Assembly (NCBI RefSeq): GCF_000025505.1
Contig: NC_013849.1
Location: forward strand, 30,001 to 62,000
From: Ferroglobus placidus DSM 10642
GTDB lineage: Archaea; Halobacteriota; Archaeoglobi; Archaeoglobales; Archaeoglobaceae
Reading direction: 5' to 3'
DNA length: 32,000 bases
Shown here: one piece after another, positions 1-32,000 of the stretch
Layout of the letters: every line of letters starts with the position of its first letter
Numbering within the stretch: the first letter of the stretch is position 1
Program-made: the position numbers and the translations under genes
The notes under the pieces: generated by a model
What the model was told of the DNA's origin: nothing
Databases searched by the model: none
What the model saw: the letters and a program-made list of their open reading frames with translations, nothing else

Positions 1-1
1 G

Positions 2-211
2 ATGGTAACTTTCGGATACGTAACCCTTCCGCTTGCGATAATCTATGGTTTGGTGTTCGCAATAGTCTTTGCGATCGGAAAGGTGATTTTAAGAATAAAA
101 AAGAGCGATAGGGGGATAATTTACTACTGCATAGCAATAAGCTTACTTCTTTCTTTGATAGCTTATCTTACAATCCTGATCGGACTTTACAGTCTGCTTG
201 TTGGGGGATAG
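2..211 (+). CDS. C-terminal part of a small multi-pass membrane protein (5' end outside window)
   Basis: ORF is open to the left window edge. Translation is two long hydrophobic stretches separated by a basic loop (RIKKSDRG). Stop TAG at 209-211. Confidence 0.4.
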   Translation: MVTFGYVTLPLAIIYGLVFAIVFAIGKVILRIKKSDRGIIYYCIAISLLLSLIAYLTILIGLYSLLVGG

Positions 212-212
212 A

Positions 213-1139
213 ATGATCGAGCTGTGGCGAGATGATCTGATTTACTGGGTTAAGGATGTTGTTATTTCAGAGAAAGGTGTTGTAGCTCTATCACACGGTG
301 CAGTTTACTACTACAATCACGAAGGTGAGCTTTGCTGGGAGGAAGATATAGATGCAACTTCAATCTCACCACACGGCGATGGGATGATTGCTGGATGCGA
401 GGATGGGGAGGTATACTGTTTTGATAATGGTGGAAAAGAGCTCTGGAGATGTGATGTTGGAGAAAAAATTAAGAAAGTCTGTTCTGCAAGCTCTATAACC
501 TGTGCTGCAACTTCAAAGGGGAAAATAATCATTATTAAAAAAGGAAAAATATTGTGGGAATACAAGGCAGGAAGGAAAATTGATGATGTTGCCATTTTCC
601 CTGAGCTGTATGCTGCTGTGATAGCAAAAGACCTCATTACTGGCAGAGTCTTGTTATTTGATGTTTCCGGCAGGATTCTCTGGAATTCAAAAATAAATAC
701 TCATATCGGAGAAGCTTCCTTAGACATCTCTTCAAGATTGATTGTAGTGGGAACTCTGCAAGGAGTCTATCTGTTTGAGAAAAATGGGGATAGAGTATGG
801 AGAAATGCCCTGAGCGGGATCAGAAGTGTAGCAATAACCTCTGACGGAAAATATATTGCAGCGGGAGCCGTTGATGGCAAAGCTTATCTCCTAAGCTATA
901 GGGGAAAAATCGTTTGGAAAAAAGTACTCTCTAGTGCCGTGAGAAAAGTTCTGGTAACTGATGAGGGAAACTATGTATGTAATGACGGGAAAGGTCTCCG
1001 TATTTTCAATCCTCAGGGAGCACTGATATGGAAATTCGAGGGAGATGTTAGCGCTTTTGACATAACCCCTGACCTCTCGAAAATCGTCATTGGCAAAGAA
1101 GATGGTCAACTTATTTTGTTTGGATGGGATGGCAAATGA
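213..1139 (+). CDS. PQQ-like / WD40-like beta-propeller repeat protein
   Basis: A repeated roughly 40-aa unit ends in G-x-(I/L/V)-(L/V/I)-W motifs: GKELWRCDVG, GKILWEYKAG, GRILWNSKI, GDRVWRNAL, GKIVWKKVL, GALIWKFEG. ATG at 213 is preceded by GGGGGAT, making it a better start than the TTG at 198. Confidence 0.65.
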   Translation: MIELWRDDLIYWVKDVVISEKGVVALSHGAVYYYNHEGELCWEEDIDATSISPHGDGMIAGCEDGEVYCFDNGGKELWRCDVGEKIKKVCSASSITCAATSKGKIIIIKKGKILWEYKAGRKIDDVAIFPELYAAVIAKDLITGRVLLFDVSGRILWNSKINTHIGEASLDISSRLIVVGTLQGVYLFEKNGDRVWRNALSGIRSVAITSDGKYIAAGAVDGKAYLLSYRGKIVWKKVLSSAVRKVLVTDEGNYVCNDGKGLRIFNPQGALIWKFEGDVSAFDITPDLSKIVIGKEDGQLILFGWDGK

Positions 1140-1879
1140 TGACTAAAATGAACATAACTATACTTGCAATACTGTTTCTCTTTGTTTTTCCAGCAACCGC
1201 TTTACCCGAGATAAACTTCAACAAAATTCTTTATTTCGATAGCGTAGGTGAAAGCGAGACCCTGAACATCTCTCTCCTGAATGGCTCACCTCTCAGCGAG
1301 CTGACCATCACATTGTATTACAAGAAGGGAATAGAATTAACAAACATAACCTCTGCCTATCCAATCCTGAAAAAGGAATTAAACGAGGAAAATGGAAAAT
1401 TTCACCTCTTCTTAAACTTTCTTACGAAAAACCTCACGGACAACGAAACGGTCATTGCTTCAATTGAAATCAAAGCACTTTCTAAAGGATATTTTCCCAT
1501 GAAGATTGAGGCGTCTGGGCGCTATGAAAACGGGACAACCGTTGACGTTCTCGAAAGGTATTATAGTGTAGAGGTAATATCGGGAGAAGAGAATATCCCC
1601 GAAGCTCAGACTGTAGTGGGTCCTTTATTGATGTTTATGGTGATATTCGGTATGGTCGTTAGTATAGCGATAGTTGCCGGAGTGTTAACACTGCCGATTC
1701 TTATCGTTTACGCTGTCTTGAAAGCAAAAGGAAGAAATATCGATGTTAGATACCTCATCATTGCTTTTGTGTTTGTTCTGCTCTTGGCCTTTACGATGAT
1801 ATTTTGGGGTGTTGTGTATGGGCAAGCTGAAGTTCTTTCTGGCAGCAGTAATTTTGCTTGCTCTGTGTGGGTGTATTGA
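1136..1879 (+). CDS. Secreted/membrane-anchored protein: signal peptide, sequon-rich beta-rich ectodomain, C-terminal TM helices
   Basis: ATGA start/stop overlap with the upstream propeller gene (1136-1139). N-terminal hydrophobic signal (ITILAILFLFVFPATA). At least six N-x-S/T sequons (NIS, NGS, NIT, NLT, NET, NGT). Three hydrophobic helices at the C-terminus. Confidence 0.5.
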   Translation: MMTKMNITILAILFLFVFPATALPEINFNKILYFDSVGESETLNISLLNGSPLSELTITLYYKKGIELTNITSAYPILKKELNEENGKFHLFLNFLTKNLTDNETVIASIEIKALSKGYFPMKIEASGRYENGTTVDVLERYYSVEVISGEENIPEAQTVVGPLLMFMVIFGMVVSIAIVAGVLTLPILIVYAVLKAKGRNIDVRYLIIAFVFVLLLAFTMIFWGVVYGQAEVLSGSSNFACSVWVY

Positions 1880-2882
1880 GGAGAAGCAATCTGCAACCCA
1901 TGTGAATTTCGAACTGATATCGGTAATGAAAGATAACTCCACTTACAAAGCGGTTGTATTTATCAAATCAATTGAGCGTAATAAATCCATTCCTGTTTCA
2001 GCTTTCCTCGTAAAAACAAAAAACAAGATGTTCTCTTTGGATTCAGAAAATGTCTGGGTTCCTGGTTCAGGGAGAATGAGCAGCATTGAAACGGGGAAAA
2101 TTTTCGTCGTTAATTTAAGCGAAAACGACGGATATTTCTGGATATACCCGGCTCACCACAATTCAAGAGTACTGGGTTATCTCCTGGTAGCTTTAACCAA
2201 CTTATCGGAAAAAGAGATTAAAGAGATTCCAATCCCACTGAAACCTCCTGTATTTCCCAGACATTCAGTGGCTTATAAGAACGGAAAGCTTTTCCTGCTT
2301 GACAATACGATTTTTGGAAAAGCTGGGGATGTGATTGATGAGTTTAAAGAAGTAGAAATTAATGAGACCCGCAATCTAAGTTTGAAAAAAGGGTATTCTC
2401 TTAAAAGGATAGTTCTTGGAGTTAGAGGTGCTGACGTGCATGAAATTGTGGTTGCTGTTCACAACAACAGCGGTTTCTGGGTGGAGCCCGGAAATTACGA
2501 GCAGGGAGCTTTTCTCTTCGCTCCGATTGATAGCTCTGAAAAAGCAATAGAGTATCTTAATTTCCTTATGTTCAAAACTCGATATTCCGTAGCAGGCAGA
2601 ACTGCATTCTGGATTAAGAGTGAGGAGGAGTTAAAAAATATTGTCGCTGAAATGGAAAGACATGCATCAGAATTAGGAAGAAAGCTGTTAGTACTAGAGC
2701 ATCCTCCTGTGAATTTTACAGAAGTAAAAGAGTTAAATCAAGCATTTTTGGTCAGAGAGATATACTATACTAAATACCCGGAAAGTATTCGGTATCTGGA
2801 AGCTTTAATTAATGAAAATGGGGAAGTGAAGATTGTGGCAGATCGTATTTGCATTAAAGGAGTTAATTATTCTATGACATAA
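1818..2882 (+). CDS. Putative lipoprotein of unknown function
   Basis: MGKLKFFLAAVILLALCGC is a signal peptide followed by a lipobox-like LALCGC. Long uninterrupted ORF with no family motif I recognise. ATG at 1818 is preferred over GTG at 1809. Overlaps the upstream gene by about 62 nt. Confidence 0.5.
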   Translation: MGKLKFFLAAVILLALCGCIEEKQSATHVNFELISVMKDNSTYKAVVFIKSIERNKSIPVSAFLVKTKNKMFSLDSENVWVPGSGRMSSIETGKIFVVNLSENDGYFWIYPAHHNSRVLGYLLVALTNLSEKEIKEIPIPLKPPVFPRHSVAYKNGKLFLLDNTIFGKAGDVIDEFKEVEINETRNLSLKKGYSLKRIVLGVRGADVHEIVVAVHNNSGFWVEPGNYEQGAFLFAPIDSSEKAIEYLNFLMFKTRYSVAGRTAFWIKSEEELKNIVAEMERHASELGRKLLVLEHPPVNFTEVKELNQAFLVREIYYTKYPESIRYLEALINENGEVKIVADRICIKGVNYSMT

Positions 2883-3056
2883 CTCTAAAAACTAAAAAGA
2901 GCGAATTGTTTCAAAAAGTGAAACGAACTCCAGTACAACCGATTTAAGGGTATTATCGAAGAGTGAAAGAAAATCCTCGTTCGTAGAATCTAATCTTTAG
3001 TTCTTTAGTTGGTATTCCATACAGAAAATTTTATAGGAGACTAAGTTAAATTATTA

Positions 3057-4454
3057 ATGATGGTAGATATCGCTTTGATAAATCCTCGTGGCAGATTCGA
3101 GCTGGCTGAAGAGCTGAATTTCATCTCTCCACCGCTTGGATTGGCGTATCTTGCAGCAGTTCTCAGAATGGAAGGATACAAAGTAAAAATAGTGGATGCG
3201 ATGGCTGAAAGGCTTGAGATAGGAGAAGTTTTGAAGAAAATTAAAGACTGCTTCCTCGTAGGAATTACCGCGACAACTCCTCTTTTCAAAAGATCTTTAG
3301 AGTACGTGAGGGAAATAAAGAAAGCGTTTCCGGAAAAATTCGTTATTCTCGGAGGGGTTCACGTAACTTACAGACCTGCTGAGGGATTAAGAGAAGCTGA
3401 TGCTGTTTGCATAGGCGAGGGAGAGAAAACCATCGTTGAAGTTGCTGAAAGGGTTGAGAGTGGAAGAAGCTTGGAAGGTGTGAGAGGAATTTGGTGGAGA
3501 AAAGATAAAAAGATCGTTAGGAATTTGCCGAGGGAGCCTATTTTTGATCTCGATGCTCTTCCTTTTCCAGCTTTCGATCTTCTTCCCCTTAACAAGTACA
3601 GCTTTATGGAAAGACGGCTTGAAGAGTTTCCGATGATCACCTCTCGCGGCTGCCCCTTTTCATGCCTTTACTGCGTCTCCTCTAAATTTTTTGGTAGGAG
3701 GTACAGAAGTAGAAGTGCGGAAAACGTTGTGGAGGAAATGAAATGGCTGGAAGATGAATTTAACGCTAAACACATCGCTTTCAGCGACGACACCTTCACT
3801 TTAAGCAAAAAAAGGGTTGAGAGCATTTGTGAAAAAATAAAAGAAGAGGGTGTGGATTTAACCTGGAGCTGCGCCTCAAGAGCGGACACAATTGACAGAG
3901 AGCTCGTGAGGATTATGAAGAGGGCGGGATGCACCAGGATGTACTTCGGAGTTGAATCAGCGAGCGAGAGAATTCTAAACTTCTACAGAAAAAAGCTCGA
4001 TATAAAAGCGGTGGAAAGGGCAATAAGGATTTGCAAGGAGGAGGGAATAGAGACGGTGTGCTCATTCATAATAGGCGCTCCAGATGAAAGCGAGGAAGAA
4101 ATGAAGAGAACTTTGAAACTCGCGATGAAACTCGACCCTGACTACGCTCAATTTTCGATCCTCACTCCCTACCCAGGCACCGAGCTTTACGAGATCGCCG
4201 AGAAAGAAAATCTACTAATTACGAAGAATTACGAGGACTACACCGCCGGAAAACCCGTTATGAGAAACGCTCATTTAAGTCCTGAGAGGATTAAAGAGTT
4301 TCTAAACTACTGCTACATGAAGTTTTACGCTCGTCCGAAATATCTCTTCAAAATGGTCTCATCTAAGAACTTCAAACTCGTTTACAGCATAATAAAACGG
4401 CTACTTTTACCGAAAAACGTGTTCAGCCAGTCTATTGCCGAAAAATTAGGTTGA
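3057..4454 (+). CDS. B12-binding-domain radical SAM protein (class B radical SAM)
   Basis: N-terminal Rossmann-like cobalamin-binding region (PPLGLAYLAAVLRMEGYKVKIVD). Canonical CxxxCxxC cluster motif CPFSCLYC encoded at 3651-3674. Typical ITSRGCP context. Confidence 0.85.
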   Translation: MMVDIALINPRGRFELAEELNFISPPLGLAYLAAVLRMEGYKVKIVDAMAERLEIGEVLKKIKDCFLVGITATTPLFKRSLEYVREIKKAFPEKFVILGGVHVTYRPAEGLREADAVCIGEGEKTIVEVAERVESGRSLEGVRGIWWRKDKKIVRNLPREPIFDLDALPFPAFDLLPLNKYSFMERRLEEFPMITSRGCPFSCLYCVSSKFFGRRYRSRSAENVVEEMKWLEDEFNAKHIAFSDDTFTLSKKRVESICEKIKEEGVDLTWSCASRADTIDRELVRIMKRAGCTRMYFGVESASERILNFYRKKLDIKAVERAIRICKEEGIETVCSFIIGAPDESEEEMKRTLKLAMKLDPDYAQFSILTPYPGTELYEIAEKENLLITKNYEDYTAGKPVMRNAHLSPERIKEFLNYCYMKFYARPKYLFKMVSSKNFKLVYSIIKRLLLPKNVFSQSIAEKLG

Positions 4455-5594
4455 TTATCTAATCCTAACTGCAAACATGTCGGCTACGAAAGCGAGTATT
4501 GCGAAAGTAAATAGCACTCCTCCGGCTATAGAAGTTTGGGGAATAACTAAAAGTATTACCCCGAGAGGTGATACGTAAAGAGCGAACTTTCCGATTTTTA
4601 TGTTAAATAAATCAGCTATCATCGGCACATCTTCAACTCCAAGCTTGTCGGCATACTTCTCCATCCACGTAATCATCGGGATGATATGATATTCTGCCCC
4701 AACGATCGTCAGAGCTATCCAGCCGGCTAAAAGAAGGTGAGAGTGCTGGAAAGTTAGATCGAAGAATAAGTTCAGCGGAGCCAAAGTGATTCCAGCGAGT
4801 CCGAAAATTAACGCTACAACGAAAAACTTCACGCTTATATCAAGCTCAGCTTCGCTCTCCGGCTTAGAAGCGAGAGTAAGTAAGAGATTTAAAGCTAACA
4901 GGTAAAAGCTGAGGACGAACAAGGATCCGAAGAACAAAAGTGCCTTTTCTGAATACGTGAAACTGTAAATCATCCCGATGAGAGCAACATTTGAGATCAC
5001 GAACGTTACCCAAGCAAGTTTCTGACTTTTGAGCTTTCTTAAAGAGAGCATCGGAAACAACTCGTAAAGTCCTCCGAAAGTAGTTAGCCCTATCCACCCT
5101 GCAGCTAAGATGTGAGCGTGAACGCGGATGTTGAAAGTGAAAACTCCCAAGAATGCTAAAAGCGCATACGTTATTCCTGCTAAGTAGTAAATTATGGCTA
5201 CAGCAAAAAACCACACCGCTACGCTTGGAGAGAGTCTAGCGGAGGAGATCGTCAAAAAGATCACTATCGCGAACAATATCGCTCCAATTGTGTATATAGC
5301 TGCGGAAATCGAGAGATCTACAATACCGCGCATGGAAAGGGCTAAAAGCACCGTACCAAGATTTAGGAGGTAAAAGCTACCTTCAGCAAGGGCTTTCCCT
5401 CTCAATTCCGTCCCGAGTATCGTCGGAACTATTTGATACATCGCTCCTACGATTGTCAAGCTTACGAAGCCTGCAAGCATTAAATGAGAATGAACGGGTT
5501 TGAAGTAAAATCCAAAAAGGTTGAGAATTCCCAAAAAAGCCGCTACTACCAAGTAAACCAGAGCGGAGTATAGAAATTTTAAGGCTAAATTCAT
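4455..5594 (-). CDS. 12-TM integral membrane protein with three internal repeats, each carrying an HxH...G...Y..(I/V/F)P motif; family unknown (heme-copper-oxidase-like?)
   Basis: Motifs are HSHLMLAGFVSLTIVGAMYQIVP (aa 35-57), HAHILAAGWIGLTTFGGLYELFP (aa 159-181) and HSHLLLAGWIALTIVGAEYHIIP (aa 284-306), spaced 124-125 aa apart. GGAGGT sits 5 nt upstream of the ATG at 5594. It is the last gene of a coupled operon. Confidence 0.7.
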   Translation of the reverse strand: MNLALKFLYSALVYLVVAAFLGILNLFGFYFKPVHSHLMLAGFVSLTIVGAMYQIVPTILGTELRGKALAEGSFYLLNLGTVLLALSMRGIVDLSISAAIYTIGAILFAIVIFLTISSARLSPSVAVWFFAVAIIYYLAGITYALLAFLGVFTFNIRVHAHILAAGWIGLTTFGGLYELFPMLSLRKLKSQKLAWVTFVISNVALIGMIYSFTYSEKALLFFGSLFVLSFYLLALNLLLTLASKPESEAELDISVKFFVVALIFGLAGITLAPLNLFFDLTFQHSHLLLAGWIALTIVGAEYHIIPMITWMEKYADKLGVEDVPMIADLFNIKIGKFALYVSPLGVILLVIPQTSIAGGVLFTFAILAFVADMFAVRIR

Positions 5595-5595
5595 T

Positions 5596-5772
5596 TCAGA
5601 CCTCCTCTATCTCTCTGATAAGATCTTCAACCTTTAGTCCTCTAAATTCTGCCGCATCTTTAATCTTCACGTTACCTCCACAACAATCACAAATCCCGTA
5701 TTTAAAAAGGACCCTTTTAGCAGCGGGTTTTCTCCTTAAAACTTCTGCAACCGTCATATCCGGAGAGATCAT
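5596..5772 (-). CDS. DUF1858-type small protein (hybrid-cluster-protein-associated redox disulfide domain family)
   Basis: ISPDMTVAEVLRRKPAAKRVLFKYGI-CDCCGG...AAEFRGLKVEDLIREIE matches my recollection of the DUF1858/ScdA_N-like pattern. ATG at 5772 is preceded by GGTGAT with 4-nt spacing, so it is preferred over the GTG at 5781. Confidence 0.6.
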   Translation of the reverse strand: MISPDMTVAEVLRRKPAAKRVLFKYGICDCCGGNVKIKDAAEFRGLKVEDLIREIEEV

Positions 5773-5773
5773 A

Positions 5774-6274
5774 TTAATCACCTTCCACCTTTATGTACCT
5801 CGTAACGTCGACAATTCCTCCCTTTCTCCTCTTCTTTTCAGCGAGTATCTTCATAACTTCCTCGTACTTATCTCCCAAGCACTTTTCAGCGTAGCTGCAC
5901 CACTCTACGCAGCTGTCTATTTCGAATATTACTTCCTTTCCACAGTTCTCGCAAACACCTTTTATTTCGTCCGTCCACCTTTCAATGTCAGCTCCGCAGT
6001 AGGGACATTTCACGATCTCGAGGGAAGGTCTGAAGATCGTCGATACCCCCGGACAGCTTCCCGGAATGATCTCCGGCTCTCTTATTTCAAGTTTTACGTA
6101 TCCGTCTTCCTCTTTATACTTTACGATATATCCTTCATCGTGAAGTTTCTTTATCAAAGCTTCGGGTTTCGTTTCTATGATAACGTCCAAGTTACCTACC
6201 TCGCGAACTTTCTCAAGAATTAAACTGAACCTCTTGTCTCTGTCCATTCCCCTTACATCCAAAACCTCTACCAT
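5774..6274 (-). CDS. DUF2249-like N-terminal domain fused to a Cys-rich zinc-ribbon-like C-terminal domain
   Basis: N-terminus (VLDVRGMDRDKRFSLILEKV...LDVIIETKPEALIKKL) is paralogous to the upstream DUF2249 gene. C-terminus has CPYCG...CENCG plus CVEWCSYAEKC. ATG at 6274 is preceded by AAGGAGGG and is preferred over the ATG at 6304. Confidence 0.55.
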   Translation of the reverse strand: MVEVLDVRGMDRDKRFSLILEKVREVGNLDVIIETKPEALIKKLHDEGYIVKYKEEDGYVKLEIREPEIIPGSCPGVSTIFRPSLEIVKCPYCGADIERWTDEIKGVCENCGKEVIFEIDSCVEWCSYAEKCLGDKYEEVMKILAEKKRRKGGIVDVTRYIKVEGD

Positions 6275-6276
6275 GC

Positions 6277-6483
6277 TTAAGCCCTCCTTATTCGAACAAT
6301 CCACTTCTCACCATCAAACTTCGACTCGCAAACGTAACCTTTCTCCTTCAGCATAGCCATCAACGGCTTAGGCTCAACCTCGACTATCAATTCCAGCTCC
6401 CCATGCTCTTGCAGTTTCTTCATAACGAGGGGCGGTCTTTCTGGATGGGGCAAACCTCTAACGTCGAGCCTCTCCATAACCAT
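6277..6483 (-). CDS. DUF2249-family small protein
   Basis: LDVRGLPHPERPPLVMKKLQEHGELELIVEVEPKPLMAMLKEKGY fits the DUF2249 pattern (LDVR.L.p.eR.p.i...l..GE...l....P.PL). Its ATG overlaps the DUF59 stop (TGATG). Confidence 0.6.
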   Translation of the reverse strand: MVMERLDVRGLPHPERPPLVMKKLQEHGELELIVEVEPKPLMAMLKEKGYVCESKFDGEKWIVRIRRA

Positions 6484-6755
6484 CACTTCGTGAGTAACTC
6501 GTTAAGCTCTTCCTCCTTCACGTATCCGGTAACTTTTACCTTCGCTTTAACTCCCAAATCTTCCACACTTCGCTTTATAGCAAAAGCGAGCTGCTGACCT
6601 ATTGGACAGAAAGGCGAGGAAGGTCGGAACGTGATGTGAACTTCGTTATCCTTAACTTCAAGTTCCTCGATCAGTCCCATATCCCAAACATTCTGTCTCG
6701 TGTGGGGGTCTATAACCTTCTTCAATCTCTCAACTACTTCCTCTTTACTTACCAT
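6483..6755 (-). CDS. DUF59 / MIP18-family Fe-S assembly-related protein
   Basis: VVERLKKVIDPHTRQNVWDMGLI...ITFRPSSPFCPIGQQLA is the typical DUF59 signature (V.DPe....i.dlGlv, conserved Cys-Pro). GGTGGT lies upstream of the ATG. Confidence 0.7.
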   Translation of the reverse strand: MVSKEEVVERLKKVIDPHTRQNVWDMGLIEELEVKDNEVHITFRPSSPFCPIGQQLAFAIKRSVEDLGVKAKVKVTGYVKEEELNELLTK

Positions 6756-6783
6756 GTCCTACCACCAAAGAATCTTTGTTCTC

Positions 6784-6795
6784 AAAATATAATAG
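6784..6795 (-). promoter_or_regulatory. Candidate TATA box for the 6755->4455 operon
   Basis: The minus strand reads CTATTATATTTT about 30-40 nt upstream of the ATG at 6755, and it is the only A/T-box-like element in the 61-bp gap. Confidence 0.3.
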
Positions 6796-6816
6796 CCTAC
6801 TCCCGAAAAACTTAGG

Positions 6817-7485
6817 TTAGTCGATGAGAAGATATTTTCTCAGCTCATCTTCGAAGTTTTCTTCAATTACGCTCACAATTTTCCCGCTCAGTATGCTGTA
6901 AACTCTCGCTACATACGGTAGAATACTTTCAACTCTTTCGTGGGTTATAATAGCTATCCCCATCTCTTTCGATTTTTCTACGAGGATTTTCAGAACTCTC
7001 TCGAAAACTTTTTCCGACAGTCCGGCGAAAGGCTCGTCTAAAAGCAGATACTTCGGCTTCGAAATAAGGCTTCTCGCCAAAACCACAAGTTGCCTTTCTC
7101 CCCCACTCAAATTTCCAGCTTTTAGCTTTAGAAGCTTTTTCAGTTCTGGAAAAAGCTTTAAAGCCTCGTTGATGTCTCCGGTAATCTTTAAATTTTCTTT
7201 TACGCTGAGGTTTTCTGCGACCCTCATTCTTTCTGGAGAGTAGACTACGCCAAGCCTAAACCGCTCATGAGCTTTCATTTTACTCGCATCAACACCATCG
7301 ACGATAACGCTCCCGCCGTGTTTTAATATTCCGGCGATGCATTTAAAAAAAGTAGTTTTTCCGCTTCCGTTCGGTCCGAGCAGCAGCACGATCTCTCCTT
7401 TTCTCAATTCAATGTAGCAGTTCTCGAGCACTCTTTTTCCGTCAGCGTAGTAGCTTATTCTTTCAGCTTTCAACAATTTTTCCAC
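6817..7485 (-). CDS. livF: Branched-chain amino acid-type ABC transporter ATP-binding protein (LivF-like)
   Basis: Walker A GPNGSGKT, signature LSGGERQ, Walker B LLLDEP. Last gene of an SBP-permease-permease-ATPase-ATPase operon. Confidence 0.8.
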   Translation of the reverse strand: MEKLLKAERISYYADGKRVLENCYIELRKGEIVLLLGPNGSGKTTFFKCIAGILKHGGSVIVDGVDASKMKAHERFRLGVVYSPERMRVAENLSVKENLKITGDINEALKLFPELKKLLKLKAGNLSGGERQLVVLARSLISKPKYLLLDEPFAGLSEKVFERVLKILVEKSKEMGIAIITHERVESILPYVARVYSILSGKIVSVIEENFEDELRKYLLID

Positions 7486-8107
7486 CCTCCATTTTCAGAA
7501 AGCGATCAGCCAGGTTTGCGAGAATTCTTTTTCTGTGGGAGGTTATAATCATCGTTAAACCTTCTTCTTTTAGCTTTTCTACTTTCTCCCTAACTCTAAA
7601 GACGTTTTCCACATCAAGTCCAGCGAAAGGCTCGTCTAAAAGAAGAACTCTCGGATTCGTTGCATAAGCTTTCAGAATCTCAAGAAGCCTTGACTCCCCG
7701 TGGGAGATAAACTCGACCTTCCTATCTGCTATATACTCAAGACCCCACTCTTTGAGCATTTTTCTCGCAAGCTCGAAAGACTCTTCAACGCTGTGGTAGT
7801 TCATCAAAACAACTGCCAGGTTTTCCAAGGCAGTCATCTCTCTAAAATTTCTCGGAATCTGAAAGGCGTAAACAACTCCGAGCTTGACCATTTTTTCCGG
7901 AGGTAGTGCCGTTACGTTCAAGTCGTCGAGAAAGACTTTTCCGCAGCTTGGCTTTTCTATTCCGGCTATTATCTTCATTAAAGTACTCTTTCCGCTTCCG
8001 TTCGGTCCGAACAGTCCGAGAGTTTCCCCTTCTTCAAGATCGAAGCTCACGTTTTTGAGTATCATAACCCTTCCCTTAGACTTTGAGACGTTCCTGACCT
8101 TTAGCAT
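7463..8107 (-). CDS. livG: Branched-chain amino acid-type ABC transporter ATP-binding protein (LivG-like)
   Basis: Walker A GPNGSGKS, LivG-style signature region ISHGESRLLEI, Walker B LLLDEP. Start is uncertain (ATG at 8107 giving MLKVRNVS, or 8122). Either start overlaps the end of livM. Confidence 0.75.
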   Translation of the reverse strand: MLKVRNVSKSKGRVMILKNVSFDLEEGETLGLFGPNGSGKSTLMKIIAGIEKPSCGKVFLDDLNVTALPPEKMVKLGVVYAFQIPRNFREMTALENLAVVLMNYHSVEESFELARKMLKEWGLEYIADRKVEFISHGESRLLEILKAYATNPRVLLLDEPFAGLDVENVFRVREKVEKLKEEGLTMIITSHRKRILANLADRFLKMEGGKIVES

Positions 8108-8933
8108 ACACCCACCCGCCAATTTTCGGAGAGAGAATTAAAAGCATTGCATAAAGAAGAAGATGCGCTCCGGTAAGCAAAGCGTTCAGATAATTCGAGA
8201 CTACGAAGAGGGCTATAGAAGTAAGGGCTATGTACTCTTTTCTACCTCCGGTAACCACGTAGGAAATAAAGGGGAATATGCTTATCTCAAGGGAAAAAAT
8301 TTCTGGAGACACGTGGGAGAAGTATAAAGCGAGGCACAAACCTGCAAAAGATCCTATCGCAGAGGAGATTAGTGAAGTCGTCAGCTTAACTTTTTCGACT
8401 TCAATTCCCACTGCTCTCGATGCGAGTTCGTCCGATTTTATCGCTTTAGCGAAGTAACCGAACTTACTCTTCAAAAAGCTCTCGAATGCTATCGCAGAAG
8501 CTACGAATAAAAATGCTGAGAAGAGCAAAGTTGGGAAGCTGTGTATAATGAAAAATCCCTCTTCCCCTCCTTTTTCTTCGATGACTATGTAGGGTGCGAT
8601 TACGTAGGATAGAAGCGAAAGTGTGAAGGTGGCGAAAACAAAAGCCGTTTTACCAGTTGTTCTCTTAAGAAAGTAAAAGAGAGTCGCGCTTAAGGGAATG
8701 GAAATTAGAAAGCCAGCTATAAGCGAGTTAAAAAGCAAATACGTTATCGCTGAAAGGTAAGCTGAAAAGCCAACGACGAAGGAGTGCCCCATACTTATTC
8801 TACCTTCGTTTTCGAGTATCGCCCACGAAATTGAGATCGTCGAATAAATTAACGCAAGACCGATGAGCCATGAAGTGTATCCTTTCAGAATAAAAGGAAG
8901 AATTGCTAAGGCGACGTATATCAGAACTCTCAA
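8076..8933 (-). CDS. livM: ABC transporter permease (LivM-like, short form)
   Basis: Polytopic membrane ORF positioned between the LivH-like and LivG-like genes, containing a KAIKSDELASRAVGI segment typical of LivM (R.A...A..lGi). Confidence 0.65.
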   Translation of the reverse strand: MRVLIYVALAILPFILKGYTSWLIGLALIYSTISISWAILENEGRISMGHSFVVGFSAYLSAITYLLFNSLIAGFLISIPLSATLFYFLKRTTGKTAFVFATFTLSLLSYVIAPYIVIEEKGGEEGFFIIHSFPTLLFSAFLFVASAIAFESFLKSKFGYFAKAIKSDELASRAVGIEVEKVKLTTSLISSAIGSFAGLCLALYFSHVSPEIFSLEISIFPFISYVVTGGRKEYIALTSIALFVVSNYLNALLTGAHLLLYAMLLILSPKIGGWVYAKGQERLKV

Positions 8934-9622
8934 GCGAACACCTCCAGAAGCAGTGAGGCTGCTAAAGAGACTGCAATAATGTTTATGAGATTTCTCTCTC
9001 CAACAGATCTTTTTATCGCAGCTATAGCGGCTATCAAAATCCCAGCGAGCATGTAGCTGAGCCCTATTCTCGGGTGGATCGCTGAGCCTTCACTCGAAAC
9101 TATTCCGAGAATAATCGCAAAGAAAGTTGCGATGAGGATGGATGCGAAGCTGTAAGCTGCTGAATTTACTCCGCACATTCTCGCAAGTTCCTCATCCTCC
9201 TCTATAAATTTTAGTCTTATTCCGTGGGGGGAAATGTAGAAGGCTAACAAAAGCGAGTAAAAGGCGATAAAAACTTCTGGGAGAGCTTTAACTCCTTCGC
9301 TGACGACGTAGTAGTACCCTTTTTGCACGGTTATCCTCAAAATCTCCTCTATCGCAATCCCGTAGCCAAGGCTGACTATCGTAGCGTCCATGATTCCTCT
9401 GCAAATTCTCTCTTTGAGCAAAAAAAGGGGATAGGCTATTAGAAAGCTTAAGAGAAAAGCTAAGGGAATAGAAAGCTCTCTGGAAAAGTAAACGAGGTAT
9501 GCACCTATCGAGAAAGCAGAATACAAGGAGAGGTTCAGAAATTTCCCGATTCTGAAGTTAAAAGAAATTAGAGAAGCAAATACGGAGAAGATGAAAAAGT
9601 TTTCAAGGAAAGTTAAGGCCAT
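8930..9622 (-). CDS. livH: ABC transporter permease (LivH-like, short form)
   Basis: Polytopic membrane ORF with a 4-nt overlap with livM. The EEDEELARMCGVN segment resembles the LivH cytoplasmic loop. Only 230 aa. Confidence 0.6.
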   Translation of the reverse strand: MALTFLENFFIFSVFASLISFNFRIGKFLNLSLYSAFSIGAYLVYFSRELSIPLAFLLSFLIAYPLFLLKERICRGIMDATIVSLGYGIAIEEILRITVQKGYYYVVSEGVKALPEVFIAFYSLLLAFYISPHGIRLKFIEEDEELARMCGVNSAAYSFASILIATFFAIILGIVSSEGSAIHPRIGLSYMLAGILIAAIAAIKRSVGERNLINIIAVSLAASLLLEVFA

Positions 9623-10776
9623 ATAACATCGGAGGTTTTGAACTCCTCTGGGTAAACGACTTCTATCTTTCCGTTAACGTACTCCCCTATGATTCCTTTG
9701 AGCTTTTCGCTGCCCCAGACTGCCTGGTGTTTGTCGTCGAACTTGTAAATACCGGCAGCTCCTTTAAACTCTCCTTCTTCGAGGCTCTTAACGAGGTCTT
9801 TGTTCTTCTCGTAGGCTTGAGCTACTATTAAAATGGCGTCGTAGGTAAGTAGAGCGGCGTAGTTGTTAGCCTCTTCGCCGAACTTCTCTTTATAGCTGGA
9901 GAAGTACGCTGCAGTTAGCTCGGTCTTTTTGGTGTTTTCCAAAGCGGCAGCTTGGAAGGCTATGTAATTCTGATCGAGCTGCTTCAACGTTTGTGGTAAC
10001 GCAAGAACTCCACCGACGGAGTAAACTATCCCTTTCCCTCCGCTGTTTCTGTACTCCTTCACGAACGTCACCGAAAGTGTTCCCGGATCTCCGAGGATGA
10101 GAACATCTCTCTCGCCAACAACCTTAGCTGCTTCCCTGGCTTTTTCCACCACATCTTTCGGGTCCACCGCCGGAGACTTGTAAAAGCTCACGCCTTTGTT
10201 TTCAACTCCACTCGCGTTAATCTTCTTCAGCATTCCGAGGTTGAATATCTTAAGCGGATCGAAACCGACGAAGTAGAAACCTTCCGCTCCCGAGATTTTT
10301 AAGAATTCTGAAGCGAGCTCTCCCCAGTAGCTCGTGTTGTAAGCGTTTCTGAAAACGTATTTATTACCTTCCTCAACCATCTTTTCGAGCTGCTCGGTTG
10401 AGGCTACGCTCGCCACATATACAGTTTTAGTCTCTCCAGCGACTTTTGCCGCTGCTATCGCTTCGGAGCTCGAATAAGCTCCAACAACAGCTACAACTCC
10501 CTTCTCAACGAGCTGCCTGAAAGCCGAATCAGCCCCTTCCGGAGAGGATTTCGTGTCTGCAAAAATCAGCTCTATCTCGTATTTCGAAAGCTTGAACTTT
10601 TCAGCGTGTTCTTTAGCAAGCAATGCAGCGTTTTTCATAGCCTTTCCGGCAGTTGCAAATTTGCCCGTTTCTGGGATTAATACACCAATTTTTAGAGTTT
10701 CCTTCTTTTCCGCACAACCGGGAAGAATAGTGGCAAGAGCAATAAGCATTATCAGCGTTAAAGCCTTCGCTCTCAT
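9613..10776 (-). CDS. livK: ABC transporter substrate-binding lipoprotein (LivJ/LivK, type I periplasmic binding fold)
   Basis: Signal peptide plus lipobox (ILPGCAEKK), LKIGVLIPETGKFATAGKA, VVAVVGAYSSSEA. First gene of the operon. Confidence 0.8.
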   Translation of the reverse strand: MRAKALTLIMLIALATILPGCAEKKETLKIGVLIPETGKFATAGKAMKNAALLAKEHAEKFKLSKYEIELIFADTKSSPEGADSAFRQLVEKGVVAVVGAYSSSEAIAAAKVAGETKTVYVASVASTEQLEKMVEEGNKYVFRNAYNTSYWGELASEFLKISGAEGFYFVGFDPLKIFNLGMLKKINASGVENKGVSFYKSPAVDPKDVVEKAREAAKVVGERDVLILGDPGTLSVTFVKEYRNSGGKGIVYSVGGVLALPQTLKQLDQNYIAFQAAALENTKKTELTAAYFSSYKEKFGEEANNYAALLTYDAILIVAQAYEKNKDLVKSLEEGEFKGAAGIYKFDDKHQAVWGSEKLKGIIGEYVNGKIEVVYPEEFKTSDVIWP

Positions 10777-10814
10777 AGAAAGTGATAAATAGTGGTGTGT
10801 ATTTAACGCTTCCG

Positions 10815-11831
10815 ATGTTTAGAGTGGGAATTCAGCTTCCCCACTACCCCATAGAGCTCGTCGTTAAAGCTGGAATCTACGCAGACAAGGCAGGTTTTGA
10901 TAGCATATTCACTCCCGATCACCTTGTTGGAATTGGATTAAAGAATTTCTACGCCTACGAAGCTTTCAGCATTCTCGGATACTTGGCTGGAAAAACGAGG
11001 GCGACGCTCGGTGTTTGCGTGAGCGACGTTTTGAGGAGGAATCCGGCTGTTGTTGCTCAAGCGGCTTCGACAATAGCATCTATGAGCGGAAGGGAGTTCA
11101 TTCTCGGACTTGGGGCTGGAGAAGGAATGAATCTTTTACCCTTCGGAATAGAAACGAAATTTCTGGTTTCAAAGCTTGAAGAGGGAGTTAAAATTATAAG
11201 AGAACTCCTCAGCGGGAGAGTTGTGAGCTATGAGGGGAAATTTTTCAGAATGAAAGACGCTTTCGTTCCTCCTTCGGAAAACGTGAAGATATGGGTAGCT
11301 GGAAACTCGCCGAAAACAATGGAGATAACGGCAAAATACGCCGATGGCTGGATTCCAACTGCAACGATGGGGGAGAAGAGGTACGAAGAGAACCTGAAAA
11401 AGATTGTGAGGAAGCACAGGAAAGTCGAAGCCGGACTTTTCGCGTACACAGTTGTGGCGAAAAGCTACGATGAGGCGAGGGAGATGATAGAAATTCCGGG
11501 AAAGTTCATAGCTCTGCTATCACCTTTTAGAGGTGAGTTTTTAAAGAAGGTAGGAATAGACGAAAAAGATCTTCCTCCAAATATTTTGCACTTCACGTTC
11601 ACCAAAGAGAACGTTGAGAAGCTTTTAGAAGTTGCAAAACAAATTCCCTTCGAGCTTGTGGAGAGAAGGTACTTCTACGGCTCTCCAGAAGATGTTGCTG
11701 AGAGAATGGAGAAGTTCGTAAAGGCTGGAGTGGAACATTTCGTCTTAACTCCCCTCGTCAGGCACAACTACTACTTGGAGTGCGTTAGGCTCATAGCGGA
11801 GAAAGTCTTACCTCTTATAAGAGAAGATTAA
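10815..11831 (+). CDS. Luciferase-like (LLM class) flavin/F420-dependent oxidoreductase
   Basis: MFRVGIQLP...AGFDSIFTPDHL...LGVCVSDVLRRNPAVVAQAASTI...FILGLGAGE is the typical LLM/Mer-like pattern. ATG at 10815 is preferred over GTG at 10782. Confidence 0.7.
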   Translation: MFRVGIQLPHYPIELVVKAGIYADKAGFDSIFTPDHLVGIGLKNFYAYEAFSILGYLAGKTRATLGVCVSDVLRRNPAVVAQAASTIASMSGREFILGLGAGEGMNLLPFGIETKFLVSKLEEGVKIIRELLSGRVVSYEGKFFRMKDAFVPPSENVKIWVAGNSPKTMEITAKYADGWIPTATMGEKRYEENLKKIVRKHRKVEAGLFAYTVVAKSYDEAREMIEIPGKFIALLSPFRGEFLKKVGIDEKDLPPNILHFTFTKENVEKLLEVAKQIPFELVERRYFYGSPEDVAERMEKFVKAGVEHFVLTPLVRHNYYLECVRLIAEKVLPLIRED

Positions 11832-11858
11832 AATACTCTGAACGATAGCTCGAAACTA

Positions 11859-12752
11859 ATGGAGGAATCTCTGCTTGAAGTGGAAGTAGCTGGATTGAAG
11901 ATGAGGAATCCTCTTATCCTCGCAAGCGGCATTCTCGGAAGTTACGCTTCTTCCCTCAACAGAATTTCCGAGCACGCTGGGGCTGTAATTTCGAAAAGTG
12001 TTGGAGTAGAGGAGGTGGAGGGATACAAAAATCCCGTTGTTGTAAACTACTCCCACGGCATAATCAACGCCGTCGGCTTATCATCTCCGGGAGCCGTCAA
12101 GTTTGCGGAAGAACTGAAAGCTTACAAGGGAAGTGCTCCGCTGATAGTAAGCGTTTTCGGCTCTTCTCCCGAAGAATTCGCTAAAGTAACTTCTCATTTC
12201 CCCTTCGCTTCAGCTTTTGAGCTGAACCTCAGCTGTCCCCACTCGGAAAAGTACGGATTGACTGTAGGTTCAGACCCAGACCTCGTAAAGGAAATTGTAA
12301 AGAAGGTTAAGAAAGCCACGAACAAGCCTGTTTTTGCCAAAGTTTCAGCAAACGTAGATGTTGTCGAGGTAGGAAAAGCAGCTGAAGAGGGAGGAGCTGA
12401 CGGAATCGTTGCGATAAATACCGTGAAAGGAATGAGAATAGATATTTTTACGAAGAAGCCGATACTCAGCAACATCAGCGGAGGTGTGAGCGGATCGGCG
12501 ATAAAGCCAATAGCAATAAAATGCGTCTGGGATCTTTACGAAGAGCTCGAGATACCGATTATCGGGTCTGGAGGAGTTACGACGTGGAGAGACGTCGTGG
12601 AGTTCATGCTGGCTGGAGCCTCTGCCGTGGAAGTGGGAAGCGTCATGTACTATTCCCTGAGGGCGATTTACAGCTTAAAAGAGAGCCTGATAGCTTACGC
12701 GAGGATGGTAAACTGCAAGTTGGAGGAGTTAATAGGAGCCGCTCACGGCTAA
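11859..12752 (+). CDS. pyrD: Dihydroorotate dehydrogenase, class 1 catalytic subunit
   Basis: LKMRNPLILASG, INAVGLSSPG, ELNLSCPH (active-site Cys), GADGIVAINT, GGVSG, IGSGGV. Full-length TIM-barrel DHOD pattern. Confidence 0.85.
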   Translation: MEESLLEVEVAGLKMRNPLILASGILGSYASSLNRISEHAGAVISKSVGVEEVEGYKNPVVVNYSHGIINAVGLSSPGAVKFAEELKAYKGSAPLIVSVFGSSPEEFAKVTSHFPFASAFELNLSCPHSEKYGLTVGSDPDLVKEIVKKVKKATNKPVFAKVSANVDVVEVGKAAEEGGADGIVAINTVKGMRIDIFTKKPILSNISGGVSGSAIKPIAIKCVWDLYEELEIPIIGSGGVTTWRDVVEFMLAGASAVEVGSVMYYSLRAIYSLKESLIAYARMVNCKLEELIGAAHG

Positions 12753-13354
12753 TTTCCCGAAAAGTACTTTTCGAGAACCTTTTTCTGACCCCTCCTCAAA
12801 ATTTCGGATAAAGTCGAGGGAGCTATGTTTAGTTGCGAAGCGAGCTCTTCAAGCTTTATCTTCTTCGGGAAGTCGAAGTAACCTTTCTCTAAGGCTATTT
12901 TTAGAATCTCCTCTTCTCTGAGCGTCACTTTATCCTTCTCTCCAAATCTGCCCTTGTATACTATCTCAAATTCCACTCCCTCTTTTTCGAGTTCCCTTGA
13001 AAGCTTAATGAAGCTGTCCTCGTCGCAGATTATGTTCCAAGTAACGTTATCTTTTTCGAGGACGGCTGAGGAAATCAAGCAGCCAGATTTTAGTATCGTT
13101 AAAGCCACATGACACGTGTGACCTTTGAAGAGTATCTTCACCTCGTCTTTAGCAACCGGAGAGAAAACGCACGTGGCCGGCAACTCGCTCAGAATTTTTT
13201 CGACGTTTCTCGCTTTCAGATCTATGAGGCTTCTGAGCTCTTCGTTGAACGTGCTCACCTTCTCAACCTTCACGATCGCCTCGTCGAGAACTCTTCTGAC
13301 TATCGAAAGCTGGCAATCCGGAGGAGCGGGAGTTTTTATCTGAACTTCGATCAT
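12749..13354 (-). CDS. Bat-type (HTH_10) helix-turn-helix transcriptional regulator
   Basis: C-terminal TLREEEILKIALEKGYFDFPKKIKLEELASQLNIAPSTLSEILRRGQKKV is the classic HTH_10 signature (GY.d.PR......lA..lgis.st..e.LRr.e.k). Convergent 4-nt overlap with pyrD. Confidence 0.75.
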   Translation of the reverse strand: MIEVQIKTPAPPDCQLSIVRRVLDEAIVKVEKVSTFNEELRSLIDLKARNVEKILSELPATCVFSPVAKDEVKILFKGHTCHVALTILKSGCLISSAVLEKDNVTWNIICDEDSFIKLSRELEKEGVEFEIVYKGRFGEKDKVTLREEEILKIALEKGYFDFPKKIKLEELASQLNIAPSTLSEILRRGQKKVLEKYFSGN

Positions 13355-13526
13355 CTAAGATAGCTTTTTAAAATGGCTTTAAAAATTGTTCGAACATTTA
13401 AAGCTCTCCGCGGTTCTTGCATTTTTACTTCTGTCACATCTTATCTGGATTTAGTACGACAACATCCAAACGAATTTGCCCCCGGTTTATCCGATTAATT
13501 AAATATAAATTCTACTACTGAGGAAA

Positions 13527-14056
13527 TTGCTGTTGTTTTCAGCAGCTCTTTATTTCCTGTCAATTTTGATTGGATACGTGGTTGTGCTCGAACAGGAGTT
13601 TAGTTCTTGGGTTCTCAACAATGATGATGGTAGTATTTTTGCATCAGAGGCATCTTTTCAGTCAATACTAAAGAACAATGTCTTCGTAATCTCTGCTCTG
13701 CTTTCGGGAGCGTTAACGTTCGGCGCACCAACTTTCTTGAGATTGAGCTGGAATGGGATAATACTTGGTGTGGCAGTAGTTGAAGCATACAATCTGGAAA
13801 GAATCTTGGCTCTGTTTCTGTACACATTTCCCCACGGCATCTTCGAAATCCCGCCATAATCATAGCCGGAGCAGCTGGCTTCAAAATACCCTACGAAATC
13901 ATCCGTTATTTAGCGGGTAGAAAAGAACAAATCCTAACAAAAGAAGACATAAAAGAATATTTTACCCTCGCCTTGATTTCAATAATCTTGATTGTAATAG
14001 CCGCATTTGTTGAAGCTTACATAACGCCAAGAGTGGTGGAACACTTTTTAAGGTGA
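13527..14056 (+). pseudogene. SpoIIM-like (DUF95) membrane protein gene interrupted by a 1-nt frameshift
   Basis: Frame 1 (13527-13859) ends ...FPHGIFEIPP*. A second frame starting at 13853 continues AIIIAGAAGFKIPYEI...AFVEAYITPRVVEHFLR* (stop 14054-14056). Joined, they restore the family motif HGIFE(I/L)PAII.AGAAG. The break is at about 13853-13857. Confidence 0.65.
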
Positions 14057-14094
14057 ACGAATAAGGTAAGAATATTGAACAGTTAGTTAAGAAG

Positions 14095-14333
14095 CTGAGG
14101 TTCCCGGTGATTGTTGAAGTTGACGAGGATGGTTACTCCATAGTCAGCTGCCCCTCTTCAAAGGCTGTCACAGCTATGGAGAGACGATAGAGGAGGCTTT
14201 AGACAACATAAAAGAAGTTATTGAGATGCGCCTGGAAGAGGAGGGAATGGACGAGAGTTTGAGGTTCATTGGATACAGAGAGGTGGGAGTTCAATATGAA
14301 ATTACCGCTGATAAAAGCAAAAGAACTGCTTAA
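14095..14333 (+). pseudogene. hicB: Degraded HicB-family antitoxin gene (no ATG, internal frameshift)
   Basis: (L)RFPVIVEVDEDGYSIVSCP in one frame, then (K)GCHSYGETIEEALDNIKEVIEMRLEEEG in another frame from 14163. This is the canonical HicB N-domain pattern (F...e.DEDGy.v..CP.L.GC.S.GeT.EEAl.n..eai). The shift lies in the C-run at 14151-14154. The first frame stops at 14188-14190. Confidence 0.6.
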
Positions 14334-14355
14334 ATTACCCGATCGAGGAATTTGA
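14296..14355 (+). pseudogene. hicA: Truncated HicA toxin remnant (19 codons)
   Basis: MKLPLIKAKELLKLPDRGI* resembles a HicA N-terminus (MK.p.is.kEl.k.L...G) but stops after 19 codons. It overlaps the hicB 3' end as in intact hicBA pairs. Confidence 0.4.
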
Positions 14356-14406
14356 TAGAGCTATAAACAGAATAATAAAAAGAGTTTCAGAAAAATAAAT
14401 AAAAAG

Positions 14407-14700
14407 TCATTCTTGAGCAAGCTCTTTCGGTTTGTAGTGCTTTACGAGTTTGTCTAAAAACTCTTCGAAGTCGATTTTCTGGAGAATGCTCCAGTCGAAA
14501 GGCTTCGCTTCCCTCTCTTCCAAATAGAGGGAGTGAGTCGGACAGACGGCTATGCAGGAGCCGAAACCGTCGCAGAGACTTTCGTCCTTAAGCTTAGCTT
14601 TTCCGTCCTTTAGCTCCAGAGCTTTAGTTGGGCAGGATTCAACGCATCTCCCGCATCCTATGCAGGTTTCCTCGTTTATGGCAATTATCAGCCTCTTCAC
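14407..14700 (-). CDS. 2x[4Fe-4S] ferredoxin-domain protein
   Basis: Two cluster motifs, CIGCGRCVESCP and CDGFGSCIAVCP. The start is 1 nt downstream of the stop of the preceding gene. Confidence 0.8.
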   Translation of the reverse strand: MKRLIIAINEETCIGCGRCVESCPTKALELKDGKAKLKDESLCDGFGSCIAVCPTHSLYLEEREAKPFDWSILQKIDFEEFLDKLVKHYKPKELAQE

Positions 14701-14701
14701 T

Positions 14702-15157
14702 TCAGAACCCCCTGTGGGCTTTTCTCTCAGCTTCTATCATGCTTTCGTCAATAACTCCCGAGTACTCTTCAACCTTTCCGCTAACTCTTACTATGAACTT
14801 TTTCACTTTTCTATCTCCCTTCTCTCTCTCAACCATCATGTGCAGCGCATGACAGCACGGCACTTCCATCGTGTAAACCTCTACTTCATCGAAAACCCCT
14901 TCCTGCATGAGGAGCTTGATCTTCTCGTAAATCCTCTTGGGATCTTCGAGCATCGGACATCCAATCAGTATCGGCTCCTTTCCGAATTTTTCCGTGAGTT
15001 CTTTATCAACCAGCACAGCGCAATCAGCAGCGATCGTTATCTTGTCACTCTTTAAGAAATCTGCTCTCGGGTGCACCAGCATTATCTTTACCGGCCACTG
15101 TCTCATGAAAGAGACTGCTCCCTCTTTATAATTATCTGTTTTCCCGAACCCTTTCAA
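14702..15157 (-). CDS. Conserved Fe-S-associated protein (QWPV...AADC...IGCP...MEVPCC family, usually fused to a ferredoxin domain)
   Basis: MRQWPVKIMLV, ITIAADCA, ILIGCPMLED and YTMEVPCCHAL match a domain I recall occurring C-terminal to a 2x[4Fe-4S] domain in anaerobe proteins. Start is ambiguous: TTG at 15157 or ATG at 15106. Confidence 0.5.
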   Translation of the reverse strand: MKGFGKTDNYKEGAVSFMRQWPVKIMLVHPRADFLKSDKITIAADCAVLVDKELTEKFGKEPILIGCPMLEDPKRIYEKIKLLMQEGVFDEVEVYTMEVPCCHALHMMVEREKGDRKVKKFIVRVSGKVEEYSGVIDESMIEAERKAHRGF

Positions 15158-15192
15158 TAGGTTTAAGTTCTGTTAAACGGGTTAGTTAAAGA

Positions 15193-16128
15193 ATGGTAAG
15201 TCTCGACGATATCGTTAAAGCTGTCAGGAATTACCCGGGAGTTGCGAGGAAGAAGTATGCCGGCTACTTCTCCAAGCTCGTTAAAGCCGAGTTTTACGGA
15301 GAGGATGCTGCATACATAAAATTCGGAGATAATTACGTAATTTTAGCCACGGACAGCATATGGCATAAGGTTATTGAGGCTGATCTTTACTGGGCGGGCT
15401 TCGTATCTATCTTGGTCAACGTTCACGATGTTTACGCGATGGGAGGTAAGCCTTTAGCAGCGTTAAACGTTGTTTCGGCGAGAAGTAAAGAGGAGATGGA
15501 GGAAATTGCGAGAGGAATAAGGGATGCCTGCGAAAAATTTGACGTGAAAATAGTGGGAGGGCACATACACCCGGATGCGAAATTACCTTCCATCGACGTG
15601 TCGATGATCGGTGTTGCTAAAAGCATACTCAGATCGGACACAGCTGAAACCGGAGATAAAATAGTTTTTGCTGCTGATTTGGAAGGGAAACCTCATCCAA
15701 AGCTTCCCTACAACTTCGACTCGACGAATAAGAGCAAAGAAGTATTGAAATATCAGTTCGAGTCGATGGTTGAGATCGCAGAAAGAAAGCTCGCTAACGC
15801 TGCAAAAGATGTTAGCAACGCCGGAATTCTCGGAACGATTGCGATGATGATGGAAGTTAGCGGGAAGGGCTGCGAAATTTTTGTCGACAGAATCTTCAAG
15901 CCTAAAAACGTTAGCTTCGTTCAATGGCTTCTCTCTTATCCAGCCTGCGCTTTCGTCGTGACGACGAAGAAAGAAAGAGAAGTTCTCGAAGTTTTTGAAA
16001 AGCACAATCTTGCAGCTGAAGTTATAGGAATCGTTACGGACGACAAAAAAGTGCTTCTCAAAAGCGGAAGAGAGGAGGCTGTACTCTTCGATTTAAATTC
16101 GGAGAGCGTTCTCGAAATTAAAGAATGA
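15193..16128 (+). CDS. AIR synthase-related (PurM/ThiL/HypE superfamily) protein
   Basis: GEDAAYIKFGDNYVILATDSI...VNVHDVYAMGGKPLAALNVVS...VKIVGGH is the PurM-like N-domain pattern (DAA.....l...tD......., nDi.amGa.P.a.l..l). The specific function cannot be assigned. Confidence 0.6.
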   Translation: MVSLDDIVKAVRNYPGVARKKYAGYFSKLVKAEFYGEDAAYIKFGDNYVILATDSIWHKVIEADLYWAGFVSILVNVHDVYAMGGKPLAALNVVSARSKEEMEEIARGIRDACEKFDVKIVGGHIHPDAKLPSIDVSMIGVAKSILRSDTAETGDKIVFAADLEGKPHPKLPYNFDSTNKSKEVLKYQFESMVEIAERKLANAAKDVSNAGILGTIAMMMEVSGKGCEIFVDRIFKPKNVSFVQWLLSYPACAFVVTTKKEREVLEVFEKHNLAAEVIGIVTDDKKVLLKSGREEAVLFDLNSESVLEIKE

Positions 16129-16825
16129 GCGAGAGGAGGTAAACCAGAATGTCCCCGACGAAAAATGCAACGATGTATCCGGCTGTCAAAAAGACGAGGA
16201 AGGGTAGAGCTGGAGTTGCCCAAACCTCTTCCTTCAATTTCCCGAGTTCTCTCAGCATTTTTTCGTCCGGCTCAACCCCCCTTCTAACCTTTCTGACCTT
16301 CCCGTTTTCGGCTATCTCAAGCAGGTTGTAAAATTTGGGGAAGTTTTCGACTCTTACCTTGGTTCCGATGAAGGAGTAAGGAATTTCCCCCTTGGATACG
16401 TTCCCTTTTATTAAATTCGAAAGGAACATGTAAATCGCTAAAAAAGGAGCAGCTATTACTGCATTAGCTAAAGTCGAGAATGCGAAGGAAAACCCTTTGA
16501 TCAGGAGCGGGAAGATTCCAACCTCCGGATATCGAGGAAAGGCGTAACTTAAAGCCATCAAAGCCTTCGCATCAGCTCCTCCATAGGCTCCGATTCTGTA
16601 GAGGAGGTAAGCTAAGGAAGATGCGAAAGCGATCTGGACTATAGCGAAGACGAAATCAAAAGTTGAGTAACTTAAAAATTCAACCAAGTTGAAAGGAGTA
16701 ACTGCTAAGAGCATAACCTTCCAGTATTTGTTTGGAACGATTCTTTCTTTCAAATCGAGCTGGGAAGCTTTTAGGAATATAGCCAAGCAGATGAGAAACT
16801 TAGCAACGTAAATTCCGTCTGTCAT
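16118..16825 (-). CDS. A24-family aspartic peptidase (archaeal prepilin/preflagellin peptidase-like)
   Basis: Polytopic membrane protein with both catalytic Asp motifs: DLKERIVPN near TM1 and GAYGGADAKALMAL (GxGDxK-like). Confidence 0.7.
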   Translation of the reverse strand: MTDGIYVAKFLICLAIFLKASQLDLKERIVPNKYWKVMLLAVTPFNLVEFLSYSTFDFVFAIVQIAFASSLAYLLYRIGAYGGADAKALMALSYAFPRYPEVGIFPLLIKGFSFAFSTLANAVIAAPFLAIYMFLSNLIKGNVSKGEIPYSFIGTKVRVENFPKFYNLLEIAENGKVRKVRRGVEPDEKMLRELGKLKEEVWATPALPFLVFLTAGYIVAFFVGDILVYLLSLIL

Positions 16826-17792
16826 ACATATCGATAAGGTCGGAAATCATGGCGCTTGCCGTTTCAAGTTTCCCGGCTCCCCTTCCTATCACGAATACTC
16901 TTCCAGCAGTTTCCGTTACAATTTCAGCGGCATTCAGCGTTCCGTAGATGTTCAGCGGATGATTCAGCGGAACAAGTCTCGGCGAGACTCTGAGAGAATC
17001 TCCAACCTCAGCAATTAGCCTAATCGTGTATCCTTTCTTCAAAGCCACTTCGAAAGCTTCTGGAGTGAGATCTTCTATCCCTTCGATATGCACATCCTCA
17101 AACCTCACATTCCTTTCAAGAAGAGCGTTTGCGATTATGACGAGCTTCGCCGCGGCATCTATCCCTTTTACGTCGTAACTCGGATCGGATTCAGCTATTC
17201 CAAGCTCTATAGCTTCGGAAAGGATTTGTTCGTAGGGCATTTTTTCAACTTCCATCCTCGAGAGAATGTAGTTGCAAGTTCCGTTTAGGATTCCCCTTAT
17301 TCTCAAAATCCCGCTTCCGGCTAAATCGTTTTTCACGAGCTTTATTAGGGGCATCGCTCCCCCTACCGTAGCTTCAAATCCGAGCTTACAAGAGTTCTTC
17401 TCGGCAAGTTTACAAAGTTCATTGTAAGCGACAACGAGCGGACCTTTGTTGGAAGTTATAACGTTTTTCCCCCTCTTTAACGCAGCTTTTATGTGAGTCA
17501 AACCCGGTTCTCCGCTTTCGACGTTCGTTGGTGTGCACTCGAAGAGGACATCGTACTCGACGTTTTCAATAATTTCCATGGCAGTTATATCTCCACTAAG
17601 CCTCCTTTTTTTCCTTTTCTCGTTCAAAGCTTTCTCTAAATCTACCTCTCCGACTACGGAGCTTTTAGAGTCTGCTACAGCCACAACTTTAAATTTTCCT
17701 ATTCTTCCCTCTATCTCGCTCCTTTTCCTCAAAAGGAGTTCAGCCACTCCTTGTCCTACGGTTCCAAAACCGATTATCGCAATTTTTATCAT
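16800..17792 (-). CDS. hom: Homoserine dehydrogenase (no C-terminal ACT domain)
   Basis: N-terminal IAIIGFGTVGQGV NAD(P) fold. VITSNKGPL, EATVGGAMPLI, ILNGTCNYIL and DPSYDVKGIDAAAKL are canonical Hom motifs. Confidence 0.85.
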   Translation of the reverse strand: MIKIAIIGFGTVGQGVAELLLRKRSEIEGRIGKFKVVAVADSKSSVVGEVDLEKALNEKRKKRRLSGDITAMEIIENVEYDVLFECTPTNVESGEPGLTHIKAALKRGKNVITSNKGPLVVAYNELCKLAEKNSCKLGFEATVGGAMPLIKLVKNDLAGSGILRIRGILNGTCNYILSRMEVEKMPYEQILSEAIELGIAESDPSYDVKGIDAAAKLVIIANALLERNVRFEDVHIEGIEDLTPEAFEVALKKGYTIRLIAEVGDSLRVSPRLVPLNHPLNIYGTLNAAEIVTETAGRVFVIGRGAGKLETASAMISDLIDMYDRRNLRC

Positions 17793-18286
17793 GCTTCTTC
17801 GTTAAGCGGCTCCACGACCTTTATCTTTTTTTCTTCACAGACGTTTCTCAGAATTTTTAGCGCCTCCTCAAGTTTTTCCTTGCTGACGGCTGAAATGGTT
17901 AGCAAAGCTGTTGACGGCTTGTTGAGTTCTGGCATGCTTATGTCCATTTCCGTAACCTCTGCGAAACCCGTGGAATCTATTCTGTTTATCGTGTCGCTTA
18001 TGTCCGTGTGAATTATGTGCCCAACAAGAAGCACAGAGATCTTCTCGGTAAGCTTTATCTCGTTAACTTTTCTTATGGTAATCCCAGAGCTTTTTATCTC
18101 TTCCAGAAGCTTATCCGCTTTGTCCTCGGCTATCTCGAAGACGACATCTACGAGAACGCTCTTCTGCTGAACTTTTCTGTTGTGAACTATGCCTATTATG
18201 TTTCCTCCGTACTTCGCTATCGGCGTAAGGACCTTGAGGAGCTGTCCCGGCTTGTCTTCAAGCTCTACGACAAGGTTTATCTTCAT
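17789..18286 (-). CDS. Stand-alone ACT-domain protein
   Basis: [29 protein letters not shown] is the ACT beta-alpha-beta signature (d.pG.l..v...l...g.NI). ATGA overlaps with both ilvE upstream and hom downstream. Confidence 0.6.
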
Positions 18287-19161
18287 TCGTATATCGGCAC
18301 TCCTTCCTTTTCTGTCTTTTCTCTAAACTTTTTCATCAGGAACTTCGTCAGCTCCCCAGGCTTTCCGTCTCCAATTTTTCTCCCGTCTATAACAGTCACC
18401 GGAGCGATTTCTGCTGCTGTTCCCGTAACGAAAACTTCGTCAGCCGAATATAGATCGAAAAGGCTCAGATGTGTTTCTTTAAACGGTATGTTCTCCTCTT
18501 CAAGAATTTCAATAACCACCTCCCTCGTTATTCCCTTCAAGTTGTTTATCGTGGGGGGTGTGTAAACGACCTTCTTCTTCACGATGAAAATGTTATCTCC
18601 GCTCCCTTCCGATACGTAGCCGTTGTGATCGAGGAAAATTGCCTCATCCCCTCCTTTAACGTTAGCCTCTATTTTCGCCAAAATGTTGTTCAGGTAGTTG
18701 AGAGACTTTATGTTCGGCGGTAGAGAGTCGATAGCGTTCCTCCTAACTGCCACAGTCACAGCTTTTAACCCCTTTTCGTACAAATCTCCGTAAAGCCTAT
18801 CCCACGGCTGAGCGATAATTATGACGTTAGGTCTTCCGCACTTCCTCGGATCCAAGCCGAGGTCACCTATTCCTCTCGTCACTATCGGTCTTATGTAAGC
18901 GTCTCTCAGCTTATTTACCCTCAGCGTTTCGAGAATCGCCTGAGCGAACTCCTCCTTTGTGAGCGGTATTTCCAAGTCTATCACCTTTGCGCAATCGTAA
19001 AGCCTGTCGAGATGTTCGTAGAGTCTGAAAACTTTCCCGTTGTAAGCTCTGATTCCTTCGAAAACTCCGTCGCCATAGAGAAAACCGTGGTCGAAAACGC
19101 TGATTTTCGCTTCGCTCTTTGGAACGAACTCACCGTTGATGTATATTAGCAACTCCTCCAT
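18283..19161 (-). CDS. ilvE: Branched-chain amino acid aminotransferase (fold type IV PLP enzyme)
   Basis: [55 protein letters not shown] and [12 protein letters not shown] are canonical class IV aminotransferase motifs. ATG at 19161 is preceded by GGGGGAG and is preferred over TTG at 19176. Confidence 0.85.
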
Positions 19162-19240
19162 CTTCTCCCCCTTCAAAAAGACGGTCGACTAAAAATAAAA
19201 TTTGCGATAGATTTAATTAGTTTCGGACTCAATTTTTCCT

Positions 19241-19483
19241 GTGATCGGTTTGGGGGAATTTGCACTAATACTTATCTTAGCGCTGATACTGATAGGTCCG
19301 GAAAAACTTCCAGAAGTTGCGAGGACGCTCGGGAAACTTTACGCCGAATACAAGCACGCGATGAGGAGGCTGGAGCTTGAGATACTCTACGGAGTCGAGC
19401 CGCCGAGCGAAGATCTTATCGAAAAAATTTATGAAAAAAAGGTAAATTTGAACGAGAGCGTCAAAGAAAAGTTATTTAAATAA
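19241..19483 (+). CDS. tatA: TatA/E-like Sec-independent translocase component (divergent copy)
   Basis: GTG start. GEFALILILALILIGPEKLPEVARTLGK is a TM helix followed by the G-P-x-K-L-P hinge typical of TatA. Confidence 0.55.
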   Translation: MIGLGEFALILILALILIGPEKLPEVARTLGKLYAEYKHAMRRLELEILYGVEPPSEDLIEKIYEKKVNLNESVKEKLFK

Positions 19484-19510
19484 TTCACCTACCTTCTTTG
19501 AGGTGCGAAG

Positions 19511-19834
19511 ATGATAGGAGGTATAGGACCAAACGAGTTGTTGGTGATACTGATAATTGCGTTCATACTCTTCGGAGCCCACAAATTGCCGGAGTTGGCG
19601 AGAAGCTTAGGAAGAGCCACAGGAGAGTTCAAAAAAGCTCAGAGGGAAGCTGAGATAGAGCTGAGAAAGTTTGAAGAGGAGCTGAAAGCGGGAAAATACA
19701 AGAGTCAAGATGAGAAGAGGAAGAAACTTGAGGAAATAGCCAGAACTCTTAACATCGATCCGGAAGGAAAGAGCGACGAGGAGCTTATTGAGGAAATTAA
19801 CAAAGCTCTGCCTAAGGAAAAAGTCGAGCCGTAA
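19511..19834 (+). CDS. tatA: TatA/E Sec-independent translocase component
   Basis: [38 protein letters not shown] is the canonical TatA N-terminus, followed by a charged amphipathic tail. Confidence 0.75.
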
Positions 19835-19847
19835 TTGTCTCGGAACT

Positions 19848-20681
19848 TTATTTTTTGAGATTCGATACTTTAACATCAACTACGAAGCGATAAACGCGGG
19901 GAGCGTAGCTTCCGCACTTTTTAATCCTCTCTATTTCCACTTCAGCACCGATTTTCTCAAATTCCTCTCTAACCTCCTTTTTAACCTCTTCCACTTCCTC
20001 TTCTCCGGCGAAAGTGTAAATGTGAACGTAGCTACCCTCTTTCAACTTTCCTTCGAGTAAGTAAATGTGGTCTTCCGCATGATAGGGGGCGGGCATGACA
20101 ACTCGATCGAAAACACCCTCCAGCTTCGGAACGACGTCTCTGACGTCTCCTTCTATAACCTTCACGATCCCCTCAACCTTGTTTAGCTTCACGTTCTTTT
20201 TAAAGTACTCCACAGCTACCGGATTCAGTTCAATTCCGATAACTTCCCTCGGCTTGGAAAGTCTCGCTATGACGATAGCGTAAGGTCCAACTCCGGCATA
20301 CATTACAAGGACTCTCTCCCCTTCCCTCACGAGCTTAGCAATTCTTTCTCGTTCTCCCGAAAGCTTTACGGTGTAGTAAGCTTTGGTTGGATCGACTAAA
20401 AATCTGCAACTGTGCTCCTTAGCTATCGTTTCCGTCTCTCCTCCGTAGATTACTTCGTACTTCGCAATTCTGAAATCCCCTTCGACCTCTCCAACCTTCC
20501 TGAGTATCGTTTTTACGTGCTTGTGCTTTGCGAGGATCGCTTTAGCTATTTCGTCCTTCAAATGGAGTATCTCGTCTGGGATCTCTATTATAACGACGTC
20601 TCCGATTATCTCGAAGCTCCTCCTTAGCTTTGAAAGTTCTTCCGGTGTTACTTTGTCCTTCAGCATCTCCTTTAAACTCAT
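19848..20681 (-). CDS. trm5: Trm5-type tRNA (m1G37) methyltransferase / Met-10+ family class I SAM methyltransferase
   Basis: SFEIIGDVVIIEIPDE (Trm5 D2 domain hallmark), VLVMYAGVGPYAI (SAM motif I), MPAP. Size and order match archaeal Trm5b/Taw22-like proteins. Confidence 0.7.
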   Translation of the reverse strand: MSLKEMLKDKVTPEELSKLRRSFEIIGDVVIIEIPDEILHLKDEIAKAILAKHKHVKTILRKVGEVEGDFRIAKYEVIYGGETETIAKEHSCRFLVDPTKAYYTVKLSGERERIAKLVREGERVLVMYAGVGPYAIVIARLSKPREVIGIELNPVAVEYFKKNVKLNKVEGIVKVIEGDVRDVVPKLEGVFDRVVMPAPYHAEDHIYLLEGKLKEGSYVHIYTFAGEEEVEEVKKEVREEFEKIGAEVEIERIKKCGSYAPRVYRFVVDVKVSNLKK

Positions 20682-20714
20682 CGTTTTAGTTTAATCTTTC
20701 GGGTTTAAAATTCC

Positions 20715-21842
20715 TTATCTAAACAAAACCGGAAGCATTACGGAACCCATGCATGCTATGGGGCGAACTTTTAGAGCGTATGAAATCAAACCCACCGCTG
20801 AAGCTGAGAAATAGATCGCAAGTCCAAAAACTCCGTTGAAGTGGAGAGATAAAACAATTAGGAAAATTAAAACAAAGAGGGAAACTTTTCCAACTTTTAC
20901 CTTCGAAAAGACCTTCGAAGAGGGATAGATCAGGAGTAGAGTTATTGCCGTTGCAATTATAGCAGCTACAAGAACGAAAAGGGGTAGTAAGAACAGCGCT
21001 TCTCTCGCTCCTTTTAGAGCTTCGGCTATTCCGCTTCTAACTTTTTCTGAGTGCAGCATGGCTAAGCTTAGAATAGCTGCGGAGGTGTTTGCCGAGCTTA
21101 TCGAGGATACGTAGCTCTCGGAAGATTTCGAATTAGCTGAAGCTATGCCTGTGGCAACACCGGAGCTTATCCCGGGGAATAGCGAGACGATAAAGCCTGC
21201 AAAAACTCCTTTTACAACGTCAACCGGATTTGGAAGGCAGAACATCACCTTCTGCTCGACGATCTTTTCACTTCCCAAACTCTGCAGAAGCATCGGCGTT
21301 GCGAAGAGTCCAGTTAGGAGGGGAAAGTAGAAATCTCCAGCCTCTAAAGCTTTAAAGCCGAGAATTCCCGAGACAAAGAAGACCGCGAGAAAGTAAAGTC
21401 TTCTTTTTAACGTCGACAGCGAGCCTCCGAATGTGTCCTTTTCGTACCTGAGAAAAAATATAAGAGCGAAAATTATGGCGAATTTGTAGAAGAACGAGAG
21501 ATCGAAGCTGCTTATCGCGGCGACAACGTAAAAGAGCGGTAGTGAGAGAATTGCTGAAAAAAGTGAGGAGAAAGCTGAAATGGATATAGCTTTCCCTCCT
21601 TCACCTCTGTTAACGAGCTCGTGGGCTGGGAAGATAGTCAAAGCGGTGTCTTCTTCCGGAACTCCCACAAACGTTGCCGGAATTATGTTGAGGAATGTGT
21701 GAGTTACGAGCATCGAAACTAAAATCACAGCCTCTTCGCTGTTTGCCGAGGAGTAAAGAGAAGCTATCGTATTCGGATGAATACCGGGAATTAATCCCGT
21801 TAAACAGCCGAGAAAAATTCCTATCAAGCTTTCGAGAATCAT
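20715..21842 (-). CDS. DUF112 / TctA-like integral membrane protein
   Basis: N-terminal LGCLTGLIPGIHPNT resembles the TctA-family G..PG motif. About 10-12 hydrophobic helices. Family call is by recollection only. Confidence 0.45.
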   Translation of the reverse strand: MILESLIGIFLGCLTGLIPGIHPNTIASLYSSANSEEAVILVSMLVTHTFLNIIPATFVGVPEEDTALTIFPAHELVNRGEGGKAISISAFSSLFSAILSLPLFYVVAAISSFDLSFFYKFAIIFALIFFLRYEKDTFGGSLSTLKRRLYFLAVFFVSGILGFKALEAGDFYFPLLTGLFATPMLLQSLGSEKIVEQKVMFCLPNPVDVVKGVFAGFIVSLFPGISSGVATGIASANSKSSESYVSSISSANTSAAILSLAMLHSEKVRSGIAEALKGAREALFLLPLFVLVAAIIATAITLLLIYPSSKVFSKVKVGKVSLFVLIFLIVLSLHFNGVFGLAIYFSASAVGLISYALKVRPIACMGSVMLPVLFR

Positions 21843-22462
21843 TTAATGAATCTCCTGACGAAATCCTCGCTGACGTTCGAAACTTCGGAAATTTTTGCAG
21901 CGTCTCTGCTCCCTATTCTCTTGGAAATCATTTCGAAGTAGTCCAAAGCAACTTCTTCATCCTCCAGATCCCACATCCCCGAGAACATCGGGTGAGCGTC
22001 TTTTAGGAAGTCGCTAATCCACTCTATGTTCTTACCCTCCATAAATCGCTCCAGGTACCCTTCTTCGTAGAGTAGGCAATCTTTAAGGATGAGCTTGACC
22101 GATTGAATTACTCTCTCGTAGTCGTACTTTCTGTTTGGAGGAGAGTACTTCTCGATTATTCTATCAATTTCCTCCTTCGTGAAGTCGAAAACCTTCTTTT
22201 TCGAGCTTTTTGAAACTTCTTTTAAAACGTAAAACGTTCTCTCATCTACCGGCGATTTCCTCGACTTGCCCCCACTTCTGAGCACCACGTAGTAAATAGA
22301 GTTGGCTACTCCCAAATCTCTCTTCGTGAAGTTCTCGATTTCCTCGTAGCTTGCCAGAGTCGACAGTATTAGCCTTATCAAAGCGTGCTCTTTCAAGTCC
22401 TTTCGCGAGGATATGCATATGTGCTGGAGATCCTCTTCGACCATTATCAGTTCTTCGTGCAT
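21839..22462 (-). CDS. Hypothetical cytoplasmic protein translationally coupled to the DUF112 gene
   Basis: 207-aa ORF whose TGA overlaps the downstream ATG (ATGA at 21839-21842). No motif recognised with confidence. The segment EHALIRLILSTLASYEEIENFTKRDL weakly recalls the start of a tyrosine-recombinase catalytic domain. Confidence 0.45.
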   Translation of the reverse strand: MHEELIMVEEDLQHICISSRKDLKEHALIRLILSTLASYEEIENFTKRDLGVANSIYYVVLRSGGKSRKSPVDERTFYVLKEVSKSSKKKVFDFTKEEIDRIIEKYSPPNRKYDYERVIQSVKLILKDCLLYEEGYLERFMEGKNIEWISDFLKDAHPMFSGMWDLEDEEVALDYFEMISKRIGSRDAAKISEVSNVSEDFVRRFIK

Positions 22463-22500
22463 AGTAAAAGTGATAATGCAGTAGCTGATATTTTAATCTT

Positions 22501-22779
22501 GTGAAGCATCCAGCCATAGTTCAGGTGAGAACGGAGATCGAAAAAGCCTTGGAAATAGCTAAAAAATTCGTTACTGAGGTGGAAAGAAGAGAGGATGGCG
22601 TGGACATATACTTTGAAGACGTTAACGAGGCGAGAAGGTTTATAAGCGTATTTAAAAGAGCGACGAAAAAGAAAATCCTCGTAAAATCGAGCACTAGTTA
22701 CGCTGGTTTGAGAAAGGGGAGAGTCAGGTACCTCTTTACTTACTCTCTGAAGGAGAATGAAGGTAGAAGACTACGTTAA
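22501..22779 (+). CDS. Small protein with an NMD3-like segment
   Basis: DGVDIYFEDVNEARRFISVFKR resembles the G(I/L)DFYF....A.kf..fl block of NMD3. GTG start, so the exact start is uncertain. The 3' end overlaps the next gene by 23 nt. Confidence 0.4.
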   Translation: MKHPAIVQVRTEIEKALEIAKKFVTEVERREDGVDIYFEDVNEARRFISVFKRATKKKILVKSSTSYAGLRKGRVRYLFTYSLKENEGRRLR

Positions 22780-23677
22780 GATAAGGAACGAACTGAAAAG
22801 GATCGAGGATTTAAACAAAGTCGTCAGAAGGTATGGGATTAGAAGGGGGACTGCTTTCAGCATTCTCGTTCAGAAAAAGGTTAGTTACGTAAGGAAAAAC
22901 TACTACAAGTTTGAGAGGAGAGCTGAAGAGATCCTCGAGTACTGGGAAACGAACAAAAGCTTTCCGAGCTGGTTGAAGCTTCCGCCGGTTATGAAGCTAA
23001 GACTGCTCTTTAAGGCTATGGGTATGAGCAAGAAGAGGATTGCGAAAGTTCTTAAAAATCCGGAGGAGTTGAGTGAATTCGAGGATTTAATTTACGACGC
23101 TATGTATAGAGATTACGTCTACTCCCCCGTAGCAGCTGAAAATCTGGCTGCGAGGGGAAAAATTGGTGAGAAAATAGTTGAAAGATATTTGATAGCTCGA
23201 GGGGTTGATTTTATCTCTGAGAAAGAAATTCGAGGAGACAAAACGCCGGACTTTCTGATTCAAAGCGAGCTGAAAATTGGAGGAAGAAAAGTTCGCTGGA
23301 TAGAAAGCAAGTCGATGTTTGGCGATGTTTTTGCCTACGAGGACAATCTCAAGCAGTTTGAAAAGTATTCGAGCGAATTTGGGGAAGGCGCTGTAATTTT
23401 CTGGCACGGCTTTTTGGACGTTTTGAGGGATAAGGAGTTTCTAATAATCTCGGATATCGGGCATCCAAGCGGGGAGAAGAGATTTCTGAAGGATATGGTG
23501 GTCAAAATTAGCGACGAAGGGGAGTTTTCTTGGAAGGGCGGAGAAGAGATGAGGAGCGGAAAATTCGTCAGAGAGCTAATAAGATTTTTCAAAAGCTGCT
23601 CGACTTCGATTGCTGCTGAAGAGAAAATGGCTGTGAAGAAAGCGCTTGAAAAATTTGGGTATGTTGTCACTGCTTAG
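22757..23677 (+). CDS. TPD-sequence-motif domain protein (CDIN1/C15orf41-like), predicted PD-(D/E)XK nuclease fold
   Basis: GDKTPDFLI (TPD encoded at 23243-23251) followed by VRWIESK (E-x-K at 23303-23311) gives a D...ExK arrangement. The helical N-terminal half is consistent with HTH repeats. AAGGAGA lies immediately upstream of the ATG. Confidence 0.6.
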   Translation: MKVEDYVKIRNELKRIEDLNKVVRRYGIRRGTAFSILVQKKVSYVRKNYYKFERRAEEILEYWETNKSFPSWLKLPPVMKLRLLFKAMGMSKKRIAKVLKNPEELSEFEDLIYDAMYRDYVYSPVAAENLAARGKIGEKIVERYLIARGVDFISEKEIRGDKTPDFLIQSELKIGGRKVRWIESKSMFGDVFAYEDNLKQFEKYSSEFGEGAVIFWHGFLDVLRDKEFLIISDIGHPSGEKRFLKDMVVKISDEGEFSWKGGEEMRSGKFVRELIRFFKSCSTSIAAEEKMAVKKALEKFGYVVTA

Positions 23678-24500
23678 CCACTCTTTCCGATCTCGGTACG
23701 AACTCAACGACCTCTCTTTGAAACATGGGCTGCGGATACAGCTCCATTAACTCGTAAACCTCCTTAGGAACTTCCGTCTTCACGTTGAACCCCATTTTTT
23801 TCAACTCTTCTGGAGTTAGAGGGTAATCGTGAGTCCACCTACCTTCCGTGAGGGTCTTTGCTATTTCTTCCGCTTTTTCTCTACCCATTCTGTCTTCGAG
23901 AAGTTCCACTATAAATTCTCTCAGCTGTTTTATCGCCTTTTCAGCAACATCTGCGAGAATCAAAGTTTGGTCGTCAACTTCGTTAACATCTTTTCTTTCA
24001 ACAGCCTTCAGTATCGAAGGGGCTGGGTAGCCCATAATTTGAGGGTCGAGAGGTCCAAGGACAGCGTGAGGATCCATTATAATCTCATCAGCCGCTATCG
24101 CTATCAAAGTTCCTCCGCTCATCGCATAGTGAGGGACTATAACTGTCGTTTTAGCCGGGTGGTCCTTTATCGCTTTAGCTATCTGCGTTGCAGCAAGAAC
24201 CAATCCACCGGGAGTGTGGAGAATCAGGTCTATCGGCGTGTCTCTCGGAGTCATTCTTATCGCTCTCAAAACCTGCTCCGAGTCTTCGATGTTTATAAAG
24301 CGATAAAAGGGGATGCCGAGCAAACCGATTCTTTCCTGTCTGTGTATTAGCGTTATAACGCTACTCCCCCTCACTCTGCTCAACCTTTCCATCGCCTTTA
24401 CTCTCATCATCTGAAGCCTTCTGTAGTTTAACTGGGGAGATATTAGCAGATAAAAGAACAGGAGAAACCAGAATATCGAAAACGGGTCGAAGTAGTTCAT
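23667..24500 (-). CDS. SDH-family (Clp-fold) membrane-anchored serine protease
   Basis: N-terminal TM helix, then VITLIHRQE, DLILHTPGGLVLAATQIAKAI and VPHYAMSGGTLIAIAADEI (nucleophile Ser in the AMSGGT context), typical of the serine dehydrogenase proteinase family. Confidence 0.65.
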   Translation of the reverse strand: MNYFDPFSIFWFLLFFYLLISPQLNYRRLQMMRVKAMERLSRVRGSSVITLIHRQERIGLLGIPFYRFINIEDSEQVLRAIRMTPRDTPIDLILHTPGGLVLAATQIAKAIKDHPAKTTVIVPHYAMSGGTLIAIAADEIIMDPHAVLGPLDPQIMGYPAPSILKAVERKDVNEVDDQTLILADVAEKAIKQLREFIVELLEDRMGREKAEEIAKTLTEGRWTHDYPLTPEELKKMGFNVKTEVPKEVYELMELYPQPMFQREVVEFVPRSERVAKQ

Positions 24501-24538
24501 GTTTGATTATATCTCTATCTCTCATATATTTGCTTTTT

Positions 24539-24547
24539 GACGGCGAA
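24539..24547. repeat. Left copy of the 9-bp target-site duplication GACGGCGAA of ISA1214
   Basis: Identical 9-mer abuts both outer ends of the inverted repeats (24539-24547 and 25762-25770). Confidence 0.85.
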
Positions 24548-24567
24548 GGTTTTGGGACAAAATTCCT

Positions 24568-24741
24568 TTAATCCCTGACAACAATCACATACGCTCTCCA
24601 CCCAATATACCTCTTGGGCACATCAACCTTTGCTGAATTACCGAAAGGCGTGACTCTCTTCTCGAAAACAACCTCAACCTCCTCTTTCAGAACAAAATCT
24701 CCCTTCTTCACTTCAACCCTCCTCATGTTAAGTATATCCAT
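24568..24741 (-). CDS. DUF2080 small transposon-encoded protein
   Basis: MDILNMRRVEVKKGDFVLKEEVEVVFEKRVTPFGNSAKVDVPKRYIGWRAYVIVV matches the V.PFGNS..V.vPk...G..v.V pattern of the archaeal transposon-encoded family. Only the last 57 codons of track ORF 24568..24978 are credible. Confidence 0.65.
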   Translation of the reverse strand: MDILNMRRVEVKKGDFVLKEEVEVVFEKRVTPFGNSAKVDVPKRYIGWRAYVIVVRD

Positions 24742-24777
24742 AGAAATACTTAAATACTTTTTGGTTGGAATCAGAAC

Positions 24778-25746
24778 ATGAACCTTGGATTCAGAGTGAC
24801 AGGGAAGTTTGTAAGGGAACTTCTGGATGTTTTGGATGAAATTGCAGAGGAGATAAGACAGGAGGAGAAGGAAAAGTATCCGTACACAGAATGGGAGAGG
24901 AAGAGAGAAGTTGTTAAGGAAAGGCTGAGAAAACTCCCTGAATACGTTAGAGAGGCTATTTCTGTGATAACCGTGCAAAAGAGGGTGGGAAGACCAAAGA
25001 AAGTTGATCTGGAGAAGAGAGTTATGCTCTTTCTGTTTGCAAGGCTGATGGACAAATCAAACAGAGATATTGAGGAGCTTTTAGAGCTGTTTGAACCTTT
25101 ATTCGGGATAAAGGTTAGCTACAAAACGATAGAAAGATTATACTCGGATGAAGAAGTTAGAATGGCTTTACACAACCTCTTCATCCTTCTGCTTAGAGAG
25201 GAAGGAGTTTCAGGAGATTTTTCAGGAGATGGGACAGGATACAGCCTAACCATCACTAAGCACTATAGAAGCAATCCTAAAAGGAAAGGTAAAGACTTCA
25301 GATACGTTTTCAGGATAATTGACATCGATACGGGAATGTACGTTGGCTTTGGCTATTCTGACAGATCTGAGAAAGATGCCTTTGAGAAGGCTTTAGGAAT
25401 GCTCAAAAGCATGGGGGTGAAGGTAAACTCGATTTCTCTGGATAAGTATTACAGCAGTAGGAAGACTCTGAGGCTGTTTGATGCTGAGACAGCTGTCTAC
25501 GTCATTCCAAAGCGAAATCTTGCCAGAATAGGATTTGACTGGTTGAGGGTTATCGAGAGGATTGTTGAAGCTCCTTATAGGTTTCTGAAGAGGTACTTCA
25601 AGAGGAACTTAAGTGAGGCAGGATTTTCTGCTGATAAGAGGAGATTTGGATGGTTGATAAGGCAGAGGAGGGAGGACAGGAGAGAGATGGCTTTGTTTGC
25701 TGTCGGGCTTTGGCACAACATATTTGCTGTGAGGGTGATGAGGTAA
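24778..25746 (+). CDS. ISA1214 transposase (DDE type)
   Basis: 322-aa ORF filling the IS. Candidate DDE residues lie in SGDGTGYS, ISLDKYYS and RNLSEAGFS. The TAA stop overlaps the start of the right inverted repeat. Confidence 0.8.
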   Translation: MNLGFRVTGKFVRELLDVLDEIAEEIRQEEKEKYPYTEWERKREVVKERLRKLPEYVREAISVITVQKRVGRPKKVDLEKRVMLFLFARLMDKSNRDIEELLELFEPLFGIKVSYKTIERLYSDEEVRMALHNLFILLLREEGVSGDFSGDGTGYSLTITKHYRSNPKRKGKDFRYVFRIIDIDTGMYVGFGYSDRSEKDAFEKALGMLKSMGVKVNSISLDKYYSSRKTLRLFDAETAVYVIPKRNLARIGFDWLRVIERIVEAPYRFLKRYFKRNLSEAGFSADKRRFGWLIRQRREDRREMALFAVGLWHNIFAVRVMR

Positions 25747-25761
25747 TTTTGTCCCAAAGTC

Positions 25762-25770
25762 GACGGCGAA
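25762..25770. repeat. Right copy of the 9-bp target-site duplication GACGGCGAA of ISA1214
   Basis: See the left copy. The inferred empty site is TTGCTTTTT-GACGGCGAA-AATTAACTT. Confidence 0.85.
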
Positions 25771-25822
25771 AATTAACTTAAAAATCGAAACGTTAATAGT
25801 CGTATCAGCGGGGTTGAAAGTG

Positions 25823-25963
25823 ATGATTAGCAGAGCTGAGAAAATCCTTACCCCGCTTATGATTGGAGTTCTGATCTTTCTTGTGAACTTCTCTATTCTG
25901 ACCTACGTCTTTTCAGCGTTTCCTTGGATCGTAAGCTTGTTTTTTGGGGTTCAGCAGACTTAG
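25823..25963 (+). pseudogene. Possible 5' fragment of a membrane-protein (CPBP protease?) gene cut off by the IS607-type element
   Basis: Unlisted 46-codon ORF: [46 protein letters not shown]. It encodes two hydrophobic helices and runs antisense into the 3' tail of tnpB. Assignment is inferential. Confidence 0.3.
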
Positions 25964-27197
25964 TGACAGACGTACGTCCGCCTTGGGACACATCAACCTC
26001 AGCCCCCTCAGGGTTCATCGGGAGCATATCATCGGTCTCGTCCCCTTTCAGGGTAACCCCACTCCTTCTCAGGATCGGGAGGATTACTTCCTCCCAAACC
26101 TTCATAGAAGGAGGGAAACCCCACATCTTTAGGTAGAGATTTATCGAAGCATTCAATTGTCTGTTAATCTTTAGTCCGCATTTACATTCCAAAACCTGTC
26201 CCTTTCGGTGCTTCATTTTTCCACCACATCTGGGACAGGTTTTGGTAGAGTTTTTAGGGTTGAGCAATTTGATTCGGGATTTGTAGCTCATTAAAAACAC
26301 TATTTGCTTCCAATTTTGCTTAGAAATAACCCTATTATGAGTTCTCCTATCGTTGTACATTCCTTGCTTATCTAAATTCTCGAAGCCGAGCTCGTAATCC
26401 TTAAACTCTTCAGCAAGCTTCGTGGTAAGCTTGTGCAGAAAGTCCTTAACCTTGTTCCTATATCTCTTGGAATACTTCTCCATTAATCTTTTGGCGGTCT
26501 TCGGCTTAGTTTTACTTAAACTCTGGATTTTCCGCCTCTTGTTCTCGTAAGTTATGTGTAAAGTGTATAGAAGCTTCAAATCGACTTTGATCCATCCTCT
26601 ATCGCAGAATCCGTCCATACTAAGTAGATTTAAATCCCACGCAATTTTCTTCTTAGGATTTCTTTCAACGGGTTTTCTGAACGTGATAATTAGCTCGTTC
26701 TCTTTCAGAATCAGCTCACCGAGATTGCAACCCTCCACCTTCTTCTTAAACCAAATCCTCGATAGATCGAATTCGAGATAAGTCTTTCTCGGTTCTACTG
26801 TAACCTTAATTTTGTCATCTCTGAAAGTGTAAAGAGTCTCCTTAACCCTAACAAACTTCCTTTTGACGGTGGGTTTGTTCCTACCCCTTTTACCCCTTAG
26901 GTAGTTTTTCCTCCAAGAGTTCAGAATCGAGTAAGCTGTTTTTATTGCCGAATCGACATAATGAGATGCATAGCTCCAATCTTTCAGCAACTTGTTTCTC
27001 AGATTTCTCTTAAAATCTCTCGATTTTGGAATTGTCGGAATGAGTCTTTTACCTTTTCTCTTCCACTCAATTTTATCCCAGATCTCATCTATCGCTCTCT
27101 GCAAAAGACACCTGTAGCTACTTAGAAATTCCTTCACATCGTAGTCGTGCTTGATCTTGTAGCTAAGGATCACTAATGAGCTGTTTTGCACCTTCAA
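25893..27197 (-). CDS. tnpB: TnpB (IS605/IS607 OrfB, RuvC + zinc-ribbon) with a non-canonical RuvC-III motif
   Basis: RuvC-I IAWDLN, RuvC-II LGFENL, zinc ribbon CPRCGG...CKCG, and C-terminal [10 protein letters not shown] where DRDxNAAxNI is expected. Confidence 0.85.
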
Positions 27198-27774
27198 CCA
27201 CCTTCTTATACTTATGACTCCTCATCCCGTAAAGCTTACCGGCGAAATGGGAAATTATAGTGATCAGATCTTCGATCAGCTCTTCTTGAGGTGTTTTAGC
27301 TCTCTTGTTTATCACTACGATCTCAGTCCCGTAACTTTTGAAAAATTCTTCCAGAATCTTGAATCCAAACCTCGTTAGTCTGTCTGGGTAAGCTACGATA
27401 ACTTTGGAAACTTCTTTGTTCATTACCATCTTCAATAACTTTTGGAAATTTTTCCTATCCTCTTTTAACCCAGATCCAACATCTTTAAGAATTTCTATAT
27501 CATCCCATCCCTTCTCCTTAGCGTAAGCTTTGATCAGCTCAATCTGTCTCTCCAAATCGTCTTTCTGAGTATGTGACGAAACTCTCGCATATCCTACTAC
27601 TTTCCTCTCCTCGTAGATCCCTAAAATCCTCTTTATCTCAGATTCTGGAACTCTCCTCTTCCCTCCTATAGTTCTAATACATCTTATCTTCCCTGCTTTG
27701 TCCCATCTTTGAAGAGTTCTTACACTTACTCCAAGTATTCTCGATGCTTCTTTCATCGTGTAATGTTTTTCCAT
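27163..27774 (-). CDS. tnpA: IS607-type TnpA: MerR-like HTH fused to a serine recombinase (resolvase) catalytic domain
   Basis: [26 protein letters not shown] (MerR-type HTH). [18 protein letters not shown] (catalytic Ser motif YARVSS). [13 protein letters not shown]. Confidence 0.85.
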
Positions 27775-27786
27775 TAATGTGCATAT

Positions 27787-28149
27787 TTGTCTATCAAATA
27801 TTTAATAGTTCCGCAAAGCAAAGGCAGCTGGTGGATTCACCAGCCTTTTAACGTGAAAGTTCTTTACGTCGTTGGAGTCGCTCCTCTCTTGGAGGAGATT
27901 ATTCACAGAAGAATCGTTCTTCAGTTCTTTCTCAGCAAAAATCTGATGTTTGCCGGACTTGTCGTTTCGAGTTTAACCTTCGGCTTCCATCACGTAATTT
28001 TCGGCTGGGGATGGCTCAAGGCTGTGGACATGTTCTTTGTAGGCTTGGTGTTCGGAGTTGTCTATATCAAATACAAACTCTTCGGTAGCTGGTTAAGTCA
28101 CTTTTCGAATAACCTGATGTCGATACTATTTACGATCTTAATGAGCTAA
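27787..28149 (+). CDS. CPBP-family (CAAX/Abi) intramembrane metalloprotease core, apparently 5'-truncated
   Basis: All three CPBP motifs are present: [11 protein letters not shown] (EExxxR), FGFHH (FxxxH) and HFSNN (HxxxN). Only 98-120 aa remain, with a TTG (27787) or GTG (27853) start directly abutting the tnpA side of the IS607-type element. Confidence 0.55.
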
Positions 28150-28329
28150 TCTTTATTTTAATCTCCCCGAAATTTGAAACTTTCACATCTGAAATTTTAA
28201 AAATGAAAAAGGAGTGTAGAACTGGGAATAAAAGTTCCTTGTAAATCTCAGATGACTGAGCATTTTGCTTAGAACTTTGGCTGTTTTCTAAGTCTGTAAT
28301 GCTTTTTAAAATTACGAGTTTGACGAAGG

Positions 28330-28337
28330 TTTATATA
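28330..28337 (+). promoter_or_regulatory. Candidate TATA box for the second liv operon
   Basis: TTTATATA lies about 36-43 nt upstream of the ATG at 28373, and GGTGGT is 3 nt upstream of that ATG. Confidence 0.35.
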
Positions 28338-28372
28338 CGACTATTAATCGTTTTAAATTTAGCGGTGGTACT

Positions 28373-29674
28373 ATGGGAAAGTTGAAAGTGTTGGTGGCTT
28401 TAGCTCTTGCAGTACTTATAATCGGATGCGCTCAGCAAGCGACGAAGCCGAAGGAAGAAGAGAAAGCTGAAGTTGAACCTATCGTCATCGGCTTACCACT
28501 GCCAATAAACTTCCCCGACGGCTACGCTCCCTATCGAGGGGCAGTTTTAGCTGCTGAAGAGATTAACGCTAAAGGAGGAGTCAACGTTGGCGGAGTGAAA
28601 AGACCGATTAAGCTTGAGCTGGTGGATACGAGAGACCTCGAGCCGGGAGTTCCGATTTCGGAAGCTTTAGCAGCGGTGGAGAAGTTAATTCTCGAAAAGA
28701 AAGTTCACGTTCTCGTTGGAGGACCCGCGAGAAGTGAAGCTGCTTTGGCAACTCTTGACATTGTTGCGAAGTATAAAGTTCCTTGGATCGTCAGCTGCGG
28801 AGTTTTGACGCCAGCTTTCCACAAGAGAATAGAGGAGAACTACGATAAATACAAGTACGCTTTCAGGCTTAACGCTCACGCTGTATGGCTGGCTAAAGAA
28901 AACGTTGACATCTTGGAGAAGCTCAGGGAAAAGTACGGATTTGACAAAGTTTACGTGATGGTTCAGGATGTCGAGCATGCGAGAAAGTTCGGAGAAGTTA
29001 TAGCGAAGATGCTTGAAGAGAAGGGATGGAAGGTAGTTGGTTTCGACAGGTATCCCACCGGAACGACGGACTTCTCTTCCGGATTGCTGAAGGCGAAAAG
29101 CGAAGATGCTGACATCCTTCTCATTCAGATGGATATGCCCGAAACAATGACGTTGATAAAGCAGTGGGCTGATTTGAAGGTTCCGGCTTTGCCAATCGGA
29201 TTCATAAGGGCTGCTCAGGAACAAAAAGCTTGGGAAGCTACTGAAGGAAAAGTGAACTACTTCGTAGTCTCAGCCGGAGCCTTCACCGGAAACGCTCCGT
29301 CAAATGCTACGGAGTGGACGATGAAGTTCTACAACGCTTACACCAAGAGATGGGGAACTCCTCCACAAGGACACGGAACTTCAGCAAGCTATATGGCGAT
29401 ATACGTCGTTGCCGACGCGATTGAAAGAGCCGGTAGCTTGGATCCGGACAAAATCGTCAAAGCTTTGGAAGAGACGGACATGATGGGAGTTTTCGGAAGA
29501 ATCAGATTCGATCCGAAGAGCCATCAGGTGATTTTAGCAGAGGATCCGAAGGAAGGTGCGGTAACATGCTGGTTCCAGTGGCAGGACGGAAAGAGAGTGA
29601 CGATATATCCTCCTTCGATTGCTGAGGGAGAGATAAAGCTCCCACCGTGGATGCTTGAAAAGGCGAAGAGGTGA
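28373..29674 (+). CDS. livK: ABC transporter substrate-binding lipoprotein (LivJ/LivK family)
   Basis: Signal peptide plus lipobox (LIIGCAQQ), IVIGLPLP, VHVLVGGPARSEAA. Type I periplasmic binding protein pattern. First gene of the operon. Confidence 0.8.
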   Translation: MGKLKVLVALALAVLIIGCAQQATKPKEEEKAEVEPIVIGLPLPINFPDGYAPYRGAVLAAEEINAKGGVNVGGVKRPIKLELVDTRDLEPGVPISEALAAVEKLILEKKVHVLVGGPARSEAALATLDIVAKYKVPWIVSCGVLTPAFHKRIEENYDKYKYAFRLNAHAVWLAKENVDILEKLREKYGFDKVYVMVQDVEHARKFGEVIAKMLEEKGWKVVGFDRYPTGTTDFSSGLLKAKSEDADILLIQMDMPETMTLIKQWADLKVPALPIGFIRAAQEQKAWEATEGKVNYFVVSAGAFTGNAPSNATEWTMKFYNAYTKRWGTPPQGHGTSASYMAIYVVADAIERAGSLDPDKIVKALEETDMMGVFGRIRFDPKSHQVILAEDPKEGAVTCWFQWQDGKRVTIYPPSIAEGEIKLPPWMLEKAKR

Positions 29675-29677
29675 AGT

Positions 29678-30556
29678 ATGGAAGCTCTTTTAAATTTTTT
29701 AATTTACGGTTTAGTGCAGAGCGCGTTTCTATCTCTTGTCGCTATAGGGTTTTCGTTAACCTACGGCATAAGCAGGCTGCCGAACTTCGCCCACGGAGCT
29801 TTGTACATTCTTGCAGGCTTTTTAATCTGGAACGGGCTTAACGTCTGGAAGATAGGCTATCTACCTTCGGTAGTTTTGGCAATAATTTTCACGGCTTTGA
29901 TAGGCTATACTCTCTACTACGGAATAATCATAAGAGTTAGAGGAATGGAGGTTTCGGAGGTAATAGCAACCTTTGCTTTCAGCTTCGTAGTCGTTGAACT
30001 TCTCAGATACTTCGGCTTGTTCGGACTTTCCTACACTCTGCCACCATTTTTGAGGGGAAGCTTGGAATTTGCTGGAATTGTGTTGGATTACCAGAGACTG
30101 ATAGTTATCGTATCTACTCTTGCCCTCGTCGCCTTCCTCTACCTCTTCACCCACTACACGAAGACCGGTTTGGCTTTTAGGGCTATAGCTCAGGATGAGC
30201 AAGTGGCTATGATGCTGGGAATAGACTCGGACAGAGTTGCAGCTTTAAGCTTAGCTTTCGGTTCGGCTTTAGCAGCTTTAGCAGCAGCAATCTGGATTCC
30301 CGTAAGCCAGCTGGCATCTGAATCAGCGTTGGAAATACTCCTTTACGCTTTAGTTGTCAGCATTCTCGGCGGACTTGGAAGCGTGGCTGGAGTGATAGTA
30401 GCCAGTTTGATCATAGGCTACGCTCAAGTCTTTACGGCTTCGTTTATAGCTCCCCATTACCAGATGATAGTTGCTCTTGTTGCAATAATAATCCTGCTTC
30501 TTACCAAGCCTTCTGGCATATTCGGAAAGCAGAAAGAGCTGGAGGAGAGAGTATGA
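29678..30556 (+). CDS. livH: Branched-chain amino acid-type ABC permease (LivH)
   Basis: LIYGLVQSAFLSLVAIGFSLTYGISRLPNFAHGALYILAGF is the canonical LivH N-terminus. RAIAQDEQVAMMLGID loop. Confidence 0.85.
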   Translation: MEALLNFLIYGLVQSAFLSLVAIGFSLTYGISRLPNFAHGALYILAGFLIWNGLNVWKIGYLPSVVLAIIFTALIGYTLYYGIIIRVRGMEVSEVIATFAFSFVVVELLRYFGLFGLSYTLPPFLRGSLEFAGIVLDYQRLIVIVSTLALVAFLYLFTHYTKTGLAFRAIAQDEQVAMMLGIDSDRVAALSLAFGSALAALAAAIWIPVSQLASESALEILLYALVVSILGGLGSVAGVIVASLIIGYAQVFTASFIAPHYQMIVALVAIIILLLTKPSGIFGKQKELEERV

Positions 30557-31560
30557 ACGAGCTGAGAAGGGAAAGAATAGATCGACCTATTAAAGCAAGG
30601 ACAGATGACATATACGCTTTGATGAGCTATAGGGAGTTGAGCTACCTTTTACTTCCGAGAATTTTACCAGTAGCGATTCTTCTCCTACTCCCGCTGATAG
30701 TTCCCAACCTATACTACCTGAGAGTTCTCAACATAGCTTTATCTTTCGCGATCCTCGCGGCAAGCTGGGATTTCTTGGCAAATTACGTCGGATTGGTCTC
30801 TCTTGGTCACGCTCTCTTTTTCGGAATAGGCGCTTATACAGCCGGAGCTCTCTCAGCCTACTTCGACTTGCCTATCTTTGTCACGATACCCTTAGCAACT
30901 TTGGCTGGAGGTGCGATTTCAACAGCGCTAATCTACCCAACTTTGAAGGTTCGAGGAATATACTTCTCCCTTATAACCCTCGCGTTCCCCTTGCTTTTAG
31001 CCAGGTTAATAGAAGCTACGGACATCCTCGGCGGGACTCTCGGAATAACCGACGTTGAAGGCTTTCCAAATCCGTGGATAGAAAGTTACCTACTAATCTT
31101 CTCGCTAATCGTCGTAGTTTTCGGATTGAGAAGGTTGCTTGGAGAAGACCTCGGAATAGTCCTGAGGGCTATAAAGGACAACGACTTAACTGTGGAAGCT
31201 TCCGGAATCAACGTGAATAAGTACAGAGCTGTTGCGGTTTTCATCTCCTCAGCCATAGCATCTTTCGTTGGCGCTTACACAGCCCACTCCTACATGTTCG
31301 TCGGTTTGCCCTACCTCAATCTTGAGTACTCGATTTTCCCTATAGCAGCTACAGTCGTCGGAGGAATGAGCTCCATAGCCGGAGCTGCTATAGGAGCTTT
31401 CGTTCTCGTTCCGCTGAGCGAAATGCTGAGAGAATTCGGAACGTTGAGAATAGCGATATACTCCCTTCTGCTAATGCTCTTCATAGCTCTTCGTCCCGAG
31501 GGAATCTACATGTTCCTCTGGAGGAAATATCACCAGATCGAGAGGTGGGTGAAAGCTTGA
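30553..31560 (+). CDS. livM: Branched-chain amino acid-type ABC permease (LivM)
   Basis: 4-nt overlap with livH. NYVGLVSLGHALFFGIGAYTA and LRAIKDNDLTVEASGIN are canonical LivM motifs. Confidence 0.85.
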   Translation: MNELRRERIDRPIKARTDDIYALMSYRELSYLLLPRILPVAILLLLPLIVPNLYYLRVLNIALSFAILAASWDFLANYVGLVSLGHALFFGIGAYTAGALSAYFDLPIFVTIPLATLAGGAISTALIYPTLKVRGIYFSLITLAFPLLLARLIEATDILGGTLGITDVEGFPNPWIESYLLIFSLIVVVFGLRRLLGEDLGIVLRAIKDNDLTVEASGINVNKYRAVAVFISSAIASFVGAYTAHSYMFVGLPYLNLEYSIFPIAATVVGGMSSIAGAAIGAFVLVPLSEMLREFGTLRIAIYSLLLMLFIALRPEGIYMFLWRKYHQIERWVKA

Positions 31561-32000
31561 TAAGAGTTGAAAATCTGACGAAGAGGTTCGGAGGAGTCGT
31601 TGCGGCAAACAACATAAGCTTTGAGGTGAAAAAGGGAGAGGTTCTCGGAATTATAGGACCTAACGGGAGCGGAAAAACTACTGTGGTGAATCTCATAACC
31701 GGATTCATAAAGCCAGACTCTGGGAAAGTGTTTTTTGCCGGAAAAGATATAACTTCAAAACCTCCCCACGAAATAGCTAACCTCGGCGTTGTTAGGACTT
31801 TTCAAAACGTCAGACCTTTCTACAACTTGCCAGCTTACAAGAATCTCATAATTCCTCTTTACTCCCCAAGGGCTAAAAGCTTCGAAGAGTTCAAACATGG
31901 GGATAGAGACCACATAGCTTTGGATCTTCTTGAAGAGGTCGGATTCGAAAGAGATTCTCCGATTCCGTACAAACCAGCCTCAGCTCTACCTCACGGATAC
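31557..32000 (+). CDS. livG: Branched-chain amino acid-type ABC ATP-binding protein (LivG), 3' end outside window
   Basis: Not in the ORF track because there is no stop in the window. TTG at 31557 overlaps the livM stop. Translation: IRVENLTKRFGGVVAANNISFEVKKGEVLGIIGPNGSGKTT (Walker A)...GVVRTFQN. Confidence 0.8.
   Translation, partial: MIRVENLTKRFGGVVAANNISFEVKKGEVLGIIGPNGSGKTTVVNLITGFIKPDSGKVFFAGKDITSKPPHEIANLGVVRTFQNVRPFYNLPAYKNLIIPLYSPRAKSFEEFKHGDRDHIALDLLEEVGFERDSPIPYKPASALPHGY

Follow-up and report, generated by a model that had tools for sequence, protein, structure and literature searches.

The five genes that occupy positions 6755 to 4455 on the minus strand of the window (the whole 32-kb stretch of Ferroglobus placidus DNA that was analysed) form one operon, Ferp_0047 to Ferp_0043, and the last of them encodes a membrane protein, g5, that is a homologue, by descent, of subunit I, the catalytic subunit, of the haem-copper oxidases and the NO reductases (NORs). 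Judged by its sequence, g5 is neither an oxidase nor a NOR, because it lacks the two adjacent helix-VII histidines of the CuB/FeB site. DUF59, DUF2249 and the 12-helix membrane protein make up the conserved core of the operon, a module that in relatives lies inside clusters and regulons for nitrate, nitrite and NO respiration. Our best guess is that this module serves nitrogen-oxide respiration, as a haem-based membrane sensor/transducer or as a metal-centre maintenance module.

The five-gene operon and its soluble products

6785..6794, minus strand: TATA-like box TATTATATTT, ~35 nt before g1 begins, read from the sequence
6483..6755, minus strand: g1, Ferp_0047 (by order), 90 aa, DUF59/FeS_assembly_P (PF01883)
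6277..6486, minus strand: g2, Ferp_0046 (by order), 66-69 aa, single DUF2249 (PF10006), start ambiguous
6071..6274, minus strand: g3 (Ferp_0045), N-terminal domain, residues 1-68, second DUF2249
5864..6055, minus strand: g3, C-terminal 8-Cys domain, residues 74-137 (g3 stop at 5774)
5596..5772, minus strand: g4, Ferp_0044 (by order), 58 aa, stand-alone ScdA_N/DUF542 (PF04405)
4455..5594, minus strand: g5, Ferp_0043, 379 aa, 12-helix homologue of the haem-copper oxidase superfamily

The first-pass annotation had proposed a tightly coupled operon of these five genes, and this is borne out by the open reading frames and their junctions of 0-5 nt. The proposed spacers of 2 nt between g2 and g3 (TAA 6279-6277, GC, ATG 6274) and of 1 nt both between g3 and g4 (TAA 5776-5774, T, ATG 5772) and between g4 and g5 (TGA 5598-5596, A, ATG 5594) are present. 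The g1 stop (TGA 6485-6483) is accompanied by three possible g2 starts, GTG 6486, ATG 6483 and ATG 6477; ATG 6483 would create the TGATG overlap that had been suggested, which is possible, but the GenBank start at 6477 (66 aa) gives a 5-nt spacer instead. A ribosome-binding site had been claimed for each gene, and Shine-Dalgarno-like motifs (GGTGGT, GTGAT, AGGAGG, GGTGAT, GAGGAGG) indeed lie 4-8 nt 5' of the starts. The 61 nt that separate the operon from the upstream ABC-transporter gene are the sole sizeable gap in the block, and the TATTATATTT box, also kept in the Ferroglobus MAG L008, is a likely candidate for the operon promoter. No regulator gene neighbours the F. placidus operon, no NO or denitrification genes were found near it and no nar genes in the window, and no electron-entry subunit (subunit II, CcoO/CcoP, NorC; cytochrome c, CuA) is encoded in or adjoining it; the CxxCH motif is absent from g1-g5.

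The DUF59 protein g1 (ADC64239.1, labelled 'DUF59' in GenBank) matches PF01883 with 54.9 bits (Pfam; cutoff 23.5, E 1.1e-14) and carries the Cys-Pro motif of the family, with C50 at nt 6608-6606; all 49 module-linked homologues that were compared have D16-P17 and C50-P51. Its nearest NCBIfam models are SufT/SUF-associated: it shares the reactive Cys of the SufT-type DUF59 proteins but scores far under the SufT and PaaD equivalog cutoffs. The g4 protein matches PF04405 (Pfam; 44.2 bits, cutoff 32.5) and, over residues 1-58, the N-terminus of Staphylococcus aureus ScdA (9r7j), with the CCGG of its C-x-CCGG motif (nt 5680-5691) aligned; C30-C31-G-G is invariant in 11 module-linked homologues. It shares this N-terminal domain with RIC/ScdA/YtfE proteins but, at 58 aa, lacks their hemerythrin-like di-iron domain; its nearest NCBIfam models are those of RIC/ScdA/YtfE and of the hybrid-cluster-protein-associated redox disulfide domain. 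Both g1 and g4 are encoded together with a putative membrane haem protein and not with suf genes.

DUF2249 occurs twice. The g2 protein matches PF10006 (Pfam; 36.7 bits, cutoff 29.5, E 3.7e-9), and the g3 N-terminus, which stays under the same Pfam cutoff of 29.5 at 20.7 bits, is a clear paralogue of g2 (38% identity, E 4e-13); PF10006 is present in the g3 orthologues P0085-P0090, and the AF2 model of the domain (pLDDT ~84) has the order beta-alpha-beta-alpha-beta-beta. Across 63 g2 homologues no Cys or His is conserved, and DUF2249 has no conserved catalytic or ligand residue, unlike DUF59 and ScdA_N with their invariant Cys and Cys-Cys. The C-terminal domain of g3 has the pattern CPG..CxxCG..CxxCG..SCxxWCxxAxxC, a zinc-ribbon core plus four further invariant Cys, and all eight of its Cys are invariant. 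Pfam and NCBIfam hold no catalogued family for it, giving only sub-cutoff zinc-ribbon matches, and a search of 5.8 billion proteins returned only six matches. Stand-alone 8-Cys proteins of 80-107 aa lie between DUF59 and ScdA_N genes in Hydrothermarchaeota loci. The HMM searches thus agree with the earlier domain calls for DUF59, DUF2249 and the DUF2249-Cys-rich fusion; the fourth call, DUF1858 (PF08984) for g4, was rejected at 29.4 bits (cutoff 32.2), since ScdA_N covers the identical stretch and scores better. The DUF1858 NMR structure 2k5e matches g4 with E 1.5e-4.

The membrane protein g5 and its histidines

5232-5594, 4845-5231 and 4458-4844, minus strand: three 4-helix units of g5, internal repeats
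5484..5492, minus strand: H35-S-H37, outer end of helix 2
5112..5120, minus strand: H159-A-H161, outer end of helix 6
4737..4745, minus strand: H284-S-H286, outer end of helix 10
4608..4667, minus strand: conserved loop joining helix 10 to helix 11 (W310..Y314..G319..P324..L329), candidate docking surface

The first-pass annotation had described a triplicated HxH membrane protein: the three repeats, each of ~125 aa with HxH where its second helix starts, hold, but the protein is not an anonymous His-rich one and belongs to the oxidase superfamily (COX1, CcoN/NorB fold). The AF2 model (pLDDT 97.2, pTM 0.94) has 12 transmembrane helices, and the top 50 Foldseek matches are all subunit I of oxidases or NORs (TM 0.75-0.82), with cbb3 CcoN the best; hhalign aligns g5 collinearly with a NorB/qNOR alignment at 96.7% probability. 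COX1 (PF00115) is matched with 60.7 bits, above the gathering cutoff, as the sum of three partial matches to the helix-X region. Nor is g5 an NnrS: the model of that family (PF05940) gave no match at E <= 1.

Like g5, cbb3 CcoN (3mk7) and NorB (3o0r) have a 12-helix core of three 4-helix units with His ligands near the outer face, and the helix-II and helix-X histidines as well as one helix-VI His can be matched. H35 aligns with the helix-II ligand of the low-spin haem (NorB H53, CcoN H60) and H286 with the second helix-X His, which also binds the low-spin haem (NorB H328, CcoN H347), whereas H284 aligns with the first, the ligand of the high-spin haem (NorB H326, CcoN H345); this helix-X HxH ligates both haems in cbb3 (H345/H347, 3mk7) and in NorB. 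H161 aligns with the helix-VI CuB/FeB ligand, in a low-confidence stretch of the NOR alignment. At the level of sequence, the g5 histidines are therefore the equivalents of the low-spin pair (H35 and H286), of the high-spin ligand (H284) and of one CuB/FeB ligand (H161). The 'YH' and 'GW' motifs of cbb3 helix X are common to g5. However, the 'GHHY' of NOR helix VII aligns with 'IYSF' and helix VI contains no Glu, and because the helix-VII His-His and any Glu ligand are lost, the g5 sequence is incompatible with a CuB/FeB centre. The protein is also ~100 residues shorter than CcoN or NorB, lacks the cross-linked Tyr motif and a partner redox subunit, and has an extra pair, H37/H159, without an oxidase counterpart.

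This family-specific pair is near-universal, with H37 kept in 98% and H159 in 96% of the family. The two residues stand at non-equivalent positions, second in unit 1 and first in unit 2, which is the geometry of the low-spin-haem sandwich of oxidase helices X and II and favours a haem held between units over a metal at the axis of symmetry. All six HxH histidines occur in 16 of 81 close homologues and 20 of 143 wider representatives, and most family members keep only two His; a subfamily with seven (the six HxH His and H303) is special to the Archaeoglobi and Hydrothermarchaeota. We infer from these residues that g5 may bind haem, how many haems it may hold and that they may bind a ligand. In the helix 10-11 loop, W310, Y314, G319, P324 and L329 are 94-100% conserved in the near family, with W310, G319 and P324 above 90% in the wider set; the loop is predicted to be cytoplasmic because of the positive-inside count (16 K/R vs. 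4), and it is our candidate for docking of the soluble partners.

The three g5 units are 27-39% identical to each other, and relatives reach 61%. In true oxidases, to our knowledge, the units have no recognisable mutual sequence similarity. As the repeats still share 27-61% identity, the family is unusually well suited to a study of the origin of the oxidase core by 4-helix triplication. Pei, Li, Kinch and Grishin reportedly described in 2014 a set of HCO-homology (HCOH) proteins, NnrS included, with 4-helix evolutionary units and fewer histidines, which are said to be predicted to bind haem and to lie in denitrification or NO-detoxification gene contexts. A link of HCOH proteins to DUF2249 is credited to that work in PMC11218638. 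Since g5 is homologous to subunit I of the oxidases, consists of three 4-helix units and has only part of the six canonical His, it fits the three-unit HCOH proteins; its Ferroglobus subfamily has six HxH His and H303, as opposed to the two His reported as typical. The term undescribed system, used in the first-pass annotation, is consequently too strong, because oxidase-homology proteins and their DUF2249 link were reported computationally in 2014 and the Thermus proteins DrpA and DrpB have been studied genetically (PMC6282519).

Distribution and genomic context of the module

The g5 family comprises at least 779 clusters at 50% identity. Counting DUF59 and DUF2249 genes on the same strand within 2 kb of a g5-type gene, we found DUF59 at 47 and DUF2249 at 42 of 53 non-haloarchaeal loci (Archaeoglobi 9/9 and 9/9; Bacillaceae 18/18 and 18/18; other bacteria 5/7 and 7/7); with both flanking the g5-type gene in most of these loci, the arrangement is not due to chance. 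Conservation outside this genome, which the first-pass annotation had put forward for checking, is wide only for this core; all five parts together were seen in no lineage but Ferroglobus and close Archaeoglobi. The Nitrospirae have DUF59, ScdA_N and the membrane protein along with three DUF2249 domains, in a different order and without the 8-Cys domain.

Apart from the Archaeoglobi, Hydrothermarchaeota, Bacillaceae and Nitrospirae, family members occur in rhizobial nor-nirK-nnrS islands and in the Thermus drpAB locus beside nar. The Ensifer locus reads norCBQD-hemN-[DUF2249-homologue-DUF2249x2-DUF59]-nnrS-nirK-Crp/Fnr; its NnrS scores 8.5 bits against the g5-family HMM and coexists with a true family member. 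Neighbours of the Oceanobacillus locus are hemerythrin, cupredoxin, Crp/Fnr, SCO1 and COX1. A regulator gene adjoins the module in 35 loci (HTH_10 in 18, Crp/Fnr in 17), and an AhbD-like radical SAM protein (TIGR04053) and hemN recur beside it. The NO/redox context named in the first-pass annotation is thus present in relatives, with hemerythrin, NnrS, nirK, nor, nar and Crp/Fnr as neighbours, but not around the F. placidus operon itself. Haloarchaeal proteins encoded in or beside nar clusters combine DUF59 and DUF2249 with a ParA/Mrp-type Fe-S carrier in one chain (see also PMC11218638). Of 16 Hydrothermarchaeota and 29 haloarchaeal loci, 12 and 16, respectively, have the haloarchaeal denitrification palindrome CGAACATGTTCG (motif from PMC11218638) ~50 nt upstream of the module; none of seven Archaeoglobi loci, F. 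placidus included, has it.

The Thermus JL-18 locus (L091) has the order narGHJI-narK-drpA-drpB-(single 4-helix unit)-protoglobin-homologue-DUF59, and the family member downstream of drpB in this T. thermophilus strain scores 154.8 bits. DrpA is a single DUF2249, like g2, and DrpB consists of DUF1858 and two DUF2249, a domain set that equals g4, g2 and the g3 N-terminus. Both loci thereby combine DUF2249 and DUF1858-type domains with an oxidase-like membrane protein and DUF59; in Thermus, however, the domain fusions follow another pattern, no Cys-Cys motif is present in the DUF1858 part, the 8-Cys domain is absent, and the locus is attached to nar and includes the protoglobin and the single-unit 4-helix protein, whereas the F. 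placidus operon has no nar link. Anoxia and nitrate induce drpA and drpB; deletion mutants show deregulated Pnar and Pdnr, with constitutive promoter activity in the drpB deletion even in air without nitrate, and a drpAB double mutant loses 90% of its nitrate-reductase activity though NarG is made (PMC6282519). That study handles drpAB as a two-gene nitrate sensor and leaves the downstream membrane-protein gene unmentioned (PMC6282519). Our comparison ties this mechanistically puzzling 'nitrate sensor' to the products of genes that follow directly downstream, a DUF59 protein and a putative haem protein of the membrane, and suggests a testable reason for the membrane attachment of the cytoplasmic DrpB.

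Possible functions

We tentatively favour, at somewhat less than even confidence, a haem-based membrane sensor/transducer serving nitrogen-oxide respiration. One to three b-type haems would lie between adjacent g5 units near the outer face of the membrane and would either bind a small ligand such as NO, or perhaps O2, or register the membrane's redox state; helix 10 and the conserved loop on the cytoplasmic side would relay the change to the soluble proteins translated along with g5, in which the DUF2249 domains might be adaptors, as in DrpA/DrpB, and DUF59, ScdA_N and the 8-Cys domain might supply a thiol or Fe-S switch. The output would tune, and perhaps protect, the nitrogen-oxide respiration apparatus. 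In favour of this reading are the histidine pattern of the family, the synteny and the nitrogen-oxide contexts in relatives, the regulator genes and palindromes near the module, the drp genetics of Thermus, and the partner residues, with invariant thiols in DUF59 and ScdA_N but no catalytic residue in DUF2249. It counts against a sensor that the F. placidus operon itself has neither the palindrome nor a regulator or N-oxide gene as neighbour, that DUF59 and ScdA_N are best known in Fe-S maturation and repair, not in signalling, and that Geoglobus species, which possess the core of the module, are presumably Fe(III) reducers without nitrate respiration. A somewhat unlikely but serious alternative is that g5 works jointly with DUF59, ScdA_N and the 8-Cys protein and protects, repairs or matures respiratory Fe-S or other metal centres during NO production, comparable to NnrS, RIC/YtfE and SufT acting separately, and that the regulatory phenotypes in Thermus are secondary. 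The invariant Cys-Pro and Cys-Cys motifs, the SufT/SUF and RIC/ScdA/YtfE or redox-disulfide models nearest to g1 and g4, the nar-linked haloarchaeal fusion to an Fe-S carrier (PMC11218638) and the recurrent AhbD-like and hemN neighbours all point this way, and the double drp mutant, with NarG present at one tenth of the activity, fits maintenance at least as well as sensing. For Fe-S repair in the cytoplasm, however, there is no obvious use of a 12-helix protein with outer-face haems, the constitutive promoter of the drpB deletion is hard to ascribe to cofactor damage, and DUF2249, the most constant partner after DUF59, offers no conserved ligand residue.

It is very unlikely, in our estimate, that g5 is itself an enzyme, a minimal quinol- or thiol-driven haem reductase of NO, nitrite or O2. 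Its fold and haem-ligand set match those of NOR and cbb3, the seven-His form is peculiar to two lineages, and F. placidus, which makes N2O from nitrate, has neither NirK nor NirS (PMC3236036), so that g5 could be the NO-forming nitrite reductase that appears to be missing. Yet the second metal site is absent, no electron-donor subunit is encoded, most family members have just two His left, and Ensifer has its family member alongside NirK, Nor and NnrS. A genuine copper-binding oxidase has practically no chance and is already contradicted by the sequence: the COX1 score above the gathering cutoff adds up three partial matches in a single helix region, the ccoN model of NCBIfam (TIGR00780) gives 36.1 bits against an equivalog cutoff of 583, CuB ligands and ccoO or ccoP genes are missing, g5 has 379 aa where CcoN has ~475, and the host is a strict anaerobe (PMC3236036). 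More speculative than the favoured sensor/transducer, and quite unlikely, is that the Ferroglobus-type g5, with HxH in all three units, is a near-symmetric three-haem relic of the ancestor from before the oxidases, which would fill, besides the two haem positions of modern oxidases, a third symmetry-related pocket, predicted by symmetry to be unliganded in them; of these pockets the broad family would retain just the third, H37/H159. With its thiol/Fe-S partners it would perform a new nitrogen-oxide reaction or signalling step. Were this so, g5 might sense NO across the membrane, which would account for the Drp phenotypes of Thermus, or might be the nitrite reductase that F. placidus lacks.

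With 379 aa and a very confident model, g5 is a compact, thermostable candidate for learning the role of oxidase-homology and NnrS-like proteins in denitrification islands. It should be noted that the nar genes of F. placidus are Ferp_0311-0314 (PMC3236036), outside the window. Proteins of the g5 type that match COX1 could mislead annotation, such that aerobic respiration is wrongly inferred in anaerobes and in metagenome-assembled genomes.

The operon and its surroundings

Five open reading frames, here called g1 to g5 in order of transcription (Ferp_0047 to Ferp_0043), read from 6755 to 4455 on the minus strand, and the product of g5 is 100% identical to Ferp_0043 of Ferroglobus placidus DSM 10642. 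The tight coupling proposed in the first-pass annotation can be read from the sequence at three junctions, and a Shine-Dalgarno sequence of the GGTGAT or GGAGG type precedes all five starts, as had also been claimed. The TGATG overlap suggested between g1 and g2 is possible, but GenBank starts g2 at ATG 6477 (66 aa), as do most orthologues (65–66 aa); depending on the start, this junction is a 1-nt overlap or a 5-nt spacer. The 61 nt upstream of g1 are the sole real gap in the operon block.

6794–6785, minus strand: TATA-like element TATTATATTT, within the 61-nt gap upstream of g1
6485–6483, minus strand: g1 stop TGA, overlapping a possible g2 start ATG at 6483
g2/g3 junction, minus strand: 2-nt spacer
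g3/g4 junction, minus strand: 1-nt spacer
g4/g5 junction, minus strand: 1-nt spacer
4457–4455, minus strand: g5 stop codon, abutting a convergent radical SAM gene whose stop codon ends at 4454

Pfam searches assign g1 to DUF59/FeS_assembly_P (E = 1e-14) and g2 to DUF2249 (E = 4e-9), both in agreement with the first-pass annotation. The Asp-Pro and Cys-Pro motifs of g1 are invariant in 49 homologues linked to the module (by which we mean DUF59, DUF2249, and a g5-type gene), and the DUF2249 homologue alignment contains no conserved Cys or His. The reading of g3 as a fusion of DUF2249 with a Cys-rich domain stands in part on other grounds: its N-terminal DUF2249 falls under the Pfam cutoff, yet is 38% identical to g2 (E = 4e-13), and is followed by an eight-cysteine domain (CPG..CxxCG..CxxCG..SCxxWCxxAxxC) for which Pfam and NCBIfam hold no covering model beyond weak zinc-ribbon matches. 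This domain is rare, with 6 matches among 5.8 billion proteins; in Hydrothermarchaeota loci, from first-round HMM matches only because the iterated HMM drifted into DUF2249, it is free-standing (80–107 aa) between the DUF59 and ScdA_N genes. The AlphaFold2 model of g3 is poor in the Cys-rich half (pLDDT 51–77). The DUF1858 assignment of g4 had to be given up: that model scores 29 bits, below its cutoff, whereas ScdA_N/DUF542 scores 44 bits, above its cutoff, and g4 aligns with the N-terminus of Staphylococcus aureus ScdA including Cys-Cys-Gly-Gly, a motif invariant among module-linked homologues. Judged from their sequences, g1–g4 have no signal peptide and no membrane helix.

Within the window, the operon has as its neighbors housekeeping genes and an ABC transporter of the branched-chain-amino-acid type. 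The transporter block (6817–10776, minus strand) encodes two permeases, a Peripla_BP_6 binding protein, and two ATPases with Walker A GPNGSGKT; it reads in the direction of g1 and stops 61 nt short of it. Since this gap holds the TATA-like box, the block is treated as a unit of its own, and transcription may read through the gap. From the other side, a B12-binding radical SAM gene (3057–4454, plus strand; nearest to HpnJ/BchE, under their cutoffs) converges on g5, the stops adjoining (4454/4455) without space for a terminator. Among the compared loci this pairing is kept only in a Ferroglobus MAG (L008), and the gene was excluded from the system because it is restricted to Ferroglobus and unrelated to the TIGR04053 radical SAM of other loci. 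At a distance of 6 kb from the operon (12749–13354, minus strand) is a gene for an HTH_10 (bacterio-opsin-activator-type) regulator, a family whose genes adjoin the module in other archaea. For the ORFs at 1124–1879 and 1809–2882 (both plus strand; 251 and 357 aa), Pfam gives no family at E ≤ 1e-5. The nar, norBC, and nosZ genes of F. placidus are located elsewhere in the genome, and NirK and NirS are absent (PMC3236036).

Fold, histidines, and family of the membrane protein

The three repeats that the first-pass annotation saw in g5, a "triplicated HxH membrane protein," are borne out, and the protein can be described more specifically as a homologue of subunit I of haem-copper oxidases and NO reductases. 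Twelve helices form three repeats (units 1–3) of ~125 aa with a mutual identity of 27–39%, and g5 scores 60.7 bits against the Pfam COX1 cutoff of 34.8, a score made up of three partial matches, each to the part of the oxidase profile around helix X. In the AlphaFold2 model (61 homologues; pLDDT 97.2, pTM 0.94) the fold is that of this subunit: each of the 50 PDB matches that Foldseek ranks highest is subunit I of a haem-copper oxidase or NO reductase, with cbb3 CcoN at the top (E = 4e-9, TM 0.75–0.82). Unit 2 alone finds no PDB match by sequence. By the positive-inside rule (16 vs. 4 Lys/Arg), g5 has the topology of the oxidases, which places its histidines close to the outer face.

Residues were mapped by profile–profile alignment to NorB/qNOR (96.7% probability, collinear) and by phmmer to CcoN. 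H35 takes the position of the helix-II low-spin haem ligand, H284 and H286 that of the helix-X HxH ligating the two haems, and H161, in a low-confidence stretch of the alignment, that of the helix-VI CuB/FeB ligand. The helix-VII His-His of the CuB/FeB site is absent, Ile-Tyr-Ser-Phe being aligned there, and the alignment to NorB/qNOR shows no Glu ligand; g5 thus has the oxidase fold and haem ligands, and a binuclear centre is impossible. It may be likened in its working to the oxidase/NOR subunit I from which it descended, but it lacks the CuB/FeB site that defines that subunit, and a true cbb3 oxidase is essentially excluded. Identity with NnrS was ruled out by family-model comparisons.

The g5 profile, run against 1.84 billion cluster representatives, matches 779 clusters at an E-value cutoff of 1e-30 and 3080 at 1e-10. 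Pfam reveals no informative fused domain in the longer members of the family (P0107, P0108, P0050, and others). Across the family the only near-universal histidines are H37 (unit 1, second His) and H159 (unit 2, first His), which have no counterpart in NOR in the profile alignment. They lie at non-equivalent positions of neighboring units, an arrangement like that by which helices X and II hold the low-spin haem between them in oxidases. Symmetry then predicts that all family members share one haem pocket, situated between units 1 and 2 at a place where oxidases have no His ligands according to the alignment to NorB/qNOR. Counted irrespective of H303, the full set of six HxH histidines (H35/H37, H159/H161, H284/H286) is present in 16 of 81 close homologues and 20 of 143 wider representatives; the seven-His pattern that includes H303 is found in 16/81 and 17/143, and within the close set is confined to Archaeoglobi, Hydrothermarchaeota, and related MAGs. 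For the Ferroglobus subfamily, the sequences predict two further haem pockets matching the oxidase haem positions. Family-wide conservation also extends to the cytoplasmic loop between helices 10 and 11 (W310, Y314, G319, P324, L329) and to the pair Gln54/Pro57. Two homologues of 399 aa from groundwater Euryarchaeota MAGs (P0048, P0049) have repeats 49–61% identical, compared with the 27–39% of F. placidus, which points to recent triplication or strong symmetric constraint.

Conservation and genomic context in relatives

Synteny was counted in 80 loci from GTDB species genomes and others, a partner being counted when its gene shares the strand of the g5 homologue and lies no more than 2 kb away. 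DUF59 and DUF2249 partners are found beyond this genome, and accompany the homologue in every locus counted for the Archaeoglobi and Bacillaceae.

Table. Loci with a DUF59 or DUF2249 partner beside the g5 homologue
Archaeoglobi: DUF59 9/9; DUF2249 9/9
Hydrothermarchaeota-type MAGs: DUF59 15/19; DUF2249 8/19
Bacillaceae: DUF59 18/18; DUF2249 18/18
Other bacteria: DUF59 5/7; DUF2249 7/7

In haloarchaea DUF59 is often missing beside the homologue; proteins of 190–226 aa found there by an iterated "DUF59" HMM were left out of the DUF59 counts (one, in L007, is catalogued as DUF7998; two others have no Pfam family). ScdA_N occurs in 19 loci of the set. The exact five-part set is found in Ferroglobus and close Archaeoglobi MAGs, and Nitrospirae encode ScdA_N, DUF2249, a tandem DUF2249, the homologue, and DUF59, in another order and without the eight-cysteine domain.

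The hemerythrin and NnrS context suggested in the first-pass annotation is seen in relatives, whose loci lie among denitrification genes. Ensifer canadensis encodes norCBQD, hemN, and DUF2249–homologue–DUF2249x2–DUF59, followed by nnrS, nirK, and Crp/Fnr, and its homologue gene is also present on 111 rhizobial plasmids including Sinorhizobium meliloti pSymA, where it occupies 688252–689589. In Oceanobacillus the neighbors are hemerythrin, a radical SAM/SPASM gene, a cupredoxin, Crp/Fnr, SCO1, and a COX1 gene; in Halapricum they are narJ, a DUF59-ParA-DUF2249 fusion, a TIGR04053 radical SAM, and qNOR.

TIGR04053 radical SAM/SPASM genes recur beside the module in haloarchaea and Bacillaceae (L007 4860–5981, L061 7900–9033, and 14 other loci), with a putative copy as two adjacent ORFs in Oceanobacillus (L035 3245–4092); a radical SAM nearby in Geoglobus is not TIGR04053. 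Their closest relative is the haem b synthase AhbD, and the Bacillaceae protein might perform an oxygen-independent haem-synthesis step for denitrifying growth.

A palindrome, CGAACATGTTCG, has been reported upstream of Haloferax mediterranei denitrification genes (PMC11218638). Of the Hydrothermarchaeota-type loci, 12 of 16 have it ~50 nt ahead of the module's first gene (9 of them as exact matches), as do 16 of 29 loci from haloarchaea; the element is thus common to two archaeal classes. None of seven Archaeoglobi loci has it, the best site upstream of the F. placidus operon having 3 mismatches, so that regulon membership is supported in relatives only. In 18 archaeal loci the module has next to it a gene for an HTH_10 regulator, which may be the factor that recognizes the palindrome.

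L015 5442: CGAACATGTTCG
L018 5440: CGAACATGTTCG
L019 5415: CGAACATGTTCG
L023 5349: CGAACATGTTCG
L024 5187: CGAACATGTTCG
L025 5385: CGAACATGTTCG
L059, L062, L065, L072, L076, L082, L084: CGAACATGTTCG ~50 nt before the ORF

Candidate roles of the module

The only experimentally studied proteins of the module set are DrpA and DrpB of Thermus, whose genes head a longer cluster in strain JL-18.

L091 (Thermus thermophilus JL-18, pTTJL1801) 6783–10581: drpAB, then four same-strand, tightly spaced genes

The order there is narGHJI, narK, drpA (DUF2249), drpB (DUF1858 and two DUF2249), followed by genes for a 144-aa single 4-helix oxidase-like unit (SHVH), a protoglobin, a 383-aa three-unit family member (154.8 bits), and DUF59. 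Expression of drpA and drpB is induced by anoxia plus nitrate via DnrT; DrpB is cytoplasmic, yet membrane-binding; single mutants show deregulated nar and dnr promoters, and the double mutant retains one tenth of the nitrate-reductase activity (PMC6282519). The pair was published as a two-gene "nitrate sensor," and the downstream genes are not mentioned (PMC6282519).

The data establish the operon, the fold of g5 and its pattern of histidines, the conserved partners, and the setting of relatives among denitrification genes; that g5 binds haem we infer, and all that follows from haem binding is conditional on this. As a leading model, held tentatively, the module would act in the membrane as a haem-based sensor/transducer: NO, O2, or membrane redox state would act on haem(s) near the outer face, and from there the signal would travel through helix 10 and the conserved loop on the cytoplasmic side to adaptors of the DUF2249 type, resembling DrpA/DrpB, and also to the thiol- or Fe-S-bearing partners DUF59, ScdA_N, and the eight-cysteine domain, which together with the adaptors would tune the genes of nitrogen-oxide respiration. 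The main rival, a module for the maintenance or maturation of metal centres during NO stress, appears somewhat less probable than this sensor model; it draws on the known roles of DUF59 and ScdA_N, on the loss of nitrate-reductase activity in the double mutant of Thermus, and on fusions of DUF59, a ParA/Mrp-type Fe-S carrier ATPase, and DUF2249, which as a "Rosetta stone" tie both small domains to Fe-S delivery. Such fusions lie in or next to haloarchaeal nar clusters, examples being L007 1753–2994 and Hfx. mediterranei E6P09_17415 (PMC11218638).

Catalysis by g5, in the form of NO or nitrite reduction, is improbable because the protein lacks a second metal site and a donor subunit; no electron-entry subunit gene is encoded near g5.

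The concept of "HCO homology" proteins was reportedly put forward computationally by Pei et al. in 2014, and g5 fits it. The literature searched has nothing on Ferp_0042 to Ferp_0048, on S. meliloti SMa1256 to SMa1262 (tags guessed), or on "HCOH," and neither Pfam nor NCBIfam has a curated model specific to the g5 family. The first-pass annotation had proposed an undescribed system: it is real, conserved, uncharacterised, and evolutionarily attractive, but, given the 2014 concept, not categorically new. Homologues such as P0014, P0039, P0049, P0052, and others could be misread as evidence of aerobic respiration in anaerobic archaeal MAGs.

Follow-up and report, generated by a model that had tools for sequence, protein, structure and literature searches.

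Within the window analysed here, a stretch of 32,000 nucleotides from Ferroglobus placidus DSM 10642, five genes follow one another on the reverse strand in the order DUF59, DUF2249, DUF2249/zinc ribbon, ScdA_N and HCOH (haem-copper oxidase homology), with boundaries that overlap or abut from position 6755 to 4455 (Table 1). The product of the last reading frame is 100% identical to Ferp_0043 of this strain. The 176-aa product matches the Pfam model DUF2249 under its cut-off (E 4e-4) as well as several zinc-ribbon models, while the 61-aa product matches the Pfam model ScdA_N over the cut-off (44 bits) and resembles TIGR03980 and the N-terminal domain of RIC. The spacer upstream of the DUF59 gene contains an A/T-rich, TATA-like box TATTATATTTT at 6794-6784, approximately 30-40 nucleotides before the ATG, and possibly represents the promoter of the operon. 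Ferp_0043 would be translated from this five-gene operon together with small cytoplasmic partner proteins. Scans of the window for tRNA genes, Rfam families and tandem repeats returned nothing related.

Table 1. Features of the Ferp_0043 locus, in positions of the window.
Feature	Position	Strand	Basis or remark
Intergenic spacer, 61 nt	6756..6816	(-)	read from sequence
DUF59/FeS_assembly_P protein, 90 aa, first gene of five	6483..6755	(-)	Pfam FeS_assembly_P 54.9 bits
DUF2249 protein, 69 aa	6277..6486	(-)	Pfam DUF2249 36.7 bits, cut-off 29.5
176-aa protein, weak DUF2249-like N-terminal domain, Cys-rich zinc-ribbon-like C-terminal half	5774..6304	(-)	
ScdA_N/DUF1858 protein, 61 aa, CDCC motif, directly upstream of Ferp_0043	5596..5781	(-)	
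Ferp_0043, 379-aa 12-TM HCO-homology protein	4455..5594	(-)	stop codon 4455-4457; start ATG
Evolutionary unit 1 (EU1), aa 1-124, TM1-4	5223..5594	(-)	AF2 helices, hhalign
Motif 1 HSHLMLAGFVSLTIVGAMYQIVP (H35, H37), TM2 outer end	5424..5492	(-)	regex match
Evolutionary unit 2 (EU2), aa 125-249, TM5-8	4848..5222	(-)	AF2 helices, His positions, hhalign
Motif 2 HAHILAAGWIGLTTFGGLYELFP (H159, H161), TM6 outer end	5052..5120	(-)	regex match
Evolutionary unit 3 (EU3), aa 250-379, TM9-12	4458..4847	(-)	AF2 helices, hhalign
Motif 3 HSHLLLAGWIALTIVGAEYHIIP (H284, H286, plus H303), TM10	4677..4745	(-)	regex match
EU3-specific conserved TM10-TM11 loop, aa 307-331	4602..4676	(-)	consensus WMEKYxxKLGxExVPMIxDLF

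The AF2 model of Ferp_0043 (pLDDT 96.9, pTM 0.94) consists of 12 TM helices, which are distributed over three units of four: residues 3-26, 32-60, 67-88 and 94-117 in EU1, residues 125-148, 156-184, 191-214 and 216-242 in EU2, and residues 253-274, 281-317, 332-350 and 352-378 in EU3. The loop between TM10 and TM11 in EU3 is a 16-residue insertion compared to EU1 and EU2, in which W310, Y314, G319, P324 and L329 are conserved at at least 90%. From the positive-inside distribution of Lys and Arg this loop is predicted to be cytoplasmic, and it could possibly serve as a docking surface.

Ferp_0043 contains seven histidines, six of them in three HxH pairs and the seventh at position 303. The preliminary description had proposed that each pair opens a common motif preceded by a similar helix, and that the protein arose by triplication of a unit with four TM helices. 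A regular expression written for the motif has exactly three matches (aa 35-57, aa 159-181 and aa 284-306), which places the motifs 124 and 125 residues apart. Smith-Waterman comparison of the thirds of the protein gave scores of 119, 137 and 138 against means of 34-38 for shuffled sequences (z = 12.5, 18.0 and 17.0), and none of 1000 composition-preserving shuffles reached the observed scores. The helix before each motif is similar too (R2-R3 z = 9.7, R1-R3 z = 4.9); for the last two helices of the units no significant similarity was found at the level of the single sequence (z -0.1 to 2.1). If family profiles are aligned with hhalign, all four helices of the units can be matched over 111-119 columns, with E values of 5.3e-31 for EU1-EU2 (119 columns), 2.2e-25 for EU1-EU3 and 4.7e-24 for EU2-EU3. 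The proposed triplication is borne out by both approaches, the shuffles (z 12-18) and the profile-profile self-alignment (E 5e-31 to 5e-24). No repeat with a period of 372-375 nucleotides, i.e. no sign of a recent duplication or gene conversion, was found in the DNA of the Ferp_0043 gene, and the triplication is therefore ancient rather than recent.

The relationship to haem-copper oxidases (HCO) is visible in sequence and in predicted structure. The Pfam model COX1 (PF00115) matches Ferp_0043 in three stretches with an E value of 1.5e-16 and 60.7 bits compared to a gathering cut-off of 34.8, and its best stretch, aa 30-88, falls on profile positions 341-398, the region of helix X. Ferp_0043 alone reaches the cbb3 subunit CcoN with E 2.5e-3 in phmmer, and the family profile reaches it with E 1.3e-15 in hmmsearch. 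A Foldseek search with the predicted model returned cbb3 CcoN as top matches (TM-score 0.72-0.81), and its best matches, including 47 out of 47 with E <= 0.001, are subunit I chains of HCO or NO reductases (NOR). The earlier idea of a minimal relative of the HCO fold that holds six histidines inside the membrane agrees with these matches to Pfam COX1 and CcoN and with the location of the HxH pairs on TM2, TM6 and TM10. Its further point, the likeness of the motif to helix X, was found for oxidases of the C and B types, for NorB and for the Pfam model; for the A-type sequence quoted in the preliminary description it was not confirmed.

On the level of single residues, motif 3 aligns without gaps to the helix X segment of CcoN, so that H284 corresponds to H345 and H286 to H347, and H303 aligns with H364. 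H35 is aligned with H60, the helix II ligand of haem b, and the position of H37 with H207, the CuB ligand of helix VI, in a shifted register. The first histidine position of the motif is hence represented in CcoN by H60 and H345, the second by H207 and H347. Sequence and model together support the assignment of Ferp_0043 to the HCO superfamily as a protein with a predicted subunit I fold and a still visible threefold repeat. EU1, EU2 and EU3 each resemble unit 3 of CcoN best, and no colinear match of the units 1, 2 and 3 to the units 1, 2 and 3 of CcoN was found. Both a relic and an independent triplication would agree with this, for which reason the “primitive” status suggested at the outset is not established.

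The three central helices of this subunit I-like arrangement are TM2, TM6 and TM10, and on each of them the HxH pair is situated close to the outer face of the membrane. There is a mismatch between this location and that of the predicted partner proteins, which are cytoplasmic.

The expectation that the six histidines line one common cavity has to be given up. Both histidines of a pair face opposite sides of their own helix, as residues i and i+2 do, and therefore the six cannot share one cavity but would be divided among three separate sites between the units. Two central helices would contribute one histidine each to every one of the three inter-unit pores. In HCO the low-spin haem is bound by the histidine of helix II together with the second histidine of helix X, while the first histidine of helix X binds the high-spin haem and the histidine of helix VI binds CuB. 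If this arrangement is rotated threefold, exactly the pairs H35+H286, H37+H159 and H161+H284 result. The pair H35 (TM2) and H286 (TM10) would be the counterpart of the low-spin haem site, H161 (TM6) and H284 (TM10) that of the haem a3/b3-CuB site, and H37 (TM2) and H159 (TM6) would be located in the pore that is without cofactor in oxidases.

The way in which histidines are lost within the family lends independent support to such pairs. In a set of 82 close homologues, 24 lack both H161 and H284, 55 have both and 3 are mixed. Both H35 and H286 are missing from 4 of these sequences; 2, which are from Chloroflexota, have neither H37 nor H159, and 1 is mixed for this pair. Natural variants of this kind are P0030 from Geoglobus, which lacks H161/H284, and P0057 from Chloroflexota, which lacks H37/H159. 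H159 is nearly invariant, and H37+H159 is the universally conserved pair throughout a wider family of more than 1000 clusters, which became visible only in an exhaustive search of representatives (a word-indexed search with a single-unit profile yielded 10 proteins). In 212 members of the wider family the histidine patterns, read from H35 to H286, are mostly unions of whole predicted pairs: HHHHHH in 64,.HH... in 51 (P0113 for example), HHH..H in 11 and H..HHH in 2. Large exceptions are.HHH.. (48) and.HH..H (18). H161 is retained with a Tyr in place of H284 in 48 out of the 212 members, and haloarchaeal members have lost H35 and retained H286; as several lineages break the pairing in this way, the sites are not always strict units of two histidines. 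In an NJ tree, joint changes fall on 4, 3 and 2 branches for the three predicted pairs and on 0-1 branch for each of the other 12 possible pairs, counts that are small and rest on a rough tree. Taken together, the mapping onto CcoN and the joint loss of histidines in the 212 relatives point to three separate, putative two-His sites between the units.

The occupants of these sites would most likely be up to three b-type haems, each with two histidine ligands, and Ferp_0043 might then be seen as a small membrane cytochrome in which the CuB ligand set and a subunit II partner are absent. Haem binding by the paired histidines, and its stoichiometry, is what we infer from this arrangement. If so, three six-coordinate haems at equal depth in the membrane would provide neither an open catalytic site nor an electron path across the membrane. 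In our view Ferp_0043 is probably a non-catalytic three-unit HCOH protein with presumed bis-His haem sites and a presumed role related to NO or metal centres.

It is less likely, and in our judgement improbable, that metal ions (Fe, Cu or Zn) instead of haem occupy the three two-His sites and that the protein is a membrane component for binding metal and delivering it to the adjacent proteins of Fe-S assembly or repair. The neighbours DUF59/FeS_assembly_P and ScdA_N, the latter being the N-terminal domain of the di-iron RIC proteins, would suit this function. Clusters of relatives also contain Fe-S carriers of the Mrp/ParA type, a Zip transporter gene (locus L009) and a Cu-ATPase with an HMA chaperone (locus L003), and an association of HCO-family proteins with iron homeostasis is mentioned in PMC11218638, which cites Pei et al. 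for it. However, the homologous histidines bind haem iron in every solved HCO or NOR structure, except that the one of helix VI binds CuB. Two histidines on separate helices are a poor site for a lone metal but a standard site for a bis-His haem, and the conserved residues in the outer helix halves are Gly, Thr and Leu, with no other conserved Cys, Asp, Glu or His among them.

We regard it as very unlikely that Ferp_0043 is a divergent catalytic subunit, be it a cbb3-type subunit I or a novel NO or nitrite reductase, with a five-coordinate haem on H284 and H161 on the distal side. Several homologues are called “cbb3-type cytochrome c oxidase subunit I” by PGAP, cbb3 CcoN provides the nearest structures, and some homologues are found in denitrification islands or next to a cytochrome c. 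NO-forming nitrite reductase activity is moreover present in F. placidus, for which no recognisable enzyme of this kind has been found (PMC3236036). The pair H161/H284 occupies the position of the binuclear centre, and part of the ligands can be assigned: H35 and H286 at the low-spin haem positions (helix II and second helix X histidine), H284 at the high-spin haem position (first helix X histidine) and, by equivalence of the units, H161 at the position of the helix VI ligand of CuB. The CuB/FeB set is nevertheless incomplete. Two out of three CuB ligands, the adjacent histidines of helix VII, are missing, and as TM7 (aa 191-214) contains no histidine at all there is no CuB site in Ferp_0043; a context for the cross-link Tyr is likewise missing. 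The ccoN equivalog model (TIGR00780) yields 36.1 bits compared to a cut-off of 583.15. No gene for an electron-entry partner (CoxB, CcoO/CcoP, NorC or a quinol-binding extension) was found in the operon or in its flanks within the window. Within the family no pair has been lost more often than H161/H284, contrary to the expectation for a catalytic centre. F. placidus, an anaerobe, already encodes a separate NorBC (Ferp_1340-1341) elsewhere in its genome. We therefore rejected Ferp_0043 as a real cbb3 oxidase, because of TM7 and the equivalog score, and as the NO reductase of the organism, because of NorBC; judged by its sequence, it does not belong to the canonical catalytic oxidases or NO reductases. 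The notion that the repeat is an artefact of composition or of convergence among hydrophobic helices, with HxH pairs that share no origin with oxidase helix X, has practically no chance of being right and is refuted: the last two helices of each unit do lack significant similarity in the single sequence, but the shuffles never attain the repeat scores, the profile alignments extend over the whole units, the COX1 match exceeds its cut-off and the predicted fold matches that of HCO.

For the preferred reading, a non-catalytic protein with presumed haem sites, the genomic surroundings of the relatives give a further indication of function. A cluster of DUF59, DUF2249 and HCOH genes, with or without ScdA_N/DUF1858, recurs in archaeal and bacterial loci (L001-L009). 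A DUF59/FeS_assembly_P gene adjoins the HCOH homologue in every locus examined, DUF2249 genes accompany it in L003-L006, L008 and L009, and an ScdA_N/DUF1858 gene precedes it in L001, L002 and L009. In Halapricum the cluster is located between narJ and a qNOR gene, beside a Cu-ATPase gene and an AhbD-like radical SAM gene. Only one bacterial relative (L005) has a monohaem cytochrome c, which is CcoO/SoxX-like, within its cluster. The genes dnrN (ScdA/YtfE) and nnrS belong to the core of NO-responsive regulons (PMC1274295), and in Haloferax DUF2249 genes are induced under denitrification (PMC11218638). Ferp_0043 and the proteins of its operon probably handle NO or nitrosative stress, or maintain metal centres, during nitrate-dependent growth. 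The DUF59-DUF2249-ScdA_N-HCOH operon is also present in the Fe(III) reducer Geoglobus, which means that the association with denitrification does not hold throughout. A literature search by locus tag found no expression or genetic work on Ferp_0043.

How the respiratory haem-copper oxidases and NO reductases originated has been asked for a long time. In structure, their catalytic subunit is threefold symmetric, with almost no repeat remaining at the sequence level, and pore A is without cofactor in all true oxidases, where it hosts the D proton pathway. As H37+H159, the pair of pore A, is conserved throughout the family, the arrangement in Ferp_0043 may approximate an ancestral state that preceded the oxidases. 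We put forward only tentatively, and with more doubt than confidence, that the six-His subfamily represents a symmetric tri-haem cytochrome with one bis-His haem b per pore, pore A included, close to such a pre-oxidase ancestor. If this were true, loss of the haem in pore A and conversion of one bis-His site to the haem-CuB/FeB centre would have given rise to the oxidases and NO reductases.

Ferp_0043 and its relatives combine a still visible repeat with a potential ligand pair per pore, in 379 residues and in a cultivable hyperthermophile. For a protein this small, with its repeat and potential ligand pairs, the counting of haems in the natural six-, four- and two-His variants becomes feasible. 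The protein also provides a handle on the widespread and uncharacterised DUF59-DUF2249-ScdA_N module that accompanies denitrification genes, and the annotation “cbb3-type cytochrome c oxidase subunit I” for homologues in strict anaerobes can be recognised as a recurring mis-annotation.

To our knowledge, the class of three-unit HCOH proteins was first described in 2014 and has never been studied biochemically. HCO homology, three units of four TM helices and an incomplete catalytic His set are all found in Ferp_0043, and we take these to be the features that define the class. HCOH proteins composed of three evolutionary units were described by Pei, Li, Kinch and Grishin in 2014 (Protein Sci 23:1220, PMID 24931479), and most of them reportedly retain two histidines, with which they might accommodate a single haem. 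With this class already published by Pei et al. in 2014, Ferp_0043 is an uncharacterised addition to it. Ferp_0043 and the published proteins alike have 12 TM helices, are homologous to subunit I of HCO and NOR without the full six-His catalytic set, consist of units closest to TM9-12 of oxidases, and are associated in the genome with DUF2249 and denitrification or NO detoxification. In contrast to most three-unit HCOH proteins, the subgroup of Ferp_0043 (64 of the 212 members) retains six histidines with an HxH in every unit, which leads to three potential sites.

CcoN of the C-family oxidases (PDB 3mk7, 8smr and 9g6b) is the best match to Ferp_0043 in sequence and structure. The two proteins share 12 TM helices and a pseudo-threefold symmetry, and at the beginning of TM10 their HxH can be aligned gap-free together with the downstream G, Y-H and P. 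Compared to CcoN, Ferp_0043 is approximately 95 residues shorter, is without the His-His of TM7, the CuB site and the partners CcoO/CcoP, and has extra histidines in TM2 (H37) and TM6 (H159).

NnrS (PF05940) is a haem- and copper-containing membrane protein with 12 TM helices that belongs to NO-responsive regulons. It shares with Ferp_0043 the HCO-related 12-TM architecture without oxidase function, as well as a link to NO stress, by context or regulation, with proteins of the ScdA/DnrN type. The two differ in His pattern and partner genes. We rejected membership of Ferp_0043 in this family since the NnrS model does not match it at E <= 1; one haloarchaeal member of the HCOH family matches the model weakly (E 3.7e-4, 20.4 bits, under the cut-off of 28 bits).

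The same unit with the motif HxH-L-x-L-x-G-W also occurs in single-unit HCOH proteins with four TM helices, which include DUF2871 (PF11070); examples are P0087 (142 aa), P0088 (153 aa) and P0090 (127 aa). Such proteins are encoded in the same gene clusters as the 12-TM form (L009). Whereas these units are separate polypeptides, Ferp_0043 is the fused version of three units with a loop insertion specific to EU3, and a homotrimer of a single-unit protein would reproduce the arrangement that Ferp_0043 has in a single chain.

Ferp_0043 of Ferroglobus placidus DSM 10642, publicly annotated as 'hypothetical protein' and identical to the translation of a minus-strand open reading frame of 379 amino acids, contains exactly three matches to the 23-residue HxH motif of the preliminary description, at the same nucleotide positions (see table), and six of its seven histidines make up the three HxH pairs. 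The internal repeat claimed along with the motif was borne out by local alignment between the three thirds of the protein, with scores of 119-138 compared to shuffle means of 34-38 (z = 12.5-18; 0 of 1000 shuffles equalled the real scores). If the units are compared as single sequences, the helix preceding each motif also shares similarity, and the two helices following it show no significant similarity between units. Family profiles of the three units align across 111-119 columns, that is over all four helices, with E-values of 5.3e-31, 2.2e-25 and 4.7e-24. Unit 3 stands out by 16 conserved residues inserted in the loop between TM10 and TM11. At the DNA level the gene shows no repeat, which makes the triplication an old one.

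An oxidase-like fold had been proposed as well, and this structural interpretation is supported because several comparisons agree on a kinship with haem-copper oxidases (HCOs). The Pfam COX1 model (PF00115) matches Ferp_0043 in three stretches with 60.7 bits (cut-off 34.8), the strongest of which (aa 30-88) falls on the part of the model that covers helix X. Among solved structures, cbb3-type CcoN was matched with an E-value of 2.5e-3 by Ferp_0043 itself and of 1.3e-15 by the family profile. The single-unit profile matches helices IX-XI of cbb3 (1e-15), helices I-III of NorB (9e-6) and residues 384-446 of ba3 (1e-5), and finds no A-type oxidase at E <= 1. The highly confident AlphaFold2 model (built on 46 homologues; pLDDT 96.9, pTM 0.94) has twelve TM helices, and its best Foldseek matches in the PDB, including all 47 at E <= 0.001, are subunit I chains of oxidases or NO reductases, with CcoN of cbb3 at the top (TM-score 0.72-0.81). 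The closest CcoN unit for all three units of Ferp_0043 is unit 3.

Catalytic HCOs and NO reductases require six histidines, one each in helices II and VI and two each in helices VII and X. TM7 of Ferp_0043 (aa 191-214) contains none, therefore a CuB/FeB site cannot form. This, together with a score of 36 bits for the curated ccoN equivalog model (cut-off 583) and the absence of a subunit II, CcoO or NorC gene nearby, rules out an oxidase; Ferp_0043 belongs to the oxidase superfamily but is non-catalytic. A separate NorBC (Ferp_1340-1341) is present in F. placidus, an anaerobe. In NCBI, the homologues P0014, P0033, P0039, P0047, P0049 and P0052-P0055 are entered as 'cbb3-type cytochrome c oxidase subunit I'. 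None of them has the CuB ligands, and all fall well short of the ccoN cut-off, so in anaerobic archaea this name is a systematic over-annotation.

HMM alignments place the first histidine of the motif where CcoN has H60 (helix II) and H345 (helix X), and the second where it has H207 (helix VI) and H347 (helix X). In established oxidase structures H60 and H347 hold the low-spin haem, H345 the high-spin haem, and H207 is a CuB ligand on the distal side of the latter. Put differently, each cofactor pore takes the second histidine of one unit and the first of the next. Histidines i and i+2 of one helix point to opposite faces, which fits an arrangement where each of the three central helices (TM2, TM6 and TM10) contributes to two pores. 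The threefold rule from CcoN would place H286 and H35 in the low-spin haem pore, H161 and H284 in the binuclear-centre pore, and H37 and H159 in pore A, the inter-unit pore that is cofactor-free in oxidases.

Conservation offers an independent test and points to the same pairs. Of 82 close homologues, 55 keep both H161 and H284, 24 have neither and 3 are mixed; H37 and H159 are jointly lost in the two Chloroflexota sequences, H35 and H286 in four bacterial ones. For the most part, the patterns in 212 full-length members combine complete pairs (six histidines in 64, H37 and H159 alone in 51, two pairs in 11 and 2), H37 and H159 being the universally conserved pair. In a neighbour-joining tree, 4, 3 and 2 branches show co-change of the three predicted pairs, compared with 0-1 branch for each of the other twelve possible pairs. 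Exceptions are haloarchaeal members that lack H35 and retain H286, and 48 members with Tyr at 284 that retain H161. Given small co-change counts and these exceptions, the pairing into three sites is well supported but not proven.

Metal ions rather than haem in these sites are a live rival. The most economical reading of the putative cofactor is bis-His haem b, favoured because the homologous residues hold haem iron in every solved relative. On this reading Ferp_0043 is probably a small multi-haem b cytochrome with DUF59, DUF2249 and ScdA_N proteins as partners. A fourth nearly invariant histidine, H303, lies in a Y-H-I-x-P motif close to the cytoplasmic end of TM10; it aligns with CcoN H364 ('YHLVP'), unit 1 has Q54 and unit 2 has E178 at the equivalent position, and Lys or Arg replaces it in the examined members without H35 and H286.

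Features of the Ferp_0043 region and of a related bacterial cluster (nucleotide positions in the window unless stated)
Feature	Position	Strand	Content
Five tightly packed genes	6755 to 4455	minus	In order: DUF59/FeS_assembly_P, DUF2249, DUF2249-like + zinc-ribbon-like half, ScdA_N/DUF1858, Ferp_0043 (last)
DUF2249-like/Cys-rich protein	5774-6304	minus	176 aa
Ferp_0043	4455-5594	minus	379 aa
HxH motif, unit 1	5424-5492	minus	aa 35-57
HxH motif, unit 2	5052-5120	minus	aa 159-181
HxH motif, unit 3	4677-4745	minus	aa 284-306
H303 region	4686-4691	minus	Ferp_0043 aa 302-303
B12-binding radical SAM protein	3057-4454	plus	465 aa, HpnJ/BchE-like
ORF upstream of radical SAM gene	1809-2882	plus	357 aa
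ORF upstream of radical SAM gene	1124-1879	plus	251 aa
Tandem repeat	21541-21580		Imperfect, 21-nt unit, 1.9 copies, 85% matches
HCO-like cluster, contig L009	1947-5462 (L009)		Mrp/ParA-DUF59, 135-aa single-unit HCO-like, DUF1858, ScdA_N, DUF2249, 437-aa 12-TM HCO-like, DUF59, 153-aa single-unit with HxH (P0088); then DUF116, Zip transporter

A spacer of 61 nt with a TATA-like A/T box lies between the operon and a branched-chain-type ABC transporter operon upstream of it. The N-terminal domain of the 176-aa protein is weakly DUF2249-like, and its other half is rich in Cys (CPG...CPYC...CENC...C..WC...C) and matches many models of zinc ribbons. Read from the listed GTG, this gene overlaps the one upstream by 28 nt; the true start may be an internal Met 10 codons downstream. 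The radical SAM gene is convergent with Ferp_0043, its final base abutting the stop codon of the latter, and its product scores 260 bits, under both equivalog cut-offs. Beside homologues in Halapricum and Geoglobus there are radical SAM genes too, of another class (AhbD/NirJ-like); chance or a tetrapyrrole link could account for the adjacency. The two ORFs upstream had no Pfam match at E <= 1e-5. Apart from the one listed, the window has no tandem repeat.

The module of DUF59, DUF2249 and HCO-like genes, with or without ScdA_N/DUF1858 and Mrp/ParA, recurs in several lineages, carried by Hydrothermarchaeales-type contigs, Geoglobus, Chloroflexota and other bacteria. In Halapricum it is flanked by narJ on one side and a qNOR gene on the other, with genes for a Cu-ATPase and for an AhbD-like radical SAM/SPASM protein next to it, and the cluster of one bacterium includes a CcoO/SoxX-like monohaem cytochrome c. 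A bacterial metagenome contig (L009) holds two single-unit 4-TM genes and one 12-TM gene in one cluster with the same accessory genes; fused and unfused HCO-like forms therefore coexist. The core of NO-responsive regulons includes ScdA/DnrN and NnrS (PMC1274295), and haloarchaeal denitrification induces DUF2249 genes (PMC11218638). From this literature and the module context we infer, and only infer, a plausible role in NO or nitrosative stress or in metal-centre maintenance. A counterpoint to the denitrification link is that the iron reducer Geoglobus also carries the module.

An exhaustive search with the single-unit profile found 4145 representative proteins, 1205 of them at E <= 1e-10; nearly all of the best 150 are 12-TM proteins with three matched stretches. 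P0132 (862 aa) has six matched units and may consist of two 12-TM proteins fused in tandem. P0130, P0182, P0197, P0214, P0216 and P0217 (279-319 aa) have two each and could represent 8-TM forms or fragmentary genes.

Pei et al. in 2014 reportedly distinguished two kinds of 'HCO homology' family: lone 4-TM 'evolutionary units', nearest to TM9-12, which may trimerise, and 12-TM three-unit proteins including NnrS, most of which are said to keep two histidines and to have a genomic context of denitrification and NO detoxification. HxH-bearing single-unit relatives were found here too (P0087, P0088, P0090), along with a DUF2871-like family; the units of Ferp_0043 are likewise all nearest to CcoN unit 3, and the two-histidine majority is the same. 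Because our results reproduce each of these points, Ferp_0043 is a member of an already described class and was conceptually anticipated. PMC11218638 credits Pei, Li, Kinch and Grishin (2014) with linking DUF2249 to the HCO superfamily, and PMC4602095 credits Pei et al. 2014 with the likeness of 4-TM homotrimers to the oxidase core. Ferp_0043 is of moderate interest, mainly as a tractable model of the origin of the oxidase fold. Additions to the published picture may be the six-histidine subgroup with three sites, the modular loss of sites, and the location of the universally kept site in the pore that is empty in oxidases.
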